IMG/VR virus record: IMGVR_UViG_3300025121_000282
Location: 250,887-314,886 of that record
Length of the DNA: 64,000 nucleotides
Strand: one strand, 5' to 3'
Shown here: one piece after another, positions 1 through 64,000 of the stretch
Layout: every line of letters begins with the position of its first letter
Position numbering within the stretch: position 1 is the stretch's first letter
Notes under the pieces: model-generated
Databases searched by the model: none
What the model was told of the DNA's origin: nothing
The model's input: the letters and a program-made list of their open reading frames with translations, nothing else
Program-made: the position numbers and the translations under genes

Positions 1-2958
1 AGTGAACGACTTAGTACTCGTTACCCGCACTATGTGTCCTGGTTGCCAATTCTGAACCAAGTCATTTTTGGATGTAAAAGTGACGGACCCCACAGCAAAA
101 TCGCATGTGCCTACAAGTGTGTAGTCACTACTTTCAAGAATTTTGGAAGATACCAGTACAATGGGTGCTGTATACTGACGACGAAGGTATTCGTCATCTG
201 CAAGCGTGATAACAGTGGTATTCAGCCCCGGGTTGAAAACGGCTGTGTTGATGGTGTATGCATCACCATCAAATAACACGATGACACCGGCTAAACTTGA
301 ACGGTCGCCTACTACACTAAACTCGTTTGTGTTTGACACCAACGAGAGTCTTGTGTCCCTCGGCGTGAAAGAAGTAGAAAATGCCTTCTCCCCTCCTAGG
401 GCTGTTTTGGTCTTAAATTTTATTATTACGTTATCACTAATACCCACTTTAGCATTAGTGAACATAATTTTACTGTCGTCTATTGTATACTGGTCAGGAC
501 TTTTAATGGGCCTGCCCTTTATATATACCCTGGCAGAGCCGTCTACTACTTCGTGCCCTTCTGGGTTAAATGTTGCATAGGACAGGCTGTTATGTACAAC
601 GGCTGTGCTTGTCCGTTCTATTTCTAGAAATTCCTCAACCAGCACTCCAGGTTCATCCAGGTCTATGGGTTGATAATACTCCGCCAGTACTTTATCTTCA
701 GACAGCAATCCCTGATTTAAAGATATAGAGCCATCCGGTGAAAAGTTCACCTCGTTAAGTGGGTATTGGTACCCCACCCACACGTCTTCTTCTGGAAAGT
801 TATCAAGTATGTTTTGACTAAAAATTATGTGTCCAGACCATGGGTCCACTGAGTATTCTAAATCATCCATGCTCTGGGGCTTAAGATGTATGCTGTACCT
901 TAAATCGGAATCACTGTATGCTATGTTTGGTGTTACTATAACTCTAGAGGGTGTGTCTCCTACCGGGGCGGAAACGCCAGTAACAGTATGGGTACTGGTA
1001 GTGACACCATGGACCAAAATTCTGCTGCCAACTTCTACTAGGGTGTGTATTGGCAACTCGGATTCTGTGTCCTGGAACCAAGACGGTTGGCCCAATACAG
1101 TCTCTCCGGTGTACCCTAGTATGGGGCTCACTTCCAATAAATCGGATTCTAAATCGATCCGTACCCTAGAATAGGAGGTTCTAATTTGAGGAGCACTGCC
1201 AACAGTGCTTTCTGCTTTATAAAAACGGTGTACAGACAGCAACGGTAAATTTAGAGTACACGGAGACAAAACATTATCTGCTAGTGTCTCTTCTGTTACA
1301 ATGCTCTTAAGTGTAACAGACCCAGCACTAGAACTAAGAATGTACCTGTCAGAGTCTAATGACGCCCATGGTTTACCGTCCCTGTATTTATACTCGAATG
1401 AGTATTCTCTGCCCAATAAAACTGAGTGTGGTAGGTTTACGGCATATGTGTCTTCTGGCAAGCTTACTTCAAGGTTGTTCACCCGTCTGTGCAGCACCAA
1501 TTCAGTTCCAGACTCAGATATTACATAGGCTCCATCTTTCCCTGATGGGGTAATCCCATCTTCCGCTAACTGGCCGGCAGGGAAAGCTCCAGATAGTGCT
1601 ACTACATCAAATCTTAGATTGTTATTGTGTATAGGCGTCACAAATAGAGGTATTGTTGAAGAGCCCCCGATTTTAACATCAAATGGCTCGTCTGATGTGT
1701 ATGAGCCTGTAGCGTATACGTCAGGTTCATTCCAGGTGGTTGGGTATGCTATGTTTCTAAAGAATCTACAGTGTATTCCGTCCTCGATATGGACGTCACC
1801 CGTCACCCAGTATAAATCCCAGTCCCCCTTGCTAGACCTATCAGAGGTTGAGGTTGTTATTTGACCTGTAGTTCTGCGTATGGCTATACTGCCCCTTTTG
1901 AGGTCTCCAGGGCTAGGGTCATAATCAACCCACTGAGGTTTAGAAAAAACATATGTGTTATCCCCAGACTTGGCATACACAAAGATTTCTCCACCCTCAG
2001 TCACTGGGCTACCATATAAAGTTGCAAGTTCTGGGTTGTTTATTGTACCAATACTTCTTACATTCTCAAATGCATCCGGGTCTGAATAATCTGTACTAGG
2101 GCTAGTCACGGGCTGAGCTTGGGAGTTTAGCCCGTTGTTTACTCCTAAGTAATAGACATATCTACCACCGTACTCTGTTATATCTGCATCCGAAATAGTA
2201 ACTTCACCCGTGTTTGATACATAAAATTCACCTGATACGGGGGTGTTATCACCTAGGTGCAAAGGAGGGTAATTACCAATTCTAATTATTGATTTTTCAC
2301 CAGAGATGGGGACTGGCTGTAGGTATAAAATTTCACCAACTTTACCAATTACACCTGTACTGTCTTTAAAAGAAGCGAAGACATTTCCGAACCACATAAC
2401 AGGGTGCGGTTCACAGTCTACAGAGTTTATTCTTATTACATTATCTTGTTTAAAAAGAGAGACTGTCCCGGAGACTGGGATTTCCACTACACTGGTGGAC
2501 AAATCGTCTACAATATTGATTGTGACAGCAACATCATTTATGGTTAGTCTAATGGACGCCGGAGTCTCTTCTGCCAAGTTGTAATTAGGCGATGGCTTAA
2601 TCTGGATGTCTAAATGGTCAGAATCACCTACTGTTATGGCTGCATTGGACGTAAGCACAGTGGGGGGTAACCCGGGTAGTGGGTCCCACCTTGACACAGA
2701 GCCATTCCACCCAAATCTGGCTCTGTTTGGCTCATTCTTGGTCCAACGAAAAGACGCTAATGGTAGTTTTGCATTTTTGTTGGATTGAACTAGGTACTCT
2801 GCTCTGTTACCCGGGTTCTCGTCATTCGGGTCCCAAACGCTCTCATAATCATTTAGTTTTGCTGTAGGAACATACACGTCTGGGGGTAGAGTTGTAATCT
2901 TATTTGCAGACGAGACTCTTGGTTTTTCTAAAGTGTACCCAGTAAATTTAAATGCCAT
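1..2958 (-). CDS. Large virion structural protein (baseplate/tail-associated), 3' end truncated by the window edge, >986 aa
   Basis: ATG at 2958 (MAFKFTGYTLEKPRVSSANK...), 1 nt after the stop of the upstream gene; segments translated by hand near both ends are open and the ORF track lists no terminated minus-strand ORF here, consistent with no stop before base 1; follows spike/hub genes. Confidence 0.8.
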   Translation of the reverse strand, partial: MAFKFTGYTLEKPRVSSANKITTLPPDVYVPTAKLNDYESVWDPNDENPGNRAEYLVQSNKNAKLPLASFRWTKNEPNRARFGWNGSVSRWDPLPGLPPTVLTSNAAITVGDSDHLDIQIKPSPNYNLAEETPASIRLTINDVAVTINIVDDLSTSVVEIPVSGTVSLFKQDNVIRINSVDCEPHPVMWFGNVFASFKDSTGVIGKVGEILYLQPVPISGEKSIIRIGNYPPLHLGDNTPVSGEFYVSNTGEVTISDADITEYGGRYVYYLGVNNGLNSQAQPVTSPSTDYSDPDAFENVRSIGTINNPELATLYGSPVTEGGEIFVYAKSGDNTYVFSKPQWVDYDPSPGDLKRGSIAIRRTTGQITTSTSDRSSKGDWDLYWVTGDVHIEDGIHCRFFRNIAYPTTWNEPDVYATGSYTSDEPFDVKIGGSSTIPLFVTPIHNNNLRFDVVALSGAFPAGQLAEDGITPSGKDGAYVISESGTELVLHRRVNNLEVSLPEDTYAVNLPHSVLLGREYSFEYKYRDGKPWASLDSDRYILSSSAGSVTLKSIVTEETLADNVLSPCTLNLPLLSVHRFYKAESTVGSAPQIRTSYSRVRIDLESDLLEVSPILGYTGETVLGQPSWFQDTESELPIHTLVEVGSRILVHGVTTSTHTVTGVSAPVGDTPSRVIVTPNIAYSDSDLRYSIHLKPQSMDDLEYSVDPWSGHIIFSQNILDNFPEEDVWVGYQYPLNEVNFSPDGSISLNQGLLSEDKVLAEYYQPIDLDEPGVLVEEFLEIERTSTAVVHNSLSYATFNPEGHEVVDGSARVYIKGRPIKSPDQYTIDDSKIMFTNAKVGISDNVIIKFKTKTALGGEKAFSTSFTPRDTRLSLVSNTNEFSVVGDRSSLAGVIVLFDGDAYTINTAVFNPGLNTTVITLADDEYLRRQYTAPIVLVSSKILESSDYTLVGTCDFAVGSVTFTSKNDLVQNWQPGHIVRVTSTKSFT

Positions 2959-2959
2959 G

Positions 2960-3538
2960 TCAACTCACTATTCCGATGCTTACAGATGGTACAACAGAAA
3001 ACGGGTACTGTGGGGTTCCGACAACAGTCAGAGGGCTTGCTGAAGCCAAAACTGAGGTGCACACACCATCGGCTATTGCCAAGGACATACTCTTCAGCAT
3101 TTCTCCATCACCCACTAAAGAGCTAAAATATCCTAATAGGAAATTATATAGTGTCACTGATGGAACTGCAGTGAAATTCGCGGTCCCAGACCCGCTCCCA
3201 ACTATGGTAGGAGCAGTTATCAGCCCACTGCTGCTTACATACTCAGAAATTGTAGACCCAATTGCATAGGCTAAACTTTGTGAAGCAGACCCTACCAAAC
3301 CGTAAGAACTAAAACTAGCCACCATGATTTGACCCAGTGCAGGAGGAATTATAAAATTGCCAGAAGCTGACCCAGTACCCATAGGTCCGGTGCAAGTTGC
3401 ATTCGCACTCAACATCATTAAAAAATCGGAAACGCCACTAGAAATGGCTAGTGCCTCCGCAGATGCTTTCTGTCCAACTATACCCACTGAAGTGAATTTA
3501 GAAATAAGGGCGGAGGATAATACTTTAGCTACAATCAT
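2960..3538 (-). CDS. Gly/Ser/Ala-rich baseplate/spike-associated protein (192 aa)
   Basis: Start moved to ATG 3538 (MIVAKVLSS), which forms an ATGA overlap with the spike stop codon; position directly after the spike. Confidence 0.6.
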   Translation of the reverse strand: MIVAKVLSSALISKFTSVGIVGQKASAEALAISSGVSDFLMMLSANATCTGPMGTGSASGNFIIPPALGQIMVASFSSYGLVGSASQSLAYAIGSTISEYVSSSGLITAPTIVGSGSGTANFTAVPSVTLYNFLLGYFSSLVGDGEMLKSMSLAIADGVCTSVLASASPLTVVGTPQYPFSVVPSVSIGIVS

Positions 3539-5601
3539 GACACTCTTACAAAAGGGGACCCAAAAAGTGGTAACCCCGTTATGTAGTCCAAATGCGGCCC
3601 CGGCATTGGTATGCCACCACACACCGCACCATAAATCGGAGACGGGCCTAATAACACCATAGGGGAAGCTACAATGTGTGTGGCAGAAGTTTGGATGATT
3701 GCCCCCGTGCAGGTCATCGTGATTGCCCCCGAACCAGTAGAAATAGCAACAGCCCCCGAACCAGTAGAAATAGCAACAGCCCCTACGCCTACCGAAACAG
3801 TATAAGACCCGGTTGCTATGTTATCAGTTATGGCGCCAGTCACTACATTTCTAGAAATGGAGCCAGCAACCACACTGGTCACGTCATTGCCAGCCAGTAA
3901 AGTTTTCTCTCTGTTACCAAGTAAAATTCTGATGGCGTCTGCAGTAGGACTTGGACGAAGCGGGTTGGCGTTTGCTATTGTTACCGATCTGCCTCCCCCG
4001 AATTGGGCGGAGGTGGCCCCTACTACGGTAGTGGTTTCGTCACCACCAACCATTCTGGTTTGGTCGTTTTCAGTTATTGTAGACGCTCTGGCGGCATTTA
4101 TGCTCACGTTGCTGCCGCTTAGTATTCTACTTCCCTTCACATTCTCAGTTATTTTCCCTGAAATGTTTATTTCGTAGTCACCATTTACATCTTGTCTCCA
4201 GGCTAACCCGTTGGAATCCTTCCCAAAAGAAAAGTGCACCCCACCTTTCCCAACTACTTCTAGGCTTTTCCCACCCTCACCAGTTCCAGCGGATATGTCT
4301 ATCTTGTTGGAGGTTTTTAGGGCAAAGCTGTTGTTGTTGCTGTCACCCCCTAGTACCACTAGGGCCCCACCCTCAAGATTTGCTTCTAAGCTTCTGCCAA
4401 GGCTCGCTGCAGACGGTTTTGGTATGTGATACGAGTGCTTGCCATCCCAATCAACGACGTGGTATACGGAACGCCCATCAGCACGAGTCATGCGGTACAA
4501 GTGGCTCACTGCTCTCGTAGAGGTTTCCGAAGCCTCTCCTTGGGCATCGTTGACACCTACAAATTGCGGATTACCAGAGCCGGGAGCCGGGTCCTCGGTC
4601 CACATTATAAATTTAAGTGGTTTGCCGTACACGGGCAAATCGTTGAGAGCCAGAGATTTACTTACAAGGGTGCCGTCTATTATTTCTATTTCGGGAGGGT
4701 TTCTATTTAGTGTTTTTTCACCAGCCTCCGGGTTAACTGCTAAATTAGAGGTTCTTCGTATTTCAGTTCTGTGCTCTACCAGTATTGGGTACAAACCCCC
4801 CAGTGTCTGCCAATGGCTGGCAACATAATTCAGTATGGTTCCATCTGGTGCAATGGACACATTGCCAATCATTGGGTTCGTATATGGAGAGTCCTTTATA
4901 AAATCCGGTACTGTGGCGTCAGATGGGCAATACAGATCATTTCTTTGGATAGGCCCAGAAAATATAGAGACGCCGCCATATGACTGAAAATTTTCATTTG
5001 CAGAAACTATAAAGGCGTGGTCTGAAGGCCTAAGCCTTATCTCACACCCAGTGGAATCTTGTAAGCTTACACCATCGTCTAGGTACAGGTCAGACCCATC
5101 TTTAGATGAAATTACATACTCACCCGGGTACGACCTGGGTTTTACATGGCGAGTTACCTCTAAGTACCCCCTCATTCTTTCGGCTGTCTCAGGGTCTAAA
5201 AGGTCCGGGTCTACGTCCTGGGTTACTCCCCCGTCATGGCCCTCTTTTGTTTGAGTGGGGTGCACCGATATAATGTATGGCTCGTAAATGTTAGAACCCG
5301 TATTTATCTCATAAAATCCACACAATACTTTGGTCCCAAACTCTAAAGTCATCCCGGATTGTGTCCTAGGACCTCCGGATGCCGGCATTCTTACTCCGGA
5401 CCTTCCCCCCGTTTGACCTATCCAGGCCAAGTCCACTGTGTGGTTTTCTGCGTCTACAAAGGTAACTGTAGCAAATTTAGGCTTGCCCCTGTTTTGAGGA
5501 CTATTTAAATCAATGTTAGAAGGTAACTTCTCACCTGAGTTAGTATAAGCACCAGCGTGGCCAGGGGACCTCGATGCACTAGCAGAAGATGGCTTTCTCA
5601 T
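3535..5601 (-). CDS. Baseplate central spike, Gp5/VgrG/GpV-like (N-terminal OB-fold, C-terminal beta-helix repeats)
   Basis: N-terminal FATVTFVDAENHTVDLAW OB-fold-like segment; C-terminal V/I-x-G short-period repeats (VAISTGSGA x2); follows the hub gene. Confidence 0.75.
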   Translation of the reverse strand: MRKPSSASASRSPGHAGAYTNSGEKLPSNIDLNSPQNRGKPKFATVTFVDAENHTVDLAWIGQTGGRSGVRMPASGGPRTQSGMTLEFGTKVLCGFYEINTGSNIYEPYIISVHPTQTKEGHDGGVTQDVDPDLLDPETAERMRGYLEVTRHVKPRSYPGEYVISSKDGSDLYLDDGVSLQDSTGCEIRLRPSDHAFIVSANENFQSYGGVSIFSGPIQRNDLYCPSDATVPDFIKDSPYTNPMIGNVSIAPDGTILNYVASHWQTLGGLYPILVEHRTEIRRTSNLAVNPEAGEKTLNRNPPEIEIIDGTLVSKSLALNDLPVYGKPLKFIMWTEDPAPGSGNPQFVGVNDAQGEASETSTRAVSHLYRMTRADGRSVYHVVDWDGKHSYHIPKPSAASLGRSLEANLEGGALVVLGGDSNNNSFALKTSNKIDISAGTGEGGKSLEVVGKGGVHFSFGKDSNGLAWRQDVNGDYEINISGKITENVKGSRILSGSNVSINAARASTITENDQTRMVGGDETTTVVGATSAQFGGGRSVTIANANPLRPSPTADAIRILLGNREKTLLAGNDVTSVVAGSISRNVVTGAITDNIATGSYTVSVGVGAVAISTGSGAVAISTGSGAITMTCTGAIIQTSATHIVASPMVLLGPSPIYGAVCGGIPMPGPHLDYITGLPLFGSPFVRVS
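3725..3783. repeat. 27-bp in-frame tandem duplication (GCCCCCGAACCAGTAGAAATAGCAACA x2) in spike beta-helix
   Basis: Two exact copies at 3725-3751 and 3752-3778 plus a partial third. Confidence 0.9.
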
Positions 5602-5607
5602 AACAAA

Positions 5608-8553
5608 TTACACCCTAGGAAAGCTATCAATGTCTAAGTCAGCAGCCCACTCAAGAATCTTGGCTACCTCGTCATTGGCCTTTTCGGTATACCCTAATTC
5701 GGCTCTCAGTTCTCTTATGGCGTCGTCGGCTATTTTCCTGCGAGCCAACAGTTCTGTAGCTTCGTCGTATTCTGCTCCACTAGGCCCCGCCATCCCCATT
5801 TCTTTTTGAGTTGGAGGAGGGACCATGGCCCCGGGTGGTGAAAATCCTTCTGATTGCTGCAATAAGCCAGGGGCTGTTATGTACTCACCCGACAACTCTT
5901 TTTCTATTTCTGAGTGCGTAATGAATTCGAATTCGTTAATTGACAATAGTTGAGATACTATGTCGGACACAGATGATTTCCTAAGTGACTCTTGTGTTGC
6001 CCCGATGTGATCCACACCTGCGTTGATCACTGCCCTAATTAAGGGGTCATCCTTTTTTAGGGAGCACAAGCACTTTCCACTTAGTTCCAGAGGCTGCATT
6101 TCTGATAACGATTTGCTGGCATCCAAAACCCCCACTTGATGCACAGACCTACTTTGGTCTGCCACAGAGGGCTTGGGTGGAGTCCTCAAATTCAAGGTTC
6201 CGTCATCTATTTCTGGGATCAACTCTGCAATCGTGTCTGCAGCCATAGACTCGTCTACACGAGTCATTTTGCCCATGGAATTGACTCGCCAACCTCTACC
6301 GTAGGGCCAGTTCCCGTATACTTCGTAGCCAAATTCATCTGAGATTGGTTGTACAAGGTGGTGGCGAAATATGGCTTTACCTTTACTTGAAGTCTCAGAT
6401 ACAGATGCTACTGATATGTATTCTATTTTCTTTAGCTGCTCATTGTCAGGCACACCATCGTTTATCTTTAATAGAGCCTCGTCTTGCAACGCATATTTGT
6501 AATACCCCCAAGCTTCGGTAGCTCCGTGAGCAAAAGCGTTTATTGATGCATTCAATTCGGCGTACTCGCCTGTATACATTTCACTGTTGGCGTTGTCTTG
6601 GTTATACTCTTCTGAGTCTGTTTGGACTTTTCCGCTAGCACTCAAAATGGCATTTACACCGGGTAAAGAGAGTATATCTCTCGATGCCATTCTTGCCATT
6701 CTTGCCACATCCGTCACGAGGTTGACAACATCAGCGGCGTTTTCAAATTGATTTAAATTTTTATCAACAACTGACGCAATTCTACTTTCTAAGACTAGTT
6801 TAGCTTCAGCTGATGCTGCTCTGGTCTTAGCTGCTTCAATTTGCTTTTGGATCTTCTTATCAAGTCTGCTCGCGCCAAGCTTCTTTCCACTTTCTCTAAA
6901 CTCTTTTAGTTTTTCGAAATTTGGCATCAATACAACATTAGGTATGCCGCGATTGGCAGAATTGGTGGCTCGGATTTCGTTTCTTTTTGCGACTAGGTTA
7001 GCAGTCATGGTTCCGGAGGTTTTGGCGTCCAGATTCATGTCCCTGTCCATGGTAAAGCTTGATCGCGGGGCTGTAAGGGTTAGACTTGTAGTAGCTCTGC
7101 CGCTAAATGTAAGGCTATGATTCACGGACAGTACATACCAAAATGTGTCAGACGGCTCTATATACACTGGTATTCCCATGCGAATTTCAGGTCTATGTGG
7201 AATTTCTACGTTGGCAGACCGTCTTTTAGAATTCAAAACGTCCAGTCTATCCACGGCGTAAATCCACAAACTGTATGGGTCTGAATAATACTCCATACGG
7301 GTTTCAGGACCCATTCTGTACCCATACCGTTTTGCCAATCTGTGATCCACCACAATACCCTGTGGTACCAACCACCCCTCGCCCCCCACCGCTATATCAC
7401 TCCTGATGAAGCTACCTGCTACCTTTAGTACGGTGTATACCCTGCTCTCGTCATCTGATTCAGACCAACTTATAATGTCTTTGTCTGTTATTATTTGGGT
7501 TGGCAAATTCATAACATTCATATTGTACCATGGTGGTTTGAAGGTTATACCGCCGTCAGAGTCCATGTAGAATTCGTACCCTATAAGGTCTTTTATTTGG
7601 TTGGCTAACTCCAACCTAGACATTTGTTCAGCCTCAAACACTGGCCCTGGCTGGAACTGGAGCTGCTTGGCTAATAGTACTTTAGACACATCCATTCTAA
7701 CGGCATCAAATTTTGTAGTGTTCCGATTCCCTCTATCTTTTGGTTTAGTCCTTTTACCATAAAGCACCATTTGTTGCATGGCCTTAAGGTCGGGCATGAA
7801 GGTGTCTTCTGAGGTACCGTCTGCATTTTTCTTGACCCCTAATCCGTACACCCGAATATTAAATATTTGTTTTTTAAATCTTTCCACCCAATATGACATC
7901 ACGTCGGCCACGTCTACAAACTTTTCAGATGGGGTAGACTGGGCATAACTTTCCAACTGTCCGGACAAAAGGGCGTTGTCGCCTGCTACGTTTAAAGCTA
8001 TAAAATAAAATATTTGGAAAACGCTCCATCCTTCAAATGCATGGCCCGCTGCTCCGGTAGCACCTTGGATAGACCCACCATAGTTACTAGTAACCACACC
8101 TCGCTGGGTGGTGACCCGTGTCAGTTCCCACCATTTTGTTATGTCTGCGCAGTTTATTGATACAGTGTGCTCACCACCACTCCACCCTGTTTGAATGGTG
8201 GTGACAACGCCCCAAAATATGGGGTAATATTTACATTCTCCGTTTATGTGATAAGCACCTTTAGAGTGTATCTCTATTTCCATCATGGAATTTATTATGA
8301 AAACGCCGTCTTTACGAAAGTTATCAAAATCGTGTATAGGTATACATAGTGATATAGAAGCAGACCCCGGGGCATTCTCTACAGACAAATCTGTGGTTAT
8401 GCCTGTTACATAATTGTTTATGTCTATTTTACGGTGACAATCCAGACAAGATGTAACCTCAACGAGGCCATTTATGTACACGATGCAGTCTGGGGCCATC
8501 CTTATAACGGGTCTGGCGTTTTCGACCCAACTGCCACTCCATGGGCTAGACAT
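5608..8553 (-). CDS. Baseplate hub protein (gp27/late control D-like) with long C-terminal extension
   Basis: PIFWGVV, YEFYMDSDGGITFKPP, RPEIRMGIPVYI and WYVLSVNHSLTF-x-TTSLTL segments typical of hub proteins; located between tube initiators and spike. Confidence 0.7.
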   Translation of the reverse strand: MSSPWSGSWVENARPVIRMAPDCIVYINGLVEVTSCLDCHRKIDINNYVTGITTDLSVENAPGSASISLCIPIHDFDNFRKDGVFIINSMMEIEIHSKGAYHINGECKYYPIFWGVVTTIQTGWSGGEHTVSINCADITKWWELTRVTTQRGVVTSNYGGSIQGATGAAGHAFEGWSVFQIFYFIALNVAGDNALLSGQLESYAQSTPSEKFVDVADVMSYWVERFKKQIFNIRVYGLGVKKNADGTSEDTFMPDLKAMQQMVLYGKRTKPKDRGNRNTTKFDAVRMDVSKVLLAKQLQFQPGPVFEAEQMSRLELANQIKDLIGYEFYMDSDGGITFKPPWYNMNVMNLPTQIITDKDIISWSESDDESRVYTVLKVAGSFIRSDIAVGGEGWLVPQGIVVDHRLAKRYGYRMGPETRMEYYSDPYSLWIYAVDRLDVLNSKRRSANVEIPHRPEIRMGIPVYIEPSDTFWYVLSVNHSLTFSGRATTSLTLTAPRSSFTMDRDMNLDAKTSGTMTANLVAKRNEIRATNSANRGIPNVVLMPNFEKLKEFRESGKKLGASRLDKKIQKQIEAAKTRAASAEAKLVLESRIASVVDKNLNQFENAADVVNLVTDVARMARMASRDILSLPGVNAILSASGKVQTDSEEYNQDNANSEMYTGEYAELNASINAFAHGATEAWGYYKYALQDEALLKINDGVPDNEQLKKIEYISVASVSETSSKGKAIFRHHLVQPISDEFGYEVYGNWPYGRGWRVNSMGKMTRVDESMAADTIAELIPEIDDGTLNLRTPPKPSVADQSRSVHQVGVLDASKSLSEMQPLELSGKCLCSLKKDDPLIRAVINAGVDHIGATQESLRKSSVSDIVSQLLSINEFEFITHSEIEKELSGEYITAPGLLQQSEGFSPPGAMVPPPTQKEMGMAGPSGAEYDEATELLARRKIADDAIRELRAELGYTEKANDEVAKILEWAADLDIDSFPRV

Positions 8554-8588
8554 ACTGCAGTATCCTAAACGTCCATGCCGTATTCTCT

Positions 8589-9488
8589 TTAGAGGTTCCC
8601 AACAGCAACCACACCCCTACCAATGATACCGCCTAATTCATTTACTGTGTTTCCAATACCAGAAGTCTTGAAAGAATTAGGCACCCTAATCGATTGATCC
8701 AGCCTCGTGGTTCGATGCACTGTAAAACTTGCACTATAGTCGACAACATGTGGCATGTCTGCTGTCTCATTTATCTGGAACTCTGAAAATCTACCACTGT
8801 ACATAACACCATCATAAAACATGTTTACATAACCAATTTTATACGGGATTCTCGAATCTCCAGCAGAATTGTTGGAAGGTACAGAACCATCCACATAAAC
8901 ATTTCCGTTAGACCGGTATACTGCCACCAAGCTTTGTAAATTTCTCCAGGCAGCTGATCCATTTCTATGTGATCGGGTCAAACCACCATACCCATCTGGG
9001 TCGACACACACGAAACCACCAGTTTGACCGGATATCTTAATCTCGTCTAGGTTTTCGCCCCAGTGTTCTATTTTGTATTTTCTTGTGCGGGTCATTTGAC
9101 CCTCAGTTCTAACTTTTGATAAAGCAAAATCCAGGGTGGATGGGTTTATCAACAACACCAAAGTGGGCAGTGCTTCTATGGCGTCTATAACATCATTCAT
9201 GTTAGCGGGGACTGTGTTGTTGTTCCCTGTGTTGACAGCCTCTAGGTTTTCAGCCCTGGGATTTTTTGGCATAGATTTCCTGCCAAATCCACTATTGATG
9301 GCAGCTTTATTTATACCAACAGTTGACTCGGATACTGTAGACCTGGGCGGGGGCACCAATTTGAAAGCCATAGCGGCACTTTCAGTTCTGGAAGCGGCCA
9401 CGGGCCTCATGGCTGTATTGAGCCATTTTATCCCAGAATTCTCAGGAACCGGGACATTTTCTAAAGTAAATGATGTACTGTCTGCCAT
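8589..9488 (-). CDS. Tail tube initiator / baseplate protein, paralogue A
   Basis: INPS...EHWGENLDEI.ISGQTG...YSGRFSEFQINETADMP pattern shared with the adjacent gene; position after tape measure. Confidence 0.6.
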   Translation of the reverse strand: MADSTSFTLENVPVPENSGIKWLNTAMRPVAASRTESAAMAFKLVPPPRSTVSESTVGINKAAINSGFGRKSMPKNPRAENLEAVNTGNNNTVPANMNDVIDAIEALPTLVLLINPSTLDFALSKVRTEGQMTRTRKYKIEHWGENLDEIKISGQTGGFVCVDPDGYGGLTRSHRNGSAAWRNLQSLVAVYRSNGNVYVDGSVPSNNSAGDSRIPYKIGYVNMFYDGVMYSGRFSEFQINETADMPHVVDYSASFTVHRTTRLDQSIRVPNSFKTSGIGNTVNELGGIIGRGVVAVGNL

Positions 9489-9491
9489 GTC

Positions 9492-10109
9492 CTAAACCTG
9501 ACTATTCGAGTACACGGTTTGTATAACTATTTCCTCAACTTGAAAAGAAATAGAAAATGTAAACATATAAGGCCTAGAAGCATCCTCGGTCCATGTAAAC
9601 TCATTAAAGAATCCGTCGTATACACCCTGGTCAAAAGCCACTCTAATTCTGCCTGCCATATAAACAGAGCCATTTTCATCACGAATCAGGCCATTGTTTC
9701 TGTATAAGTCCAACAACCTTTTAAATTGATAGTTTGACAAAGTTTTGTGTCTAAGTGGGGCAGATTCATTGTTAAATGTGTGGGCAGACACCAACCCGTG
9801 CTCTACCGAAATAAATGCTCCCGTACCGCTCTCTATTTGAAAGATTTGTAGAGATTCGCCCCAGGACTGCTCGATCCATGCGCCTTTGGTGTTGAATGAG
9901 TCTACAACTTTAGACATCTGAGTACTAAACCCAGACGGGTTCACCCTCATATAAAGCGGGGGACTTACCACTGTAGTTAAATCTGGACCTATCACCCAAA
10001 ATACAAAGGGAATCCAGTCCCCGTTGACAGGTTGATCAAGTCCACCCTCATACTGAGTGGAGAGAGACTGTCGGGGGGCTCCCCTTATACCATGTCTACC
10101 GATGGGCAT
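9492..10109 (-). CDS. Tail tube initiator / baseplate protein, paralogue B
   Basis: VNPS...EQSWGESLQI...GTG...YDGFFNEFTWTEDASRP; immediately downstream of tape measure; ends in TAG in frame with paralogue A. Confidence 0.6.
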   Translation of the reverse strand: MPIGRHGIRGAPRQSLSTQYEGGLDQPVNGDWIPFVFWVIGPDLTTVVSPPLYMRVNPSGFSTQMSKVVDSFNTKGAWIEQSWGESLQIFQIESGTGAFISVEHGLVSAHTFNNESAPLRHKTLSNYQFKRLLDLYRNNGLIRDENGSVYMAGRIRVAFDQGVYDGFFNEFTWTEDASRPYMFTFSISFQVEEIVIQTVYSNSQV

Positions 10110-10111
10110 TT

Positions 10112-13100
10112 TTAAGCTGTAGCCCTTCTTCGGTCGTGGTCATACAAAATACCCAACACTGTTTGTTTTACAGCGTTGATGTCACCACCATGTATGTTTA
10201 TAGTAATGTTAGCACCCGAACCACCCCCGTTATTAGCCAGGGCCCCAGTTTTCATTTGTTCAGCTTGAGCAGGCTTATATATCTCTCCCGGCATTATCTG
10301 GGCCAAACCACCACGAGTAATTTTTGCATCATGCATTGTAAGTAACTTAAGTCTGTTAGCCTGACCCGGGTCTGCATTCATAGCCAATTTGGTTGCACTG
10401 CTAATCTCTCCGGACCCACCCACATACTCTGAGACTTCAGCCAATTGGTCAGGGGTAAGCGACGAGTCAGCTAGGCTGTTTAGTATATTACCCTTATTTA
10501 CTTTGTTGGATATGTCATCTCCAAGTCCTTTAACCGTATCTTTGCCCAATTCGCCCAATGTGTTTAAAGACCCCCCACTTTCCACCCTTTTTAGTATGTC
10601 TTCTGTACCTTTCATCTTTTCATCCATTTCTGCGTATAACTTATTTCCTTCAGATATAGTTTCTACAACATTTTTAAGTGGGTCCTCAGTTAACACGCCA
10701 GGGAGAGGAATCACAGGTTCGTTTTGTGTAAGTACTGGTTCTGAACCTTTGTCAAATCTGTGACCATACTTCTTGTTAAGTTCTGTAACTCGGGTCTCTT
10801 CCTCCTTTTTTGCGTTTGCATCTTCTTGGGCTAGCTTCTCTTGGGCTTTCTGTCTTTCTTTTGGGGGTAATTTGGTTATTGTTGCCTCTTTCTCCTTACG
10901 TGCTTTGTCTTTTTCAGCTTTGTCTTTTTCAGCTTTCTTATTTTCAATTTCAAATTCTTGTTTGGCTTTAGCGTCCATTAGTGTATTAACATAAGTTTGC
11001 ATAACTTCTATAGAGGCATCTTCGGCCACACTGTTGCCAGTAATGGCATTCAATGTCTCACTTTTATCTCTAACTTCCTTTAACCTCTTTTTTTGGTATG
11101 CAATTGCACCGTCTTGTTTTTCAGCACCTTCTTTATCGCCCACTTCGAGCATTTTTTCTTTTTTTCTTTGCTCATTTTTTAAGTCTGCCTTTACTGCTTT
11201 TTCTTCTTTTCTGTATTGTGAAGTCAACTTATCTTTGTTGGTACCGCCGAACATTCGACTGTTGGCAAAGTAATCAACAATGTCATAAATACCGCCAGAT
11301 ATTTGATTTAAAATTGCAGGTATAACTTGGCTCAAAGCATCGGCCATGGTTGTGGTATTTTCGGCCGTCTCTTTGGCAGGACCAGCCATGGTGCCCATAA
11401 GTGCTTTCTTCTGTTCGTCAGACATGGTGGCTATGGCCTTTTCTAAACTCCCACCACCTATGTCCTTTACATAAGATCCAAGTGCACTTAGTTGTCTAAA
11501 TTGCTCGTCGTTCATGACACCAGCACCCTCAGCAGCTAATTTGCTCCTGGAGGTCATTTTATCCATGTCACCTATGTCGTATATGCCCGTCATACGACCG
11601 ATTTCTGCCATTTTTGTCTCAAGCTTTCCTTGAAGGTCTGTGGCTGGCAGAGCCATGGCAGCATTCATAATGCCACCCTTCCCAAACTGAGTGGCTTGAG
11701 ACAGTGCTGCAGTTGCTTGTCTATACTTTCCTTGTTCCTCTACGGTGGCAGTTTTCTTTTGCATTTTTGGGATCAGTGCGTCCCTAATACCCTTCAACGT
11801 TTTAATTCTCTCAGACCTATTTTCTTTGGTAGTAGTGTCCCCATCACCTATAGCTCTGTCTACACTTCTGTTTACAGAACCCTCCACGGCTTTAGTACCA
11901 CGTCTGCCACCTATAGCCAAAGCACGTATTGAACCTTGCATACTTTCGTTATGGTAAAAACTGGCTATCCCAGCCATAGCCCGCTCTGCTTCATCGGGGC
12001 CTAGGGCCATAGACAGTTCTTTTAATAAAGAGGATGTTTCTTCTACCTTAATCCCATAAAGTCCCATACCCTTAGTGGTATTTTTAACTATATCAAAAAA
12101 CCTTTTGGTCTGCATTCCAGATGACAGTGCGTCCTGAGACAGTGCAGCCATCGACATTTTTACGTCGTCTAAGCTCATCCCAAGGTTTGTAACCCAGGTA
12201 CCCAGGGCATCACCGATTTCGCTTAGTGGTACTCCCAAGTTCAGATGTAACATGACGGCGTTTTTCATCAAGTCATTTTCAAATGAGGTGAATGTTTCAC
12301 CAGCTATGTTTTGTAGATCTTTGACAGATACGTTCGCCCCCTGTATAGCATTTAAAAATTCCATATGTTGTTTTGGGTCTACACGCCACATCCTATTAAA
12401 GTCAAACTTCACAATGGCGTCATTGTACTTTTCTAGTCCGTCAAAAATGTCTTTAGAATTTGAGGACATCCCACCAGCAGTTGCACCAGAGGTATCCTTT
12501 AGGAATTGGAGTCCACCGCCAGCTTCAACAGCCGATTTGGAGAACTCTTTAAATTGAGTGTCTGCAGCAGACAACAAACCTATGAGAGCACCTATGACAC
12601 CTGCGGCTCCACCCATATACATACCAAATTTGGCTGCTTTCAGTCCAGAGCCACCCGCCTTTTTTTCTTTATGTTCTAGGTGCGCTAATCCAGCTTTCCC
12701 CAGTCCACCGCCTGTAGTAGCAATGGCACCAAATAAGTCTTTGGACGCAAATTTCCCTATGCCACCCTTGATGGCGCCAAATACGTCTTTTGCTAGTTTG
12801 CCTTTAAATTCTGCATCAATTTTTAACTTAATCTCTATCTCTGCTTGTTTTAATAATTTCTCTCTGGCGTCCTCAATACCACTGGTTATTTGGGCAATGT
12901 CATCTTTTATATCGCCCATCTCCACAGCAATTTTGTCTTGTTTGGGGGCATTTCCCGCAGCTTTATCATACTGTTTCTTTTTCTTTGAGAGTTTTGAGTA
13001 TAACTGATCAAGTTTTTCCAACCCAGAGGTGTCTACACTGATTTTAAGTTCATTGGATAGTTGTGATAAGTCTTTTGATACCTTTTTATTTAAGGTTTTG

Positions 13101-13288
13101 AGTGCTTTGGTTGCTTTGCTCAGAGCCTTGTCAGAATTTATGCCAAATTCCAGGTCTATCCTTAAAGATTTTTCTATACGCGATTGGAACTTTTTTATGT
13201 CGTCTTCTGCGTCACTTATAACTGATTGCAACTTATTGGTTTTTGTGTCGATATCAAGTAGAAATTTGATTGTCTCTGTGCTGGCCAT
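10112..13288 (-). CDS. Tape measure protein (1058 aa)
   Basis: Long helical/coiled-coil Ala/Gly/Lys-rich protein ending in NITINIHGG..VKQTV; follows tube and chaperones. Confidence 0.8.
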   Translation of the reverse strand: MASTETIKFLLDIDTKTNKLQSVISDAEDDIKKFQSRIEKSLRIDLEFGINSDKALSKATKALKTLNKKVSKDLSQLSNELKISVDTSGLEKLDQLYSKLSKKKKQYDKAAGNAPKQDKIAVEMGDIKDDIAQITSGIEDAREKLLKQAEIEIKLKIDAEFKGKLAKDVFGAIKGGIGKFASKDLFGAIATTGGGLGKAGLAHLEHKEKKAGGSGLKAAKFGMYMGGAAGVIGALIGLLSAADTQFKEFSKSAVEAGGGLQFLKDTSGATAGGMSSNSKDIFDGLEKYNDAIVKFDFNRMWRVDPKQHMEFLNAIQGANVSVKDLQNIAGETFTSFENDLMKNAVMLHLNLGVPLSEIGDALGTWVTNLGMSLDDVKMSMAALSQDALSSGMQTKRFFDIVKNTTKGMGLYGIKVEETSSLLKELSMALGPDEAERAMAGIASFYHNESMQGSIRALAIGGRRGTKAVEGSVNRSVDRAIGDGDTTTKENRSERIKTLKGIRDALIPKMQKKTATVEEQGKYRQATAALSQATQFGKGGIMNAAMALPATDLQGKLETKMAEIGRMTGIYDIGDMDKMTSRSKLAAEGAGVMNDEQFRQLSALGSYVKDIGGGSLEKAIATMSDEQKKALMGTMAGPAKETAENTTTMADALSQVIPAILNQISGGIYDIVDYFANSRMFGGTNKDKLTSQYRKEEKAVKADLKNEQRKKEKMLEVGDKEGAEKQDGAIAYQKKRLKEVRDKSETLNAITGNSVAEDASIEVMQTYVNTLMDAKAKQEFEIENKKAEKDKAEKDKARKEKEATITKLPPKERQKAQEKLAQEDANAKKEEETRVTELNKKYGHRFDKGSEPVLTQNEPVIPLPGVLTEDPLKNVVETISEGNKLYAEMDEKMKGTEDILKRVESGGSLNTLGELGKDTVKGLGDDISNKVNKGNILNSLADSSLTPDQLAEVSEYVGGSGEISSATKLAMNADPGQANRLKLLTMHDAKITRGGLAQIMPGEIYKPAQAEQMKTGALANNGGGSGANITINIHGGDINAVKQTVLGILYDHDRRRATA

Positions 13289-13294
13289 GCAAAC

Positions 13295-14332
13295 TCACTT
13301 CCGCTGGCGTTGACGCCAAGCTTCCATGATGACCGAAGGGGAAACGAGACTTTCCCTCTCAAATTTGGCTTTCTCGTCTGATAACCTACGATACTCATTC
13401 ATTTGAGACAAAGTAAGTCCGAACGACTCTTCGTCCAATTTTACGGCTCCATCTGGAATACTCGGCCTACTAACCCTAGCCTGTTGAATAGTGCGGTCTT
13501 TCACAAATTCTTCAAAGTCTCTATTGTCGTCTTCAATCTTTTTTTCGTGCATTTCGATGGATAAGTCGTGTTCATCCTTTTCACCCTTTATCTGCTGCTG
13601 AAGCTGAGTACTAAGTTCATCTGTTGTTCTGGCTATTTTTAATTCATACCCGTCTTCTGTTGTTTCTATACCTTCCACGAGTCTCTGTCTTTTCTTATCT
13701 CTGTCTTTTTCTATACTTCTCTCGTGTTTTTCTAATTTTTCGACAAACTTGGGGCTATTAGTGGCAGCTACTAGTTTAGCTGCCTCGTTGTGCAGGTGTC
13801 GCTGGAATTCTTTATCCTCGCGAGACATAATGCTTATCCATATGTATTGATAGTCGTTTAAGCCTATAAGGTCTGTGCCTGCCATCCCGGTTATTTTCGG
13901 GTCGTTGGGTAGGTGTCCCATCAACCCGGTCCAGTGCATGCTTGACGTCCCCGTGTACGAGTACGCTTCTACGTCTGTACCCAGGTCATTTGCTTTCTTG
14001 TTTAGTTCTATTAGCTGGCGTAATGCTATATTTATTGCGTGAGGAGGCCAATAACTTAAAGACTTGATTACTTTATGTAATTTGGGTCTTATTGGAAGTA
14101 TGTTTATATCGTCGATTACAAATATAGAATATGCTAAAAAAGCAAGTTCTTGATTTTTTAGAGATTGTATTACACCTCGCTCAAAAGAATTGATAGTTTT
14201 CCATACTACTCTAGAATCACCAAATTTACTTGGTGCTGTCAGGAACCCCTGCTGAATCAGGGTTGCTACTTGACTGAGTCTCTCCGCTCTCTGAAGCAGT
14301 CTCTGTTGGTGCAGTTGGTTCACTAGTGGCAC
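13295..14332 (-). CDS. Tail assembly chaperone-region protein (345 aa, GTG start uncertain)
   Basis: Lies between first chaperone and tape measure; overlaps the upstream ORF by 107 nt. Confidence 0.55.
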   Translation of the reverse strand: MPLVNQLHQQRLLQRAERLSQVATLIQQGFLTAPSKFGDSRVVWKTINSFERGVIQSLKNQELAFLAYSIFVIDDINILPIRPKLHKVIKSLSYWPPHAINIALRQLIELNKKANDLGTDVEAYSYTGTSSMHWTGLMGHLPNDPKITGMAGTDLIGLNDYQYIWISIMSREDKEFQRHLHNEAAKLVAATNSPKFVEKLEKHERSIEKDRDKKRQRLVEGIETTEDGYELKIARTTDELSTQLQQQIKGEKDEHDLSIEMHEKKIEDDNRDFEEFVKDRTIQQARVSRPSIPDGAVKLDEESFGLTLSQMNEYRRLSDEKAKFERESLVSPSVIMEAWRQRQRK

Positions 14333-14828
14333 CCTGTCCCGGTACTCGTTCTTGAATAGCCCTTAAAGCTTCCAATTTAGACTCTAGTACAGAGATTTGT
14401 TCTGGGATGCCTAAGTTCTCATACTCCACACCAGCTATAGCCTCAAGTTCTACTTTTGCTTGTAAAACTTGGTATTGTTTGATCAAAGCGTTGATAAGAG
14501 ACTCGTCCCACCCCTCATCGTCATGGCCAATGATGTTGTCTCTTAAATAGATGTTTACGGGGACTTTAGTGTCTGCGTCTATTTCTATATTTTTTAATTC
14601 TCTAAAGCTTATACCATTAAGTTCTATAATGGCATTAGACAGCATTCCTATTTTATATCTACGAGTGTAGAGCAGACCGTCCATTTCTCCGGCCCACTCC
14701 ATTATTTCTGCGTCTCTATTTCGTGTATAAACGCGGAAAACACCCGTGATAGCACCGTCCATGGCACTAAATTTGAGTGTTTTTCTACCTAAGGCTTTGA
14801 ATTTGTCTAGAGATTCTTTTATGCTCAT
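14226..14828 (-). CDS. Tail assembly chaperone (200 aa)
   Basis: Synteny: directly after the tail tube gene; low-complexity C-terminus. Confidence 0.55.
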   Translation of the reverse strand: MSIKESLDKFKALGRKTLKFSAMDGAITGVFRVYTRNRDAEIMEWAGEMDGLLYTRRYKIGMLSNAIIELNGISFRELKNIEIDADTKVPVNIYLRDNIIGHDDEGWDESLINALIKQYQVLQAKVELEAIAGVEYENLGIPEQISVLESKLEALRAIQERVPGQGATSEPTAPTETASESGETQSSSNPDSAGVPDSTK

Positions 14829-14849
14829 TTAATATTTTACAACACTAAA

Positions 14850-15575
14850 TTACCGGTCGGGGCGAGGGGCAGACGCCGGGTGAGCGGCGCCATACAAAGC
14901 ACTTCCGCCGCCTACATCTCTAAACGGGTTGTTACCGGTATTCATGGCATAGAATGTGTCTACACCTTGGAACCCATGATGGCTCACTATGTCAGTGACC
15001 TTTGCAGAAACCTGTTCGTCTATGGCATTGCCGTCAGCAGCTATGCCAGTTTGGCCATAACTTTCAACCCAACAGCCCTCATACCAAGTGACCACAGCAC
15101 TTGTAACACCATTAACTCTGGCGTCAAAATCGGCGTCTGCGGCTCGGGTTGTCATGCCATCGCCGCCGCCATTGTCCATCACATTTCTGTGTGCTAGTTC
15201 GGAGAACACCATTTCCTGCTTGAGATCGAATGGCCATCTATGGTACCTGATGGACCTTACAGCACCGGCAACACCACCTCTGTAGCCCAATTGCTGGTGC
15301 AAGTTAAGCACATACAGCAAGCGACGAGTTATCGAGATGGTTGCCTCAGCGGTATTGCCGGGTACGATTTCCTGCACTCGGTCGCCATAACCGATACCTC
15401 TGACAGCAACCATCTCTCGGCTCTCGGCTTCCTGAGTAAACTCAGAAGAGACGCCTATCTGACTGGCTGTAGCCTCACCGTATGACACCGTGTATATTTT
15501 TACTTTTTGAGAAACAGCAACATTTGTGTTGGGTGTTGCCCCTTCTCGGTAGATATAGCCTGCATTTAGTGCCAT
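14850..15575 (-). CDS. Tail tube protein
   Basis: Downstream of the sheath; VRGIGYGDRVQEIVPG and TWYEGCWVESYG segments typical of myovirus tube proteins. Confidence 0.75.
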   Translation of the reverse strand: MALNAGYIYREGATPNTNVAVSQKVKIYTVSYGEATASQIGVSSEFTQEAESREMVAVRGIGYGDRVQEIVPGNTAEATISITRRLLYVLNLHQQLGYRGGVAGAVRSIRYHRWPFDLKQEMVFSELAHRNVMDNGGGDGMTTRAADADFDARVNGVTSAVVTWYEGCWVESYGQTGIAADGNAIDEQVSAKVTDIVSHHGFQGVDTFYAMNTGNNPFRDVGGGSALYGAAHPASAPRPDR

Positions 15576-15623
15576 GACTTACACTCCATCACTGATTTTC
15601 AGGCTACACCCAGCACAAAACAA

Positions 15624-15983
15624 TTAGACAAGCTTCGGGTAAAGCTGGAAAACTGAGTTCTCAATCCGCTCAACAGCGGCAGTTACAGTTTCCGCAGGCT
15701 CGTCCTCAAGGGGCTCAACCGCGTTGGCAACATCAGCAATCGTGGCCTTGAGAGTGTCCATAGCAGCTGTGGTGTTCACACCATACTCAGCCGCATTTTC
15801 AAAAATTTCGGCAACATTCGCCATGTGGGCCACAACAGCGGCTACTCGGGCCTTAGCCTCAGTATGCGCAGCCGTCTTGTTGTTACCCTCAGGCTTATCC
15901 TCGGTTGCACTGCGACGAGCGGCAAGGCGAGCGGCAATGGCACTTTCGAGAGTAGCTACAGCAGAGGCGATCTTAGTTTCCAT
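15624..15983 (-). CDS. Ala-rich hypothetical protein (probable virion/internal protein), 119 aa
   Basis: Start reassigned to ATG 15983 (METKIAS) with GGAGA Shine-Dalgarno; several K/R-x-A motifs. Confidence 0.55.
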   Translation of the reverse strand: METKIASAVATLESAIAARLAARRSATEDKPEGNNKTAAHTEAKARVAAVVAHMANVAEIFENAAEYGVNTTAAMDTLKATIADVANAVEPLEDEPAETVTAAVERIENSVFQLYPKLV

Positions 15984-16049
15984 CTTTATTTTCTCCGTTA
16001 CAACGTACTGACAGTGTTCAGTTGAATCTGTTAACAAAAAGATTATTGA

Positions 16050-19000
16050 TTACAGCTTCACTCTTAAAGTAAAGGTTGTAACAATCCACAAGACCGGGAG
16101 TATGGTTTGGTATGCAGCTGAGACTTCCCAAATGGTAGGGTCATTGTCGTTAGGCTTAATTTTCACCTTGTCGTAGGCCCCAATGATTTGAACCCCAACT
16201 TCTTGGCCCAAATAATCTTTTACAGTCTTCTCGGCATCTCCAACTAGAGAGCCTACATTTTTCTGCCCGATGTACTTGTTCAACGCGGTGCGGACGCCTC
16301 GCTGAATTCGGTGTTTAACCTGAATCACAGACGGAGTTCTGGTCAACACCGAGGACATATCGGTAGTAACCGAATGGCGTACTTCTATTCTGGAGCCTAC
16401 AGTATGGACCAGGGTGATACCAGCGCTGGCCACCTGATTCATTGTAACTTCATCCATCGTGCGCATCATCTTCTTGAAGCCAACTATGGGCTTAGAAGTG
16501 AAATCTGTAGCCTCATCGTAAGACAGGCTTACAAACCTGCCAGCATAAGCAGCAGCAACGATGGGTCCATCCACCAAAACGGTTGTAGTTCTACCTAACT
16601 CATCCACTAAGTCCATGGACGCAGTATCAGGGTAAACTACCTGAACCAGTTCGTTTCCTATAGCTCGGGCTCTCAATTGAGCCGCTGTAGGAGTGGTTCC
16701 GGACGGGAAACCAACAATACCTGTACGTTCTTTTCGGTTACGAATGCTGCTCATCATCTGGCAGTGTTCTCGTACCGATTGATGTACATCAGCGCTGCCC
16801 GTTAACGGGACTACCACAGCAGGATTGGTCCCATTCGGGAGGGCTACTTTTAGGTCATTCAGTGCAGCAATGTAAACAGAGGCCGAGGCATCAGCCGCAC
16901 CCGACGATTTAAATACCTGCTTACAAGCCACTGCCGAGGCCCCATTTCGAATAGCAAGCCAAGCTGCTAGCGACAACCTATTGGCTGGGTTTACCGGCCC
17001 GTACTCACGAACTACGTCATTCATGTCCGTGAAAATTTTTGGGGTTATGTCAGTTTTGGTGTAAGACCAATCGACGTAGTAACTGTCACCAATCGCGGGC
17101 TCGGCCTCTCCACTAGAACGGTCGAAGGTTTCAACCTTTGCACTGTCTCCAACGGCCACACTCAAAGTATTGGCCACTACTACGCTCAACCCTGGGATGG
17201 AATATGTCGGGGTGTTAGCACTGGCTGTATGCGTTCTGGTTACAGTGAGTCGGAAAGAGGAGTCCTCATCGTAATCAGCTTCAGATGGCAAAACCGTAAA
17301 CCGTAAGCCAGTCACGCTATCGGTGTAAGTTACACCAACAAAGCCATCCGAACCAGTCCCATCGTCACTAAGAACAGAGTCATCAGCAGACCCAGTACCA
17401 CTAGCCTGATTGCTGTAAACGTAAAAACCTTGCTGGGAACCTTGACCTGAATCAGTATCACCTGCTGAAACACCAAGAACTTCCCACGCGTTCAACACCT
17501 GGGCGTCGTCCTCTGCCGATGCAAACGTGACCGCTGTTGAAGTGCCAGAGCTTCTGGTTCTGATTCTAAGGAAGGTTCCGCTGGCCCCCTCAGTGGGGTC
17601 CGTGACCGTGTCTGCTACAAAATTTGACCGGAAAGTGTTAGCAACAGGTGCAGTGAAGTTTCCGCCATCGTGTGCGTTTAGCACAGTTGCTAAATCAATT
17701 GCCGAAACCATGGTCGAGTTTGCAACTACTGCTGCCGTGAAGCCCAACAGCCCATTGGCTACAACGTTTGCTCCAATGGTAATGTTTGACGTGTCTCCTT
17801 CCGAGGGGGAGAGCAACATCAATCGGTCACCACCAGCCTGCCAGTCGGAAATGTATGCCACATCAGGCACTTCGCCTGCGCCGTACACGGCAACAAGGGT
17901 GGCATCCACGCTGGTAACAGCATTAATTGCCACAGCAACAGCTGCAGTAGTGATAGCCCCACCATCAGGCAGTGTAACTACAATGTCTACACCATCTACG
18001 CTAAACGAGAAATCGGTGTCAGCTGCTATCGCGTATGGACCAGCAACAGACCCACGTTGCCAAGCCGGCATTGTGGTGGCTCTAGAAACACCATATACCT
18101 TGGTACCCATAACCAAACCAAGGTCGGTTACATCAAGCTGGTCTCCCGAGACCGCTGTACCTATCACTTCTATGTATTTAGAAGTAGTAGACATGTCACC
18201 AATGGCAGTGTCAACCCCTGCCTCATCCTCAAGAACCCCGGGAGCAGCCGAACCCTTGATAACGAGGTGACCATATCCAGCCTGATTCGCGTCAACTCTA
18301 AATGTGGCGCAATCAGCTAGTTGGGCATTTATCTTAACGACAATGTCGGCAATTGTATCGTCTGCTTCTATGGCAGCAGTTTCTATGCTCGTTCCATCAA
18401 TGTCAAAAGCTACCTTTTTTCCAAGCCAAGCTGCTTGGTATGCTCCGTTTACATACCCACCTACTAAGTGAGCCTTGACTATAGAGGTGGCCAGTTCAAT
18501 TGGAGCAACTGCCGTGTTGGACGGAACCGGACGGAACTGGTCGCTAAACCCAACTCTCAAGTCATACGATTCGGAATTGCCAACTACATACTGTGCGGGT
18601 TCTTTCAAGTAATTCTTGAAAACTACAGTAACTATCTCATCAAGAGAAGTTCCGCCGTAGTGGATGGCATCGGGCTGGCTTTCAGAACCAGACGGCCAAG
18701 CCACCGAAACCGCAGGGGCGTTTCCAGCCAACCCAGGTTTTGAAAATCTTACCTGTCGTAGTATAGTACTATTTTGACCTGTAACAGTGTAGGTTCCCGT
18801 TCCAGAACCGCCTGCAGCCACAACGGCTAAGTTGTAAGCAGACGTGTCATACGCATCTGCAAGTCTGTTGTACCAAAAGGTTGCGTATGCCTTATGATCA
18901 GGAGGGATAGGACTGGACAGAGTAACTTTTCTACTTGATGACTCTACTTTAGAAACAGTTATTGCTGGTCTATTCAGGGCATCCCTAACATCAACACCGT

Positions 19001-20423
19001 GATACACACTCACTAAGTCAGGTCGGTCGTTAGGCAAATCTCTTCGACTATTTGTTATATCCTGAAACACCGAACTGCCAAGTGGGGTGTCATACCCATT
19101 TCCGGTAGTGGGAGCAATGGGCAGGATGAACTCTTTCCGAGACGAGCCAGACCGAGTGCACTCGGTCAAATACAGTCTATTGTCAATTAACGTGGGACTT
19201 ATTTGGGTAGTGTCTAAGTATTCAGACCCACTTGTGTGGGTGTTTGACACCACTCTGTATGCTGCACCCCAGAGAATCTTGGAATTCTCAGAGTCTAGTA
19301 CAAATGATGTATCTTGAGTGTAGTCCGAAGACCCCTCTGTGTTACCAATTCTGTCGATGCTTACAATGCCCGCATCAGGAAGGGTGTCGCCAGTATCTTG
19401 CCAATTTGAGAAATAGTGGGTAACTGTTACAACAGTCCCGGCTTTTGGCGGAAGAGACACAGTTACTAAACCATTGGCCCCATCAACTTCACTAACAATA
19501 ACCTCGTCGTCATCGACAGTGACCGTTACATGGGAGGGGTCAGTAGTAGTGATGGCGCCGTCTCTTCCGTCAACGATGGGGAAGTGAGCAACCTTGAATA
19601 CACAGTTTCTACCACTGGTCGAGGTGGCATTCCAGCCAAGAATAGCATTTGCAGTACCTGCCCCAACAGCGACTTCCTGGTCTGCAGTAAGTCTCAGCAC
19701 CGTTGAACCATTGGGACGTACATCAGTTGATGTCGTAAGTCCTACCGGGCCCACTGTATCAATATCGGTCTTGATTTGGGCTGCTGTTCTACCTAAACCG
19801 GCTGTCAGAGGTATTGTTGAAGAGACTCCATCTACGATTAAAATTAAGGAATCGTTGGTGTCCGCAACCACATCAAAGGTCTCAGCACTGGACTCAAGTA
19901 CAGCTGACCCTAAGGTCACCTGAGAGCTTAGGGTTTCGGTTATTTGTGTGTCAGACCTGCGGTAGAAGTACGTGACCTTTGTTACGGTGTCTACGTCGGG
20001 ACCCACAGACAGAGTTATGTACCCATTGGCACCGTCAACCTCGGTAACTACGACGGCTTCGTCATTCACAACCACGGACACGTGTGCAGGGTTGGAAGAC
20101 GATGAACCGCTACCAGACCCAGTGACTATAGGGTACTTCTGTACCCGAAATTTCACTATAGTGCCGTCTGCTTCCCCATAGACGGGGTTGTCGGTGTCGT
20201 TGTTTGTTAAAAATCTTGACGAAACATTCTCGGAATAAACTGCCGTGTCAACCGTGGCAGAAGACCCGCGTATTACCTCGAAAGATTTTCGCTGTAATGT
20301 TTCGGACCCAGTACCGATGAAAATAGGAACCCTAGCCGAAGCGGCTACAACAGGCTGGGGCTCTTCAACGTTTGTTCTGGAATAGTTACCAGGAGGGGAA
20401 TAACCTTCAAAGGGCCCGGCCAT
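16050..20423 (-). CDS. Contractile tail sheath protein, greatly enlarged (1457 aa)
   Basis: N-terminal Y-x-PPG-x-Y and VPIFIGTG; C-terminal sheath domain (HCQMMSSIRNRKER, VRHSVTTD, YIGQK, YQTILPVLWIVTTF); GAGG SD. Confidence 0.9.
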   Translation of the reverse strand: MAGPFEGYSPPGNYSRTNVEEPQPVVAASARVPIFIGTGSETLQRKSFEVIRGSSATVDTAVYSENVSSRFLTNNDTDNPVYGEADGTIVKFRVQKYPIVTGSGSGSSSSNPAHVSVVVNDEAVVVTEVDGANGYITLSVGPDVDTVTKVTYFYRRSDTQITETLSSQVTLGSAVLESSAETFDVVADTNDSLILIVDGVSSTIPLTAGLGRTAAQIKTDIDTVGPVGLTTSTDVRPNGSTVLRLTADQEVAVGAGTANAILGWNATSTSGRNCVFKVAHFPIVDGRDGAITTTDPSHVTVTVDDDEVIVSEVDGANGLVTVSLPPKAGTVVTVTHYFSNWQDTGDTLPDAGIVSIDRIGNTEGSSDYTQDTSFVLDSENSKILWGAAYRVVSNTHTSGSEYLDTTQISPTLIDNRLYLTECTRSGSSRKEFILPIAPTTGNGYDTPLGSSVFQDITNSRRDLPNDRPDLVSVYHGVDVRDALNRPAITVSKVESSSRKVTLSSPIPPDHKAYATFWYNRLADAYDTSAYNLAVVAAGGSGTGTYTVTGQNSTILRQVRFSKPGLAGNAPAVSVAWPSGSESQPDAIHYGGTSLDEIVTVVFKNYLKEPAQYVVGNSESYDLRVGFSDQFRPVPSNTAVAPIELATSIVKAHLVGGYVNGAYQAAWLGKKVAFDIDGTSIETAAIEADDTIADIVVKINAQLADCATFRVDANQAGYGHLVIKGSAAPGVLEDEAGVDTAIGDMSTTSKYIEVIGTAVSGDQLDVTDLGLVMGTKVYGVSRATTMPAWQRGSVAGPYAIAADTDFSFSVDGVDIVVTLPDGGAITTAAVAVAINAVTSVDATLVAVYGAGEVPDVAYISDWQAGGDRLMLLSPSEGDTSNITIGANVVANGLLGFTAAVVANSTMVSAIDLATVLNAHDGGNFTAPVANTFRSNFVADTVTDPTEGASGTFLRIRTRSSGTSTAVTFASAEDDAQVLNAWEVLGVSAGDTDSGQGSQQGFYVYSNQASGTGSADDSVLSDDGTGSDGFVGVTYTDSVTGLRFTVLPSEADYDEDSSFRLTVTRTHTASANTPTYSIPGLSVVVANTLSVAVGDSAKVETFDRSSGEAEPAIGDSYYVDWSYTKTDITPKIFTDMNDVVREYGPVNPANRLSLAAWLAIRNGASAVACKQVFKSSGAADASASVYIAALNDLKVALPNGTNPAVVVPLTGSADVHQSVREHCQMMSSIRNRKERTGIVGFPSGTTPTAAQLRARAIGNELVQVVYPDTASMDLVDELGRTTTVLVDGPIVAAAYAGRFVSLSYDEATDFTSKPIVGFKKMMRTMDEVTMNQVASAGITLVHTVGSRIEVRHSVTTDMSSVLTRTPSVIQVKHRIQRGVRTALNKYIGQKNVGSLVGDAEKTVKDYLGQEVGVQIIGAYDKVKIKPNDNDPTIWEVSAAYQTILPVLWIVTTFTLRVKL

Positions 20424-20541
20424 GTTTACCTCTCAAACTTATATGGGGTTCCACACAAGTGTTCAAGCCTATTTACATCACCAAACATAATTTAAGGATT
20501 AACGTAACACACCGCACCAATGAAGAGGTGTATTGTTATAC

Positions 20542-20901
20542 ATGGCAAGACAAGACCAAACAATGTCGCAAAATAAGTTGCTCAACAAAGTGCTTGAATT
20601 GATACCCGAGACGGACTTAATAGAGGCTATAGAGGTTTTGCAGCTTAGGTTGTATGGAATACAAAAAGAACACTCAAGCCAGCCACCTAAGCCCAAATCT
20701 GACATTGGGGATGAGCAAATAAAGACATTGTTGTTAGACTTTAGCAACAAAGTCAACTCATGTACTAACTGGCAAATAAAAATTAAGGCTACAGCGTTTT
20801 TAGATGGTGTTCAAAGTTTCTACGACAGGAAGAATTACCTGACTGATAAACAGGTAGCAGCCGTTGCAAGTTACACCAAAAGCTTAGACCAACACAACTA
20901 A
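20542..20901 (+). CDS. Hypothetical protein
   Basis: ORF with GAGGTG SD upstream; C-terminal LTDKQ motif; start uncertain (20542 or 20563). Confidence 0.55.
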   Translation: MARQDQTMSQNKLLNKVLELIPETDLIEAIEVLQLRLYGIQKEHSSQPPKPKSDIGDEQIKTLLLDFSNKVNSCTNWQIKIKATAFLDGVQSFYDRKNYLTDKQVAAVASYTKSLDQHN

Positions 20902-20911
20902 AGCAGGTCAA

Positions 20912-21112
20912 ATGCCACTGTACGAATACCGATGTACCAAGTGCGAACACGAATTTGAACAAACAAACAAAATGGATAGTCCGAACCCGCCATGTCCAAA
21001 ACAAAATGAGGGTACTCAGTGTGGTTGTGATACTGTAAAACTGGTATCTAAATCGAGCTTTTACTTGAAGGGTGGTGGGTGGTACAATGACGGTTATGGC
21101 AAGTCAAATTAA
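20912..21112 (+). CDS. FmdB-family zinc ribbon protein
   Basis: MPLYEYRCTKCEHEFE...CPK...C and SSFYLKGGGWY. Confidence 0.85.
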   Translation: MPLYEYRCTKCEHEFEQTNKMDSPNPPCPKQNEGTQCGCDTVKLVSKSSFYLKGGGWYNDGYGKSN

Positions 21113-21284
21113 ATTTCGCAAATGCAGGTTCACTGAGTGGACTAGGTCCATACTACCTTTGATGGAAGCTCGTCAGCTTCTAGCGGGTGAGTGGTATGTT
21201 TATAATTTTAAGTCCAGCGAGTGCCAGGGGGTTATCTCAGAAGATGCGGTTATAGACTACAAACCTATAAAAATAATACATTAA
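21096..21284 (+). CDS. Small hypothetical protein
   Basis: 62-aa ORF filling the gap between FmdB and RNase Z genes. Confidence 0.35.
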   Translation: MASQIKFRKCRFTEWTRSILPLMEARQLLAGEWYVYNFKSSECQGVISEDAVIDYKPIKIIH

Positions 21285-21311
21285 GCCCTAAAAACAAGTG
21301 TAGGAAAACAA

Positions 21312-22133
21312 GTGGCAGTTATAATAGCAGATGGGCTAGAGTTCGATGGGATAGCTGTAAGCGGGGTCGGGTCTGCTATTTCAATTACCAATGTTGGTAT
21401 TTGTTTAGACATCGGTACTGTCACCCCTGCTTCTCTAAAGTGCAATGTAGTACTAATAACCCATGGTCACATTGACCACATGTCAGGTCTCGTTTTGCAT
21501 GCCAACATTCGGGCCATGCAGGGCAATAAGACAACCACTTACGTAGTGCCACCGTGGCTCGAACCCCAGGTCCATAGCTTGTTCAGTATTTGGGCAAAAC
21601 TACAAGAAGAAAACAGCGGTCCAAATGTGACAGTTATCGCACTTGAAGCTGGTAAGTCGGTCACGTTAAATCGACACAAAATAACAGCGTTTGCTACAAA
21701 CCATAGAATTCCCAGTCAGGGTTACTTAATTTCTGAAGAAAGAAAGAAACTAAAGAAAGAGTTTGCTTATTTACCCGGAGACGAAATAGGCAGGATTAGC
21801 CGGTCCGGGGTTGAAGTTATAGACATCATAGAGCACAAGAGAATAGCTTATACAGGGGACACTAGGGCCAGCATATTTGACACTAATTCTGAAGCTGTAA
21901 ATGCCGATGTCCTGATCACTGAATCCACGTTCTTAGGGGACTTGACCAACGAGTTTGTAGAAGAGCGGGGACACACCCACGTGCGTCAAATAGCCGAAAG
22001 GTCCCATCTGTTTCACAACAAAGCAGTAATACTGGTACACTTTTCGGCTAGGTATGACAACAAAATGATTGCAGAAGAAGTTGCCAAACTGGCAAAAATC
22101 TTCCCAGTTCCACTGCACTTTTTGCCAGTTTAG
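21312..22133 (+). CDS. rnz: Ribonuclease Z (short-form tRNase Z, MBL fold, KLK/TM-type exosite)
   Basis: THGHIDH metal motif, RKKLKKEF exosite, AYTGDT, ITESTF, GHTH and VHFSARY motifs. Confidence 0.8.
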   Translation: MAVIIADGLEFDGIAVSGVGSAISITNVGICLDIGTVTPASLKCNVVLITHGHIDHMSGLVLHANIRAMQGNKTTTYVVPPWLEPQVHSLFSIWAKLQEENSGPNVTVIALEAGKSVTLNRHKITAFATNHRIPSQGYLISEERKKLKKEFAYLPGDEIGRISRSGVEVIDIIEHKRIAYTGDTRASIFDTNSEAVNADVLITESTFLGDLTNEFVEERGHTHVRQIAERSHLFHNKAVILVHFSARYDNKMIAEEVAKLAKIFPVPLHFLPV

Positions 22134-22264
22134 GCTTTGAAACCCAAGTTTTGTCATTATGTAACTGTCCATCTACTCCGTTACTTACACAATGGCGTGT
22201 TGTATGTCAATTGACTAATTGAGCCTATGTGTGAAAAGTAGCCTGACTACATAAGAGAGTAAAA

Positions 22265-22795
22265 ATGAGAACACTTACAATAGAGCAGATAAGAGATATT
22301 GCCATACGCGCCCACGGGACCCAAAAATACGGAGAAGACCCGTACTCAGTTCATCTGGACGCGGTAGTCTCTATGCTTGGCGAATTCGGCTTTGATTCAT
22401 TTGAAGATAAAGCCGTTGGACTGCTACACGACACCGTAGAGGACACTGATCTCACCTCAGAAAAACTAATTAGGATCGGAGTCCCTATTGTTGTGGTGGA
22501 TGGTGTTCTTTTTTGTACTGATGAGCCCGGGGTTAACCGCAAAACCAGAAAGCGCCTCACATATGCCAGAATTAAAAGTGTTATAGCTGCCTGCAGTGCA
22601 TACGATTCAGTGTCTACAACAATAGGGGTTAGAGTTAAGTTGGCTGACAGGCTTGTAAATATTAAAAAATGTATGAAAGACAATCCGAAGCTTTTAGAAA
22701 TGTACGTGTCTGAGCATCACGATTTTTGTAACACATACTACATGCCGGGTACAAACTACGCGATGTGGGAGCACTGCTCGAAGGTGTTTGACTAA
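22265..22795 (+). CDS. HD-domain small alarmone hydrolase-like protein (Mesh1/SpoT-HD family)
   Basis: AHGTQKYG..PYSVHL, LLHDTVEDT, VKLADRLVN motifs. Confidence 0.75.
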   Translation: MRTLTIEQIRDIAIRAHGTQKYGEDPYSVHLDAVVSMLGEFGFDSFEDKAVGLLHDTVEDTDLTSEKLIRIGVPIVVVDGVLFCTDEPGVNRKTRKRLTYARIKSVIAACSAYDSVSTTIGVRVKLADRLVNIKKCMKDNPKLLEMYVSEHHDFCNTYYMPGTNYAMWEHCSKVFD

Positions 22796-23205
22796 TCTTT
22801 TTGGGCTATACTAGGGAGTGAAGTAGGCGGGGCCACACTTTCTCCAAATCTTTGATTTTGTACGTGTGTTACAGCTTGGCTATAGTGTATTGGCACGTAC
22901 TTTCCATCGGAAGTTCTGGCTACATTTGTAGCTTTTTCCTTTGAAATTACGTTCATCATGTCTGAGCGTCTGTGCTCCACACTAATCCATCTTTTTTCGG
23001 CGTCAGCCCCGACTACCTTGTCTACATCCTGAAAATCGCTAGCTACAAACCCCGGTGCATTGAACTGAGCTTCAGGGGCAGATAGTGTCCTTCTGGCCTC
23101 CTTCTTACATTCAGTGCATTTCGTAGGGTCGTCTTTTTTGGAATTAGGCCGTAAAACTTCAAATTTTAAGTTACAATGTGCACACTTATACTCGTACAAC
23201 GGCAT
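22792..23205 (-). CDS. FmdB-family zinc ribbon protein with C-terminal extension
   Basis: MPLYEYKCAHCNLKFE...CTEC. Confidence 0.75.
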   Translation of the reverse strand: MPLYEYKCAHCNLKFEVLRPNSKKDDPTKCTECKKEARRTLSAPEAQFNAPGFVASDFQDVDKVVGADAEKRWISVEHRRSDMMNVISKEKATNVARTSDGKYVPIHYSQAVTHVQNQRFGESVAPPTSLPSIAQKD

Positions 23206-23213
23206 GGGCCACC

Positions 23214-24419
23214 TTAAATCATTGGCTGATGTGAATTTCGATTACTACTCGGTATGGATGGGTCATTGGTGAAGAACAACCCCAAAGACTTCATCAATTT
23301 CAATGTTGATTTTACAGTTATTGAGTCCAGGTTAGACATCTGTGCCAGTTCCTCAGCGATGGTGTCGTCATAGTCTCTAACTACCCGTACCAACTGAGGC
23401 AGCGGAAATGACATGTGATAGTCAGACAGCATGGTGAGACTTATAGAACCTATGATGTAAGTGTCCTCTCCACTCTCGTCGTAGGCTTCTTCAGCTTCTC
23501 CACTGAAATCCATCTCTGTTATTTCTATGCCCTCGTAACTCAATTGGTTTCTCGATGGGCCCCACAACAAAACCCCTAGATAGTCTATCAACTCTTCAAA
23601 CTGGATACTGTCTCTGGTAATAATATCAATACTCATGTTCATGTTCCATTGACCGCCATAATTCAAACTGGTAGCGACTCTGCCTTCTGTTATCACTATG
23701 GCGTGCTGATCCCCGTTTTGTACCCTGTTCCCGAAGGCTATAAACACTCCAGGCAGTGCAGTAGTATTTGACGTGTTTTCTTGCCATGAGAATGGCCCCA
23801 TCGCATTACCCAAGTGCACATACTCAGCCCAAATATAATCTCCCGGGGAGAAATCTCTAAGAATGGAAATCTCTCCAGTGTCATAGTCCACAGAGTACTC
23901 TGACTCTATTAGTTGGATGTTGTCATTTTGTATTATTCTTAGCGACCCCTGTAACGGTACGTGAGCCAGAGTTATGGCATTTTCGTTGCCCGTAACAAAT
24001 TTTATAAGTGGTTCTCTGTTCTCGTAGTACCAGGGGGTAATTGTAAAAGTGCCCTGTTTTTCTATATGTGACCCGCTGATGTCTAAAATGTACACACCCG
24101 GGTTTGTGGGGAAATGACCACCATTGCGGTCTATGGCGTAAAGGTCGTCCTTAATCCATTCCACGGAAGTTCCGGGCTTGTCTGGCATCTTAGAGAGCAT
24201 GGAGTAGGAAAGTACAGTACCCAAGAAATTATCTGAAGACAGTTTCAATGGGCTTGCAGAGTTGTTGGACACCACTACAGCCATTTGAGGTCGGTCTTCA
24301 AAAGCCCACTTGCCCTGAACGAACGGCACCATTTTAACAAACTTGGGGTGGTCTAGTAGGTGCCGTTTTATCTCTCTTATCAGGCGCTCTTTTACTGATG
24401 ATAGCAGCTTATAATACAT
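23214..24419 (-). CDS. Tail terminator/neck-like structural protein
   Basis: Position in neck cluster; YSVDYDTGEI Ig-like insertion; terminator-like alpha/beta ends. Confidence 0.5.
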   Translation of the reverse strand: MYYKLLSSVKERLIREIKRHLLDHPKFVKMVPFVQGKWAFEDRPQMAVVVSNNSASPLKLSSDNFLGTVLSYSMLSKMPDKPGTSVEWIKDDLYAIDRNGGHFPTNPGVYILDISGSHIEKQGTFTITPWYYENREPLIKFVTGNENAITLAHVPLQGSLRIIQNDNIQLIESEYSVDYDTGEISILRDFSPGDYIWAEYVHLGNAMGPFSWQENTSNTTALPGVFIAFGNRVQNGDQHAIVITEGRVATSLNYGGQWNMNMSIDIITRDSIQFEELIDYLGVLLWGPSRNQLSYEGIEITEMDFSGEAEEAYDESGEDTYIIGSISLTMLSDYHMSFPLPQLVRVVRDYDDTIAEELAQMSNLDSITVKSTLKLMKSLGLFFTNDPSIPSSNRNSHQPMI

Positions 24420-24428
24420 GGGGCATCC

Positions 24429-25118
24429 TTACTTAGGGTCTAAAATCCGGTCTACAACTGCCTTTTTTGACATACCGCGTTTTGTTGCTATGCCTCTTGC
24501 AGCAGCTATTTTCATTAGTGTGTCCAACTTCATTCCCTCGTTGGGGACCACAGTTAGCAAGTCATAAGCAACCCCATCCGGTTCCTCAGAGAGGTCTACC
24601 GTGGAAGGGTTTTCCTCCAGGGTCTCCAGGGTCTCCAGGGTCGTTTCGACTGGTGTTTCCACAGCCTCCATAGTAACAGGTGCTACTACTATTGTCTCCA
24701 CTATTTCAGGGACAGTGGGAACCTCGGATGCTACTGCTGCCACTACCTCGGGGACAATAGGGACCTCGGGGACAACAGGACTGATTGCTTCCAATTTCTC
24801 AGGAAGTGCAACTGGGGTTTCACACGCCTGAGCACGGACAGGAGCGCTGTATACTCTAGAGTTCTTCACTTCCAGAATCCATGCACCACCACTTTGCTTT
24901 AGTTTCTTTTCCATGTCATTTAACTCCGACAGCAGTCTATGCAATTGTTTAACCAAAAAGTTGCTAGTACTTTTGGAAGGTACCAACGACTTTACACGAG
25001 TCAGGTGCAAAATCTCAATAGGTATACTTTCTAAATTAAAGTATAACTTCCTACCGGCCTTAAATTGTATATCATTGTATTTAAGTGGCCGAGTAGACCG
25101 TAGGCACACAGCTAGCAT
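24429..25118 (-). CDS. Hypothetical protein with Pro/Glu/Val-rich linker and C-terminal helix-extension-helix (Rho-N-like) motif
   Basis: VPEV/TLE micro-repeats; MKLDTLMKIAAARGI...MSKKAVVDRIL. Confidence 0.55.
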   Translation of the reverse strand: MLAVCLRSTRPLKYNDIQFKAGRKLYFNLESIPIEILHLTRVKSLVPSKSTSNFLVKQLHRLLSELNDMEKKLKQSGGAWILEVKNSRVYSAPVRAQACETPVALPEKLEAISPVVPEVPIVPEVVAAVASEVPTVPEIVETIVVAPVTMEAVETPVETTLETLETLEENPSTVDLSEEPDGVAYDLLTVVPNEGMKLDTLMKIAAARGIATKRGMSKKAVVDRILDPK

Positions 25119-25131
25119 AATATTTTCAGAG

Positions 25132-25788
25132 TCATAAAAGGTCCATAATGGATTTCTTAATTGTTTTAGTTATAGTCACTCTTGCTTTCTCTTGTAAGTG
25201 TTTTTTGAATTCATGGACACCAGCCTTAATACTGCGTTGAATGAAATTATTTTTGTTTTCTATTTTTTGTGGTGTCCACTGCTTTTTTTCATTCTTAGGT
25301 ATGGAGTATACTACAGTATTTCCGTCTATTTTAACAGGCAGACTAGATTTATCAATACCTTGCTTGCTCGTGGTGCTGTTGGTTGCATTGAGTTTCTGTG
25401 CATTGAGTGCGGCCAACAGTGCAACCGGTGTCTTGCCAAATGTAGCATTGGGGCTTATACCTTTAATAATACTTTGTATTGACCTAGCTGTTCTAATGGT
25501 TACATTTGAATTTGGCAATTGGAATGTAACATCCCCCCTGTGCACTGCGTACTTAATCCCCTGTATGTTCAACTTGACACGGTTAGCTTGGTCCCCTGCT
25601 TCACGAGCGGCTTCGTGTGTGCACACTATAGAGACTTTATCACCCAACATCTGGACTTTAAAAGACCTAGTAAAATTACCAGTAGGGGCCTTTAAGTTTT
25701 GGGGCCTAATTGACTTTCTTACACCGGATATGAAACCCTGGGCAGACTTAAGTAAATCTGATTGTGATAGTTTAATTAATTCGTTCAA
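25132..25788 (-). CDS. Basic neck/tail-completion-like protein
   Basis: TTGA overlap with upstream stop; TGNFTRSF and NFIQRSI segments reminiscent of tail-completion proteins; synteny. Confidence 0.45.
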   Translation of the reverse strand: MNELIKLSQSDLLKSAQGFISGVRKSIRPQNLKAPTGNFTRSFKVQMLGDKVSIVCTHEAAREAGDQANRVKLNIQGIKYAVHRGDVTFQLPNSNVTIRTARSIQSIIKGISPNATFGKTPVALLAALNAQKLNATNSTTSKQGIDKSSLPVKIDGNTVVYSIPKNEKKQWTPQKIENKNNFIQRSIKAGVHEFKKHLQEKARVTITKTIKKSIMDLL

Positions 25789-27071
25789 TTTTGTTTACCA
25801 AATGTGGGAGTTCGCCCTCTTCTCTGCACATTAGGGTCCACCCCAGGGTTGTCGGTTATCATTGGCATTACTTCCCGTGTTTCTGGGTACCTGTCCACAG
25901 TATCAGAAACACTCGCCCTGTATCTAATGTCAGATTCTGGTATTACTGACAAAGAGAACTGTTGCTGAAGAATCATCCCTCTTGCAGAAGGTAATGTTAT
26001 GCCCCCCACGGTGTACCTATCCCCATTTTGTCTAACAATAAAGTCTCTTTGGGATAGTAGCGGTGATGGGCCCATGAACACTTCATACTGATGAGTGGTT
26101 ACCAAGCCCCTTGGGTCACGCGTTACAGTTTTCGCCCCATCTGACGGAGCAATTATGATGTTGTACGGGCCGTCATACCCACCTACCCAACCAGTTCCGA
26201 GGCATGTCTGGCAATCGTTCTCGGCTTGTTTGTGACTAGGATTCCAACACAGGCACCTAGTGCCATAAAATTTTCTTAAAAATACTTTTACTCTTTCTCC
26301 GCCTTGGTCTAAGATCCATGCATTTCGCTTTACTGCTTCTGACCAAATCCAATCGGTTTCTTCAATTCTGTCTACTGTTAGTACATTACAGTCTTCAAGT
26401 CTAGACTCCACTGTCTCATTAGAATCAAATGGGTCTACAGCAACCGTAGTTACTTTGTAGGTGGTTCTACGAGTAGAAGTAGAAGTAGGTAGAACGGATC
26501 GGGTATAACTATATGACAACGTACACGTGTCTACACCGATACTTGGTAGTATTGGTTCCACAAACTTACCCGTTTTTATGTTGTGAGACCGTCTTGTGTT
26601 CAATTCTATGTCGCCAGTATAACCAGTAACCCTAGCCACCTTTAGTGGCGTTCCGTTTATTTTAAATATAACATCGTTAGGAGAGTCTGCCAGCGCCCCA
26701 TTTGTACTAGGTTTTGTTATTGGCGTGTGTGCTGGCACCAGTATGCACTCGTGGTGCATACTCCAACTGGTCTTAAACCTGTTAGACACATTTTCGTCTA
26801 CAACGGATACGTCTATTGTTTGGTCCCTATAAAACAGGGCGCCAATTGGGTCGTCATTTAGTTTATAGTACTCTCCAGCATCAGACCTGTATATATTTAC
26901 ACCCAGGATAGTGAATTTGGAGTTAGCCGTAAACGTAGACGGGTCGTCCCACCTTAGGTCCACCATACCTTTTTGGTACGGTGGTAAGACCATAGCATTT
27001 ATAGGGGGTATGGGTAAGGATGGTCTTTGTATTTCAAATGGAGACGGTTTTCTATCTGGTGTTGAAGCCAT
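25785..27071 (-). CDS. Head-closure/neck protein with N-terminal Fn3-like and CxC...CxxC Zn motif
   Basis: DLRWDDP..GVNIYRS Fn3-like; RCLCW...CQTCLGTGWVGGY; start reassigned to ATG 27071. Confidence 0.55.
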   Translation of the reverse strand: MASTPDRKPSPFEIQRPSLPIPPINAMVLPPYQKGMVDLRWDDPSTFTANSKFTILGVNIYRSDAGEYYKLNDDPIGALFYRDQTIDVSVVDENVSNRFKTSWSMHHECILVPAHTPITKPSTNGALADSPNDVIFKINGTPLKVARVTGYTGDIELNTRRSHNIKTGKFVEPILPSIGVDTCTLSYSYTRSVLPTSTSTRRTTYKVTTVAVDPFDSNETVESRLEDCNVLTVDRIEETDWIWSEAVKRNAWILDQGGERVKVFLRKFYGTRCLCWNPSHKQAENDCQTCLGTGWVGGYDGPYNIIIAPSDGAKTVTRDPRGLVTTHQYEVFMGPSPLLSQRDFIVRQNGDRYTVGGITLPSARGMILQQQFSLSVIPESDIRYRASVSDTVDRYPETREVMPMITDNPGVDPNVQRRGRTPTFGKQN

Positions 27072-27101
27072 ACTCACACTAAAACACAAAAATCCTAGTC
27101 A

Positions 27102-28196
27102 TTGACAATAGCACAGACACCACGAAGTACCATTGTGGAACATAACCAAGAAATCTGTCTGGTAGTCGGTGGGCCGCAGAAGCGATGGCAATGGATTGTC
27201 GAGTATCTCTCCAAAAACACCGGTACTAAAATCAGAGTGTGTGAACAAGGCCGCTTTTCTTTTGGTCGTAAGATCATCAACTCTTATGTACTGGTATTAA
27301 AAGATTTAATCGACCATAGATTCAAAAACGAGATTATTAAGTGCACTGGAACCGGATGTACACTTGTGTACTCAGACAGAACAAGACCGGGATTAATCAA
27401 GGCTTTTGAGATTATGGGTATAAGTAGCCTAGGACTTACTAGTACACACTCTAAAGAGGACAAGGTGGACAAGGTGGACAACATTGTGTTTGGTACTGAC
27501 ATAAATGAGTTGGTGCACGCCATCGCCAGTGGTACGAGTTGGTCACGATTGCACACCAAGCTGGTGCTGGAGTCGAAAGTAAATGTGGAACAAACTCCAT
27601 TTGTTGAACAAGTCACCAAGTGCGCCAAAGCAAACTGTCTAAGTATACCCAAAAACCCGCCCAACAGGTCACAGCCAAAAACGAAGATTGACCCAGAATT
27701 CTACCCAAACCTAGTACCGGAGGTATTACGGATTAAGGCTACCAACTCATGGATAGACACATTTCGCATTTTATACAATTCTGGCGTGCTACACCCCGAA
27801 TCCACACTGTCTGGATTTACACAGGGGATCAGAGCCGCCATTGCTAAAACTCCGGGTACTACTGTTGAGACTACTAGTGCCACTGAGACTGTTGTTCCAG
27901 ACAGACAGTACTCTGCCGTCGAGTACGACGAAGTCTTCAGTAAGTGGCACGAGGGGGAAGAGGCCCTCAAAGCTGCAAAAACTGAATTGGAAGAGAAATC
28001 AGCAGAGTTGCGCACACTGGAGGGCAAATTTGCTGCAGTTTCCATAAACCTTCAGATGATGACTAATAGGCTGAATGTCGCACCCACAGGCACTAAGCAC
28101 GACCCGATCTTTTTGAAAATGTTGGTCGCTTTGGAATCGTCTTGCACAGAGAGAGGCCCATTCCATGCTCTGTGCAAGACGATCTTGGAAGATTAG
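27102..28196 (+). CDS. Hypothetical protein, possible N-terminal DUF2325-like domain and C-terminal coiled coil
   Basis: LVVGG...VLVLKDLIDH resembles DUF2325; start codon uncertain. Confidence 0.5.
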   Translation: MTIAQTPRSTIVEHNQEICLVVGGPQKRWQWIVEYLSKNTGTKIRVCEQGRFSFGRKIINSYVLVLKDLIDHRFKNEIIKCTGTGCTLVYSDRTRPGLIKAFEIMGISSLGLTSTHSKEDKVDKVDNIVFGTDINELVHAIASGTSWSRLHTKLVLESKVNVEQTPFVEQVTKCAKANCLSIPKNPPNRSQPKTKIDPEFYPNLVPEVLRIKATNSWIDTFRILYNSGVLHPESTLSGFTQGIRAAIAKTPGTTVETTSATETVVPDRQYSAVEYDEVFSKWHEGEEALKAAKTELEEKSAELRTLEGKFAAVSINLQMMTNRLNVAPTGTKHDPIFLKMLVALESSCTERGPFHALCKTILED

Positions 28197-28942
28197 CCCT
28201 GCCATCCAGGAGGCGCGGGTACTGAGGCCGTACTATTTGGAAACGCCTTGGGGAGGGCCCGAACCTCTATAATCGGTACACCCCACGCCTTAAGTCTAGC
28301 ACGCACTCCGTAGTACAAAGAGAATACTTTGCATGGCATTGAGGTTGCCCTTTCGAAGTCTGTCTCCATTGTAACAAACTCCTTTTTGGCCCCGTATGCC
28401 GTACTAACTACAGGCGCTTTTTCCGTTGCTTCGATTGTGGTGCTATCAAATGTTGCACAACACTGAACAGTACCACCAATCGTTGTTTCCTGGTTATAAC
28501 CTCTTGTGTGTTCAGAAAACGCATTAGGCCCAGAAGACAGTGTCATGTTTGTTATGAACACGTTGGGCTTGACTTTTTCTTCAAAGATGGCAACCCCAAT
28601 AACTCCATTATTAGACGTGCCCATACCGCTTTGGTTGGTAAAGCTTTCTTCTTCAGAAGAAAATGTGAATGCAGCCACTTCCTGGTTGGTTCTAAGAAAC
28701 CCAGGTATGTCAATGGTCTGCCAGGGCCCAACCACATAACCAAGGCCATCGGGTGAAGCTTCTTTTCCATTCACTACGTTCACACCATCGACAGAGACAA
28801 CTACAAGTCTTCTTTTATTGACTTGGTTGCTAATTCTGATCTTATACTCTCCAGATAAAGGAACTTCAGAATAAAGGTTTTTGTTATGCACGATGACAGG
28901 TAGTTCTTTGCCATCTAAATTGATGCTTATTTTCAAGTCCAT
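28193..28942 (-). CDS. Conserved hypothetical beta-rich protein
   Basis: EYKIRISN..RRLVVVSVDGVNVVNG...GYVV...IPGF...AAFTF...GVIGVAIFEE; GAGGAG SD. Confidence 0.7.
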   Translation of the reverse strand: MDLKISINLDGKELPVIVHNKNLYSEVPLSGEYKIRISNQVNKRRLVVVSVDGVNVVNGKEASPDGLGYVVGPWQTIDIPGFLRTNQEVAAFTFSSEEESFTNQSGMGTSNNGVIGVAIFEEKVKPNVFITNMTLSSGPNAFSEHTRGYNQETTIGGTVQCCATFDSTTIEATEKAPVVSTAYGAKKEFVTMETDFERATSMPCKVFSLYYGVRARLKAWGVPIIEVRALPKAFPNSTASVPAPPGWQG

Positions 28943-28952
28943 CGTAGACTCC

Positions 28953-29150
28953 TCATTTAGCCCAAAGGGCTGGGTTGTACTGTGTACCCCAGAGCGAGGA
29001 CTCAGTAAGTGTAGTTGTCAAATTACGCACACGGATTACGTGTATCCAATTTGACACCAGTGTTGTGGGTTGCTGGTTGGTCTCACGTGCGTGGGTTACC
29101 AACCAATCAAGGTCTTCTTGTTCTATTCTTATTGAGAATATTTTCTTCAT
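28953..29150 (-). CDS. Ribbon-helix-helix (CopG/Arc-like) regulator, 65 aa
   Basis: MKKIFSIRIEQEDLDWLVTHARETNQQPTTLV: alternating beta strand followed by two helices; operator-like inverted repeat directly upstream. Confidence 0.6.
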   Translation of the reverse strand: MKKIFSIRIEQEDLDWLVTHARETNQQPTTLVSNWIHVIRVRNLTTTLTESSLWGTQYNPALWAK

Positions 29151-29189
29151 GGCGTAATACACTATACAACAACGTATTACGCCACACAA
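29150..29189 (-). promoter_or_regulatory. Sigma70-type promoter (TTGTGT-17-TATAGT) with 11-bp inverted-repeat operator flanking the -10 box
   Basis: TGGCGTAATAC (29150-29160) / GTATTACGCCA (29174-29184); -10 at 29166-29161, -35 at 29189-29184. Confidence 0.65.
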
Positions 29190-29192
29190 GTA

Positions 29193-30185
29193 CTACAGTA
29201 TGTTTGCAGCCACGAGTTTTTGCAGTGTTTGTAAACTAACATTTTTGGCAAATACGTACGTATTAGACTTAGAGTTTTTAAATTTCACATAACTATTTGG
29301 GTTCTGTCTAATTTTCTCGAAGTTACCTGTTATTTTTCCATTCTCGTCTAAATGCACCCTGGAGTCTACGCCACTATTTGGGAACATAAATCCACCCAAT
29401 GGTACTTTGGTCCACTGGATTTTGTTTAACTGGTCTTCACTTAGGTTCTTAAGGTATATCTCTGTATCTCCACGTGCGTGTTGTACCCCATCTAGCACCA
29501 GACTGATTTCTTTGTTGGGGTCCTCCGTGACTATAGAGGACATTTTTCTTATAAAAGAACTTATTTTGCGAATCAAACTCCCGATGTGAATTCTGGACGA
29601 AGCACTTTCTAAGTCCTCAATGCTTAAATCGCTGGGGACTATAAGTGCTTGGTCTCTATGGTTGAACACTCTAAACTTAGATGAGTTTTTACTTATGGTG
29701 TCCATAACATGCAAAAATTTACTATTTGGACGGTCTGTTTTCCAGTCTGAAGAGCTTATCAAGTAAAATGTGTGTTTGGTATGGTCCAGCAGTTTCAGCA
29801 CAGAGTCTATATTGTTGCTGTGTGTTTCGAGGTGCTCACTGAGTTTGACCTTAATTTCCTTATCTACAGGAAGTAAACTGTCTAAAGTTGCTATGTATGC
29901 AAGTACTTTTTGTCGTTGATTTTTGATCGCCTCGACCACTTCTGGCACATTTGCATACTCAACACCACCATACCGCCATCCGGATGGCTTGAAATGGGCG
30001 TTTGAGGGTGCCAGGACGACAGGTTTGCCATAAGCTATAGTCAGGTAAATCCCCCTAGTCTGCAACTGCAGGGGAGGCACTTCTAAATCGTTTTTGCCAC
30101 ATTCTTTTTGAAATGCATCAATTTCGTTGCTGAAATCGGTAGATTTAGAAACAATAAGCCTAAGTTTAGTACTCAATGTCATCAT
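29193..30185 (-). CDS. Hypothetical protein (probable virion internal protein)
   Basis: Long ORF; start reassigned to MMTLSTKLR (30185), sharing the LSxxLR N-terminal motif of 51444 and 52088. Confidence 0.55.
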   Translation of the reverse strand: MMTLSTKLRLIVSKSTDFSNEIDAFQKECGKNDLEVPPLQLQTRGIYLTIAYGKPVVLAPSNAHFKPSGWRYGGVEYANVPEVVEAIKNQRQKVLAYIATLDSLLPVDKEIKVKLSEHLETHSNNIDSVLKLLDHTKHTFYLISSSDWKTDRPNSKFLHVMDTISKNSSKFRVFNHRDQALIVPSDLSIEDLESASSRIHIGSLIRKISSFIRKMSSIVTEDPNKEISLVLDGVQHARGDTEIYLKNLSEDQLNKIQWTKVPLGGFMFPNSGVDSRVHLDENGKITGNFEKIRQNPNSYVKFKNSKSNTYVFAKNVSLQTLQKLVAANIL

Positions 30186-30243
30186 ACAGAAAGGTGTCCT
30201 TCCATCTTTAACATTCGTCAACATTAAAGATGGACCGGTTATG

Positions 30244-30507
30244 TCACAACAATTTAAGTGACTCCATGGGCTGGTCTGTGGCAAAGGCAGTCAATTGATT
30301 GTTTAAGTCAGGTTCGTGCCACAGAACACACTTACCATTGGCGGGGACTGCCGAGATCAAATCTTGTTCTTTCGGCACACCATACACTATCACTGTACCC
30401 AGGTGCGGCCCATGGTTTAGTGCCCAGTGGTCCATAGCATGAAGAAGTTGTGCTGCTCTTTTACCCTCTGACAGGTCTTTTCTTGTCACAAAGTATAGTC
30501 TACTCAT
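30244..30507 (-). CDS. Peptidyl-tRNA hydrolase Pth2/PTRHD1-like protein (87 aa)
   Basis: LYFVTRKDLSEGKRAAQLLHA and EPDLNNQLTAFA motifs; ATG 30507 overlaps upstream TGA (ATGA coupling). Confidence 0.7.
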   Translation of the reverse strand: MSRLYFVTRKDLSEGKRAAQLLHAMDHWALNHGPHLGTVIVYGVPKEQDLISAVPANGKCVLWHEPDLNNQLTAFATDQPMESLKLL

Positions 30508-31184
30508 AAACCAAACCACTTGACGTCAGGACTATTTATTGCAATAAGTTGGTTTTCCAAATTTTCCAAATTTTTGGTTTCGTCTTTGTATTTGGTTTCT
30601 CTGTCAAGTCTGTAGCCTACTATGCCCGCAGACATTGAATTACATTTGTGAATCAATACCACGTCTGAGTATTTATTTAAGGAGTCCTCTAGGGACTGGA
30701 TTATACGTCTAGACTTGTTGATACTCTCTTGGACTAGCCTAGACGCCTCTCCTACAACATTTTCTTTGGAATTTATGGCTGCGGAATTCAGCCATAAACT
30801 GATAGCACCCTCAAGAAGTGTTCTGTAATCTTTGTCTAAACACGTACCAATAAGTTTGGACAAGGACTTAACATTCGGTTTGTCTTCACCGGCCTTAAGT
30901 TTAGATTCACACGCTTTGTATGGGGTATTGTTTAAAAAAGCTAGTGCTAGATGGTGTTCTCGGAGAAGAGAAGAATTGGGAATTCTGGATCTTAAACCGT
31001 GAGATTTATTTTTAGATTTGTCCAACCTACGTTGAAGACGTGCAACCTCTGCAGCTCCATTTGGTTGTTTTAGTTGTTTACGACAACCACGTATAGTGTG
31101 TTTCAGAGCGTAGATTTCTGTTTTCAGAAGTCTACGCGTGCAGATTTTTTCTTTTAGGGACGACTTGAGTGCTATCTTATCCAT
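30504..31184 (-). CDS. Basic helical hypothetical protein, first gene of Pth2-like operon
   Basis: AAAGGA SD; LREHHLALAFLNNTPYKACE motif; Lys/Arg-rich N-terminal coiled coil. Confidence 0.7.
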   Translation of the reverse strand: MDKIALKSSLKEKICTRRLLKTEIYALKHTIRGCRKQLKQPNGAAEVARLQRRLDKSKNKSHGLRSRIPNSSLLREHHLALAFLNNTPYKACESKLKAGEDKPNVKSLSKLIGTCLDKDYRTLLEGAISLWLNSAAINSKENVVGEASRLVQESINKSRRIIQSLEDSLNKYSDVVLIHKCNSMSAGIVGYRLDRETKYKDETKNLENLENQLIAINSPDVKWFGL

Positions 31185-31201
31185 GGTCCAATTCCTTTTG
31201 T

Positions 31202-31245
31202 TTGATGATTTAGAAAGAAACGCAACATCTTTTCTAAATCATCAA
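31202..31245 (-). promoter_or_regulatory. 15-bp perfect RNA hairpin between leader ORF stop and downstream Shine-Dalgarno
   Basis: TTGATGATTTAGAAA (31202-31216) pairs with TTTCTAAATCATCAA (31231-31245); 14-nt loop; no U-tract follows on the minus strand. Confidence 0.85.
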
Positions 31246-31301
31246 GGAGGACCACGGGCTAGGTGCAGCTACATTTCGGAAGTGGGATAATTGATTCTCA
31301 T
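31242..31301 (-). CDS. Putative leader/arrest peptide MRINYPTSEM-(UAG)-LHLARGPP
   Basis: ATG AGA ATC AAT TAT CCC ACT TCC GAA ATG TAG CTG CAC CTA GCC CGT GGT CCT CCT TGA TGA; RGPP is a RAPP/RAGP-type arrest motif; below the ORF track cut-off. Confidence 0.65.
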
Positions 31302-31307
31302 ACTTTT

Positions 31308-31336
31308 AATTTAATCACCCCATTGGTCATTGTCAA
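31308..31336 (-). promoter_or_regulatory. Sigma70-type promoter TTGACA-17-TAAATT placing +1 at or next to the leader ATG (leaderless mRNA)
   Basis: -35 at 31336-31331, -10 at 31313-31308, 6 nt before ATG 31301; no SD in front of the leader. Confidence 0.65.
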
Positions 31337-31382
31337 GTAGCTGTTGTTCATCTTTGGTGCGGTCAGCGGGCTGTGGTATAAC

Positions 31383-32111
31383 TCACACCTCTATCAACAA
31401 TTTTGGGTTGAATTTTGGGTTTTCTGATTGACGGGCATACCCGAACGGGTTACATACGAACCGGGTCAGCCCTAGCGTTTTATCTGTCGAGTCGTGTGTA
31501 TGCCCGTAGACCCAGAGCTTCGGAGTCACCAAAGTACAGTCATCGATTCCTCCGACGAAAAACGCATTAAGTTTGCTACCCTGCCAACGTTCAGTCACCA
31601 GATCGTTGTGCGGGATCATATGGGTAACAACCACGTCTGTTTCCATGACATTCTTTTGGATCATGTCCACGTCTCGGCGTCCACGTTCATAGACCCACGG
31701 TTCGAATTTGCGAATAGTTGTGAAATCAGCCATTGAGTCGCGCCCAAACTTCTTGGTGTACTGCTCAGGTTCAGGGAACCAAAGTGTACCACCAATAAAT
31801 CGCCGCCCACTGATAGTTACAGGTTCGTCCCGGAGAAGATAGATGTTCCCAAATTGGGAACACATGGCAGCAATCTCGGCCTCGGCGACTGCAGCCACGG
31901 ACCCATAGAATTCATGATTGCCGAGGGTGTATACTACATTTGCATATTTCTTCGAGAACGTGGTCAGGATCGTCTTCAAAGACCCACCTTGAAGGACGCC
32001 CACGTCTCCCGCGAGAACAGCAATGTCCGCGTCTGCCAAATCAGCAACGAGGCTTTCACCGTGGTCCCGGTGGAATTCTGCGTGGAGATCAGAAACAATC
32101 AGCAGTTTCAA
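31383..32111 (-). CDS. Calcineurin-like metallophosphoesterase
   Basis: SDLH, AGD, GNHE, THMIP and YGHTH motifs. Confidence 0.9.
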   Translation of the reverse strand: MKLLIVSDLHAEFHRDHGESLVADLADADIAVLAGDVGVLQGGSLKTILTTFSKKYANVVYTLGNHEFYGSVAAVAEAEIAAMCSQFGNIYLLRDEPVTISGRRFIGGTLWFPEPEQYTKKFGRDSMADFTTIRKFEPWVYERGRRDVDMIQKNVMETDVVVTHMIPHNDLVTERWQGSKLNAFFVGGIDDCTLVTPKLWVYGHTHDSTDKTLGLTRFVCNPFGYARQSENPKFNPKLLIEV

Positions 32112-32213
32112 GGGGTGAATTTCCTTTTTGATTGCAGTACATAACCGGTCCCAATCTTTTTAAGGGAATAACCTATGGCCACTGACTCCAAGGGTATAAC
32201 TGAGTATTCGGTG

Positions 32214-32390
32214 TCAGTGTTGATATTTACCCTGCATCAAGAGTGCCACTTTCTGAACAAGCCCTACAACCGTAGGCGCATCTGACTCATTAAAATGTTT
32301 AGTAAGTAGTTCTTCTAGTCTTTTTGCCCCGTCTGGGAGGGACAGCATTTTAACAAGCATGTCCACTTTTTGTTCGTGTGTATAAGTCAT
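32214..32390 (-). CDS. Small hypothetical protein (58 aa, MTYTHEQKVDMLVKMLSLP...)
   Basis: Translated by hand; ATGA overlap with the stop of 32387-32596. Confidence 0.5.
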   Translation of the reverse strand: MTYTHEQKVDMLVKMLSLPDGAKRLEELLTKHFNESDAPTVVGLVQKVALLMQGKYQH

Positions 32391-32596
32391 TTGTTGGTGT
32401 TAAGCAGTTCTTGCATTTGTTGACGAATCTCAGATTTGGCCATCTGCTTTGCAACATAGTGTGTCATATTGGTCGGTACCGCGTCAACAGATAACACTCC
32501 TTTGATCATTTTTATTGCCCCTGCAATTGCCTGTGCAGAATCCGGGTTGTATTCCCCATCTAAAACCACCAATAGACTTGCTGAGGGGTTGGCCAC
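32387..32596 (-). CDS. Small hypothetical protein
   Basis: AGGAG SD, GTG start; AIKMIKGVLSV. Confidence 0.6.
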   Translation of the reverse strand: MANPSASLLVVLDGEYNPDSAQAIAGAIKMIKGVLSVDAVPTNMTHYVAKQMAKSEIRQQMQELLNTNK

Positions 32597-32727
32597 TGTT
32601 GCTGCTCCTAAATTAGTTGAGAACTTTGTTAATTATACACTGTTAGTCACAAACTGCTAAAACCTGATTTATTAGATTTAAATCAGTAACATCGTAGTAG
32701 GCAGCAACAAACAAAATGTCACGTAAT

Positions 32728-33000
32728 TTAGACAGAGTCTATAGCACCAAAAAACCGTTTATCTTCGTTTTGTTGCATTTCTGCGGTTACTGCATACCAG
32801 CCCCTAATCAGTACAACCTCACCTCTGTGAGTTCTCCTGTAGCCACCAGAGAAGATGTGACCGCAGTGGGTGCACTTATTGCCACCCTTATACTCGGAGT
32901 TCAGGGTACCGCACACAGAACAGTACACAATTGATAATTGCTCTATGTACTTCCTAAGGGAGGTTTGGTAGTCCTTTAGTTTCTTGCGCCACCGTCTCAT
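32728..33000 (-). CDS. Small CxxC...CxxC zinc-finger protein
   Basis: CSVCG...CTHCG; GAGG SD. Confidence 0.55.
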   Translation of the reverse strand: MRRWRKKLKDYQTSLRKYIEQLSIVYCSVCGTLNSEYKGGNKCTHCGHIFSGGYRRTHRGEVVLIRGWYAVTAEMQQNEDKRFFGAIDSV

Positions 33001-33023
33001 TTAACCCTCAGTGCGAAAATTCT

Positions 33024-33395
33024 TTACGTGGATGCGGACTTAATTTTGGTAGCTTCGATAAAGTCTATTTCTGTTCTCTCTATTCGTATAACTGGCACGC
33101 GCTGCTCTATTAGTTTGCCTACTGTGTAGGGGTCATACGGGACCAATGAAACAGCCTTACCAGCGTTGTCAAATTCTACTACAACATTTAGTCCACCAAA
33201 TGTTGGATTTAGCCACACTTCAGATTCGTATAAATGGTCGTACACGAAAAAGTGACTCGCATTGTGGATAGTAAGTGGCCTGTCCGATTTTGCACCCTTG
33301 GTTTGGACTAGAACGTGTGCTGTTCTACCTTTCTTACTGCCACAATGCTCACATTTACCAAAATTTTTGGAAGTGAGAAGCTTGTGATCCGTCAT
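33024..33395 (-). CDS. Hypothetical protein
   Basis: ATGA-coupled to upstream ORF; CEHC motif. Confidence 0.55.
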   Translation of the reverse strand: MTDHKLLTSKNFGKCEHCGSKKGRTAHVLVQTKGAKSDRPLTIHNASHFFVYDHLYESEVWLNPTFGGLNVVVEFDNAGKAVSLVPYDPYTVGKLIEQRVPVIRIERTEIDFIEATKIKSAST

Positions 33396-33700
33396 ATAAT
33401 AATCCTTACGGTAATGTCCGACTTAGCCAGCGGGTGTATTGGGTTTTTGGTAGGCACTATCACCGTGTCATTTAGCCATAAGATGGCTTCTGCGTGGCTT
33501 AAGTGTTGAGTTTCTGATGTTTTGTCAACTAAAGTCCAGAACTCTTCTTCTGGTATAACTATTTCTTCTAGTAGGCCGCAATACCCAGCAAAATTCATCC
33601 TGGTTTGCATAGCCCAAGCCAAACTAAAATAAAGTTTAGTTTTACCCTCAACTGTGAGCATGCGCTCACAAAGGGTGTCTATCTTTTGCATGTGTGTCAT
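33392..33700 (-). CDS. Hypothetical protein
   Basis: AAGGA SD directly after the tRNA. Confidence 0.55.
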   Translation of the reverse strand: MTHMQKIDTLCERMLTVEGKTKLYFSLAWAMQTRMNFAGYCGLLEEIVIPEEEFWTLVDKTSETQHLSHAEAILWLNDTVIVPTKNPIHPLAKSDITVRIII

Positions 33701-33715
33701 ACATAGTCCTTTCGG

Positions 33716-33788
33716 TGCTCGCCCAGGGACTCGAACCCTGACCTGATCGATTTAGAGTCGACCCGCCTTGACATTTGGCCACACGAGC
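33716..33788 (-). tRNA. Amber suppressor tRNA, anticodon CUA (amino-acid identity unknown; CCA not encoded)
   Basis: GCTCGTG TG GCC AAATGTCAA GGC G GGTCGA CTCTAAA TCGATC AGGT CAGGG TTCGAGT CCCTG GGCGAGC A (then CCG): cloverleaf with canonical T-arm and CTCTAAA anticodon loop. Confidence 0.85.
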
Positions 33789-33791
33789 GTG

Positions 33792-35327
33792 TTACTGTCT
33801 AAATAACACAAACTTTTTCTTTTCTTTACCAAACACTTTTACGTACCCTTTTGATTCAGCAAACTCCTTCTCTGTCATATGGCATCCAACGGCATGGTTG
33901 TATAAAGTCTTTTTGTGCATCATCCAACCAGTCGTGTCTACGTACACATAATCAGGCTTGGTAGTGGAAACATGTTCCCAATTTGAAGCTTGGTAGACGA
34001 TGCCCTCATGGCCCACGGTAGTATCGGCAAACGAAACTATTGCCTTGGTTTCTGGAAATTGGTCCCAGAAGTGTTTGGCCGATCTTGCTAAAAACCAAGA
34101 CCCGAAATTAGGCTTGTGGCAGTCTGTTCTGATACAAAGTCTATCCAACTCCGACACTGTTTTTGGAGTAAGTCCTACTGAGGTGGACACCTCTTTTCTA
34201 ACAACAGGAGCGAACTTTGCCACTGCTATTAATTGGCCATCCAAGTAAGCCCCAAACATAAACTTTGCTTTACGACCACACTGGGCATAGTGCCAAGCTC
34301 TTAAAAATCTGTTACCCTCAGAGTGCTCTATAGGCTTGACAATTAATTGGTTAAACTCGAATTCAGTTATTTTGGACTCGCTGACACCAATTACAGACTG
34401 AATTTTATCTTGAACCAAATCAGGTATTAAAGTCTCATGCTCTTCTATACACAAAAGTAGTGAATCAGGGTTTGCAATTCTAAGATATGCTGATTTAGCA
34501 ACGTCCCGCCTTTGGTTATTCGGAAGGTTGTGCCAATAATCACCTTGTACTTCAATGTATATATTAAAATCCGATAAATACAGGTCAAAATTATACGGAC
34601 CCACAGATTTTTCTCTGGTGTATTTTATCTCAAGCAGGTCTAATACATCAGAAACCACTTTTTCAGGTTTAGACTGTCTGCCTGACCTAGAAAAGGCCTC
34701 TATACCAGCAGCTATTTTAGCCCTGTACTCTGGATTTTTAAATCTTTCTTTTGCCAATTCACTGTGTATCTTTTTGTATTCTGGGTTCTGGATTGCCAAG
34801 TCATGGTTAGCTCTCGCCTCAGGCGTGTGCATTACTGACACTTTTTCCCTGAAGTATTTGTCTGGGTCGGCTTTATAATCCGCCTTGTTTCGTTCCGACA
34901 CCAGCTGTTTATGCTGGTCTGACTGAAACATCTTGGTAATGCGGTCTTGCTGAAACTCCCTAAAATCTGGGTCTTCCCAAGCCTGTTTAGCTTGCTTAGA
35001 CCTTTGGGCTCTGCCATCTTCAGAATTGGCTATGGCACCCAATATTTTTGACTGGTTGCTGACGTACTCTGGATTCGCCCAGGCTTGCTTGGATTGCTTA
35101 GACCTCTGAGCTTTTCCTTGAGGACTCTTAGCTCTGCACGGGGAACACCAGTATTCCCCGCGTTTTCTCAGAGTTCTATTTACAATAGACCTCTGATTGC
35201 ATACAGACCTACCACAACACTGATAGACTACCCACCCTCTTTGTTTAGGGGTGGGTAATCTATACCCAAAGTCTATTTCGTTGTGCTCTTGGTCGGAAAT
35301 TTGTGCGTACAGTGTTGCTATATCCAT
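33792..35327 (-). CDS. PD-(D/E)XK (Vsr/DUF559-like) endonuclease fused to C-terminal Mom/Hef-like GNAT domain, N-terminal NUMOD3-like repeats
   Basis: SKPEK...YNFDLYL...IEVQGDYWH; FLRAWHY...ELDRLC...SFADTTVGHEGIVYQASNW; AQRSKQ-x-KQAW-x-x-P repeats. Confidence 0.7.
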   Translation of the reverse strand: MDIATLYAQISDQEHNEIDFGYRLPTPKQRGWVVYQCCGRSVCNQRSIVNRTLRKRGEYWCSPCRAKSPQGKAQRSKQSKQAWANPEYVSNQSKILGAIANSEDGRAQRSKQAKQAWEDPDFREFQQDRITKMFQSDQHKQLVSERNKADYKADPDKYFREKVSVMHTPEARANHDLAIQNPEYKKIHSELAKERFKNPEYRAKIAAGIEAFSRSGRQSKPEKVVSDVLDLLEIKYTREKSVGPYNFDLYLSDFNIYIEVQGDYWHNLPNNQRRDVAKSAYLRIANPDSLLLCIEEHETLIPDLVQDKIQSVIGVSESKITEFEFNQLIVKPIEHSEGNRFLRAWHYAQCGRKAKFMFGAYLDGQLIAVAKFAPVVRKEVSTSVGLTPKTVSELDRLCIRTDCHKPNFGSWFLARSAKHFWDQFPETKAIVSFADTTVGHEGIVYQASNWEHVSTTKPDYVYVDTTGWMMHKKTLYNHAVGCHMTEKEFAESKGYVKVFGKEKKKFVLFRQ

Positions 35328-35369
35328 ATATAACTATACAACCGTAACTATACGCTTTCGCAGTTACAT

Positions 35370-37793
35370 CTAACCCAAGTACACGTAGTCATCATGGAGA
35401 GCGCTGGTACCAACCATCACCACGGGAAGTCCTGAGCAATTTTCCAGCATATCAATAAACGCTCTGGTTTCAGAGCTAAACTTGACTAATGCCTCTTTGC
35501 CCCCGCGCAGACCGACGTCGATGTGGTTGATTTGATTCACAAAATTCAGTACAAGCTTGGTTGCACCGCAGGTTCTAGCAGCGTCCTTAAGCCCAATTTG
35601 GGAGAATGTCCCTACGCGTCGAATGCGCTTAGTAACCGTGGTTCGCTCGCGTTCCGCCAACATTTTTGCCTCTTCCTCTGGCATGTTGGCTCTCTTTGCT
35701 ATCTCATCCCAGGTCAATTCCTGTTGGTCGGGGTACCACCCTCCAGAATTCCCCAGTTCTTTGCCAGACTCGTCATACACGTTTCCAACCCTAATTGGGT
35801 GCGACCTTAAGTTTAAGTAGACGTCGCCCACCATGTTTGGGGGAATGGCCATATAGTCCATGGCTGCCTGAACTGTGCAGTTTCTAGAAGTGCAGTTTGG
35901 ATAGTGTGAGCCGTGGTCAATACTCAGTGCATAGCCCTGGCTTCCTTCATGGAGCCAGTAGTCACCCTTACTGATGATTTTGTGGGTGGCATCACGAAAT
36001 GCCATGCCGTTGGTGATTTGAATGTTTCCAGGGAGGTCTATTGGTGCTGGTGTGTTACCAACCAGGGGCACATTCTGCTTCCGTAAAACCTTATCAGCCA
36101 GGGCGGTCCCGGAACCCTGCATAGTGGAGGCTAGGTGCTTGGTGCTTTCTGCTCCCTCACGCTCTCGTGCAGCGTGGTCCTCGGTTACAATACCTGCACG
36201 ATCATGAACATAAAGGTCTGGTCCACCACACTCCTCATACTCCTTGATGAACTGTTCCCAACGAAAAGATGAACCGGGAGAAATCCATCCAGCAACCTCA
36301 CGGCCAAGTGCTTTCTTCAGACCGCATGCGGTGGGCAGAGCCTTGGCTACAAACTTCCCATCTTTCAAATTCGGGTGAGCAATAGTGTTGTGTGAAATAG
36401 CACCATTGGCTAGATAACTGTGGGTTTGGGGCATGGTTACATCAAAAACCCGTTCTTCCCCAATTGCCAAATTGACTTCTTTGATGTCTACTACATGATA
36501 GTCCTCGGCCAATTTAACTAAGCCGGTAAATCCAGCCGCTCGGAGTGTGGCGGCATTGCGTAAAACATACGCACCTGCGATGGCTCCATTCTCAGTTGAA
36601 TTCGTGCTGTGTGCAGCTTTGCGTATTTGAATCAAACGGTTATAATTGAGATTGATGAGAGAGCCTTGAGACCAATCAGCATCGTATGTGGCTATTTCCA
36701 CATTTAATCTAGCCGACTTGACCTCTGAAAGAAAACCTACTCGCTCACGAAAAAGGGTTAAATTTTCCAAACCCGCCATCTCAATTTGATGTGATCGACT
36801 GCGAGAAGGTCGCTTGTCCTGGTAGGACCGGTAAGTGGAATTAATACCCAACAACAATAATAACTGTTGGGCCATCAGCACCACATCTTTTGAAATGTTG
36901 CCAAAAGAAACCCTTCGCTTTTTGGCCGACCCATCCGAGTCAAACAGACCCCGCAGAAATGCTCCAATTATTTCAGGGGTGCCCACAGTGACAGCAGTCG
37001 GTATCTCTTTTTCGGCTTTAGTAGCTAGCTTCAACCCCACTTGTTCAAAGATCTGGCGAAGTTCGGAAATACTGCAGGTTTCCAGAACGTGGCACTGTTT
37101 GTCTTTTACCTTGTAAACATTCCATGGGATGCCGATGCCATCGTAAAATTTTTGAGTCTTGCAGCAAACATCCATCTGGTCAGAGTGGAACGCTATGCTA
37201 ACATTTGCCTTTTTGGGACTGTAACACCCATCACCAACCAACAGCCCCAGGTATTCAGCCATTAATAATTCGTCTGGTTTATTTGTCAGTGCGGTTCCAT
37301 TCGCTCTGTGTATCAGGGATAACATGTCTATAGGTAGACTGGTTCCCACCCAGTTAGTCTTTTTAGGAAATAAAAACTGGTGTACTCCAGGTACTAAATC
37401 CATTGACCGTATCCACTGTGGGGCGTTTTCAGTGGGGTCCCAAACATAGTACTGATGTATGTCAGTACATTTGTACTCAATGCCATTCTTGAGTTTGATT
37501 TTGTTGACTACTCTAACCCCGTCATCAACCAAATCTGTAGGCGACTCCCAACAGCCGTCCATGTTGAGAAGCTGCAGACCCTTTTGGTTCTGAGTGACAA
37601 TATCCCCAAGCTTTTTTAATCCCCGGTCAGTGGGGATTATGGCGTCAAAAGTTTGACAGTGGCCTGCATTGGGATAGTTGGCAGAAGACACATTTCGGAC
37701 ATTGAAAATATCCACCAAACGAGACGACAAAGCTCCCTTACCTGAGCTACCCCAGGCTTGGTCGAGGACAACATTGAACTTTCCAGGCTGCAT
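35370..37793 (-). CDS. purZ: PurZ-type adenylosuccinate synthetase homologue (2-aminoadenine pathway), intein-containing; about 383 aa after splicing
   Basis: GSSGKG (Ser where PurA has catalytic Asp in GDEGKG), PNAGH|T, EGSQG, CTSRNCT, HPIRVG, SGGWYPDQQELTW, TTVTKRIRRV, LNFVN in place of PurA TKLD. Confidence 0.85.
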   Translation of the reverse strand: MQPGKFNVVLDQAWGSSGKGALSSRLVDIFNVRNVSSANYPNAGHCQTFDAIIPTDRGLKKLGDIVTQNQKGLQLLNMDGCWESPTDLVDDGVRVVNKIKLKNGIEYKCTDIHQYYVWDPTENAPQWIRSMDLVPGVHQFLFPKKTNWVGTSLPIDMLSLIHRANGTALTNKPDELLMAEYLGLLVGDGCYSPKKANVSIAFHSDQMDVCCKTQKFYDGIGIPWNVYKVKDKQCHVLETCSISELRQIFEQVGLKLATKAEKEIPTAVTVGTPEIIGAFLRGLFDSDGSAKKRRVSFGNISKDVVLMAQQLLLLLGINSTYRSYQDKRPSRSRSHQIEMAGLENLTLFRERVGFLSEVKSARLNVEIATYDADWSQGSLINLNYNRLIQIRKAAHSTNSTENGAIAGAYVLRNAATLRAAGFTGLVKLAEDYHVVDIKEVNLAIGEERVFDVTMPQTHSYLANGAISHNTIAHPNLKDGKFVAKALPTACGLKKALGREVAGWISPGSSFRWEQFIKEYEECGGPDLYVHDRAGIVTEDHAAREREGAESTKHLASTMQGSGTALADKVLRKQNVPLVGNTPAPIDLPGNIQITNGMAFRDATHKIISKGDYWLHEGSQGYALSIDHGSHYPNCTSRNCTVQAAMDYMAIPPNMVGDVYLNLRSHPIRVGNVYDESGKELGNSGGWYPDQQELTWDEIAKRANMPEEEAKMLAERERTTVTKRIRRVGTFSQIGLKDAARTCGATKLVLNFVNQINHIDVGLRGGKEALVKFSSETRAFIDMLENCSGLPVVMVGTSALHDDYVYLG
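36387..37658 (-). mobile_element. Intein (424 aa) with LAGLIDADG homing endonuclease
   Basis: Starts CQTFDA (Cys1), block B CTDIH, LAGLIDADG-like YLGLLVGDG and FLRGLFDSDG, ends VFDVTM..HSYLANGAISHN followed by Thr(+1). Confidence 0.92.
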
Positions 37794-37795
37794 GA

Positions 37796-39499
37796 CTAAA
37801 CTCTCCTAACCCACTTGGTTTTTGGCACCTCTGATACTGTACAGAGACCGGTATACTCTACAAACTGTCGTTCTGTCATATGGTTTGACAGTGCTTGATC
37901 ATACACAGTACGTTTGTGTATGTATCTCACTGTGACTGGGTCAAAATAATGATACGATTCCCCGGTCTGGCCCGCTTCAATAAAACTACAGGCTTTGTAC
38001 AAGCCACCAGAATCACCAACATTGGGGTCAGAAAATGAAACCAGTAACTTTAGCTTTGGGCTTTCTGATTTATAGGCACCAATTAACTTAGACATACAGT
38101 AAGAAGATAGATTATTCACATCCAGTCCAGACCTTACGCAAAACCGTCTAATCTCTCTGACACTACCTGGATTCAACTTACCCAGCCCCAGTTGCTCTGC
38201 GGTTTTTTTGACAGTTCCGTGTCGGGTTACACCACCAAATACCAGCAAACACACCAATGTGTCCTTAAAATAAGCCCCATAGGGAGAGGCTGCTGTCCCC
38301 AAAGTGCCCAAGTAATGATTGGTGGTTAGAAACACGTGGGCTTCTTTTAACGGAACAGGTCTAAACTCCAAGTCCGACAACTGAAATTGTATTGGTTCTT
38401 CAATGGCTCGCAAAATGTGATAGTCCAACACTTTACGAAGTCTTCCCAGATGCAGTTCATGCTCCCATAACCACACTAACTTATACTTTGAATACTTTTC
38501 TATGTATGTAGCTTTGGCCTTATCTCTGGGTGTTCCAGAGTACCCGTTGTCTTTAAAATTGTGAAGATAATCACCATGGGTCTCTATCAACAAATTGCAT
38601 AATGGTACATAAAAATCAAACGAGTATGGGCCCACCGTGAAACTGCGTTCGAATGGAACCTTATAGTGGGACTCCAAAATGGAGGCTACTATCCTTTCTG
38701 TAGTAGGGTTCTGTAATTTCTCTTTGACACCCGGGATGTCAAAACCAGATTCTGACCCGTATAATTTCAGTAAGGTAGTTCTGCGTTTAATGGCTTTACA
38801 TTTGGCAGACCCACAGGTTAACGGGTGGGCCTGGGTGTAATACGACATCTTGGTTTCAGAGGTATTGTCACACACATAACACTTATAAATTATGGTCTTT
38901 TCACACAGTGGGAATATTTTCGTGGCCTTGTACCCAAATTTAACAAACGTGGCATCGTCATCAGCCCATGCATAGTCTGGGGGCTTTCGTTTCGACAACC
39001 AAAAGTCATGCTTACTTTGTGTGGATTCTTCGCGAATCCAAGTAGCAGCCACAGGACTGCACAGTTTGCAGCACACTACTTTGTTGCTTCTGGATAGACT
39101 TTGCAAACTGGTAGTGTACTGCTCTAGGCAAAATTCACATACAGCTTCAACAGCTTTTTCTGACCTTGGAGACAGTGTGTCTAGGCCATACCCATGTTTG
39201 GCTATGGTCAACAAAGAGTCTGCCCCAGCGGGCCGTTTAAGTACACTTAATAAATAGTACTCTCTAGGTGTTGTTTGTTTCTGCCTTACCCAATGAGATT
39301 TTAACTGATCGCAGCCCGAACAGGCATCTGGCGGAACGCGTCCAGGTTTGGAAAACTGATATTTCTTCCTCTCAAACACTTCTAAACAGAAATCGCATTG
39401 CACCACTACAGGTTTCTTAGACTGTGGCGCTAAGTCACTGTACCGATATCCGTATTTCTCAACAGTCAAGTCATCTTGGTGCATACCTGCATTATACAC
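37796..39499 (-). CDS. PD-(D/E)XK endonuclease fused to Mom/Hef-like GNAT domain, three N-terminal Zn-ribbon repeats
   Basis: K-x-GY...S-x-K-x-V...CxxC repeats; YSFDFYV...IETHGDYLH; FLTTNHYLG...EIRRFC...SFSDPNVGDSGGLYKACSF. Confidence 0.7.
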   Translation of the reverse strand: MYNAGMHQDDLTVEKYGYRYSDLAPQSKKPVVVQCDFCLEVFERKKYQFSKPGRVPPDACSGCDQLKSHWVRQKQTTPREYYLLSVLKRPAGADSLLTIAKHGYGLDTLSPRSEKAVEAVCEFCLEQYTTSLQSLSRSNKVVCCKLCSPVAATWIREESTQSKHDFWLSKRKPPDYAWADDDATFVKFGYKATKIFPLCEKTIIYKCYVCDNTSETKMSYYTQAHPLTCGSAKCKAIKRRTTLLKLYGSESGFDIPGVKEKLQNPTTERIVASILESHYKVPFERSFTVGPYSFDFYVPLCNLLIETHGDYLHNFKDNGYSGTPRDKAKATYIEKYSKYKLVWLWEHELHLGRLRKVLDYHILRAIEEPIQFQLSDLEFRPVPLKEAHVFLTTNHYLGTLGTAASPYGAYFKDTLVCLLVFGGVTRHGTVKKTAEQLGLGKLNPGSVREIRRFCVRSGLDVNNLSSYCMSKLIGAYKSESPKLKLLVSFSDPNVGDSGGLYKACSFIEAGQTGESYHYFDPVTVRYIHKRTVYDQALSNHMTERQFVEYTGLCTVSEVPKTKWVRRV

Positions 39500-39592
39500 A
39501 AAAGTGTGGCACTAACGGCAAGGGTGCTATACATTAAAAATTACTTCGTACTTGGTTGTACAATACCATCAGACCCACAACAGGAAGACACA

Positions 39593-39853
39593 ATGAATAA
39601 GTTTGACATTGTCGATGCTATCATGCAACCGCACAACATTAACTTTTCTTTTGCCAAAGGGGAGGTAGTGGCTTGTCTAACTTATCCAGGGCAGAACACT
39701 GTGGGGGGCATACCCATGGTGTTAAAACTTGAGACGAGCGGCCACAACTTTATGGTACAACCATTTGCGGCTGGAACAACCAAAGAAGAGGTTAAGGCTA
39801 GACTTTGTGATCAGGTAGACAGACTGTTTATGGCCATTGCCGATATTTTATAA
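39593..39853 (+). CDS. Hypothetical protein (86 aa)
   Basis: AGGA SD before ATG 39593. Confidence 0.5.
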   Translation: MNKFDIVDAIMQPHNINFSFAKGEVVACLTYPGQNTVGGIPMVLKLETSGHNFMVQPFAAGTTKEEVKARLCDQVDRLFMAIADIL

Positions 39854-39881
39854 TTTTGTTAGTATAATTAATAGAGCCTTA

Positions 39882-40448
39882 TTAAACTACCGCCACATTG
39901 GTGTGCGAGAAGAAGCTTCTGTTATTTTTGTCGTCTATCCCGATAGATATAATTTGGTCTGTTGGAATGTTTTTGTCTACTATAAGCCACGCACCCCACA
40001 TTCTTCCCATCCCACCTGCTCTGAGTACGTCGAGTCGAGTCTCAATTTCCAAGTCTTCTCGACCGAACCTCCTCACACCAGCATAAACCTTAGCTGACAT
40101 TACTAGCCCCTCAGTAATTGCACCAATGTTTTCGTGCCCCTCCAGTATTGACTGAATCACACCGCTAGTTAGTGGGGGCACAAAAACCAGTCCACTTTCT
40201 ACTGCCACAGAACTCTTCGCTGCTTGTGCCAGTGCGTCTGCAGCAAGATCTTTTAGGCTGTTTACTTGTGCAACCAATCGTTCAGTGTATACTGCTTCGT
40301 TCACATTGGGTACCAAAGCATCAAAAATCGGGCCAACTACTTCGGCCACGCCTTCGGGGAGTCCAGCTTGTTCAATAGAGTCCGCCAGGGCAGACAGCTG
40401 ACTCGACTTTATGCGGAGCATAGAAACCATTTTATTTATACTAGACAC
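39882..40448 (-). CDS. Hypothetical protein; C-terminal half resembles a major capsid protein A-domain segment
   Basis: GGAGAG SD, GTG start; VMSAKVYAGVRRFG...GRMWGAWLIVDKNIP resembles the M(N/S)..Y..LR...G.LWG..I..S..IP pattern of HK97-fold capsids. Confidence 0.5.
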   Translation of the reverse strand: MSSINKMVSMLRIKSSQLSALADSIEQAGLPEGVAEVVGPIFDALVPNVNEAVYTERLVAQVNSLKDLAADALAQAAKSSVAVESGLVFVPPLTSGVIQSILEGHENIGAITEGLVMSAKVYAGVRRFGREDLEIETRLDVLRAGGMGRMWGAWLIVDKNIPTDQIISIGIDDKNNRSFFSHTNVAVV

Positions 40449-40584
40449 GGGGCTCTCTCCATCTTTGTTGCGTAGACACTATTAATTTTACATTTGTGGG
40501 CCCCAAATAACAACTCCTATGGTGCACTTCTAAATACAGATTGACAAGCAGGTGTGGTACACAAATTATTTGTTGGAGGGTTAC

Positions 40585-41649
40585 ATGTCTAATTTAGATT
40601 TCGATCTAGTAAAACACACAATAGTCATGACGAGAGGTGGGTCTGTCTCTTATGGAATGGCTACGCCCACCTCGGATTTAGACATCAAGGGTATTTTTAT
40701 ACCCCCAGAAGAGTATACCCTAGGGTTTTATCTAAATTGTGAAACCATCAATAAGAACGAGGATTTAGAACTGTTTAGACACTTGTTAAATCAAGATAGT
40801 CTCAGGTATGTTGACAATGGCCTTGAGGGGTCTGTTTATTCATTAGTAAAATACTTATTCTTAGCCGCCAAGGGAAACCCAAACATACTGGAAGTACTGT
40901 TTTGCGAAGAGGAAGATGTAATACACACCTCTGAGGAGGGTGAGATTCTTCGTGAGCACAGAGGTCTATTTTTAACCCAAGTTGTTAGACACCAATACGT
41001 TAGATATGCAATGGCTCAACTTGAAGATATTAAACGGCACAAGTCGTATTTGCTTAACCCCATAAAAAACAAGCCCACCCGATCTGATTTTGGGCTACCT
41101 ACCCAGCCTGCAATTAAGAAACACAAACTCGGGCTAATTGAAGCTGCAATTAAAAAACAGACAGACAGAGGGTACACTAGAGACCAAGCATTAAAAATTT
41201 TGGTAACGTACCCTGAGTACGAGAAGGACTTAAGTACACCAAACTTTATTGCAAATCTAAATGGGGAGGCTGCTTATACCAGTGCCGCCACTACATACAC
41301 ACGTCAGCAGCTTCATTGGGAAAATAGAAACGCAAAAAGGGCAGCATTAGAGGCAAAGTATGGATTTGATACTAAACACACCTCACATGTTGTTAGGCTA
41401 CTAAAAACGGGGCATGAGATTTTAACTCAAGGGAAGTTAACAGTCCGCAGACCAGATTTCGAGGAATTGTTGGCTATCCGTGCTGGCTCATGGAGTTATG
41501 AGGAAGTAATGACTTGGGCCAATGACATGGTAAGAAAAATAAATTATGACTCTTTGGATTCCCCAATTCCATTAGAGCCGGATATGGTGGCTATCAACAA
41601 TTTGTGTGTAAGATTACACAAGATGTTTTACAAAAAGTTGGGATTTTGA
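40585..41649 (+). CDS. Pol-beta superfamily nucleotidyltransferase (RlaP/YcgL-like)
   Basis: GSVSYGMATPTSDLDIKGIF, GNPNILEVLF, YGFDTKHTSHVVRLL, LLAIRAG; GGAGG SD. Confidence 0.85.
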   Translation: MSNLDFDLVKHTIVMTRGGSVSYGMATPTSDLDIKGIFIPPEEYTLGFYLNCETINKNEDLELFRHLLNQDSLRYVDNGLEGSVYSLVKYLFLAAKGNPNILEVLFCEEEDVIHTSEEGEILREHRGLFLTQVVRHQYVRYAMAQLEDIKRHKSYLLNPIKNKPTRSDFGLPTQPAIKKHKLGLIEAAIKKQTDRGYTRDQALKILVTYPEYEKDLSTPNFIANLNGEAAYTSAATTYTRQQLHWENRNAKRAALEAKYGFDTKHTSHVVRLLKTGHEILTQGKLTVRRPDFEELLAIRAGSWSYEEVMTWANDMVRKINYDSLDSPIPLEPDMVAINNLCVRLHKMFYKKLGF

Positions 41650-41651
41650 GT

Positions 41652-42155
41652 ATGCTGGACAAAATACTTGATTCTATAAAGTCGGATAGCGTATTGCACT
41701 GTGCCATGAGCACTCCAGAAATTCGTGCACGTATCAGTCCGCACATGGACGACTCAGCTACAATCGTTGTGTGGCTCAAAGAGAAGAACGAGATTTTCAA
41801 CACCCCATCAGCACTTGAGACGTGTGCTTTGTTTGTTATGTCTGTTTTAGACGAACCTAGATGGTTGGAGAAAGTAGCGATCAGAATAACGCTTATAGAT
41901 GAGGACGGCGAGGTTGTTTCTTCCCATTCCAGACCGTTAACTCCGGTAGGAGACAAGCCAGATGGCTATTACGAATCAGACCCAATACCCGACAAGCCAA
42001 ACTTTGACGTAGAGGATATGCTAAGAGATCATGTGGCCAGACATGTCATGGCCGAATTGGGGTGTGATACCGATTTTGTGTTAGACCACTATGTTGAGGT
42101 GCTTCAGGAAGAATTTTGGAAGAAACCAGTATCTCAAGACAAGGAACCAGTATGA
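41652..42155 (+). CDS. Acidic hypothetical protein
   Basis: In operon between NTase and exonuclease. Confidence 0.55.
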   Translation: MLDKILDSIKSDSVLHCAMSTPEIRARISPHMDDSATIVVWLKEKNEIFNTPSALETCALFVMSVLDEPRWLEKVAIRITLIDEDGEVVSSHSRPLTPVGDKPDGYYESDPIPDKPNFDVEDMLRDHVARHVMAELGCDTDFVLDHYVEVLQEEFWKKPVSQDKEPV

Positions 42156-42694
42156 AGAACCAGTATGTATTTTCTTTTGATGTAGAGAGTGTTGGGCTGT
42201 GGGGTCCATCTTTTGCTGTAGGCTGGGTGCTATTCTCACCTTTGGGTGCTGCCTTGTCATCTGGTATACTAGCCTATGACCCAAAGTTGTGTCCACCTAC
42301 TTATTCTTTTGCAGACGAGGAATGGGTTGCCACCAATATACCTCCACTTCCATATAAGTGTAATTCTTTATTTGAAGTGACATCTAAGTTCGAACAAACC
42401 TTACGAGAAGTGCAGTCGTTTGTATTAAATCAGAACCCATACGGATACATCTTGTATTTGGCTGATTGTCCACACCCGGTGGAGACAAACTTTTTACGAG
42501 AATGCCATCAACACTTTCCAGTTACAAATACAATAATGCACCCTCTTGTTGACTTGGGGTCAATCAGACTAGCTAAGGGGTTAAATCCTACAAGTGTAGA
42601 GCCTAGACTGCCACTTGAACTGCCCATCCACGACCCAAGGTGTGACGCTTTGCAGTCTGGGAGGCTATATTTTGAGGCTATGCGTCGGGGATAA
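42152..42694 (+). CDS. DEDDh 3'-5' exonuclease (Rv2179c/DUF5051-like exoribonuclease)
   Basis: FSFDVESVG, WVATNIPPL, HDPRCDA; ATGA coupling. Confidence 0.7.
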   Translation: MKNQYVFSFDVESVGLWGPSFAVGWVLFSPLGAALSSGILAYDPKLCPPTYSFADEEWVATNIPPLPYKCNSLFEVTSKFEQTLREVQSFVLNQNPYGYILYLADCPHPVETNFLRECHQHFPVTNTIMHPLVDLGSIRLAKGLNPTSVEPRLPLELPIHDPRCDALQSGRLYFEAMRRG

Positions 42695-42698
42695 ACCA

Positions 42699-43157
42699 CT
42701 ACTTGGGGAGCTTACTTAACAAGTCTCCCACTTTTATACCACTATCGTCTTTAATTTTTACTACATAAACTTGTGGTTTTATGCTAATCACTTGAGACAC
42801 ATGCTTGTCTTCTATACCGACTGGCAACGCAATGTCTACTTTGTTTCCATTGTCTGTAATAGTGATCTTTTCTTTGTCTCTTAGGGGATTTTTAGATAAT
42901 TCTATTGGGTGCGTTTTGATTTCAACCCAATACTTGGCGTCAGGAGCACCCACAGGCACGGGTCTAACTGGTTCGGATTCTAAAATTATGTCTAGTGGGT
43001 CTGTGTAGTCTCGTATTTTTAAAAGTTTCTTTATTATACCGCCAAAATTTAAAACGTCAGATTGACCTAATACCACACAAAACAGCGCCACAAGTACGAA
43101 TAATACGAGTGGCGCTGCCATTACCAACCAGCGAGGTAGTCTTTTTAGTACTTCCAA
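42699..43157 (-). CDS. Membrane-anchored hypothetical protein
   Basis: N-terminal hydrophobic helix (WLVMAAPLVLFVLVALFCVVLG); in holin cluster. Confidence 0.6.
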   Translation of the reverse strand: MEVLKRLPRWLVMAAPLVLFVLVALFCVVLGQSDVLNFGGIIKKLLKIRDYTDPLDIILESEPVRPVPVGAPDAKYWVEIKTHPIELSKNPLRDKEKITITDNGNKVDIALPVGIEDKHVSQVISIKPQVYVVKIKDDSGIKVGDLLSKLPK

Positions 43158-43158
43158 T

Positions 43159-43437
43159 TCACTTGATGCTGTTTAATACAGATGCAAGTTTATTTAGCGA
43201 AACATCAATGCTTGTGGGAACAGAGGCGATCTTGTACTTTTCAAGTAAAACCTTTTGTGCTGCCTCAAGTGTGTTCTCTGCATTTTCAACAGCACGATGC
43301 ACGTTGCCCAAAAAGGAATCCCCTGCATTTCCCTTTTTAGCTTCCTCTAGTCCTAGCTTCAACGATTTTAGCTGAACTAGAATTTCAGAAACCTTGGCTT
43401 TGGCAGAATTGGGGGTGAGTGCTGTTTTGGTGCTCAT
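43159..43437 (-). CDS. Small helical hypothetical protein
   Basis: ATGA coupled; KTA/KIA/KLA motifs. Confidence 0.55.
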   Translation of the reverse strand: MSTKTALTPNSAKAKVSEILVQLKSLKLGLEEAKKGNAGDSFLGNVHRAVENAENTLEAAQKVLLEKYKIASVPTSIDVSLNKLASVLNSIK

Positions 43438-43802
43438 TTGGCGCGAGCCTTATTTAACTGGGCTTCTATGACGGCTTCAAGGCTGTGTACGTGGCTGTCC
43501 ACCCACTCATCCATGCCGGCCTTCTTGGCCTCTTTCTTGACGTATTCGATGGCCTTCTGAAGCTTCTCTTCACTTGACGTAGGACTATCTACCTTCAACT
43601 TCTTGTGTGCGTATTCTTCCGCACTGGAAATACCAGACTTTATTAGACCTAGAAGTCTAGACTCCATCTCAGAGTCTATCTGGATCTGGAACTTGGCCTC
43701 AATTACTTTAACCAGCTGGCGTCCCAAAACTGTTAAAACTCCTGCCACAATCATCACCACTACAGGAAGCAGGTTGTCCAGCATTATCTTTAGGTATTCC
43801 AT
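43434..43802 (-). CDS. Putative holin (LL-H-like)
   Basis: Single N-terminal TM helix then AEEYA...EEKLQKAIEYV...IEAQL pattern; AAGGAG SD. Confidence 0.55.
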   Translation of the reverse strand: MEYLKIMLDNLLPVVVMIVAGVLTVLGRQLVKVIEAKFQIQIDSEMESRLLGLIKSGISSAEEYAHKKLKVDSPTSSEEKLQKAIEYVKKEAKKAGMDEWVDSHVHSLEAVIEAQLNKARAK

Positions 43803-43837
43803 TATTAACTCCTTTAACCAAATTTGGTATAAAAGTA

Positions 43838-46800
43838 TTAGGCCAACTGATTGTTTCGGTTTGGTAGAGCTACCAATGGATGCCCTTTGATACGGTACCT
43901 GTCCACAGCCGAAAATCCTTCCCCAACACCGTTGTGCCCGATTCTGGAGTGTAAGTTCTTTAGTACAGAACTAGATACAGTATTATATTCTACGCTAGTA
44001 GACACCACAAGTTGGAGTTCACCACCCCGATGTATAACCACTCCGTCATGTTGTTCTTCTACTGTTCGCACCAAGCATGCAATACCTACTAGAACCGGGG
44101 ATAACGAGTATGTTTCTTTCGGTGTTTCCAGCGTCGCTGCATCCACAGTTATGGGGCCATAATTACCATTTCTTCTGATCAAAGAACCAGTGTCACCTCT
44201 ATAAGTACGAAATTGGGTACCCATGGTATCCGTATTTACACCCTTAGACAAGACCATGGTGGCCCCAAAACCCGGAACCATGACGGTCTGCGGGTCGCTA
44301 AAGTCAATACTGTCCCTGTCGGTTTGGGCTTGAGATGACACTATCCTGCTCAGCACATTTATTGCAAAATTAGACAACTTTCCATCAAATTTATAGTCTT
44401 GTCCCACAAAGTTCTTGTCTAAAAATAAACGACCCATGGGCAGTCTGGTTGTAGCCCCAGCGTACCTTGGGTGAATAAACGACCCATAATCACCTCCAGC
44501 CACCCCCACAAAATTTATCGGCAAATCTTCACTCTGGATGTCATACTCATATGCAGAATCCAGAATCGACCATTTTTCTACTACGGTATTGCCGTTGAAT
44601 CCAGCTATTCTTCCCGTGCCCAAGGTTGTAGCAAAACAAATAGAATCCATTACCTCAAACGACACAGGCTCAACCAAGTCTGTGTATGTGTCTGTTGTAG
44701 AGATAGCAGTACGACCTGCTACCGAGATAGCACCTCTGCGGTCCACTTTGTCATACGTGCCAGTTATAGGGTCTCCTTGGTATGGCCTACGTGTGTAAGT
44801 GACAGCAATGTCTGCTTCTTTATTCCCAGCAGAGCCTCTAACCGGTCCAGGGGTGACTAGGTACACATCCCCGTTTTCCAAAAGTCTATCAGCCCACACA
44901 TCACTATCCACAACCCCACCCGGGGCGCCTTGTCTAACTACAAGCTTTTGACTTGTGGCATAACCCTCTGTGGACCCCACCAAGAATCCTCTGCTAAAAC
45001 CGAAACAAGTAGCTTCCACTACATACTTACCAGAATCAAACGAAGCAATGGCATTTGGCGATCTAGTAATGTCTACCATCGATTCATCTAAAACGAAAGT
45101 CCCATCTTCCTCGGCATCAAGCCAGTACCAGAGCGGGACACCCTCACAGTCGTCCCTTAACAAGTTCACGGCTTTTCCTACGGTGCTACTAAGGGGCTCT
45201 CTTGTAGTCTCGTCTGTAGATGTTCCGTTGTCTCTAAAGTCTCCAACCTCGTATACCGCCCACAACCTAGCAATACCGTGGAATGTCGAGAACTGAATAC
45301 CAGACCTACCCCACGGAGTTTGGGAAGCAGTTACAACTCTGCACCCAATTCTCTTATTCTCTACGTCTACACCAACTTGTCTATTAAATCCCGTGGCTAC
45401 AGGGACATCGTCGACAGTATGAGTCATAAAAGTGACCCAAGTACTGCCTGAGGTGGCATAATCAAGGATGCCTGAGTTTACAGTTTGGCTGCTTCTAGCT
45501 TGCACAAAACAATTGATACCACCTGAATAAACAAAATTACCATCATTAGTGGGGTAGCGTGTGCCGTACTGTACCGGATACACCGGAACGTCAATTCCCA
45601 CATACGGTTTGCTTGTGTGTATTATAGTCGGGAAAATACCGGGCGGAATCTCTATACTTCGAGTATTGTCCCAGATGCCAAGGGGGTCGTGTGCATCCTT
45701 GTTAGGAAAAGACCCCGTACTCGGGTCTTCAGTTATAGGCATTGTGGCATATGTTATTACCTGTAATGGGTATAACTTTATTTGCTGCCAGGGCGTAAGC
45801 ATGAAGGTCTTTGACCCGGGGTCCACATAACAAGCTGTCAGAGTGGGTTGGTCATTTTCATAATAATTGGTGTGTACACTATGGTGCATCTGTATAGGCT
45901 GAGTTTTAGTTATAATGTTATTTCGGGGCAACAATAAATCTTTGTGCCCTTCCAATATTGATACACTTAGTATCTTTTCGGGTCTTCTACTTAAACCATG
46001 TCCCCCTGTAGTTAGGGTCGTGTACCTCAAGTAGCATCTGTAACTAGAATCAAATACGGCGTCCCCTGTGGGAGCAGGTGCACCACTGATATACACACAC
46101 ATGTCCTCATCATAGGCGAATGGGGAACTGCTCGATGGGCTTATTGGCGTATCTATTATGGCAGTGCTGGCATCAATGTTATAAGCTAATAGCGTGGCAT
46201 CCGCTGAGGACCCAGTACCATAGTATGTGTTTTGTGTGTGCTCAGTTGTAAGCCCGTCTGTCCAAATGGACACTAGCTCTTCATTTACGCCCCTCCCCGG
46301 ATATTGTCTACTATCCGAAAGAGGAACTAGAGTGATGGGAGTTGGGCCTCCTGGAAACACAAACCTGTTTTGAGCACCCCCAACATTGTGTGGATATATA
46401 CGAACTCTTATAACGTCACCGTTGGAAAACTTATTTGCCACTGTTTGTTTTATGATATTTATGGCATGGGCATCTAACGTGTAATTTGAGTCTACTGCGC
46501 TAACATCGTCCCCTACATTTACTATGGCAGTATGCGGCTTTAGGGCCACCACATGGTGTCGCCAGGGAGTTGCAGCATCGGACCAAACAGTACGCAAGCC
46601 ATTGGCACTTTCCCCTATAGAATACGCACCCGGCATGTCTTGATCGTCATCAGAAAACCGGTCGGTAGACACTAACAGAGGGCCAACACAAGAAGAATCT
46701 TGTTGATCCATCTTCCAAGTGGAATCCAAATTTCCACCCATAAGATCCATAAAAGTACTTATCAATAAGTTGCGGTCGGTATTCGTGTTTACAGTATGTC

Positions 46801-48052
46801 TTAAGTCTAGTATGTCATCTTGGGTTATTTCGTCCGCAAATAAACCATCGGGTCTTACGCTGGTCCCTCTACCCGCCAACAGAGTTATTATTGCCCCCGT
46901 AGAGTGGGACCTTTTAACAGTATTTAACTCACCTCTAGTCACACCTACTAAGTACCCGTTGGAAATACTACTAAATGACAGGACTTCGTCATCGATTTTT
47001 ATCAAACTGCTCCCAGAAGTAGGGATACCGGCTGAAGTAGTAGCAGTTAATTTTATATTGGTTACAGTGGTGCTGCTTATGTCACTAAATAGCGTAGCCA
47101 CGTCAGTTATTGTTGTAGCACCCGAGGCAGAGTTTATGGTGGGTATTCTATTTATACTGTGATTTTTAGCGTCATCTAGTACAGAGTACCCACCATTTAC
47201 TTTCCTAAAAACTGCACATATAGGTATTGCTTTCACCCAACCGTCAGCAGTCCCAAGCCCATTGGTTGGGTCTGCTCCCACTTCTACATCGAGCACATTG
47301 TTTACGGGGGCATCCCCGCTCCAACCAGCCAGCCAAAGCCCGTGGTCAGACGGAGACATGTAATACCTAGAGTTTTCTAGAGGGGAAGACAAATTTGCTT
47401 GTGCTAGTACTAAACTATTCAAAAAACCATCTGGGTTATTTAAAAGGGCTAGTTTGTTTACGGACACCACTCTGATTCTGTATTGTAGCTGGACTCTTTT
47501 AGTAGTTTGTGCGCCGTACGTACTGTCTTTGGTATAATCCGTTAAATTCGTCCCACCAAACAACACGTTACCATACTTCCACATAGTGGAGGAGGATGGT
47601 TTGTTTGACGTAGACGGTGTAGGGGACACCAGTGCCCTCCACACTTCCAAAAACACAAGGTCTATTCTGGTATCGTCCGAAGGTGGGGGCGGAAGTTTAA
47701 TCCAGTTTAAAAAATTCCCACTAACCGGGTTATCAGTACCAGCGATGGGTATGACATACCCATCTATTATAGCGGTTAGTGGTCTGTCCTCAAACCCAAA
47801 AGTAAACTGATTTACATACGACTTATTTGTGTTGTAAACTCCAGGAGACGTAGAGTCGCAGGCCCATCCTGAGGCAGGAAATGTGGCCTTGACCAATGCC
47901 CGGTTATGATCCAGAGCACTTTGAGCAACTAAATTGAGTTCTGAATCCAGTGGTGCTTTGTACTTTTGAAATACAACATCTGTTATTTGATAGTTGTCTG
48001 ACGGAACAACTCTTGAAACAACACCACCCAGGCTATTTATTGTGTCGGCCAT
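43838..48052 (-). CDS. Large virion structural protein (baseplate/tail-fibre associated), 1404 aa
   Basis: VVFQKYKAPLDSELN, DLVFLEVWRA, RVQLQYRIRV, AIPICAVFR, RPDGLF..DILDLRH shared with 48812-51361. Confidence 0.7.
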   Translation of the reverse strand: MADTINSLGGVVSRVVPSDNYQITDVVFQKYKAPLDSELNLVAQSALDHNRALVKATFPASGWACDSTSPGVYNTNKSYVNQFTFGFEDRPLTAIIDGYVIPIAGTDNPVSGNFLNWIKLPPPPSDDTRIDLVFLEVWRALVSPTPSTSNKPSSSTMWKYGNVLFGGTNLTDYTKDSTYGAQTTKRVQLQYRIRVVSVNKLALLNNPDGFLNSLVLAQANLSSPLENSRYYMSPSDHGLWLAGWSGDAPVNNVLDVEVGADPTNGLGTADGWVKAIPICAVFRKVNGGYSVLDDAKNHSINRIPTINSASGATTITDVATLFSDISSTTVTNIKLTATTSAGIPTSGSSLIKIDDEVLSFSSISNGYLVGVTRGELNTVKRSHSTGAIITLLAGRGTSVRPDGLFADEITQDDILDLRHTVNTNTDRNLLISTFMDLMGGNLDSTWKMDQQDSSCVGPLLVSTDRFSDDDQDMPGAYSIGESANGLRTVWSDAATPWRHHVVALKPHTAIVNVGDDVSAVDSNYTLDAHAINIIKQTVANKFSNGDVIRVRIYPHNVGGAQNRFVFPGGPTPITLVPLSDSRQYPGRGVNEELVSIWTDGLTTEHTQNTYYGTGSSADATLLAYNIDASTAIIDTPISPSSSSPFAYDEDMCVYISGAPAPTGDAVFDSSYRCYLRYTTLTTGGHGLSRRPEKILSVSILEGHKDLLLPRNNIITKTQPIQMHHSVHTNYYENDQPTLTACYVDPGSKTFMLTPWQQIKLYPLQVITYATMPITEDPSTGSFPNKDAHDPLGIWDNTRSIEIPPGIFPTIIHTSKPYVGIDVPVYPVQYGTRYPTNDGNFVYSGGINCFVQARSSQTVNSGILDYATSGSTWVTFMTHTVDDVPVATGFNRQVGVDVENKRIGCRVVTASQTPWGRSGIQFSTFHGIARLWAVYEVGDFRDNGTSTDETTREPLSSTVGKAVNLLRDDCEGVPLWYWLDAEEDGTFVLDESMVDITRSPNAIASFDSGKYVVEATCFGFSRGFLVGSTEGYATSQKLVVRQGAPGGVVDSDVWADRLLENGDVYLVTPGPVRGSAGNKEADIAVTYTRRPYQGDPITGTYDKVDRRGAISVAGRTAISTTDTYTDLVEPVSFEVMDSICFATTLGTGRIAGFNGNTVVEKWSILDSAYEYDIQSEDLPINFVGVAGGDYGSFIHPRYAGATTRLPMGRLFLDKNFVGQDYKFDGKLSNFAINVLSRIVSSQAQTDRDSIDFSDPQTVMVPGFGATMVLSKGVNTDTMGTQFRTYRGDTGSLIRRNGNYGPITVDAATLETPKETYSLSPVLVGIACLVRTVEEQHDGVVIHRGGELQLVVSTSVEYNTVSSSVLKNLHSRIGHNGVGEGFSAVDRYRIKGHPLVALPNRNNQLA

Positions 48053-48073
48053 GTGTTACACCGCAGTCAAGTG

Positions 48074-48802
48074 TTACTGAGCAACTAAACAAAACCAATT
48101 AAGGTCTATGTCCCTAGATGTGTTGTTTTCTATCTTTATCACTAAACTAACGCCATCATTTTCCACTGGTATTGTCACCGGTACCCCAGAGCCACTTAAG
48201 GTGCTGTAACCAGCACCACCATTCACCGAAACCCTTATTGTGCACCAATAGTCTGATGTCTGCGCAGTAAATTGGTGCCAAAACTTAACGGGACCAATAT
48301 TTGATGTAGTATATTCAGATATACTAGACCCACTTACAGAGTCCTTATTACTCTCACTTCTCACCCACCTACCCATGCAAAATAGTGGGGTTACCGTTCT
48401 TATGTCACCGCACTCAGACCACATAAACCCTCTAGCAGTAGTAACTAAAACACCACCTTGTCTTACGGTTATCGTACCACACTTTCCTATGTTTATCTTG
48501 GACGAGTTGCCCGTGTCCACGTCGCTAGAACTTAAAAACGGGTACATATACGTAGAAGCAGATCCTACGCTCCACCCGTAACGGGGGAGTGCCCAAGACC
48601 AAGTTGCTTTTCTGATCTGGTCTATCAGCCCATCACTTACCACGGTATTTGGCTGAGTAAAGCCTAGTGTTAGGTCAGACTCATTAATCTCAATTTCGTC
48701 ATGAACGGGTACTACAAACGCACCATTCAATATAACTCCAGAAATGTCATCGGTGGCATACATCACACGCTGGGTAAATTGGTCTATTACGTAGTATCGC
48801 AT
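48074..48802 (-). CDS. Virion-associated hypothetical protein
   Basis: Beta-rich ORF between two structural paralogues. Confidence 0.55.
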   Translation of the reverse strand: MRYYVIDQFTQRVMYATDDISGVILNGAFVVPVHDEIEINESDLTLGFTQPNTVVSDGLIDQIRKATWSWALPRYGWSVGSASTYMYPFLSSSDVDTGNSSKINIGKCGTITVRQGGVLVTTARGFMWSECGDIRTVTPLFCMGRWVRSESNKDSVSGSSISEYTTSNIGPVKFWHQFTAQTSDYWCTIRVSVNGGAGYSTLSGSGVPVTIPVENDGVSLVIKIENNTSRDIDLNWFCLVAQ

Positions 48803-48811
48803 TTTGTTATC

Positions 48812-51361
48812 TCAGAGCCTTACCAATGGGTGCCCAATGGGTCTGTATATGCCTACACAAGACCATGAATCTGCCGCTGTATCCGGGTTAGTTATTTTGT
48901 TGTATTTATCGACAGACCATCCTGAAAAGACCAAGACCACTACGGTTCCCTTGGGACCCACTGTAGCGATGTCAGAATTTATAACACCGATCATGGTAAA
49001 CCAATTTCGATGATTTATAAAAGAACCCATATTGTGAGAGGCCACCACAGGCCGGATGGTTCTGTTGTCTATAAACTTGTAGTACACCCGGTCTTCTGCG
49101 TCAACACCTGTGTACTGCGCGTCTAAGTCTATTTGAGACAAATCAGACTTAACAAGAACTGGCAGACTCGCTAGACCAGTATCAGTGGAAAAAGTCACTA
49201 GGTCCATGTCTATTGAACTGGTGAGTTCGTGGTCTCCATTCCAATTGCTAAGTTCGTCCACCACAACAGGTATGTGTTTACCCGGGTTGCGATATTGGTA
49301 TGACATTCTCCAACAGCTAGGTCCGTGAATAGAAGAATAGACTATTGGTGCTGTCTCAATGACGCGTATGGAAATGTTTTGTAACTGAAATGCAGCCCCT
49401 GGTATATTTCCTGGCACTGTCTGTGGCGCATTAGCTTCGTATGCCACCAACACTGAAGAATTGGCACTTGGGGAAAGTGGCCTTATGGGAGAATAAAGTA
49501 TGTGTATCTGGTCAGCTGCAATGGGCTTGTCAGATGTAAAAGTAATCCTGCTGCCAGCACCATCTTCCACAAATGTCCAGTTATTTATGTCTGCAGCAGC
49601 CCCTATTGTAACACTAAGCACGTCATAGATGCGGTCAGGCACTATAGCATAAACATCATCTCCCTGCACTATAGCACCGCAATTATAATTGGTAGACACT
49701 CTCTCGTATACTAGCTGAAAACCACTGCTGGCTACGTCAGCCTCAAAATAAGCAGACAAAAATGACTCAAAATAGTCTATACCATCTGGAACGTGGTATG
49801 TACCAATGTCACTTAAAAAGGTACTTTCCTGCGTGGCATAAAAGTGTGCCGCGTTACTTACGTACGTAAACAACGACCTATTAGCACTAAACATTTGACT
49901 TGGATTTCTTCTAAGTCCAAGACCAGCTGGGTATGACACTTCCAATAGCACTATTACTTCGTCCCCTGGACTGAAACCGCCAGCCAGTGGACCCACATTA
50001 AATGTTATGGTGCCAGTACCCAACCCGGTTATGGTGTAGTCTAGATCATTGCTTGTAAGGTCTTTCCAGTTAGCATACAAAACACCAGTAATTATGGCCC
50101 CGGCGCTCTGTGCGTTGGCCGGAAGTGCATACACCGCATCAGGGTCTACTGCCCAACTTTGACCGTCTAGGGTTATCCAGTAGTTTTCTATGGTGGGTTT
50201 GTCAGAAAACCTTCTACGTATGGAATCAAAATTACCTATTTTGTAGGCAAATGCGTTGTCTCCTGTGGACAACTCATCAATTCTAAGTGTTTTGATGCCG
50301 GTGGCACCGTCTGCAAATTGGGTGTCTTCCCATTGCGTGCAAAGGTTGCCATTTATAAGAGCTTCTTGCGTTAGGAGGTGGGCCCTGCTGGTAGAGGTAG
50401 AGGTGTGAGACCTCAAGTCCATAATGTCTTTAATATCAATTATGTTGTTAAACAGCCCGTCTGGTCTGTCACTAGTTCCGGGGCTGGCAACACCACCATT
50501 TTGGTTTGTACTTACATTAAATGCTGCAGCATTTCTTCTAAAAATTGCACAGATGGGTATTGCATACACATACCCGTCTATAGACCCAAGGTCTGTTCTG
50601 CTTTGTGCATCTCCCGAGCCTGCTTGCCACAACCCAGGGTCCACACTGGATATGTTGCTAAATGTACGCGACCCCTCACCAGAATTGGCCCCGTGTGCGA
50701 ATAATTCCGTCATCCCCAAAAACTTGGGGTTGGTTACCGGATCTTCAGGACCAAAACCAGAGATTGAGTACACACGAATTCTGTGCTGTATCTGTACCCT
50801 TACGGTAGACTCGGCATTCTGCTGTGGGTCTATTAAATCGTCGGATAAGTTTGACCCATGTGGAGACTCCACATTCCCGTATCTAAATATTTTGTCTGGT
50901 ACTCCAGCCGACTTGTTGGTGGCTGTGCTGTCTATTTTTGCTCTCCACACTTCTAAAAATATAAAGTCTATACACTTATCACCAAGAAATTCAGACGGCT
51001 CAGGTAGGGTTACGTTTCTAGTCTCTCCCAGTGGGACAACAACTATTTCCCACCCATTCACTTCTGCCCTTATACCCTGTGCTCTTCCATCCAGTGTTAT
51101 CGTATTTGCAGTGGCTGTATAACTACTTCCTAGTATGTCACCGGTTGTGTCGTTACTATGGCACGGATGCATTACAATAAACCCGGATGGGCGTATACTG
51201 GCTCTAATGCCTGCCATACCGTAAGACGATAGGTCACTGTCTAGATTGTGCTCAGAGTCTAAAAATATCTTGCCAGTTTGTCCAACAACACCCTCCCAAG
51301 AATACCCGCGGGGGTCTAGCCATCTAGTAACTGAAGCACCGTAGTTTTTTTCACCAGCCAT
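48812..51361 (-). CDS. Large virion structural protein, paralogue of 43838-48052 (849 aa)
   Basis: VVGQTGKIFLDSEHN, DFIFLEVWRA, RVQIQHRIRV, DGYVYAIPICAIFRRN, RPDGLF..DIMDLR. Confidence 0.7.
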   Translation of the reverse strand: MAGEKNYGASVTRWLDPRGYSWEGVVGQTGKIFLDSEHNLDSDLSSYGMAGIRASIRPSGFIVMHPCHSNDTTGDILGSSYTATANTITLDGRAQGIRAEVNGWEIVVVPLGETRNVTLPEPSEFLGDKCIDFIFLEVWRAKIDSTATNKSAGVPDKIFRYGNVESPHGSNLSDDLIDPQQNAESTVRVQIQHRIRVYSISGFGPEDPVTNPKFLGMTELFAHGANSGEGSRTFSNISSVDPGLWQAGSGDAQSRTDLGSIDGYVYAIPICAIFRRNAAAFNVSTNQNGGVASPGTSDRPDGLFNNIIDIKDIMDLRSHTSTSTSRAHLLTQEALINGNLCTQWEDTQFADGATGIKTLRIDELSTGDNAFAYKIGNFDSIRRRFSDKPTIENYWITLDGQSWAVDPDAVYALPANAQSAGAIITGVLYANWKDLTSNDLDYTITGLGTGTITFNVGPLAGGFSPGDEVIVLLEVSYPAGLGLRRNPSQMFSANRSLFTYVSNAAHFYATQESTFLSDIGTYHVPDGIDYFESFLSAYFEADVASSGFQLVYERVSTNYNCGAIVQGDDVYAIVPDRIYDVLSVTIGAAADINNWTFVEDGAGSRITFTSDKPIAADQIHILYSPIRPLSPSANSSVLVAYEANAPQTVPGNIPGAAFQLQNISIRVIETAPIVYSSIHGPSCWRMSYQYRNPGKHIPVVVDELSNWNGDHELTSSIDMDLVTFSTDTGLASLPVLVKSDLSQIDLDAQYTGVDAEDRVYYKFIDNRTIRPVVASHNMGSFINHRNWFTMIGVINSDIATVGPKGTVVVLVFSGWSVDKYNKITNPDTAADSWSCVGIYRPIGHPLVRL

Positions 51362-51443
51362 ATTGCCTCAGACTACCATCCAGGGATTTACACTACTCAC
51401 CCATACAAAATTACTACCACAACATGTACTTTACAGTTGAAAG

Positions 51444-52091
51444 TTATGTGGATGTGTACTTTTTGGTGAAATACGATGTGGCGTGGGCGTTTAGATACGA
51501 CCTGAAGAGTCTGTTGGGAATGCCTGCTTGTTTTGCAGTCTCCATTACATCAGAGTGTAAAGACTTCATTATACTGTAATTTATAGGGGACTTGATTTTA
51601 AATGAATGTTCCATGTTTGGGTTGTGAGCATCACTTTCAGGACACGTACTTGGTAGTCGTTCGTGTACTGTATCCCCTCGATTTCGTATGTAATATTCCC
51701 ACACACTTTGGGCTGGTCCAGTAACTCCATCTCGGTCTGGAATCACCCCCATACCATCTTCCTTGGCTACAGAAAGGGCTGTGTCATACAACAGTGGGCC
51801 ATATCCCTTCTTAGCTGCTACAATGCTTATTTCGTAGTTGTAGCCGCACCCATCCGTAGCTAATTCCATACTTAAAATCCCAGTTATAGACTCTTTTAAA
51901 GTAGCAACAAAATTAGTCATCACATCCGGGTTTGTGTCTTTCTCTTTGCCGTATGTGTCTGCCGCGTTGTTAACTACCTGGGCGTCGTACATAATGAAGC
52001 TGTGGTCGCCCCCATTATCGTTATGCTGAAGAGCCACATTGCTACTTGTGCTGTAGGCTACACATCGTAGTACTGCACTTAACTTGGTCAT
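51444..52091 (-). CDS. GNAT-like protein, tandem paralogue 1
   Basis: AAKKGYGPLLYDTAL...PDRDGV...AQSVWEYY acetyl-CoA-motif-like pattern. Confidence 0.55.
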   Translation of the reverse strand: MTKLSAVLRCVAYSTSSNVALQHNDNGGDHSFIMYDAQVVNNAADTYGKEKDTNPDVMTNFVATLKESITGILSMELATDGCGYNYEISIVAAKKGYGPLLYDTALSVAKEDGMGVIPDRDGVTGPAQSVWEYYIRNRGDTVHERLPSTCPESDAHNPNMEHSFKIKSPINYSIMKSLHSDVMETAKQAGIPNRLFRSYLNAHATSYFTKKYTST

Positions 52092-52762
52092 GTGGACCTG
52101 TATTTAGTTCTAAAAAACACAGCAGACTGAATGCTCAGTGTGTTGATATAACTGTCCGCAGGAATTCCGGCTTTTTTGACCATGGTTACAAGCGATGTAT
52201 GCCTACTTACAGCTTCTTCGTATTTTATTGGGGATTTTATGTAGTATTCGTACTCTAAGATGTCGTCACCCACGTCATTCCTGAGCGATGATTTACTTTC
52301 TGGACATTTGCCACTAAGTGGGTGAGTAATTATGTCGTTTCTTCTATACTTGTAAAAATCCCAAACCCCCTGGGCTTTCCCAGACACCCCATCCCGGTCT
52401 GGAATCACCCCCACACCCTCGTTTTTGGCTATGGACAGGGCCACATCATACAGTAAGGGGCCATTTCCACCTATTGCTGCTGAGGAGGAGATTTCATAGT
52501 TACTACCACACCCGCTTGTAGCTGGTTCCATGGTGATGGTTCCCAGCACAGAAGACTTTAAAGAAACGAAAAAGTCGTCTATACAATCCGGGTTTTGTAA
52601 TTTTTCTTTTTCAAATTTTTCTATCGAGGATTTAACTACGTCATAATTGTACGCAGTTATGTCATAAGCATCAGAGCCATGGACTATGCATAAGGCCAAG
52701 TGCTTATCTACGACGCCAACATCGTAGGCTATTTTACGTAGGTGAGCACTTAGTTTGAGCAC
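52088..52762 (-). CDS. GNAT-like protein, tandem paralogue 2
   Basis: AAIGGNGPLLYDVAL...PDRDGV...AQGVWDFY; clearly homologous to 51444-52091. Confidence 0.55.
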   Translation of the reverse strand: MLKLSAHLRKIAYDVGVVDKHLALCIVHGSDAYDITAYNYDVVKSSIEKFEKEKLQNPDCIDDFFVSLKSSVLGTITMEPATSGCGSNYEISSSAAIGGNGPLLYDVALSIAKNEGVGVIPDRDGVSGKAQGVWDFYKYRRNDIITHPLSGKCPESKSSLRNDVGDDILEYEYYIKSPIKYEEAVSRHTSLVTMVKKAGIPADSYINTLSIQSAVFFRTKYRST

Positions 52763-52773
52763 AAGTCCATACC

Positions 52774-53535
52774 TTAGAGTGACTTAATCTCTGAGATGAT
52801 GCGTTGTGCTCGCATCAGTACTTTCTTAAGCTGCTCTGTCTGTTCCGTGGACTCCAGTCCTTCCGGAAGTTCTTTTCTAGCAGACATAAATAGCAAGACA
52901 GCATCCTGAAGAGTGTCTGCTGCAATCTCCATTTTATCTTCCGGAGTTAGACTGTTGTACCCACTCCTGAGTGTTCTAATTTCGTTCATTATGTCTACCA
53001 TTAATGAACGGGCAGGAGTCGAAAAGCCAGACTCCTGTAGGTCAACTGCGGCTACTTTGCGGAGACTAGCTGCCAAGGTTCTAAACTTCATGTGCTCATC
53101 CCTTATCCCTGTGTACTTCTTTTGAGTTTCCAAATCAACGAATCCAACAGAATCTACCATTATCACCTTACCATTTTTAAGTTTGATAAGGTCACCCACA
53201 GTCATGCTACTGTGGTTTGTGTGCTTCAACTTTAGCATTTGATCAGCTTGGCCATCGGGACACCAAACTGAACGTTGCATCATTTCCAGTATGTGCTCAG
53301 GTGTTATTTCGTCCACATATCCAATTTTGGCATGCGTCGTCAACAAAGTTTCATCCGGATTGGACAAATTGAGCAGCAGACTTGGGGATTGGTTTTTTAA
53401 ATGTCTGAATCCCTGTAAAAACGAAGCAGAATGCTCTTTTTTTACAAACCATACAGACGACTGCCCGTGGCCGTATCTATGGTCCCCCGTAGCCTTTATT
53501 GCATCGCGAAGTGTTATGTAGTTTTTAACGGACAT
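52774..53535 (-). CDS. YodL-like domain protein with helical C-terminal module (possible internal start at 53091)
   Basis: HSSMTVGDLI...VDSVGF YodL-like motif; internal MKFRTLAASLRKVAA preceded by AAGGGA. Confidence 0.55.
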   Translation of the reverse strand: MSVKNYITLRDAIKATGDHRYGHGQSSVWFVKKEHSASFLQGFRHLKNQSPSLLLNLSNPDETLLTTHAKIGYVDEITPEHILEMMQRSVWCPDGQADQMLKLKHTNHSSMTVGDLIKLKNGKVIMVDSVGFVDLETQKKYTGIRDEHMKFRTLAASLRKVAAVDLQESGFSTPARSLMVDIMNEIRTLRSGYNSLTPEDKMEIAADTLQDAVLLFMSARKELPEGLESTEQTEQLKKVLMRAQRIISEIKSL

Positions 53536-53567
53536 TGCGTACTAAATAGTACGCATAAAAATGTTAT

Positions 53568-54017
53568 TTAAACATAGTGTTCGGATATAAGCAAAATAGC
53601 AACAGCGGAGTATCCAACAATGTCTCTCCAGGCGTCTACCATGGGCTCACCCACCGCAGTGGCACCACTGCGAGCCAGCATGTTTTCTATCCTGGCCAGC
53701 TTGTCCACTGTTCTCACCTTAATACCAAATTCACCAAACTCAACAATGTTCTTAACACCATAGTCATGGCGCTTTTTAGATAAAAACACGGAGAGTTCAG
53801 CAACAGTATCTACAGAGCTAGAGGACAGTGTGCTAAATTCCACAAAAGCGATAGATCCAATTTGGGTCCAGGTTTCAGTGTTGTTTCTATCCTGAAACGG
53901 ACTGTTAGCCACCCTACCTAAAAGGTCTCTTATTGCATGGTGTGCAACACACTGGGTCGGTGTGTTGAATGTGTTTAGTACACTCTCAAATTGCTTTATG
54001 TGTTCTGGATTTACCAT
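53568..54017 (-). CDS. DUF1599 / nucleotide modification-associated domain protein (MazG-like)
   Basis: KKRHDYG..N...FG..GI.VR..DKLARIEN...E...DAWRDIVGYS. Confidence 0.75.
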   Translation of the reverse strand: MVNPEHIKQFESVLNTFNTPTQCVAHHAIRDLLGRVANSPFQDRNNTETWTQIGSIAFVEFSTLSSSSVDTVAELSVFLSKKRHDYGVKNIVEFGEFGIKVRTVDKLARIENMLARSGATAVGEPMVDAWRDIVGYSAVAILLISEHYV

Positions 54018-54051
54018 GTAGCTTTTCTATTACTAAGGGACTGTTGTTAAT

Positions 54052-54957
54052 TTACCACGACATCCAATTGCGGGGGGACTGTACACCATCACGGGTTGTT
54101 GGTCCCAGTTTGTGGCCTCCCCGAATACCGCCATTAAACCTAGACTGTCGGAGGCCTAAAGAGAATTTTAGTGTCCTCTTTGCAAGTTCTAGTTGTGTGT
54201 TAAACTGTTGTTCAGAGGCCGAGGCTAGCCCCTCATACTTGGAAGATTTCTCAATACTTAATGATATACCACCGATTGAATAGTCAAATTCATCAGCCAC
54301 CCAGTTGAATTGTATGGCCCGTGCTGCAGAGGCAATAGTGTGATTTAATATCAGTGCTCTCCAGGCTGGTTTCTGAGCTACCATGGCATCAAAATCCCCA
54401 AACATGCCGTCCGTAGCTGGGGGTGCTAGATTTATGGCATCTACTGCAAAATCCAAATATTCTGATATTTCCTCGTCTTCCCATATAAACCCGAATACTC
54501 TATTAAATTGAGTCAGTGTGCCTTCCGATGTAGGAGGCCTCCAACGGTAATTTTTATCTGGGGCATTGTCTCGTACGAGGATTCTTACACGTCTTATCAT
54601 AGTGGCCCTGGCATCATTGTATAACGGGGCAGACACCTGAACATTTGAGTCCACTACACTAAATTCTTGTACTATTTCTATCGCTTCAGAACCAACATAC
54701 TGTTTAAAGTACCAGTGAATTCTAAATTCTCCTAGGTTAGAGTTAGGAGGTACAATAAATGAGGCATAATACTCCCCTACATCCGGGTGTACAGGCAGCC
54801 TGTTTTCGTTCCCTACCAGGACCTCTATGCCAGTTGTAAAATCACATACATTGTATACTATTTCTGCTGCGTCAGACGAGTTGTTATCCTCATCTTTCAG
54901 AAAAATGCTGAGGTCACTTCTACCTAGTTCTTGACCTCTATAAAACGAGACAGACAT
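54052..54957 (-). CDS. Head-tail connector/neck-like structural protein
   Basis: N-terminal Ig-like domain (paralogous to 59100), C-terminal connector-like WEDEEISEYL...YSIGGISLS. Confidence 0.55.
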   Translation of the reverse strand: MSVSFYRGQELGRSDLSIFLKDEDNNSSDAAEIVYNVCDFTTGIEVLVGNENRLPVHPDVGEYYASFIVPPNSNLGEFRIHWYFKQYVGSEAIEIVQEFSVVDSNVQVSAPLYNDARATMIRRVRILVRDNAPDKNYRWRPPTSEGTLTQFNRVFGFIWEDEEISEYLDFAVDAINLAPPATDGMFGDFDAMVAQKPAWRALILNHTIASAARAIQFNWVADEFDYSIGGISLSIEKSSKYEGLASASEQQFNTQLELAKRTLKFSLGLRQSRFNGGIRGGHKLGPTTRDGVQSPRNWMSW

Positions 54958-55290
54958 TTATTCCTCTTCTGATTGAGTAAATCTTTCGTTCTGAATGACT
55001 AGAAACTGGTGGGCGACAATCAAAATGTCCAGTACCAGTGTACCTGCAAGGGCAAAAACACACCCAACAAAACCAAATCTTATCAAATCTAGGCAGTCTG
55101 TGTTACTAAAATTAGAAGAGTGAGAAAGCCTTACTAAAACGCCTGCCGAAAAACCCACACAAAATGGGCAGGTGGAGAAGTATTCTAACTTTATTCTTGT
55201 TAATAAGAGTCTAAAGGGATGCCCAATTTTAGACCTAGTAAGTGTGTAAACAATGCCAACAACCGTTAAAGCAAAATCCACGTAGGTCAT
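54958..55290 (-). CDS. Small membrane protein (DUF1360-like CxxC)
   Basis: Three hydrophobic segments; TCPFCVGF. Confidence 0.55.
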   Translation of the reverse strand: MTYVDFALTVVGIVYTLTRSKIGHPFRLLLTRIKLEYFSTCPFCVGFSAGVLVRLSHSSNFSNTDCLDLIRFGFVGCVFALAGTLVLDILIVAHQFLVIQNERFTQSEEE

Positions 55291-55649
55291 ACATTAGCCT
55301 TTTTTGTCTTACTAGTGGGCACAGACTTTTTAGGAGTGGCCAATACTTTGGCATGATGGCCATCAACAGTTGTAATCACTGTACAACAATTTGTAGTGGA
55401 AGACTCTTTTATGATTGCTAAAGCATCATTACCCTTTGGTCTGTCAAAATCAATGTCACACGCAAAACTCACCTCAACTCTGTGCTGATTCAAAGCCTCC
55501 ACCAACGATTCTATTTCGGTGGATAAACGAACGTTATTAATTTTTCTAATGTTGGTATAAGATACAAGTAGGGCTAGGCGACGAACCGCATCACCTAGCC
55601 CTAAAGAAGAAACACCGTCTTTTGCTTTGTTTTGTGCGGAATGACTCAT
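55287..55649 (-). CDS. Hypothetical protein
   Basis: ORF in structural operon. Confidence 0.55.
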   Translation of the reverse strand: MSHSAQNKAKDGVSSLGLGDAVRRLALLVSYTNIRKINNVRLSTEIESLVEALNQHRVEVSFACDIDFDRPKGNDALAIIKESSTTNCCTVITTVDGHHAKVLATPKKSVPTSKTKKANV

Positions 55650-55676
55650 ACTAAGTTAGTCCGCACAAAAAGACGA

Positions 55677-58361
55677 TTACGGCAGGATGATGGGCTCGCC
55701 AACTCTTAAGAGAAGAGAAGAAGCGCCAATGGCAATACCCATGGGCAAAACTACATCGCCACTGCCGCTGGGGGCGGTGGCAGTGATCTGCCCGTCTGTG
55801 GTGGACAGGTATAGTGTCGCACCAGAAGTCCAAGCTCCACCACCGGCTCCCGATGCGATCTTGCCGAAGAGTGCAACGCGGATGGTGCTTGCCGTGTCCA
55901 GCGCAGAAGCGTCCAGCGCAACACCAGCTACCTGCGAGTTGGCAGCTGCATCAGCATCAGCAAGCTGCACCTTGCCATCAGCATCGATGTACACAACACT
56001 GCCAACATCCACGGCAGCATGTACAGCGGGTGTGTCAAAGTGCACGGCGAACGGAGCCGCTGCAGCACCAGTCTGGCCAACAACCAAACCACCTGAACCT
56101 ACGATCTTAACTTTCTGGTTGGTGGTTGCATTGCCGAACGAGATGACCTCAGCACCATCGGTGGTGTCAAGGGTCAGGTATGCATTTGTGCTCTCGCCAA
56201 TCACCAACGAGGTGGCAGAGTTGTCTACGATCCCGTAGGTCGAAGCAGCAGCAGCACTCAGGTTAAGTGCACCGGCAGAGGTGAGCGCCAAAGTACCAGA
56301 AGTAATGGTGCTTAGGGTAAGACTGCCGCTGGTAGCGCTGACGTTCGAGTTGCCTGTACCGTCGATGCTAAACACGCCTGAAGACAGAATGTCTACAGTG
56401 CCCGTCACATCAATGTCCAGGTTGGCGCCCGCATTCAAGTCCACGAGGCCAACGCTATCCAGGACTAGGGTGCCCGAGGTAAGCGTCGAAAGCGTCAGGT
56501 TACCACCTGTGACGGAGACGTTTGAGGCGCTTGTGCTGTCAATGGAGAACGAGGCCCCATCCACCGAGAAGGCCGAGGCCCCCACGTTATACGTGAACGT
56601 ACCCGTCGTCTGTCCGACGTTGCCCGTGAAGGTCGTCACACCACTCTGGGCCAGTGTCCCGGCATTCTCGATACCCGCGTCGAAGCCCGAGATGGACAGA
56701 CCTACCGAAGCACCCGCACCCGCATTCGTCGCGCCGGTCAGCTTCACACCGTAGATGTCCCCGGCATTGTTGAACGAGGTTGCATTACTCAGGTCAACCA
56801 CGATGCCATTCGACGTACCCGTGAAGGCCGAGGCCGCATACACAATACTCAGGGTGCCAACGTTTTCAGTCGTCTTGGCTTGCGTCAGTGCAACTGCACC
56901 GTTGTCTACAGTGATACCGACACCACCGTTGTAGGCCCCATCAAGTGTAGCCCCACCACTTGCTTCCAAGCTCACCCAAGCTGCACCCGTCCGGTACTTC
57001 AGGGTCGAAGTAGTGGAGTCGTAAAGGAGGTCACCGGCTGCGGGGACCGCGATGTTGTCGGTGATCTCCTGGGTCGTGAAAACCGGCAGACTCAAAAGCA
57101 CCTGGGCGTCGGTGCCAAGCTTCACGCGGTCATTCGCATCCAGGCTGGTGATCGTGTCGACGTAGGCAGCCGAGAACGCTGCCGCCGACGTGCCGAGCGT
57201 GACGGTCGAGTCCGCACTCGGGTACATGCTGCCGTTGCCGACGATCACTTGATCGGCGTTGTTCGCGAACAGGTGCAGTAGGCCGCCAGCCATGCCGCCA
57301 CCGATGGAGAAGTCTCCACCGCCGGTGATCATCGTGGCCCCGCCCTTGGGGATCATCGTGCCGTCACCATTGACGCGGAGCAGTTCGTTGCCGGAGTTGT
57401 TCTTGACCACGAACCCGGTCGCGGTCGTGTCGGCGCCGAGCATCATCACGATGTCGGAAGCGACGGCGACGTTGTCGAACCGCAGCTCGCCCGTCGCCGA
57501 TGTCGCGACCGTATTCGTGCCGTCGTGCTGGATCGCGAAGTCGGATCCGGTGCCAATCGTGATGCTCACCGAATCCGGCAGCATCGCGCCGCCCGTGAGC
57601 GTCGCGAGATCGTCGGCGGCCAGCGTTCCGACGCGCAGCGGAAGCGCGTCAAGGACGGCATCGCCGCCAAGGCGGCCGGTCAGGTGCGCGACCACCCACA
57701 CGTCGTTCGTCTCGTCGTACACGAGACCGTGGAACGGCGAGTAGATCGAGACCGCCTCGGTGTCCGCGGGCTGCGTGGTCCAGGCAGAAGCGACCGTCGC
57801 GATATTCGAGATCCCGTTGTACTCGGTGACGAGCCGGACGTTGTCGCCCGCGCTCTTCAGCCACATGCCGGTGTAGTAGTCGTTCGTGGCGCTGCCGCCC
57901 GCGAGCTTCACCTGGACGTTCGTCATGCCCGTCTGATCGCCAATATCGGCAATCGTCGCGACGAGCGCGTTCGCGTCTGTCACCACATCACCGGTGCCGA
58001 CATCATTCGCGGCCTGATACCGCTGCGCGGCATACCCGGCATTCGCGGATCCGGACGGCCCCGCGTTCACCAGCGCAATGTTGTCGTCGACCTCCATGAT
58101 CGTGCTATTAACCGTAGTAGTAGTCCCGTTTACGGTTAAATTACCAGTAATGGTGACACCATCTGCAAACACAGCAGCCCCTGTAAAGGACTTACTGTTC
58201 AGGGCAAGGTCTCCGCCCAGCGACAACGTGGAGTTGCCAGCACCACCACCTAGGGTGATAACACCAGCTGCAGCGCCCAAATCAAAGGACGTACCATCGA
58301 GGCCTAGACTCAACGACGACGTTTTACGTACGCCACCGTCCAGTACTAAAATTTGTGCCAT
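55677..58361 (-). CDS. Fibre/decoration protein (894 aa) with C-terminal DUF2190-like domain and a GC-rich internal segment
   Basis: GNLTVNGTTTTVNST fibre motif, Gly/Thr/Ala-rich beta repeats, GSVVYIDADGKVQLADA...LYLSTTDG; GGAGAG SD. Confidence 0.7.
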   Translation of the reverse strand: MAQILVLDGGVRKTSSLSLGLDGTSFDLGAAAGVITLGGGAGNSTLSLGGDLALNSKSFTGAAVFADGVTITGNLTVNGTTTTVNSTIMEVDDNIALVNAGPSGSANAGYAAQRYQAANDVGTGDVVTDANALVATIADIGDQTGMTNVQVKLAGGSATNDYYTGMWLKSAGDNVRLVTEYNGISNIATVASAWTTQPADTEAVSIYSPFHGLVYDETNDVWVVAHLTGRLGGDAVLDALPLRVGTLAADDLATLTGGAMLPDSVSITIGTGSDFAIQHDGTNTVATSATGELRFDNVAVASDIVMMLGADTTATGFVVKNNSGNELLRVNGDGTMIPKGGATMITGGGDFSIGGGMAGGLLHLFANNADQVIVGNGSMYPSADSTVTLGTSAAAFSAAYVDTITSLDANDRVKLGTDAQVLLSLPVFTTQEITDNIAVPAAGDLLYDSTTSTLKYRTGAAWVSLEASGGATLDGAYNGGVGITVDNGAVALTQAKTTENVGTLSIVYAASAFTGTSNGIVVDLSNATSFNNAGDIYGVKLTGATNAGAGASVGLSISGFDAGIENAGTLAQSGVTTFTGNVGQTTGTFTYNVGASAFSVDGASFSIDSTSASNVSVTGGNLTLSTLTSGTLVLDSVGLVDLNAGANLDIDVTGTVDILSSGVFSIDGTGNSNVSATSGSLTLSTITSGTLALTSAGALNLSAAAASTYGIVDNSATSLVIGESTNAYLTLDTTDGAEVISFGNATTNQKVKIVGSGGLVVGQTGAAAAPFAVHFDTPAVHAAVDVGSVVYIDADGKVQLADADAAANSQVAGVALDASALDTASTIRVALFGKIASGAGGGAWTSGATLYLSTTDGQITATAPSGSGDVVLPMGIAIGASSLLLRVGEPIILP

Positions 58362-58387
58362 TTTGTCTCTCCAATTTTTTGATACAA

Positions 58388-58460
58388 AGGAATTAGATGT
58401 GAGGAATTAGATGTGAGGAATTAGATGTGAGGAATTAGATGTGAGGAATTAGATGTGAGG
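58388..58460. repeat. Tandem repeat, 14-bp unit AGGAATTAGATGTG x5 plus 3 nt
   Basis: Exact copies starting 58388, 58402, 58416, 58430, 58444; intergenic, just upstream of the fibre gene. Confidence 0.95.
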
Positions 58461-58492
58461 CTTAGCTTAAGCTTCAGATAGAAGACCTACCG

Positions 58493-58795
58493 TTAAATAC
58501 CCAAGTCTTCTTCATCTAGTGCCGGGGTTTTGTTTGAGGGAGAGGCCGCCAGCGTATCGGGGTCTTCCTCTTCCTCTACCAATTTTGTGACTAAGTTGTT
58601 AATGTCAACCAGTAGAGTTCCAATGTCAGTGTTTATAACATTGATTCTTTCTTGGTCTACTTTGAGTCTTTCTTCAATTTTGGAGTTGACCCGGTCTCTC
58701 CACGCTTCAAACTCTTCCTTAATTTTTAAGGCCTCTTGGTTTAGCAACTCCCTACGGTGTCGAAGTTGCTTAATCTGTCCACGGATACTACTCAT
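58493..58795 (-). CDS. Coiled-coil hypothetical protein
   Basis: AGGAG SD; heptad pattern. Confidence 0.6.
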   Translation of the reverse strand: MSSIRGQIKQLRHRRELLNQEALKIKEEFEAWRDRVNSKIEERLKVDQERINVINTDIGTLLVDINNLVTKLVEEEEDPDTLAASPSNKTPALDEEDLGI

Positions 58796-59099
58796 TTGCG
58801 TTACTCCTTGCTATAAACACGGCATCACGAATTTGTTTGTGCTTTTTTAACAACAACGAAAGTACTGAATTGTCTAAAATTGATTCAAAACTTGTTACTG
58901 AGTTTGTGTCCATGTTTTCAAGTTCAGTAACAAGTTGAGTTAAGTGTAATAACATTTTAGACTTAGATAGTTCTATGGCATTGGAGCCAGTGTCGTACAC
59001 CATAGTTTGGAATCTGTCCCCACGCTCTATGGAGACTCTTTTTGTACCAGAAAATTCTAGCACGGTTCCTAACAGTAGGTTGTTGGTCTTTAAAGCCAC
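58788..59099 (-). CDS. Hypothetical protein
   Basis: Tightly packed in operon. Confidence 0.5.
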   Translation of the reverse strand: MALKTNNLLLGTVLEFSGTKRVSIERGDRFQTMVYDTGSNAIELSKSKMLLHLTQLVTELENMDTNSVTSFESILDNSVLSLLLKKHKQIRDAVFIARSNANE

Positions 59100-59879
59100 T
59101 TAGTTTAGCTCAATTGGTCGTTCTACATGCACCAGCACGCCGCCCTTAAAAAACTTACCAACCACTGTTATAACACCAGTGACTGGTGACATAGTAGTGA
59201 CTGTACCGGCCTGAGTATTAGACAAAAATAGCTGCTGGTTGCTTTGCGGTTCTGGACTGCCCTCTTCTTTAATACATATACTAAACCCGTTAAATACAAA
59301 TCTTCCCTGTGCGTTATTTACTACTGTGGTAGGCAAAGAACCTACTACATCAGATGTTAGTAGTGCCGTGGCTATAGCTGGGGCCATAGACCCGTCTTGC
59401 TTTATATACACCATTGTTCCGGCTGCTATACTAGACCCAGTCCTGTTCCAAACTGGTTTAGAATGAATCCCGTATGCTAGCATGCTATCATCCCACTCAA
59501 AATCATTAGGGTTTGGAATACTTCCAAGCTTTTGTGCAGGCATTTTATCTAGTGTGGCTTGCCTGCACACGTCCCTCACTACATCAAATCTCTGTATCGA
59601 TTTTACCACGTTGGATTGTTGAGTGGATTTGTACTTCCACTCTATTATATGACTCCCTATGTTCCATTGTCCAGCCATAAAAAACAAAAACACAAAATAT
59701 TCACCAACACCTGCCCTGCTTGGTGCCCCAACCAGTGGTTTTGCTATTTTGTTGCCAGTAGTACAATCGTATATTGTGTATGTGATCCAAAAAGGGTCTA
59801 CAGGCACGTTTCCGCTGTCATACAGCAGTATGTCTAAATCACCAACACCAATGTGGTCCCCTATCTTGAATGAATTCAT
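59100..59879 (-). CDS. Virion protein: N-terminal Ig-like domain (paralogue of 54052) plus C-terminal DUF2190-like domain
   Basis: DLDILLYD...ITYTIYDCTTG...VGEYF; GTMVYIKQDG...LFLSNTQAGTVT. Confidence 0.6.
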   Translation of the reverse strand: MNSFKIGDHIGVGDLDILLYDSGNVPVDPFWITYTIYDCTTGNKIAKPLVGAPSRAGVGEYFVFLFFMAGQWNIGSHIIEWKYKSTQQSNVVKSIQRFDVVRDVCRQATLDKMPAQKLGSIPNPNDFEWDDSMLAYGIHSKPVWNRTGSSIAAGTMVYIKQDGSMAPAIATALLTSDVVGSLPTTVVNNAQGRFVFNGFSICIKEEGSPEPQSNQQLFLSNTQAGTVTTMSPVTGVITVVGKFFKGGVLVHVERPIELN

Positions 59880-60220
59880 GTGCTACTGAATGCCCTCAAT
59901 CCGCCACCAAACCCACCAAAGTCCAATACAGTGGCTGCGTCTTCTAAGCTTAAATCGTTGTCATCCGAGTCTAAACCCTTAAATTCTATATAGCACACAG
60001 TATACGGAGGTAACTCAGCAGAAACGTCCCATCTATAATGAAATCTACCTGTGTATCCGCTGTATGTCATTTCTGTAGTGGATATAACGTCAGTTACTGC
60101 GTTATCCACGTACCTTACTATCCTCACAGTGGCTTCTACGGGTGACATGGGTGTGTTGCCGGCGGAACTCTTGAATAAACAAGACAGGTAGTTTGTAGAC
60201 CCCCTTAGTACAAAAATCAT
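59876..60220 (-). CDS. Small Ig-like virion protein
   Basis: Start reassigned to ATG 60220 (MIFVLRG), 1 nt after upstream stop; GRFHYRWDV. Confidence 0.5.
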   Translation of the reverse strand: MIFVLRGSTNYLSCLFKSSAGNTPMSPVEATVRIVRYVDNAVTDVISTTEMTYSGYTGRFHYRWDVSAELPPYTVCYIEFKGLDSDDNDLSLEDAATVLDFGGFGGGLRAFSST

Positions 60221-60221
60221 T

Positions 60222-60671
60222 TTATACCCCGTGAACCAGTGGTTTAAGTCTCTTAACACACGAGATAAAATTGCCGGAGTTTACAAAAGACCCACTTATA
60301 AACTCAATTCTAAGTTTTTTAATCTCTTTTTCAGAGTTGAACGGACGGAAATGAAAATAGAATCTGTTACCTACTTTAGACGTACCAGTGAGTTCCACAT
60401 TATTGGCACGTAAAAATGCAGCAAAAAACAAATCTGACGTTTTAGGATTACAAAAGTCTAAACAAAAGTCACCAAGTGTGTATGATTTAAGAGTGCGCAT
60501 GGCACTGATCAAAAGGCTGTTGTTTACATGTTTACTTTTTAGGTCGGGGATACTGGGTACGTTAAAACAAAAGTAGTGCTTGTTGTTGTCTATGCGACAA
60601 TCAAACAACACAAACCCAGCAGCCAGCAAAGTCGCTGCATAATTGGTATCATTCGTAACAAATTCTTCCAT
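60222..60671 (-). CDS. Tandem DUF5659-like domain protein
   Basis: Two repeats: TNDTNYAATLLAAGF...YFCF and TSDLFFAAFLRANNV...FYFHF. Confidence 0.55.
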   Translation of the reverse strand: MEEFVTNDTNYAATLLAAGFVLFDCRIDNNKHYFCFNVPSIPDLKSKHVNNSLLISAMRTLKSYTLGDFCLDFCNPKTSDLFFAAFLRANNVELTGTSKVGNRFYFHFRPFNSEKEIKKLRIEFISGSFVNSGNFISCVKRLKPLVHGV

Positions 60672-60697
60672 TCACATATGTCCGCATGGACTAAGAT

Positions 60698-61147
60698 TTA
60701 AAGAGCGAATGCCGAGTTGTTGGCATTATCAGCCAACACAGTAAGTGCAACGGCAGTCGCGCCACCTGCAACCCACTCTCTAGAAGTTGCAAAACCAGCA
60801 ATTACACCCTCAGTAAATGAGAGTCTAAATGCGTCGGTTTCCACAATCCTAGGGGCAAGATAGTCTAACAAAACTAACGTCTGCTCATCCGTCATGCCGA
60901 CAACGCCCTGGTACGACGCAAGTCTCATGTCACCCGCAAGTGCTAGCGCCACCATACTATCAGCATTTGCTGCTGTTATAGTGACACCGGCTGCGTCAGC
61001 ACCCTTTAGACAATTAGCTTGGGTGGGGTACCCAACAAACTGGGACTGAGGGTGCTGGAGGTATGGGACGTGGTTGGACCGAGGCTCAAGATCCCCAACA
61101 AAAAGGGGACCCAGGGCAGCGGAATATTTCTGAAGCAAATGAGCCAT
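60698..61147 (-). CDS. Probable head/virion structural protein
   Basis: AAGGA SD; Ala-rich; structural operon context. Confidence 0.5.
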   Translation of the reverse strand: MAHLLQKYSAALGPLFVGDLEPRSNHVPYLQHPQSQFVGYPTQANCLKGADAAGVTITAANADSMVALALAGDMRLASYQGVVGMTDEQTLVLLDYLAPRIVETDAFRLSFTEGVIAGFATSREWVAGGATAVALTVLADNANNSAFAL

Positions 61148-61163
61148 TGTATTAGTTCCTTAC

Positions 61164-62201
61164 TTAGGGTGAAACAGTGATTACTCTACCAGTAACAGAA
61201 TCAATCCCATTTGCGTTTATGTACACAGTGTCAGAGGCTATAGTACCGTTAAAATTGGCCGCTTTATCTGCTGCTGTGATAATCACCTGAGTGCCATCCT
61301 CAGCTTCCGAAGAAACCTCTCCTGTGCCACGCAGAACACCACCTGTATGCTCGCCTGCCGCCCACCCTAGTAAGGCTGCCAAATCAGCCCCGGCTACTGC
61401 CGTGATTGTAAGAGTGGTGCTGGGCCCTGGGAATTTGTGCACTAAATCAACAGCAGTGGCGTGGGCCTCACCGGCTACTGCCACAATATCCAATCCACTA
61501 TCAGCCAATTCAGCATTTAGTGCGGCCAGTAGTGCGGTCCTAGTGGCGTAGGCCTCGTCTGCTATGGTGATTCTCGTGCTGTCATCAGCTGCAACTGTTT
61601 TTAAGTCTACAGACACAGCACCAGCAGGGTCAAATGGGAAACCGCCGGCAATTTCAGTCCCAGCCTCTCGGGCTGCTATCCCAATTCTTACATGTGTAGT
61701 AAACGGTGAAATACTGCGTAGATTAGTACCATTAATGACGATGTCTCCGTCACCATTTAGGTATGCACCCTGAACATCCACAGCAGCTACCTGAACGCCC
61801 ATCACAGGGGCAGTCAGTGGGGTTATGGCAGTGGCATCATAGGTGGTTGACCCTACAATTCCAGCTGCAGCAAATTTTCTGATTACTCCACGGTCTGCGG
61901 ACATCAGTACATCACTGTTAGCTGCAAAGTCCAAATATCCAGACAACGACTCGGTAGTAGGGTCGCCACCGTCCAAGCTGAATCTGGTAGCAGTAGTAGT
62001 GTTGTATTTGACAATGGTGGACAACCTGCTATCCACCAGATCATCACCCACCACAGTAACCCTCTGTCTGGTGTAATTACCCTCACCAGAGGTTCCGGGC
62101 ATTGTTACGCCATTGTTAAGGTCACTTAAAATAAGATAGTTAGTTTGAGATGCATCGTTAGCATCAAGCTGGGTGTGGTGTACTCTGATTCTGTTTGCCA
62201 T
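61164..62201 (-). CDS. Probable virion structural protein with IPT/Ig-like elements
   Basis: GAGG SD; IVINGTNL; Ala/Gly/Thr-rich. Confidence 0.55.
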   Translation of the reverse strand: MANRIRVHHTQLDANDASQTNYLILSDLNNGVTMPGTSGEGNYTRQRVTVVGDDLVDSRLSTIVKYNTTTATRFSLDGGDPTTESLSGYLDFAANSDVLMSADRGVIRKFAAAGIVGSTTYDATAITPLTAPVMGVQVAAVDVQGAYLNGDGDIVINGTNLRSISPFTTHVRIGIAAREAGTEIAGGFPFDPAGAVSVDLKTVAADDSTRITIADEAYATRTALLAALNAELADSGLDIVAVAGEAHATAVDLVHKFPGPSTTLTITAVAGADLAALLGWAAGEHTGGVLRGTGEVSSEAEDGTQVIITAADKAANFNGTIASDTVYINANGIDSVTGRVITVSP

Positions 62202-62238
62202 GGTTTTACCTCTTAGATTCAGTTAAACCATAAAACTA

Positions 62239-62646
62239 TCAACGCGACGTTTCTTTAGACACCATGGGTTGATACGTACTAGCTGCTAGGTCCCCCTTTG
62301 TGGACCTAACATGGTCTTGTACATCTCTCCAGGTGTGGGCTTCGTCGCCCTTGTAGTTTGGTACTAGTTCCAGTGGTTTTACGTGGTCTCTTTGTTTTTT
62401 ACCAACAGCAGCGACTCGTGCTGCTCTGTTTTTAGATTCCACTGTGTCCCTAGAAACCCAGCCAACACCCTTAAGGCTTACAGAGGCATCAGTAGGTACA
62501 AAGTTATATTCGCACGGAGACCCACACTTACACTTGATGGAATGCATCCCAATTGATGCCAATTCTTCCTCGTCTTTACGCTGCTTGTAAGTCATACTTA
62601 GGCACTGAGTAGTGTTACACTTAGTGCAACAAAAATCGTACATCAT
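62239..62646 (-). CDS. FmdB-like zinc ribbon protein with C-terminal extension
   Basis: Start at 62646 (MMYDFCCTKC) in ATGA overlap; CKCG; LKGVGWVSRD. Confidence 0.65.
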   Translation of the reverse strand: MMYDFCCTKCNTTQCLSMTYKQRKDEEELASIGMHSIKCKCGSPCEYNFVPTDASVSLKGVGWVSRDTVESKNRAARVAAVGKKQRDHVKPLELVPNYKGDEAHTWRDVQDHVRSTKGDLAASTYQPMVSKETSR

Positions 62647-63302
62647 AGTGTTGCCACCACTTCTACGGTTGTAGTTCCGGCTACACCATACAACCAAATT
62701 TGTTTAGGTGAAGAAGAATTGCTAATACTCCCACTGGTGGCTACAGTTTCGTAACTACTAAATTTATCCGACAGAGGCTCTGTGTATGCCACCCGTAGGG
62801 CATTTACGCCACCAGTATTCTTTATCTCAACCATACTCGTTTGTCTAGGCAGTGGACACCGGACCCAGGTGGCATTTCCGGCTGTTCCTTTAAGAACTAT
62901 CGGTATTGAGCCAGCATCTGTGACTGAGGTTGTAATGGTTGGTATTATTAATACCAACGGAGAAGCCTCTCCGGGGTCCCCAGCGCCTACAGCCGCTCTA
63001 CGAACAGAAGCAAAAAAGGCAGTGCTGTCGGCAATGTATACATTTATGGCATCAGCCCCCGCTGTAAATGTGTCGGGGTCAAATTTGTAACACACCTGTC
63101 TATTAGATTTTACTTGTCCAAGATGCTCTGGGACAAAATCAGAGAAGGTGTCGGCTAAATACCACTCTAGAGCTACTAAGTCCCCATCTGTTGGTAGTGG
63201 GACTTTAAATTTATCCGTTAAAAGAAGCTCAAACACACCGGCTAGGTTATTCGTACTTTCTCGTACTTCTACGTGACCAGGGAGTCTAGATGTAACTTGC
63301 AT
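62643..63302 (-). CDS. Probable virion structural protein
   Basis: Beta-rich ORF in structural region. Confidence 0.5.
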   Translation of the reverse strand: MQVTSRLPGHVEVRESTNNLAGVFELLLTDKFKVPLPTDGDLVALEWYLADTFSDFVPEHLGQVKSNRQVCYKFDPDTFTAGADAINVYIADSTAFFASVRRAAVGAGDPGEASPLVLIIPTITTSVTDAGSIPIVLKGTAGNATWVRCPLPRQTSMVEIKNTGGVNALRVAYTEPLSDKFSSYETVATSGSISNSSSPKQIWLYGVAGTTTVEVVATL

Positions 63303-63359
63303 ATTTAACGTCCACCCGTCCTATTGTTATCTAACACAACATAACGATGCCATACACAA

Positions 63360-63815
63360 TTACTCATTTTCAACCACGTGTAAAGACCTCACCGCTGTAG
63401 GCATTGCAGCTACAAAATCTGGTATAGTTTTAAAAACATCCTGGTGTATGAATTCGGTTACTGCTGCTTCAGAAAGTTGGTATTGGGACTTCATAAAATT
63501 GGAAAAGACATGGGCCGTCCTAATAGACGATAGTTTCATTTGTTTGTTCAACTGGTCTATCTCCGATGATGGGTAACAGTCTGAAATGGCAGACGAATCA
63601 AAGTCGTTTACCACGAAGGACACTTTTCCTATTTCTGCCTGTATCTCTCTAACAGAGTCTGGCAAGGATTCTATTGCAGCATACACATCTGGGTTGTCTC
63701 TGCACTGATCAAGTGCGGTGTGTATTGTATTACACTTGACACTAATTTGATCTATCTTAATTCTAAGTTTAGACACCAGACTTTGCAACACCACATTATG
63801 TCTAGATGTTTTCAT
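63360..63815 (-). CDS. Hypothetical helical protein (151 aa)
   Basis: Start reassigned to ATG 63815 (MKTSRH) with AAGGA SD. Confidence 0.5.
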   Translation of the reverse strand: MKTSRHNVVLQSLVSKLRIKIDQISVKCNTIHTALDQCRDNPDVYAAIESLPDSVREIQAEIGKVSFVVNDFDSSAISDCYPSSEIDQLNKQMKLSSIRTAHVFSNFMKSQYQLSEAAVTEFIHQDVFKTIPDFVAAMPTAVRSLHVVENE

Positions 63816-64000
63816 TTTGTCCTTGAGTGTACTTTTGAATTTAAGGGTTATTACGACCCAAAACCCGAAGTGTGGGGGGGGGGTTAGGTAGAATAACCAA
63901 TTAACCATCTGTACATAAGCACTGAAAAGAAATAGTATGGCTCGCAGCACTAAAATAGTACCGTCTAAAGAAAAACAAGCCCCAAACCCATAATAGTCTC

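What the first reader, a model, noticed from the sequence alone, without database searches (positions are those of the whole stretch)
30244..31184. Output operon of the switch: unknown basic helical protein translationally coupled to a minimal Pth2-like hydrolase
Seen: ATGA overlap couples a Lys/Arg-rich 226-aa protein (R-x-HHLALAFL-x-x-TPY-x-x-CE motif) to an 87-aa protein with Pth2-type RxDL..G...AQ..HA and EPD....TA motifs. Known: Pth enzymes recycle peptidyl-tRNA released from stalled or split ribosomes. Inference: the pair may be a phage ribosome-rescue or termination-support module induced when termination at UAG fails; the first protein is a candidate ribosome-binding factor.
Basis: partly seen in the sequence, partly recalled or inferred. 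Interest (0 to 1): 0.65.

Follow-up and report, generated by a model that had tools for sequence, protein, structure and literature searches.

The report
Suppressor-tRNA-linked Pth2-like hydrolase operon
A groundwater jumbo phage carries a two-gene operon, an unknown helical protein plus a stripped-down peptidyl-tRNA-hydrolase-like enzyme, that in more than 25 related phages sits beside a stop-codon-suppressor tRNA and behind a short leader that appears to switch the operon on only when that same stop codon is read through.

Summary
On the minus strand, gene A (226 aa, 30504-31184) overlaps gene B (87 aa, 30244-30507) by ATGA. B is a confident minimal Pth2-fold protein: VIA-align Z about 12 and rmsd about 1.9 A against six solved Pth2 enzymes, and hhalign 98.6% to phage proteins that pass Pfam PTH2. 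A belongs to a family of over 200 clusters with no Pfam, PHROG or PDB relative.

A sits directly upstream of B in essentially every B locus, mostly with a 4-nt or 1-nt overlap.

Three further results came out of the comparison:
- **Conserved cassette.** It consists of a suppressor tRNA (CUA or UUA), a promoter, an 8-15-codon uORF, an anti-SD/SD hairpin, then A and B.
- **Matched stop codon.** The uORF stop matches the tRNA anticodon in 21 of 21 loci (TAG with CUA, TAA with UUA).
- **Readthrough path.** The readthrough frame crosses the anti-SD in 27 of 27 leaders.

So A-B is very probably made only when the cognate stop codon is read through. What A-B then does is inferred. The candidates are feedback on the suppressor tRNA, or clean-up of peptidyl-tRNA. 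The genome itself uses the standard code. No paper I searched describes this cassette.

The parts
33714..33788 (-). Suppressor tRNA, anticodon CUA (reads UAG); the only suppressor among the genome's 8 tRNAs and set apart from the other seven
   Evidence: ARAGORN; Rfam tRNA 45.9 bits. A suppressor tRNA lies upstream of A on the same strand in 20 related loci and in G001.
31308..31336 (-). Sigma-70-like promoter, TTGACA - 17 nt - TAAATT. The -10 element ends 7 nt before the uORF ATG, so the uORF would have a very short 5' leader or none.
   Evidence: Consensus scan. The same TTGACA / -10 / about 7 nt / ATG layout is visible in related leaders. The transcription start is inferred, not measured.
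31269..31301 (-). Leader uORF of 10 codons (MRINYPTSEM) ending in TAG (31271-31269)
   Evidence: Read from the sequence. Equivalent uORFs occur in 27 distinct leaders. The stop is TAG where the tRNA is CUA and TAA where it is UUA, 21 of 21.
31242..31268 (-). Readthrough extension: 8 sense codons after the TAG, running across the anti-SD to TGA (31244-31242)
   Evidence: The readthrough frame covers the whole anti-SD core in 27 of 27 leaders, and wherever a next stop is reached it is TGA.
31246..31257 (-). Anti-SD / anti-start element. The core GGTCCTCC (31253-31246) is the most conserved block of the leader. The 5' arm CCGUGGUCC spans 31257-31249.
   Evidence: Invariant G,G,C,C,C,C columns in the alignment of 27 leaders. 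It pairs with A's initiation region in the MFE fold.
31181..31257 (-). Sequestering stem-loop. The outer helix is CCGUGGUCC : GGACCAUGG (the latter at 31189-31181, including A's AUG at 31184-31182). It encloses a 16-bp inner hairpin.
   Evidence: RNAfold MFE -40.1 kcal/mol, z -4.56, 0 of 200 shuffles as stable. The MFE pairs anti-SD with the RBS in 21 of 27 leaders. Cognate anti-SD:RBS duplexes average -16.6 kcal/mol, against -13.5 non-cognate and -9.0 shuffled; permutation p < 1e-4.
30504..31184 (-). Gene A: 226-aa basic all-helical protein. It has an N-terminal helical hairpin (4-67), a small conserved helical core (71-133, R75, L79, E93, W131 invariant) and a long variable C-terminal helix (140-217).
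   Evidence: No Pfam, PHROG, NCBIfam, PADLOC or PDB relative.
30244..30507 (-). Gene B: 87-aa minimal Pth2-fold protein, start overlapping A's stop (ATGA)
   Evidence: AF2 pLDDT 94.7. Foldseek top hits are all Pth2. VIA-align Z 11.8-12.3. hhalign 98.6% to Pfam-positive phage PTH2 proteins.

Best explanation
A-B is the effector arm of a self-contained suppressor-tRNA cassette.

Shown by comparison:
- The cassette runs, in order: suppressor tRNA (CUA or UUA), own promoter, a short uORF ending in the cognate stop codon, an anti-SD element that pairs with A's SD and start codon, A, then B translationally coupled to A.

Inferred mechanism of control:
- If the uORF ribosome terminates, the hairpin stays closed and A-B is not translated.
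- If the suppressor tRNA decodes the stop, the ribosome runs through the anti-SD arm and melts the hairpin, so A, and through coupling B, is made.
- In 6 of 27 relatives the uORF is simply in frame with A.

Inferred function:
- B, a Pth2-superfamily esterase pared down to an acidic core, hydrolyses the acyl (peptidyl or aminoacyl) ester on tRNA.
- A, a fast-evolving and mostly basic helical partner, supplies recognition of the tRNA, most likely of the suppressor tRNA itself.
- The pair would then feed back on suppression and hold readthrough at a set level. This is analogous in logic to RF2 autoregulation.
For: Fold and homology of B.

Conservation of the A-B pair and its coupling.
- Within 5 kb either side, only A, B and the tRNA are shared between loci.

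Link to a suppressor tRNA:
- 28 of the 38 tRNAs found in the flanks carry stop anticodons.
- G001 has one suppressor among 30 or more tRNAs. It lies upstream of the pair and away from the tRNA clusters.
- In G000 the suppressor is likewise separate from the other seven tRNAs.

The sensor:
- uORF stop matches the anticodon in 21 of 21 loci.
- The readthrough frame crosses the anti-SD in 27 of 27 leaders.
- The hairpin is stable and co-varies with the RBS.
- In-frame uORF-A versions exist.

Roles of A and B:
- The B core is acidic (pI 4.4-6.6) and conserved (median identity 64%).
- A is usually basic and diverges fast (median identity 27%), as do the tRNA bodies.
- A distant A homologue keeps the tRNA and the switch without B (L043), so A has a role of its own tied to the tRNA.
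Against: - There is no expression or biochemical data, and only DNA runs hold this phage.
- Canonical Pth2 needs no partner and acts on N-blocked aminoacyl-tRNA, not free aminoacyl-tRNA (textbook knowledge).
- The Lys that aligns with the Pth2 'GK' is K, R or Q within the B family. The Pth2 DAG Asp is replaced by an E-P-D motif.
- A has no detectable RNA-binding fold.
- The genome uses TAG as an ordinary stop (54 of 325 long ORFs). TAG-ending genes carry no back-up stops, so why the phage keeps a suppressor at all is unexplained.
- The TAG/TAA switches may represent few independent events. The short B tree implies 4 changes, but only 1 is forced by well-supported branches.
Confidence: 0.4

Rival explanations
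1. Readthrough sends ribosomes into 3' regions and raises stalling and peptidyl-tRNA drop-off. The readthrough-induced A-B pair is a general peptidyl-tRNA hydrolase or ribosome-rescue module, with A acting as a ribosome-binding factor.
For: - Pth2 enzymes recycle peptidyl-tRNA. PTH2 homologues are widespread in jumbo phages and have been proposed to serve ribosome rescue (PMC7824862).
- The same sensor evidence applies.
- Phage Pth2-like genes in IkeLoa, Arash and RaK2 sit inside tRNA clusters.
Against: - The host already has an essential Pth1.
- The pair is linked to the lone suppressor tRNA, not to the general tRNA clusters.
- B lacks the basic surface expected of a stand-alone tRNA enzyme.
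- A can occur with the tRNA and switch but without B.
Confidence: 0.3
2. Positive feedback, a code switch. A (for example by blocking RF1/RF2 or favouring the suppressor at the A site) and B (by recycling suppressor peptidyl-tRNA) increase suppression once it starts. That would give a sharp, irreversible change of decoding late in infection.
For: - A sensor of suppression driving translation-related genes fits either sign of feedback.
- Phage 'code-change modules' of suppressor tRNA plus aaRS plus release factor have been described (bioRxiv 10.1101/2021.08.26.457843).
Against: - G000 is not recoded. TAG is a normal stop and TAG-split ORFs are not in excess.
- An ochre version would be hard to tolerate if suppression ran away.
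- A shows no similarity to release factors or known RF-binding proteins.
Confidence: 0.12
3. Timer only. The suppressor tRNA and leader act merely as a delay device for two genes whose function has nothing to do with suppression, for example A as a regulator and B as an esterase on a non-tRNA substrate.
For: - The A core loosely resembles the first helices of sigma-region-4/LuxR-type HTH motifs (my reading; no HMM support).
- DUF2000 proteins share the Pth2 fold and have no known function (2gax, Z 10.6).
Against: - None of 64 A members hits any HTH family.
- B retains the R-x-D-L ... A-Q-x-x-H-A motif of true Pth2 enzymes.
- Only these two genes are ever found behind the switch.
Confidence: 0.1
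4. A toxin-antitoxin-like or anti-defence pair, with A upstream as the fast-evolving neutraliser and B downstream as the conserved effector. It would be carried next to a tRNA gene by chance of cassette mobility.
For: - Gene order, the 4-nt overlap and the unequal evolutionary rates resemble type II TA pairs.
- Pth is known to reverse tRNA-acetylating toxins (PMC9241777, listed).
Against: - No PADLOC hit.
- A is far larger than typical antitoxins.
- The matching of uORF stop and anticodon is not explained by chance linkage.
Confidence: 0.05

Closest known systems
Archaeal/eukaryotic peptidyl-tRNA hydrolase Pth2 (Pfam PF01981; e.g. 3erj, 1q7s, 1xty, 1wn2, 2zv3)
   Same: Same fold over all 87 residues (Z about 12, rmsd about 1.9 A). 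Same N-terminal R-x-D-L ... A-Q-x-x-H-A motif.
   Different: About 30 residues shorter. It lacks part of the helix-1 insertion, 4 residues of the strand-3/4 loop and the C-terminal helix. It gets no direct Pfam hit. The core is acidic. It always comes with partner A. The catalytic Lys and Asp positions are altered.
PTH2 homologues of jumbo phages and Bixzunavirus mycobacteriophages (Iyer et al. 2021, PMC7824862; Xoo-sp13 gp327, IkeLoa gp151, RaK2 ORF216)
   Same: Homologous (hhalign 98.6%, E 9e-16). Found in phages, often near tRNA genes; IkeLoa's is next to a tRNA with a CUA anticodon.
   Different: Those proteins pass Pfam PTH2, keep the C-terminal helix, and are solitary or fused to an HD-like domain. 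No A partner or readthrough leader was seen beside them, but their flanks were not examined in depth.
prfB (RF2) autoregulation by an in-frame UGA
   Same: A cis-acting stop codon measures how efficiently one stop codon is decoded, and sets the synthesis of a translation-termination-related factor.
   Different: prfB uses a +1 frameshift within the gene itself. Here a separate uORF and an anti-SD hairpin are used, the sensed quantity is suppressor tRNA activity, and the output is A plus a Pth2-like enzyme.
Translational attenuation leaders (ermC, cat and similar), in which a ribosome on a leader peptide opens an SD-sequestering hairpin
   Same: Short leader ORF, anti-SD:SD hairpin, and ribosome position deciding SD access.
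   Different: In those systems the trigger is drug-induced stalling. Here the trigger would be readthrough of the leader's stop codon, and the stop co-varies with a neighbouring tRNA anticodon.
'Code-change module' of TGA-recoded Jade phages (suppressor tRNA + TrpRS + RF1; Borges et al., bioRxiv 10.1101/2021.08.26.457843)
   Same: A phage cassette built around a suppressor tRNA together with translation factors.
   Different: No aaRS or release factor here. The host genome of the cassette is in standard code. A sensor leader is present. The effectors are A and a Pth2-like protein.

Membership tests
Pth2 superfamily (PF01981 PTH2 / DUF2000 fold) | Pth2 alpha/beta fold | tested here: met
   AF2 model pLDDT 94.7. 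Foldseek top 10 hits are all Pth2. VIA-align Z 11.8-12.3, rmsd 1.9-2.0 A, 85-87 of 87 residues aligned, with the next unrelated fold at Z 3.2.
Pth2 superfamily (PF01981 PTH2 / DUF2000 fold) | Direct match to the Pfam PTH2 or NCBIfam Pth2 model above cut-off | tested here: not met
   No Pfam hit at E <= 1. No PF01981 match anywhere in the genome at E <= 10. No NCBIfam hit.
Pth2 superfamily (PF01981 PTH2 / DUF2000 fold) | Sequence homology by profile methods | tested here: met
   hhalign of the B family against phage PTH2-like proteins: 98.6%, E 9.4e-16. Four of those five pass or match Pfam PTH2, best 32.8 bits against a cut-off of 23. A combined profile hits seven solved Pth2 chains, E 0.0016-0.3.
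Pth2 enzymes (functional peptidyl-tRNA hydrolases) | Conserved active-site residues. From memory of Fromant et al. 2005, not verified here: a Lys in the G-K motif before A-A-Q, and the Asp of the D-A-G motif. | tested here: inconclusive
   R9, D11, Q20, H23, T73 and A74 are conserved. The residue aligned to the G-K Lys is K16 in the window but K, R or Q across the family, followed by an invariant R17. D-A-G is replaced by an invariant E65-P66 plus a near-invariant D67. No residue-level superposition could be made.
Pth2 enzymes (functional peptidyl-tRNA hydrolases) | Hydrolysis of peptidyl-tRNA; complementation of pth(ts) | not testable with these tools
   Needs a biochemical or genetic assay.
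uORF / anti-SD translational attenuator | Short ORF directly upstream, with an anti-SD segment able to pair with the SD and start codon of the regulated gene | tested here: met
   Window fold -40.1 kcal/mol, z -4.56. Anti-SD pairs with the RBS in 21 of 27 MFE folds.
uORF / anti-SD translational attenuator | Structure supported by co-variation | tested here: met
   Cognate duplexes are more stable than non-cognate ones, permutation p < 1e-4. C-G-C-G-G arms go with GUG starts and C-G-U-G-G arms with CC-AUG starts. This was not a formal column-wise covariation test.
uORF / anti-SD translational attenuator | Expression responds to ribosome behaviour on the uORF | not testable with these tools
   Indirect support only. 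The uORF stop matches the tRNA anticodon in 21 of 21 loci, and the readthrough frame crosses the anti-SD in 27 of 27.
Phage code-change module (suppressor tRNA + aaRS + release factor in a recoded genome) | Genome with in-frame reassigned stop codons | tested here: not met
   TAG ends 54 of 325 long ORFs. There are 34 TAG-split ORF pairs, against 65 for TAA and 89 for TGA. The window is densely coding in table 11.
Phage code-change module (suppressor tRNA + aaRS + release factor in a recoded genome) | aaRS and/or release factor next to the tRNA | tested here: not met
   The neighbours are two Mom-family proteins, an adenylosuccinate-synthetase-like protein, a metallophosphoesterase and small unknowns. 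Only the tRNA, A and B are conserved across loci.
Type II toxin-antitoxin pair | Match to known toxin, antitoxin or defence families | tested here: not met
   No Pfam, PADLOC or NCBIfam match for A or B.

The most novel reading that the evidence does not exclude
The cassette is an autonomous, self-sensing modulator of the genetic code. A phage suppressor tRNA, a cis sensor that reads out that tRNA's activity at its own stop codon, and two effectors (A, a new class of tRNA- or termination-directed factor, and a partner-dependent minimal Pth2 esterase) together set or flip the level of stop-codon readthrough in the infected cell. It exists in interchangeable amber and ochre versions.
Probability: 0.35. 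Interest if true: 0.9.

Novelty: new variant of a known kind. Interest (0 to 1): 0.8.

Why it matters
Many standard-code phages carry suppressor tRNAs whose purpose is unknown; for XacN1 no target genes could be found (PMC5852040). This cassette links such tRNAs to a dedicated sensor and to two dedicated effector genes. That turns 'why do phages carry suppressors' into a testable question.

- It would be a natural sensor of nonsense suppression, in amber and ochre forms. That is of direct interest for genetic-code-expansion work.
- It shows a Pth2 enzyme reduced to 87 residues that apparently depends on a partner.
- It defines a large protein family (A) with no known fold relative.
- It may represent an intermediate stage on the route to stop-codon recoding in phages.

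Tried and rejected
- **Complex prediction of A(1-140) with B:** 'no answer', score 0.00. I do not use it as evidence either way.
- **Fold searches for A:** PDB Foldseek, VIA wide, BFVD, ESM Atlas by shape and by features gave only generic helical-hairpin or coiled-coil matches. The best were uncharacterised phage proteins in BFVD.
- **A profile against PDB sequences:** coiled-coil noise only.
- **The search for related loci with A alignments:** failed.
- **Megablast of the region against GenBank phages:** no match.
- **TAG recoding of the genome:** rejected.
- **Adaptation of TAG-ending genes to readthrough (back-up stops):** none found.
- **A second switch elsewhere in the genome:** a motif scan gave one weak candidate near genome position 211.9 kb. 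It has no ATG-initiated uORF, so I rejected it.
- **RNA evidence:** only groundwater and soil DNA runs hold the phage, so I did not use read laying.
- **Known RNA family for the leader:** none in Rfam.
- **Literature:** searches for a described readthrough-sensing leader or a Pth2-suppressor link found nothing. The library is incomplete.
- **Pth2 active-site residues:** PMC2253226 was not held. The search for Pth2 with Asp86 found no paper.
Full report
**The observation**

The window is the last 64 kb of a 314,886-bp virus record (G000, CheckV 100%). The phage is found in groundwater metagenomes. Both genes of the finding are on the minus strand. A is 30504..31184 (226 aa). B is 30244..30507 (87 aa from its ATG). 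A's TGA and B's ATG overlap as ATGA. A is basic (pI 9.76, 42 K+R) and carries the quoted motif. B carries both quoted motifs.

**Gene B**

B has no direct Pfam, NCBIfam, PADLOC or PDB-sequence hit. It has only a PHROG family of unknown function (phrog_1866, 5e-7).
- It belongs to a tight family of at least 165 clusters of 81-195 aa. All are unannotated and sit on contigs of up to 402 kb.
- An AF2 model built on 12 homologues is confident (pLDDT 94.7).
- Foldseek's ten best PDB matches are all Pth2 enzymes.
- VIA-align gives Z 11.8-12.3 and rmsd 1.9-2.0 A over 85-87 of 87 residues against six Pth2 structures. DUF2000 (2gax) scores 10.6 and the next fold 3.2.

Sequence homology holds through intermediates.
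- The C-terminal domain of Xanthomonas phage Xoo-sp13 gp327 passes Pfam PTH2 (29.5-32.8 bits against a cut-off of 23).
- hhalign between the B family and that phage group gives 98.6%, E 9.4e-16.
- A joint profile finds seven solved Pth2 chains. It aligns B's RKDLSEGKRAAQLLHA with the Pth2 R-x-D-L-x-x-G-K-x-A-A-Q-x-x-H-A motif.

B is shorter than canonical Pth2. It has a trimmed helix-1 insertion, a shorter strand-3/4 loop and no C-terminal helix. Its core is acidic (pI 4.4-6.6 across the family). The residue at the Pth2 Lys position varies (K, R or Q), and D-A-G is replaced by E-P-D. B is therefore a member of the superfamily, but its activity is not proven.

**Gene A**

The word search found only A itself. 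A profile of five upstream neighbours found 227 representatives (47 at E <= 1e-10). The conserved core is R-R-x-x-H-L-A-x-A-x-L-N-G-x-x-Y-x-x-C-E ... P ... W-L, with R75, L79, E93 and W131 invariant.
- None of 64 members hits a meaningful Pfam or PHROG family.
- The AF2 model (pLDDT 90.8) shows a helical hairpin (4-67), a small helical core (71-133) and a long helix (140-217).
- No fold search gave a specific match.

**Co-conservation**

I ran HMM searches over the ORFs of 37 fetched loci. An A-family gene lies directly upstream of B on the same strand in 34 of them. Two of the exceptions (L011/L012) turn out to hold a divergent A (A-R-E-H-L-L-A-Y-H-I-L-R-G-R) abutting B. The third exception is the fused Xoo-sp13 protein.
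- In 19 of 27 distinct pairs the overlap is 4 nt or 1 nt. Four pairs have a larger gap: an inserted gene in three and a 186-nt spacer in one.
- A diverges far faster than B. Median pairwise identity is 27% for A and 64% for B.
- BLASTP shows that no other neighbour of the window pair is shared with the other loci.

**The suppressor tRNA**

ARAGORN finds one tRNA in the window, anticodon CUA, at 33714-33788 on the same strand (Rfam 45.9 bits). It is the only suppressor among the genome's eight tRNAs and lies far from the other seven.
- In the related loci, 28 of the 38 tRNAs in the flanks carry stop anticodons (CUA or UUA). They sit upstream of A on the same strand, usually 150-1,700 nt away.
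- A distant A homologue without B (L043, from a 377-kb contig) also follows a tRNA-CUA.
- G001 (402 kb) showed no tRNA in its 5-kb flank. It has exactly one suppressor among 30 or more tRNAs, a tRNA-CUA about 4.7 kb upstream of the pair and away from its tRNA clusters.
- The 26 distinct suppressor tRNAs are ordinary class I cloverleaves but differ widely in sequence.

**The switch**

Between the tRNA and A, every leader has the same layout. It runs: a sigma-70-like promoter, about 7 nt, an ATG opening a uORF of mostly 7-17 codons, a stop codon, 9-24 nt, the conserved block GGTCCTCC, an inner hairpin, then A's SD (GGAGGAC-like) and start codon.

In the window:
- The promoter is at 31336-31308.
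- The uORF (MRINYPTSEM) is at 31301-31269 and ends in TAG.
- The readthrough frame runs 8 codons across GGTCCTCC (31253-31246) to TGA (31244-31242).
- CCGUGGUCC (31257-31249) pairs with GGACCAUGG (31189-31181), which contains A's AUG.
- The fold is -40.1 kcal/mol, z -4.56.

Across 27 distinct leaders:
- The uORF stop is TAG in 21 and TAA in 6. It equals the codon read by the neighbouring tRNA in all 20 loci with a tRNA in the flank (15 CUA/TAG, 5 UUA/TAA), and in G001.
- The readthrough frame covers the whole anti-SD core in 27 of 27, and the next stop reached is always TGA.
- The stop context is biased: last sense codon ACG in 13 of 27, following base G in 23 of 27.
- The MFE pairs anti-SD with the RBS in 21 of 27.
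- Cognate anti-SD:RBS duplexes average -16.6 kcal/mol, against -13.5 for non-cognate and -9.0 for shuffled pairs, permutation p < 1e-4.
- In six leaders the uORF is in frame with A with no stop between them, so readthrough would translate A directly.

No Rfam family matches the leader. On a poorly resolved B tree the TAA label needs four changes, but only one is forced by well-supported branches. The number of independent TAG/TAA switches is therefore uncertain.

**What it most likely does**

Shown: the anatomy and its co-variation. Inferred: termination at the uORF stop leaves the hairpin closed, so A-B is off. Decoding of that stop by the suppressor tRNA drives the ribosome through the anti-SD arm and frees A's initiation region, with B following by coupling. 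A-B would then be produced in proportion to suppressor activity.

A sensor of one component driving two translation-related genes most simply implies feedback on that component or handling of its consequences. I favour a suppressor-directed acyl-tRNA hydrolase, with B as esterase and A as tRNA-recognising partner, acting as a homeostat. The reasons:
- The pair is linked to the lone suppressor tRNA rather than to the tRNA clusters.
- B is acidic and stripped down, while A is usually basic.
- A diverges as fast as the tRNA bodies, while B, which would see the invariant acyl-CCA end, is conserved.
- A keeps the tRNA and the switch even where B is absent.

Positive feedback, a pure timer and a TA-like pair are less likely. 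The complex prediction gave no answer and is not used.

**Against, and open questions**

- The genome is in standard code. Its TAG-ending genes have no back-up stops. The benefit of carrying a suppressor is unexplained.
- There are no RNA data, and no activity, binding or structure data.
- My statement about the Pth2 catalytic Lys and Asp rests on memory of Fromant et al. 2005. I could not check it in the held library.

**Comparison with what is known**

- PTH2 homologues in jumbo phages have been reported and proposed to serve ribosome rescue (PMC7824862).
- Suppressor tRNAs in standard-code jumbo phages are known but unexplained (PMC5852040 and PMC6102473).
- A 'code-change module' of tRNA + aaRS + RF is known in recoded phages.
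- Three literature searches found nothing describing a readthrough-sensing leader, the A family, or a Pth2-suppressor cassette.

**Verdict**

B is a new minimal, partner-associated branch of a known enzyme superfamily, and the regulatory principle is a known one (attenuation, or prfB-like sensing). The cassette as a whole has no described counterpart that I could find.

Noticed in passing
window 33792-39499 (-): A DNA-modification-like cluster lies immediately upstream of the suppressor tRNA. It holds two Mom-family proteins (33792-35327 and 37796-39499) flanking an adenylosuccinate-synthetase-like gene (35370-37793) that is interrupted by an intein with a LAGLIDADG endonuclease. This could be a PurZ-type enzyme.
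   Followed up: no
window 40552-41649 (+) and 31383-32111 (-): An RlaP-family 'RNA repair pathway' nucleotidyltransferase, and a calcineurin-like metallophosphoesterase between the tRNA and the A leader. Neither is conserved next to the cassette in other loci.
   Followed up: partly
L007, L008, L043 and the contigs of P0185: In several related phage contigs a histidine kinase (HisKA/HATPase_c) and stand-alone receiver-domain genes lie just upstream of the tRNA-switch-A-B cassette. None was seen beside it in the window.
   Followed up: no
L015:2518-3285: Here A ends in TAG, the stop read by the adjacent tRNA-CUA, and B's ATG follows immediately in the same frame. Readthrough would give an A-B fusion protein.
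   Followed up: no
window 28953-30284 (-): The 363-aa ORF downstream of B ends in TAG (29195-29193). It is in frame with the next 78-aa ORF, which looks like a ribbon-helix-helix protein, so amber readthrough would join them. This may be chance.
   Followed up: no
L009 (Xanthomonas phage Xoo-sp13 gp327; also XacN1 and the Stenotrophomonas phages CM1 and RAS14): In these jumbo phages the Pth2-like domain is fused to an N-terminal domain of about 175 aa with an H-D-I-G-K-P motif. It is weakly HDIG-like (18.7 bits, below cut-off).
   Followed up: partly
L028:2409-2563 and L030:2346-2426: ARAGORN reports tRNA-like genes with 2-base or 4-base 'anticodons' (ct, ctcg, ca) just downstream of B in two related loci. 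They may be odd anticodon loops or artefacts.
   Followed up: no
L038:2801-2875 (Salmonella phage Arash) and L039:2096-2169 (Mycobacterium phage IkeLoa): Pfam-positive phage Pth2-like genes in unrelated phages also lie within about 1 kb of a tRNA that ARAGORN reads as anticodon CUA. The Arash record annotates its tRNA as tRNA-Phe.
   Followed up: no
window 56001-58000: A 2-kb stretch at 61% G+C inside the 894-aa ORF 55677-58361, against about 44% for the rest of the window.
   Followed up: no

Follow-up and report, generated by a model that had tools for sequence, protein, structure and literature searches.

Introduction

Small ORFs that end in an R-[AG]-P-P core form a family of arrest-peptide leaders that includes SecM-secA, ApdA/ApdP, CruR, and the Streptomyces RAPP/RGPP uORFs. 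They lie directly upstream of the gene they regulate, and the stalled ribosome disrupts an mRNA structure that hides the downstream SD (PMC12992588, PMC10951233, PMC7897499, PMC9426467). Within this family, RGPP gives the most robust arrest known, is refractory to EF-P, and is the most depleted tetrapeptide in bacterial proteomes (PMC12992588). The inputs described so far are secretion, membrane insertion, metals, and antibiotics. In a separate line of work, phages that encode suppressor tRNAs were proposed to use stop-codon recoding (code 15) to time gene expression, with in-frame TAG codons lying inside many late or lysis protein genes (Borges et al., bioRxiv 10.1101/2021.08.26.457843).

Here, we examined a 64-kb stretch (the window) of the 315-kb genome of a giant phage, in which a tiny leader frame carries a UAG stop codon upstream of RGPP, just before a gene of unknown function. 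In contrast to the RAPP-like leaders, this frame is interrupted by a conserved UAG, so that arrest could occur only after nonsense suppression; the peptide is about 18 residues long, it has no signal or membrane segment and no obvious pulling-force release, and it lies in a phage. Like the code-15 phages, this phage encodes a tRNA(CUA), but the window is in standard code, and the single in-frame TAG with a proposed function sits in a regulatory leader.

Three other systems share parts of this logic. In prfB (RF2) autoregulation and in amino acid attenuators, a codon in a short upstream or early frame serves as a sensor of its own decoding factor. However, prfB uses a +1 frameshift at UGA inside the gene itself, and attenuators sense charged sense-codon tRNAs and act on transcription terminators, whereas here UAG read-through would lead to peptide-mediated arrest and SD unmasking. 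Engineered switches with a UAG placed in the tna or trp leader also require a tRNA(CUA) to translate the leader beyond the inserted stop (reviewed in PMC6412442, section 6), but they are synthetic, act on Rho-dependent transcription termination, and use orthogonal tRNA/synthetase pairs; the present leader is natural, and its proposed mechanism is translational and arrest-based. Finally, in mammalian AMD1, stop-codon read-through delivers ribosomes to an arrest peptide (PMC13025110). That system is eukaryotic, lies at the 3′ end of a gene, and represses its own mRNA by queueing, with no dedicated suppressor tRNA and no SD unmasking.

Results

We first verified the anatomy of the leader, all of which lies on the minus strand. 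An earlier note, made from the sequence alone, had described a promoter followed closely by a leader ORF with an in-frame UAG, an RGPP motif, and a hairpin beside the downstream SD; this observation is confirmed, and every element is present. The −35-like hexamer TTGACA (31336-31331) is followed by a 17-nt spacer, the −10-like hexamer TAAATT (31313-31308), 6 nt, and an ATG (31301-31299). The first part of the leader ORF (31301-31272) consists of this ATG plus nine sense codons (MRINYPTSEM); it has no SD and is putatively 5′-terminal (leaderless). It is followed at codon 11 by TAG (31271-31269), by a second part encoding LHLARGPP (31268-31245, with RGPP at 31256-31245), and by tandem TGA TGA (31244-31239). 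A perfect 15-bp hairpin spans 31245-31202, with arms at 31245-31231 and 31216-31202 and a 14-nt loop. Its 3′ arm ends 2 nt before AAAAGGA (31199-31193), of which AAGGA (31197-31193) forms the SD of a 226-aa gene (31184-30504), 8 nt before its AUG.

We found that the SD is not merely beside the hairpin, as the earlier note had placed it. The helix extends outward, so that the RGPP codons are themselves the anti-SD: the segment CCGUGGUCC plus UCC (31257-31246), the same bases as the Arg-Gly-Pro-Pro codons, is predicted to pair with GGACCAUGG (31189-31181), which contains the start codon, and with the GGA of the SD (31195-31193). The start codon (31184-31182) is paired with the Arg codon CGU, and in the free RNA the probability of being unpaired is 0.00-0.02 for G, G, and A of AGGA. 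The 15-bp hairpin serves as an inner stem that clamps the anti-SD next to the SD.

We next asked whether this arrangement could arise by chance. The hairpin is one of only two perfect inverted repeats of 15 bp or more in 64 kb, and the leader RNA folds at −39.9 kcal/mol, compared with −24 for shuffled sequences (z = −4.6; 0 of 200 shuffles fold as well). RGPP occurs only once in the six-frame translation of the whole window, at this site. The order ATG..TAG..R[AG]PP arose in 2 of 200,000 composition-preserving shuffles of the window leader, and of 23 upstream regions examined in the window, only the target carries an ATG..TAG ORF with an arrest motif. The promoter matches the consensus at 10 of 12 positions, but the number of promoter-like sites in the region equals the chance expectation (22 found, 22.3 expected); the promoter therefore rests on its position and on its conservation in the homologues, not on its score.

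To test the arrangement for conservation, as the earlier note had proposed, we searched for relatives of the 226-aa protein. It is a near-orphan: DNA and protein searches of GenBank phages found no relatives, and near-identical strains of the same phage (loci L002-L010) all have an identical leader and so carry no comparative information. Its only distant homologues (P0006, P0007, and P0008; about 27% identity; loci L011-L015) have the same upstream layout: a promoter-like site, a putatively 5′-terminal ATG, seven codons, TAG (codon 8), seven codons, and RGPP in frame. TTGACG sits at the same relative place as the window −35 in L012 and L013, TAGGAT follows 16 nt after it, and the ATG lies 7 nt farther on. 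The frame reads MFDSHHT-TAG-xxxPRSRGPP, and GUCCUCC is complementary to the SD GGAGGAC. TAG and RGPP are conserved in frame in L011-L015, and leader DNA keeps GTAG-N10-CCCGT-(0 or 6 nt)-GGTCCTCC, so the indel is in frame. The motif arose in 250 and 65 of 200,000 shuffles of the L011 and L013 leaders, respectively. Two features of the window are not shared. The homologues have a different, GC-rich inner hairpin in place of the 15-bp stem, and the stops after RGPP are not conserved, the frame instead staying open into the main ORF.

The substitutions among L011, L012, and L013 carry a coding signature across the stop. In the leader frame, five of eight variable codons are fully synonymous (Asp, Ser, Ser, Arg CGG/AGG, and Pro), compared with 1/7 and 0/7 in the other frames. 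The three nonsynonymous codons are the linker right after TAG, and in the conserved blocks variable codons change only synonymously. The CGG-to-AGG change breaks a predicted base pair but keeps Arg. However, some of the synonymous sites also lie in a predicted hairpin loop, and for these an RNA-level explanation is not excluded.

Both lineages encode a tRNA with anticodon CUA upstream on the same strand. In the window, ARAGORN and Rfam (45.9 bits) identify it at 33788-33714, 2.4 kb from the leader. A second, unrelated-looking tRNA(CUA) lies 0.5 kb from the leader in L013 (L013:755-832; also in L014 and L015). By comparison, none of 16 tRNAs in 0.99 Mb of unrelated loci reads UAG. In 58 phage loci around Mom-like genes (642 kb), we found no further leader, no other occurrence of ATG..TAG..R[AG]PP, and no other tRNA that reads UAG.

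We then examined whether TAG is used as a sense codon more widely. TAG is a genuine stop in both lineages, ending 13 of 69 ORFs in the window and 2 of 3 in L012. Standard code gives long contiguous ORFs, and recoding TAG merges no adjacent ORFs in the 64 kb examined. The 13 TAG-terminated ORFs have no nearby back-up stops, which is awkward if suppression is efficient.

To examine how ribosome position would affect the structure, we folded the leaders of the window and of L011, L012, and L013 under hard constraints. A ribosome with UAG in its A site leaves the SD paired in all four leaders (P unpaired 0.00-0.02 for its core bases) and the AUG paired in the window. A ribosome arrested at RGPP raises SD accessibility to 0.95-1.0 in L011-L013 and frees the AUG in the window, although in the window model the SD re-pairs weakly after arrest (P unpaired 0.08-0.47).

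Other classes of leader were not supported. A T-box riboswitch was rejected because there is no Rfam match at gathering score, or at E<=10 on the leader, in either the window or the homologues, and no conserved UGGN partner for the tRNA 3′ end. An intrinsic terminator or attenuator was rejected because the hairpin is AU-rich and is followed by ACAAAAGGAA rather than a U tract; a terminator scan did not list it. The idea of a promoter or leader cassette repeated in the window was also rejected.

Searches for a third lineage in viral and genome collections were negative, and L011-L015 count as one, so the comparison rests on two lineages. A metagenome scan with an alignment confirmed only the window itself, the window protein having served as the confirmation query, and genome and viral scans with a further alignment found nothing new. 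Pattern scans for CACACGTAG..GGTCCTCC and GTAG-N10-CCCGT..GGTCCTCC returned only random coding-region matches plus the window phage, and anticodon-arm probes for both tRNAs gave random matches. Among other candidate protein relatives, P0005 is a spurious cadherin-repeat match, and P0009 and P0010 match only the foreign C-terminal part of the chimeric P0008.

Discussion

We propose, with moderate confidence, that this locus is a translational ON-switch gated by amber suppression, a SecM-like arrest leader whose input is a phage suppressor tRNA competing with RF1. In this view, a sigma-70-type promoter makes an mRNA that starts at or next to the leader AUG, and in the free RNA a nested structure locks the 226-aa gene off, with the bases that encode Arg-Gly-Pro-Pro paired to the SD and start codon and clamped by an inner hairpin. 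If RF1 terminates at the UAG, the ribosome would sit too far upstream to touch the anti-SD, and the gene would stay off. If the UAG is decoded, the ribosome would arrest at RGPP, the state known for RAPP/RGPP peptides, and would physically occupy the anti-SD and about 10 bp of the hairpin, exposing the SD and AUG for a second ribosome. Output would then report the ratio of suppressor-tRNA decoding to RF1 termination, and the tRNA would in effect be a trans-acting activator, or a timer, of this gene. The gene is thus probably switched on only when the tRNA reads through the stop, a control logic that has not been described in nature.

The interpretation offered in the earlier note is partly supported. 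Its core idea, that an in-frame UAG gates access of the ribosome to an RGPP arrest site whose occupancy unmasks the downstream SD, passed the conservation test that the note itself had set. Its 15-bp hairpin, however, is only a lineage-specific inner stem, and its link to a peptidyl-tRNA hydrolase is not supported. Our analysis establishes the sequence elements themselves, the predicted sequestration of SD and AUG, the conservation of the layout and of tRNA(CUA) linkage in a second lineage, and a coding-type substitution pattern across the TAG. The transcription start and leaderless initiation, the charging and activity of the tRNA and hence suppression, arrest at RGPP in so short a peptide, and activation of the downstream gene are all inferred. 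Since the leader AUG has no SD, its translation would depend on leaderless initiation in an unknown host. Moreover, the whole peptide is only 19 residues, with no hydrophobic segment, and the nascent chain at arrest would be only 17-18 residues, whereas N-terminal context can abolish RxPP stalling (PMC10951233).

The best-surviving alternative, although unlikely, is a purely RNA-level element: an untranslated 5′ UTR whose helix of roughly 28 bp hides the SD and AUG and is opened by RNase III cleavage, temperature, a small RNA, or a protein. The ATG, TAG, and RGPP would then be by-products of an anti-SD, since CCUCC necessarily reads Pro-Pro in one frame. The strong predicted sequestration in both lineages fits this view, GGUCCUCC is exactly what an anti-SD should look like, some variable sites lie in a predicted hairpin loop, and long helices over ribosome binding sites in phage mRNAs are classic RNase III targets. 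However, it does not explain the conserved ATG 6-7 nt after a −10-like box, the conserved in-frame TAG, the Arg codon kept by a change that breaks a pair, the synonymous-only change in the MFDSHHT and PRSRGPP blocks, the in-frame 6-nt indel, or shuffle frequencies of 1e-3 or lower. Above all, it does not explain the tRNA(CUA) gene next to the leader in both lineages.

Slightly less likely still is an ordinary short uORF that ends at UAG without read-through, in which translating and terminating ribosomes open the outer helix and so modulate initiation at the main AUG, with RGPP a coincidence and the tRNA linked for an unrelated reason. In L011-L013, the outer helix contains the UAG itself: CGUAGGU pairs with ACCUACG in codons 3-5 of the main ORF, so a terminating ribosome would disturb the structure, and the pre-TAG peptide MFDSHHT shows synonymous-only change. 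Nevertheless, with a ribosome placed at the UAG the SD stays fully paired in all four leaders, synonymous-only change continues after the TAG in the same frame, and RGPP, a strongly avoided motif (PMC12992588), is kept in frame in both lineages. Linkage to tRNA(CUA) would be an unexplained coincidence.

It is also doubtful, although compatible with the same leader mechanism, that the physiological input is RF1 activity, with RF1 depleted, inhibited, or modified during infection or by a defence system and the tRNA a constant partner that makes the read-out possible. Because UAG decoding is a competition between RF1 and tRNA(CUA), the leader, as inferred from its anatomy, cannot distinguish the two inputs, and stop-codon sensing of a release factor occurs in prfB/RF2. 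However, no RF1-related or RF-inhibitor gene was recognised in the window, and it is the tRNA gene that co-occurs with the leader. Equally improbable is programmed read-through to an N-terminally extended isoform, with the window copy a decayed form: although the leader ATG is in frame with the main ATG in all four leaders (39, 38, 38, and 36 codons), no stop intervenes in L011-L013, and indels restore the frame, a good SD precedes the internal ATG, homology between the lineages begins exactly at that Met, RGPP inside a protein-coding extension would be selected against (PMC12992588), and the window lineage ends the frame right after RGPP with two stops yet keeps all other features.

A further reading, which we consider slightly more likely than not, is that the tRNA and the leader form a dedicated trans-activator/cis-sensor pair, in which the tRNA acts as a regulatory molecule that turns on a specific gene by read-through-dependent ribosome arrest in a phage that otherwise uses the standard code. 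This would be the first natural switch that measures nonsense suppression, and it could be an evolutionary stepping stone between acquisition of a suppressor tRNA and full stop-codon recoding of late genes. If so, suppressor tRNAs in standard-code phage genomes, an open puzzle, would gain a function as timers or activators read out by a leader rather than as code changers, and the arrest-peptide family would gain a new input class, the competition between stop-codon decoding and release factor. The element would also be a compact, portable natural part of about 120 nt plus one tRNA that does what synthetic biologists built by hand with UAG-containing leaders, and it would make the long-standing idea that recoding evolved as a means of gene regulation directly testable with simple reporters.

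As for the genes under putative control, the 226-aa protein is predicted to be all helical (pLDDT 68), with no significant PDB match. The downstream 87-aa ORF (30507-30244, minus strand), which the earlier note had linked to a peptidyl-tRNA hydrolase, has no Pfam (E<=10), NCBIfam, or PDB sequence match, including none to PTH2; its PHROG hit, phrog_1866, is of unknown function, its AF2 model is unusable (pLDDT 42), and the downstream gene is not conserved in L012. This ORF overlaps the stop of the 226-aa gene by 4 nt, so the two are probably cotranslated.

Genomic Context and Anatomy of the Leader

We first placed the leader in its genomic context. The window is part of a 314,886-bp viral contig from a groundwater metagenome (IMGVR_UViG_3300025121_000282 = Ga0208375_1000024), which has 45% G+C and is densely coded in the standard genetic code; reading TAG as sense merges no adjacent ORFs, and searches of GenBank phages returned no relatives. 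TAG ends 13 of 69 ORFs, and the next in-frame stop after these lies a median of 30 codons away (14 for TAA and 11 for TGA), giving no sign of back-up stops despite a resident tRNA with anticodon CUA, a putative amber suppressor. One TAG-terminated ORF of 205 aa (9492-10109, minus strand) is in frame with the next ORF (8589-9488), one codon away, and amber read-through would fuse the two into a protein of about 505 aa. However, some TAA- and TGA-terminated neighbors are also in frame, and the arrangement may be due to chance.

The leader lies in a 198-nt gap between two minus-strand genes, a metallophosphoesterase gene upstream (31383-32111) and a 226-aa ORF downstream (30504-31184) with no Pfam, PHROG, or NCBIfam match. 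The tRNA with anticodon CUA lies 2.4 kb upstream on the same strand (33788-33714), 3 nt after a Mom-like gene. Directly upstream of this tRNA, two Mom-like/HNH-like paralogs (33792-35327 and 37796-39484) flank an 807-aa gene with a PurZ-like adenylosuccinate-synthetase domain (phrog_1211), an arrangement that looks like a DNA base-modification module.

All of the sequence elements described in the earlier note were present. TTGACA (31336-31331) is followed by a 17-nt spacer, TAAATT (31313-31308), 6 nt, and an ATG at 31301. The frame then reads MRINYPTSEM, TAG (31271-31269), LHLARGPP (with RGPP at 31256-31245), and TGA TGA. A perfect 15-bp hairpin (31245-31231 and 31216-31202) ends 2 nt before AAAAGGA, and the ATG of the 226-aa gene is at 31184. 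The hairpin is one of two perfect inverted repeats of 15 bp or more in 64 kb, and RGPP occurs once in all six frames of the window, at this site. In contrast, the score of the promoter-like site alone is not above chance. We also noted a 10-codon ORF (31298-31330, minus strand) whose ATG lies inside the promoter spacer and whose TGA overlaps the leader ATG (ATGA). On read-through transcripts from the upstream operon, this ORF could couple translation into the leader, although it has no SD and may be a chance occurrence.

Folding of the leader revealed a feature that the earlier note, which placed the hairpin beside the SD, had missed: the RGPP codons are themselves the anti-SD in the predicted structure. 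The helix extends outward, such that CCGUGGUCC (31257-31249) pairs with GGACCAUGG (31189-31181), putting the Arg codon CGU opposite the start codon AUG, and UCC (31248-31246) pairs with the GGA of the SD (31195-31193). The 15-bp hairpin is the inner stem of this nested structure of about 28 bp, which has an energy of -39.9 kcal/mol (z = -4.6 against dinucleotide shuffles). In the free RNA, the SD and AUG are predicted to be essentially always paired.

Comparison with Distant Homologs

We next asked whether the layout is conserved. Strain variants of the same phage from many samples (contigs L002-L010) have an identical leader and are uninformative. Several of these independent metagenome contigs begin inside the intergenic region, with L006, L009, and L010 starting at about 31373-31358 and two Logan contigs, L007 and L008, starting at exactly 31286; these assembly breakpoints may reflect a strain variant, the hairpin, or coverage. 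The 226-aa protein is a near-orphan: a word-indexed search of 5.8 billion proteins found only itself, and an exhaustive phmmer search of 1.84 billion representatives found one true distant relative, P0006 (27% identity over residues 1-157). A further search added P0007 and P0008. P0008 (L013:1461-1967) is a chimera that keeps only the N-terminal ∼90 residues of the leader-associated family, its C-terminal part being shared with P0009 (L017:5001-6107), which sits next to a Thg1-like gene, and P0010. The promoter-like site, leader, and N-terminal domain seem to move as one module.

The short contigs that carry these homologs (L011, L012, and L013-L015; 53-65% G+C) all share the same upstream layout. 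TTGACG is followed by 16 nt, TAGGAT, 7 nt, and an ATG (L011 starts at TAGGAT, and its -35 region is off the contig). The codons TTC GAY TCY CAC CAC ACG, TAG, three variable codons, and CCC CGT TCN (C/A)GG GGT CCT CCN then read MFDSHHT-stop-xxxPRSRGPP in one frame. GUCCUCC is complementary to the SD GGAGGAC of the main ORF. The two lineages even share GTAG-N10-CCCGT-(0 or 6 nt)-GGTCCTCC, so the indel between them is two codons. This comparison, which the earlier note had set as a test of its proposal, was positive for ATG-n-TAG-n-RGPP. It was negative for the stop after RGPP, because in the homologs the frame runs open into the main ORF, and also for the 15-bp hairpin, which is replaced by a GC-rich inner hairpin.

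To examine whether the stretch after the TAG is translated, we compared the codons between the ATG and the end of RGPP among L011, L012, and L013. Five of the eight variable codons are fully synonymous in the leader frame (GAC/GAT, TCC/TCT, TCT/TCA/TCG, CGG/AGG, and CCC/CCA), compared with 1 of 7 and 0 of 7 in the other two frames. The three nonsynonymous codons are exactly the three that follow the TAG. The CGG-to-AGG change destroys a predicted G-C pair of a small hairpin but keeps arginine. Purifying selection on a peptide that spans the stop codon is the simplest reading, although some of these sites are in a loop and the evidence is suggestive rather than conclusive. Composition-preserving shuffles give ATG..TAG..R[AG]PP at frequencies of 1.3e-3 (L011), 3e-4 (L013), and 1e-5 (window).

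Linkage to a tRNA with Anticodon CUA

The contigs L013, L014, and L015 also carry a tRNA with anticodon CUA (L013:755-832; Rfam 55 bits) about 520 nt upstream of the leader on the same strand. This tRNA is not obviously homologous to the window tRNA beyond general tRNA features. As controls, none of 16 tRNAs in 0.99 Mb of unrelated loci reads UAG, and in 642 kb of phage loci around Mom-like genes, only the window phage has a tRNA(CUA) or an ATG..TAG..R[AGSD]PP leader. TAG is a real stop in the second lineage too, ending 2 of 3 ORFs in L012. Two lineages whose proteins are 27% identical, therefore, share a promoter-like site, a leader ATG, an in-frame TAG, RGPP, a predicted anti-SD, and a neighboring tRNA that would act as an amber suppressor.

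Predicted Effect of Ribosome Position

To investigate how a ribosome on the leader would affect the start region, we masked a ribosome footprint (-15 to +15 around the first P-site base) and refolded the RNA. With UAG in the A site, the SD stays paired in all four leaders (P unpaired 0.00-0.02 for its core bases), and the AUG stays paired in the window. With the first Pro codon in the P site, SD accessibility rises to 0.95-1.0 in L011-L013. In the window, the AUG becomes free, whereas the SD finds a weak alternative partner (0.08-0.47). Folding of the free RNA of the homologs (L011:14-160, L012:226-372, and L013:1353-1493) further predicted that the putatively 5′-terminal AUGUU of the leader can pair with AACAU in codons 9-10 of the main ORF and that the UAG itself lies in a 5-7-bp helix with codons 3-5 of the main ORF, suggesting a kinetic (cotranscriptional) window for leader translation.

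Previous work indicates that RGPP gives the most robust arrest among RAPP-like cores, is refractory to EF-P, is the most depleted tetrapeptide in most bacterial phyla, and occurs in uORFs upstream of diverse genes (PMC12992588). A minimal RxPP can reportedly suffice, but upstream residues modulate or abolish stalling.

Interpretation

We favor, with moderate confidence, a SecM-type arrest leader whose access is gated by a UAG. In this view, RF1 termination at the UAG would leave the gene locked, whereas decoding by the phage tRNA(CUA) would send the ribosome onto RGPP, where it would stall on the anti-SD and open the ribosome-binding site; the gene would report suppressor-tRNA activity relative to RF1. 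The sequence elements, their conservation, and the tRNA linkage come directly from our analysis, and SD and AUG sequestration is a folding prediction. The transcription start and leaderless initiation, charging of the tRNA, arrest in an 18-residue chain, and activation itself are inferred. The evidence is computational but unusually coherent, and it rests on only two lineages. The interpretation put forward in the earlier note, read-through of the UAG leading to RGPP arrest and unmasking of the SD, is supported in part.

Alternative readings appear unlikely. The leader may be an RNA-only SD-sequestering element, such as an RNase III site or a thermosensor, or, slightly less probably, a plain uORF that ends at UAG, but both leave the tRNA linkage and the in-frame conservation of RGPP unexplained. 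More doubtful still is read-through to make an N-terminally extended isoform, which also leaves the tRNA linkage unexplained. Equally doubtful is the same switch reporting RF1 rather than tRNA levels.

The proposed mechanism works like the RAPP/RGPP arrest leaders (SecM, ApdA/ApdP, and CruR), but the leader lacks two of their defining features, an uninterrupted frame and a localization signal. The phage shares a tRNA(CUA) with recoded phages (bioRxiv 10.1101/2021.08.26.457843) but not their in-frame TAGs in protein genes. The logic resembles prfB autoregulation. It also resembles engineered UAG-leader switches (PMC6412442) and AMD1 read-through arrest (PMC13025110). Full-text literature searches found no natural prokaryotic or phage system with this layout, and no Rfam family matches the leader.

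Downstream Products and Other Features of the Window

The earlier note had proposed that the switch is wired to a peptidyl-tRNA hydrolase, a link that is not supported. The 87-aa downstream product (30244-30507, minus strand) has no PTH2 profile, NCBIfam, or PDB match, and its structural model is unusable. Its N-terminal stretch (RKDLSEGKRAAQLLHA) recalls the PTH2 peptidyl-tRNA hydrolase motif, but its only detectable relatives are phrog_1866 (unknown function) and the C terminus of a hypothetical protein of Xanthomonas jumbo phage Xoo-sp13. Moreover, the gene downstream of the L012 homolog is unrelated. The 226-aa product itself is predicted to be an all-helical protein without fold relatives (pLDDT 68).

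Elsewhere in the window, a perfect 16-bp inverted repeat (28136-28183) lies where two convergent genes meet (27102-28196 on the plus strand and 28193-28942 on the minus strand) and is probably a bidirectional terminator or a processing site. An intergenic region at 58388-58460 contains about five tandem copies of a 14-nt unit (AGGAATTAGATGTG).
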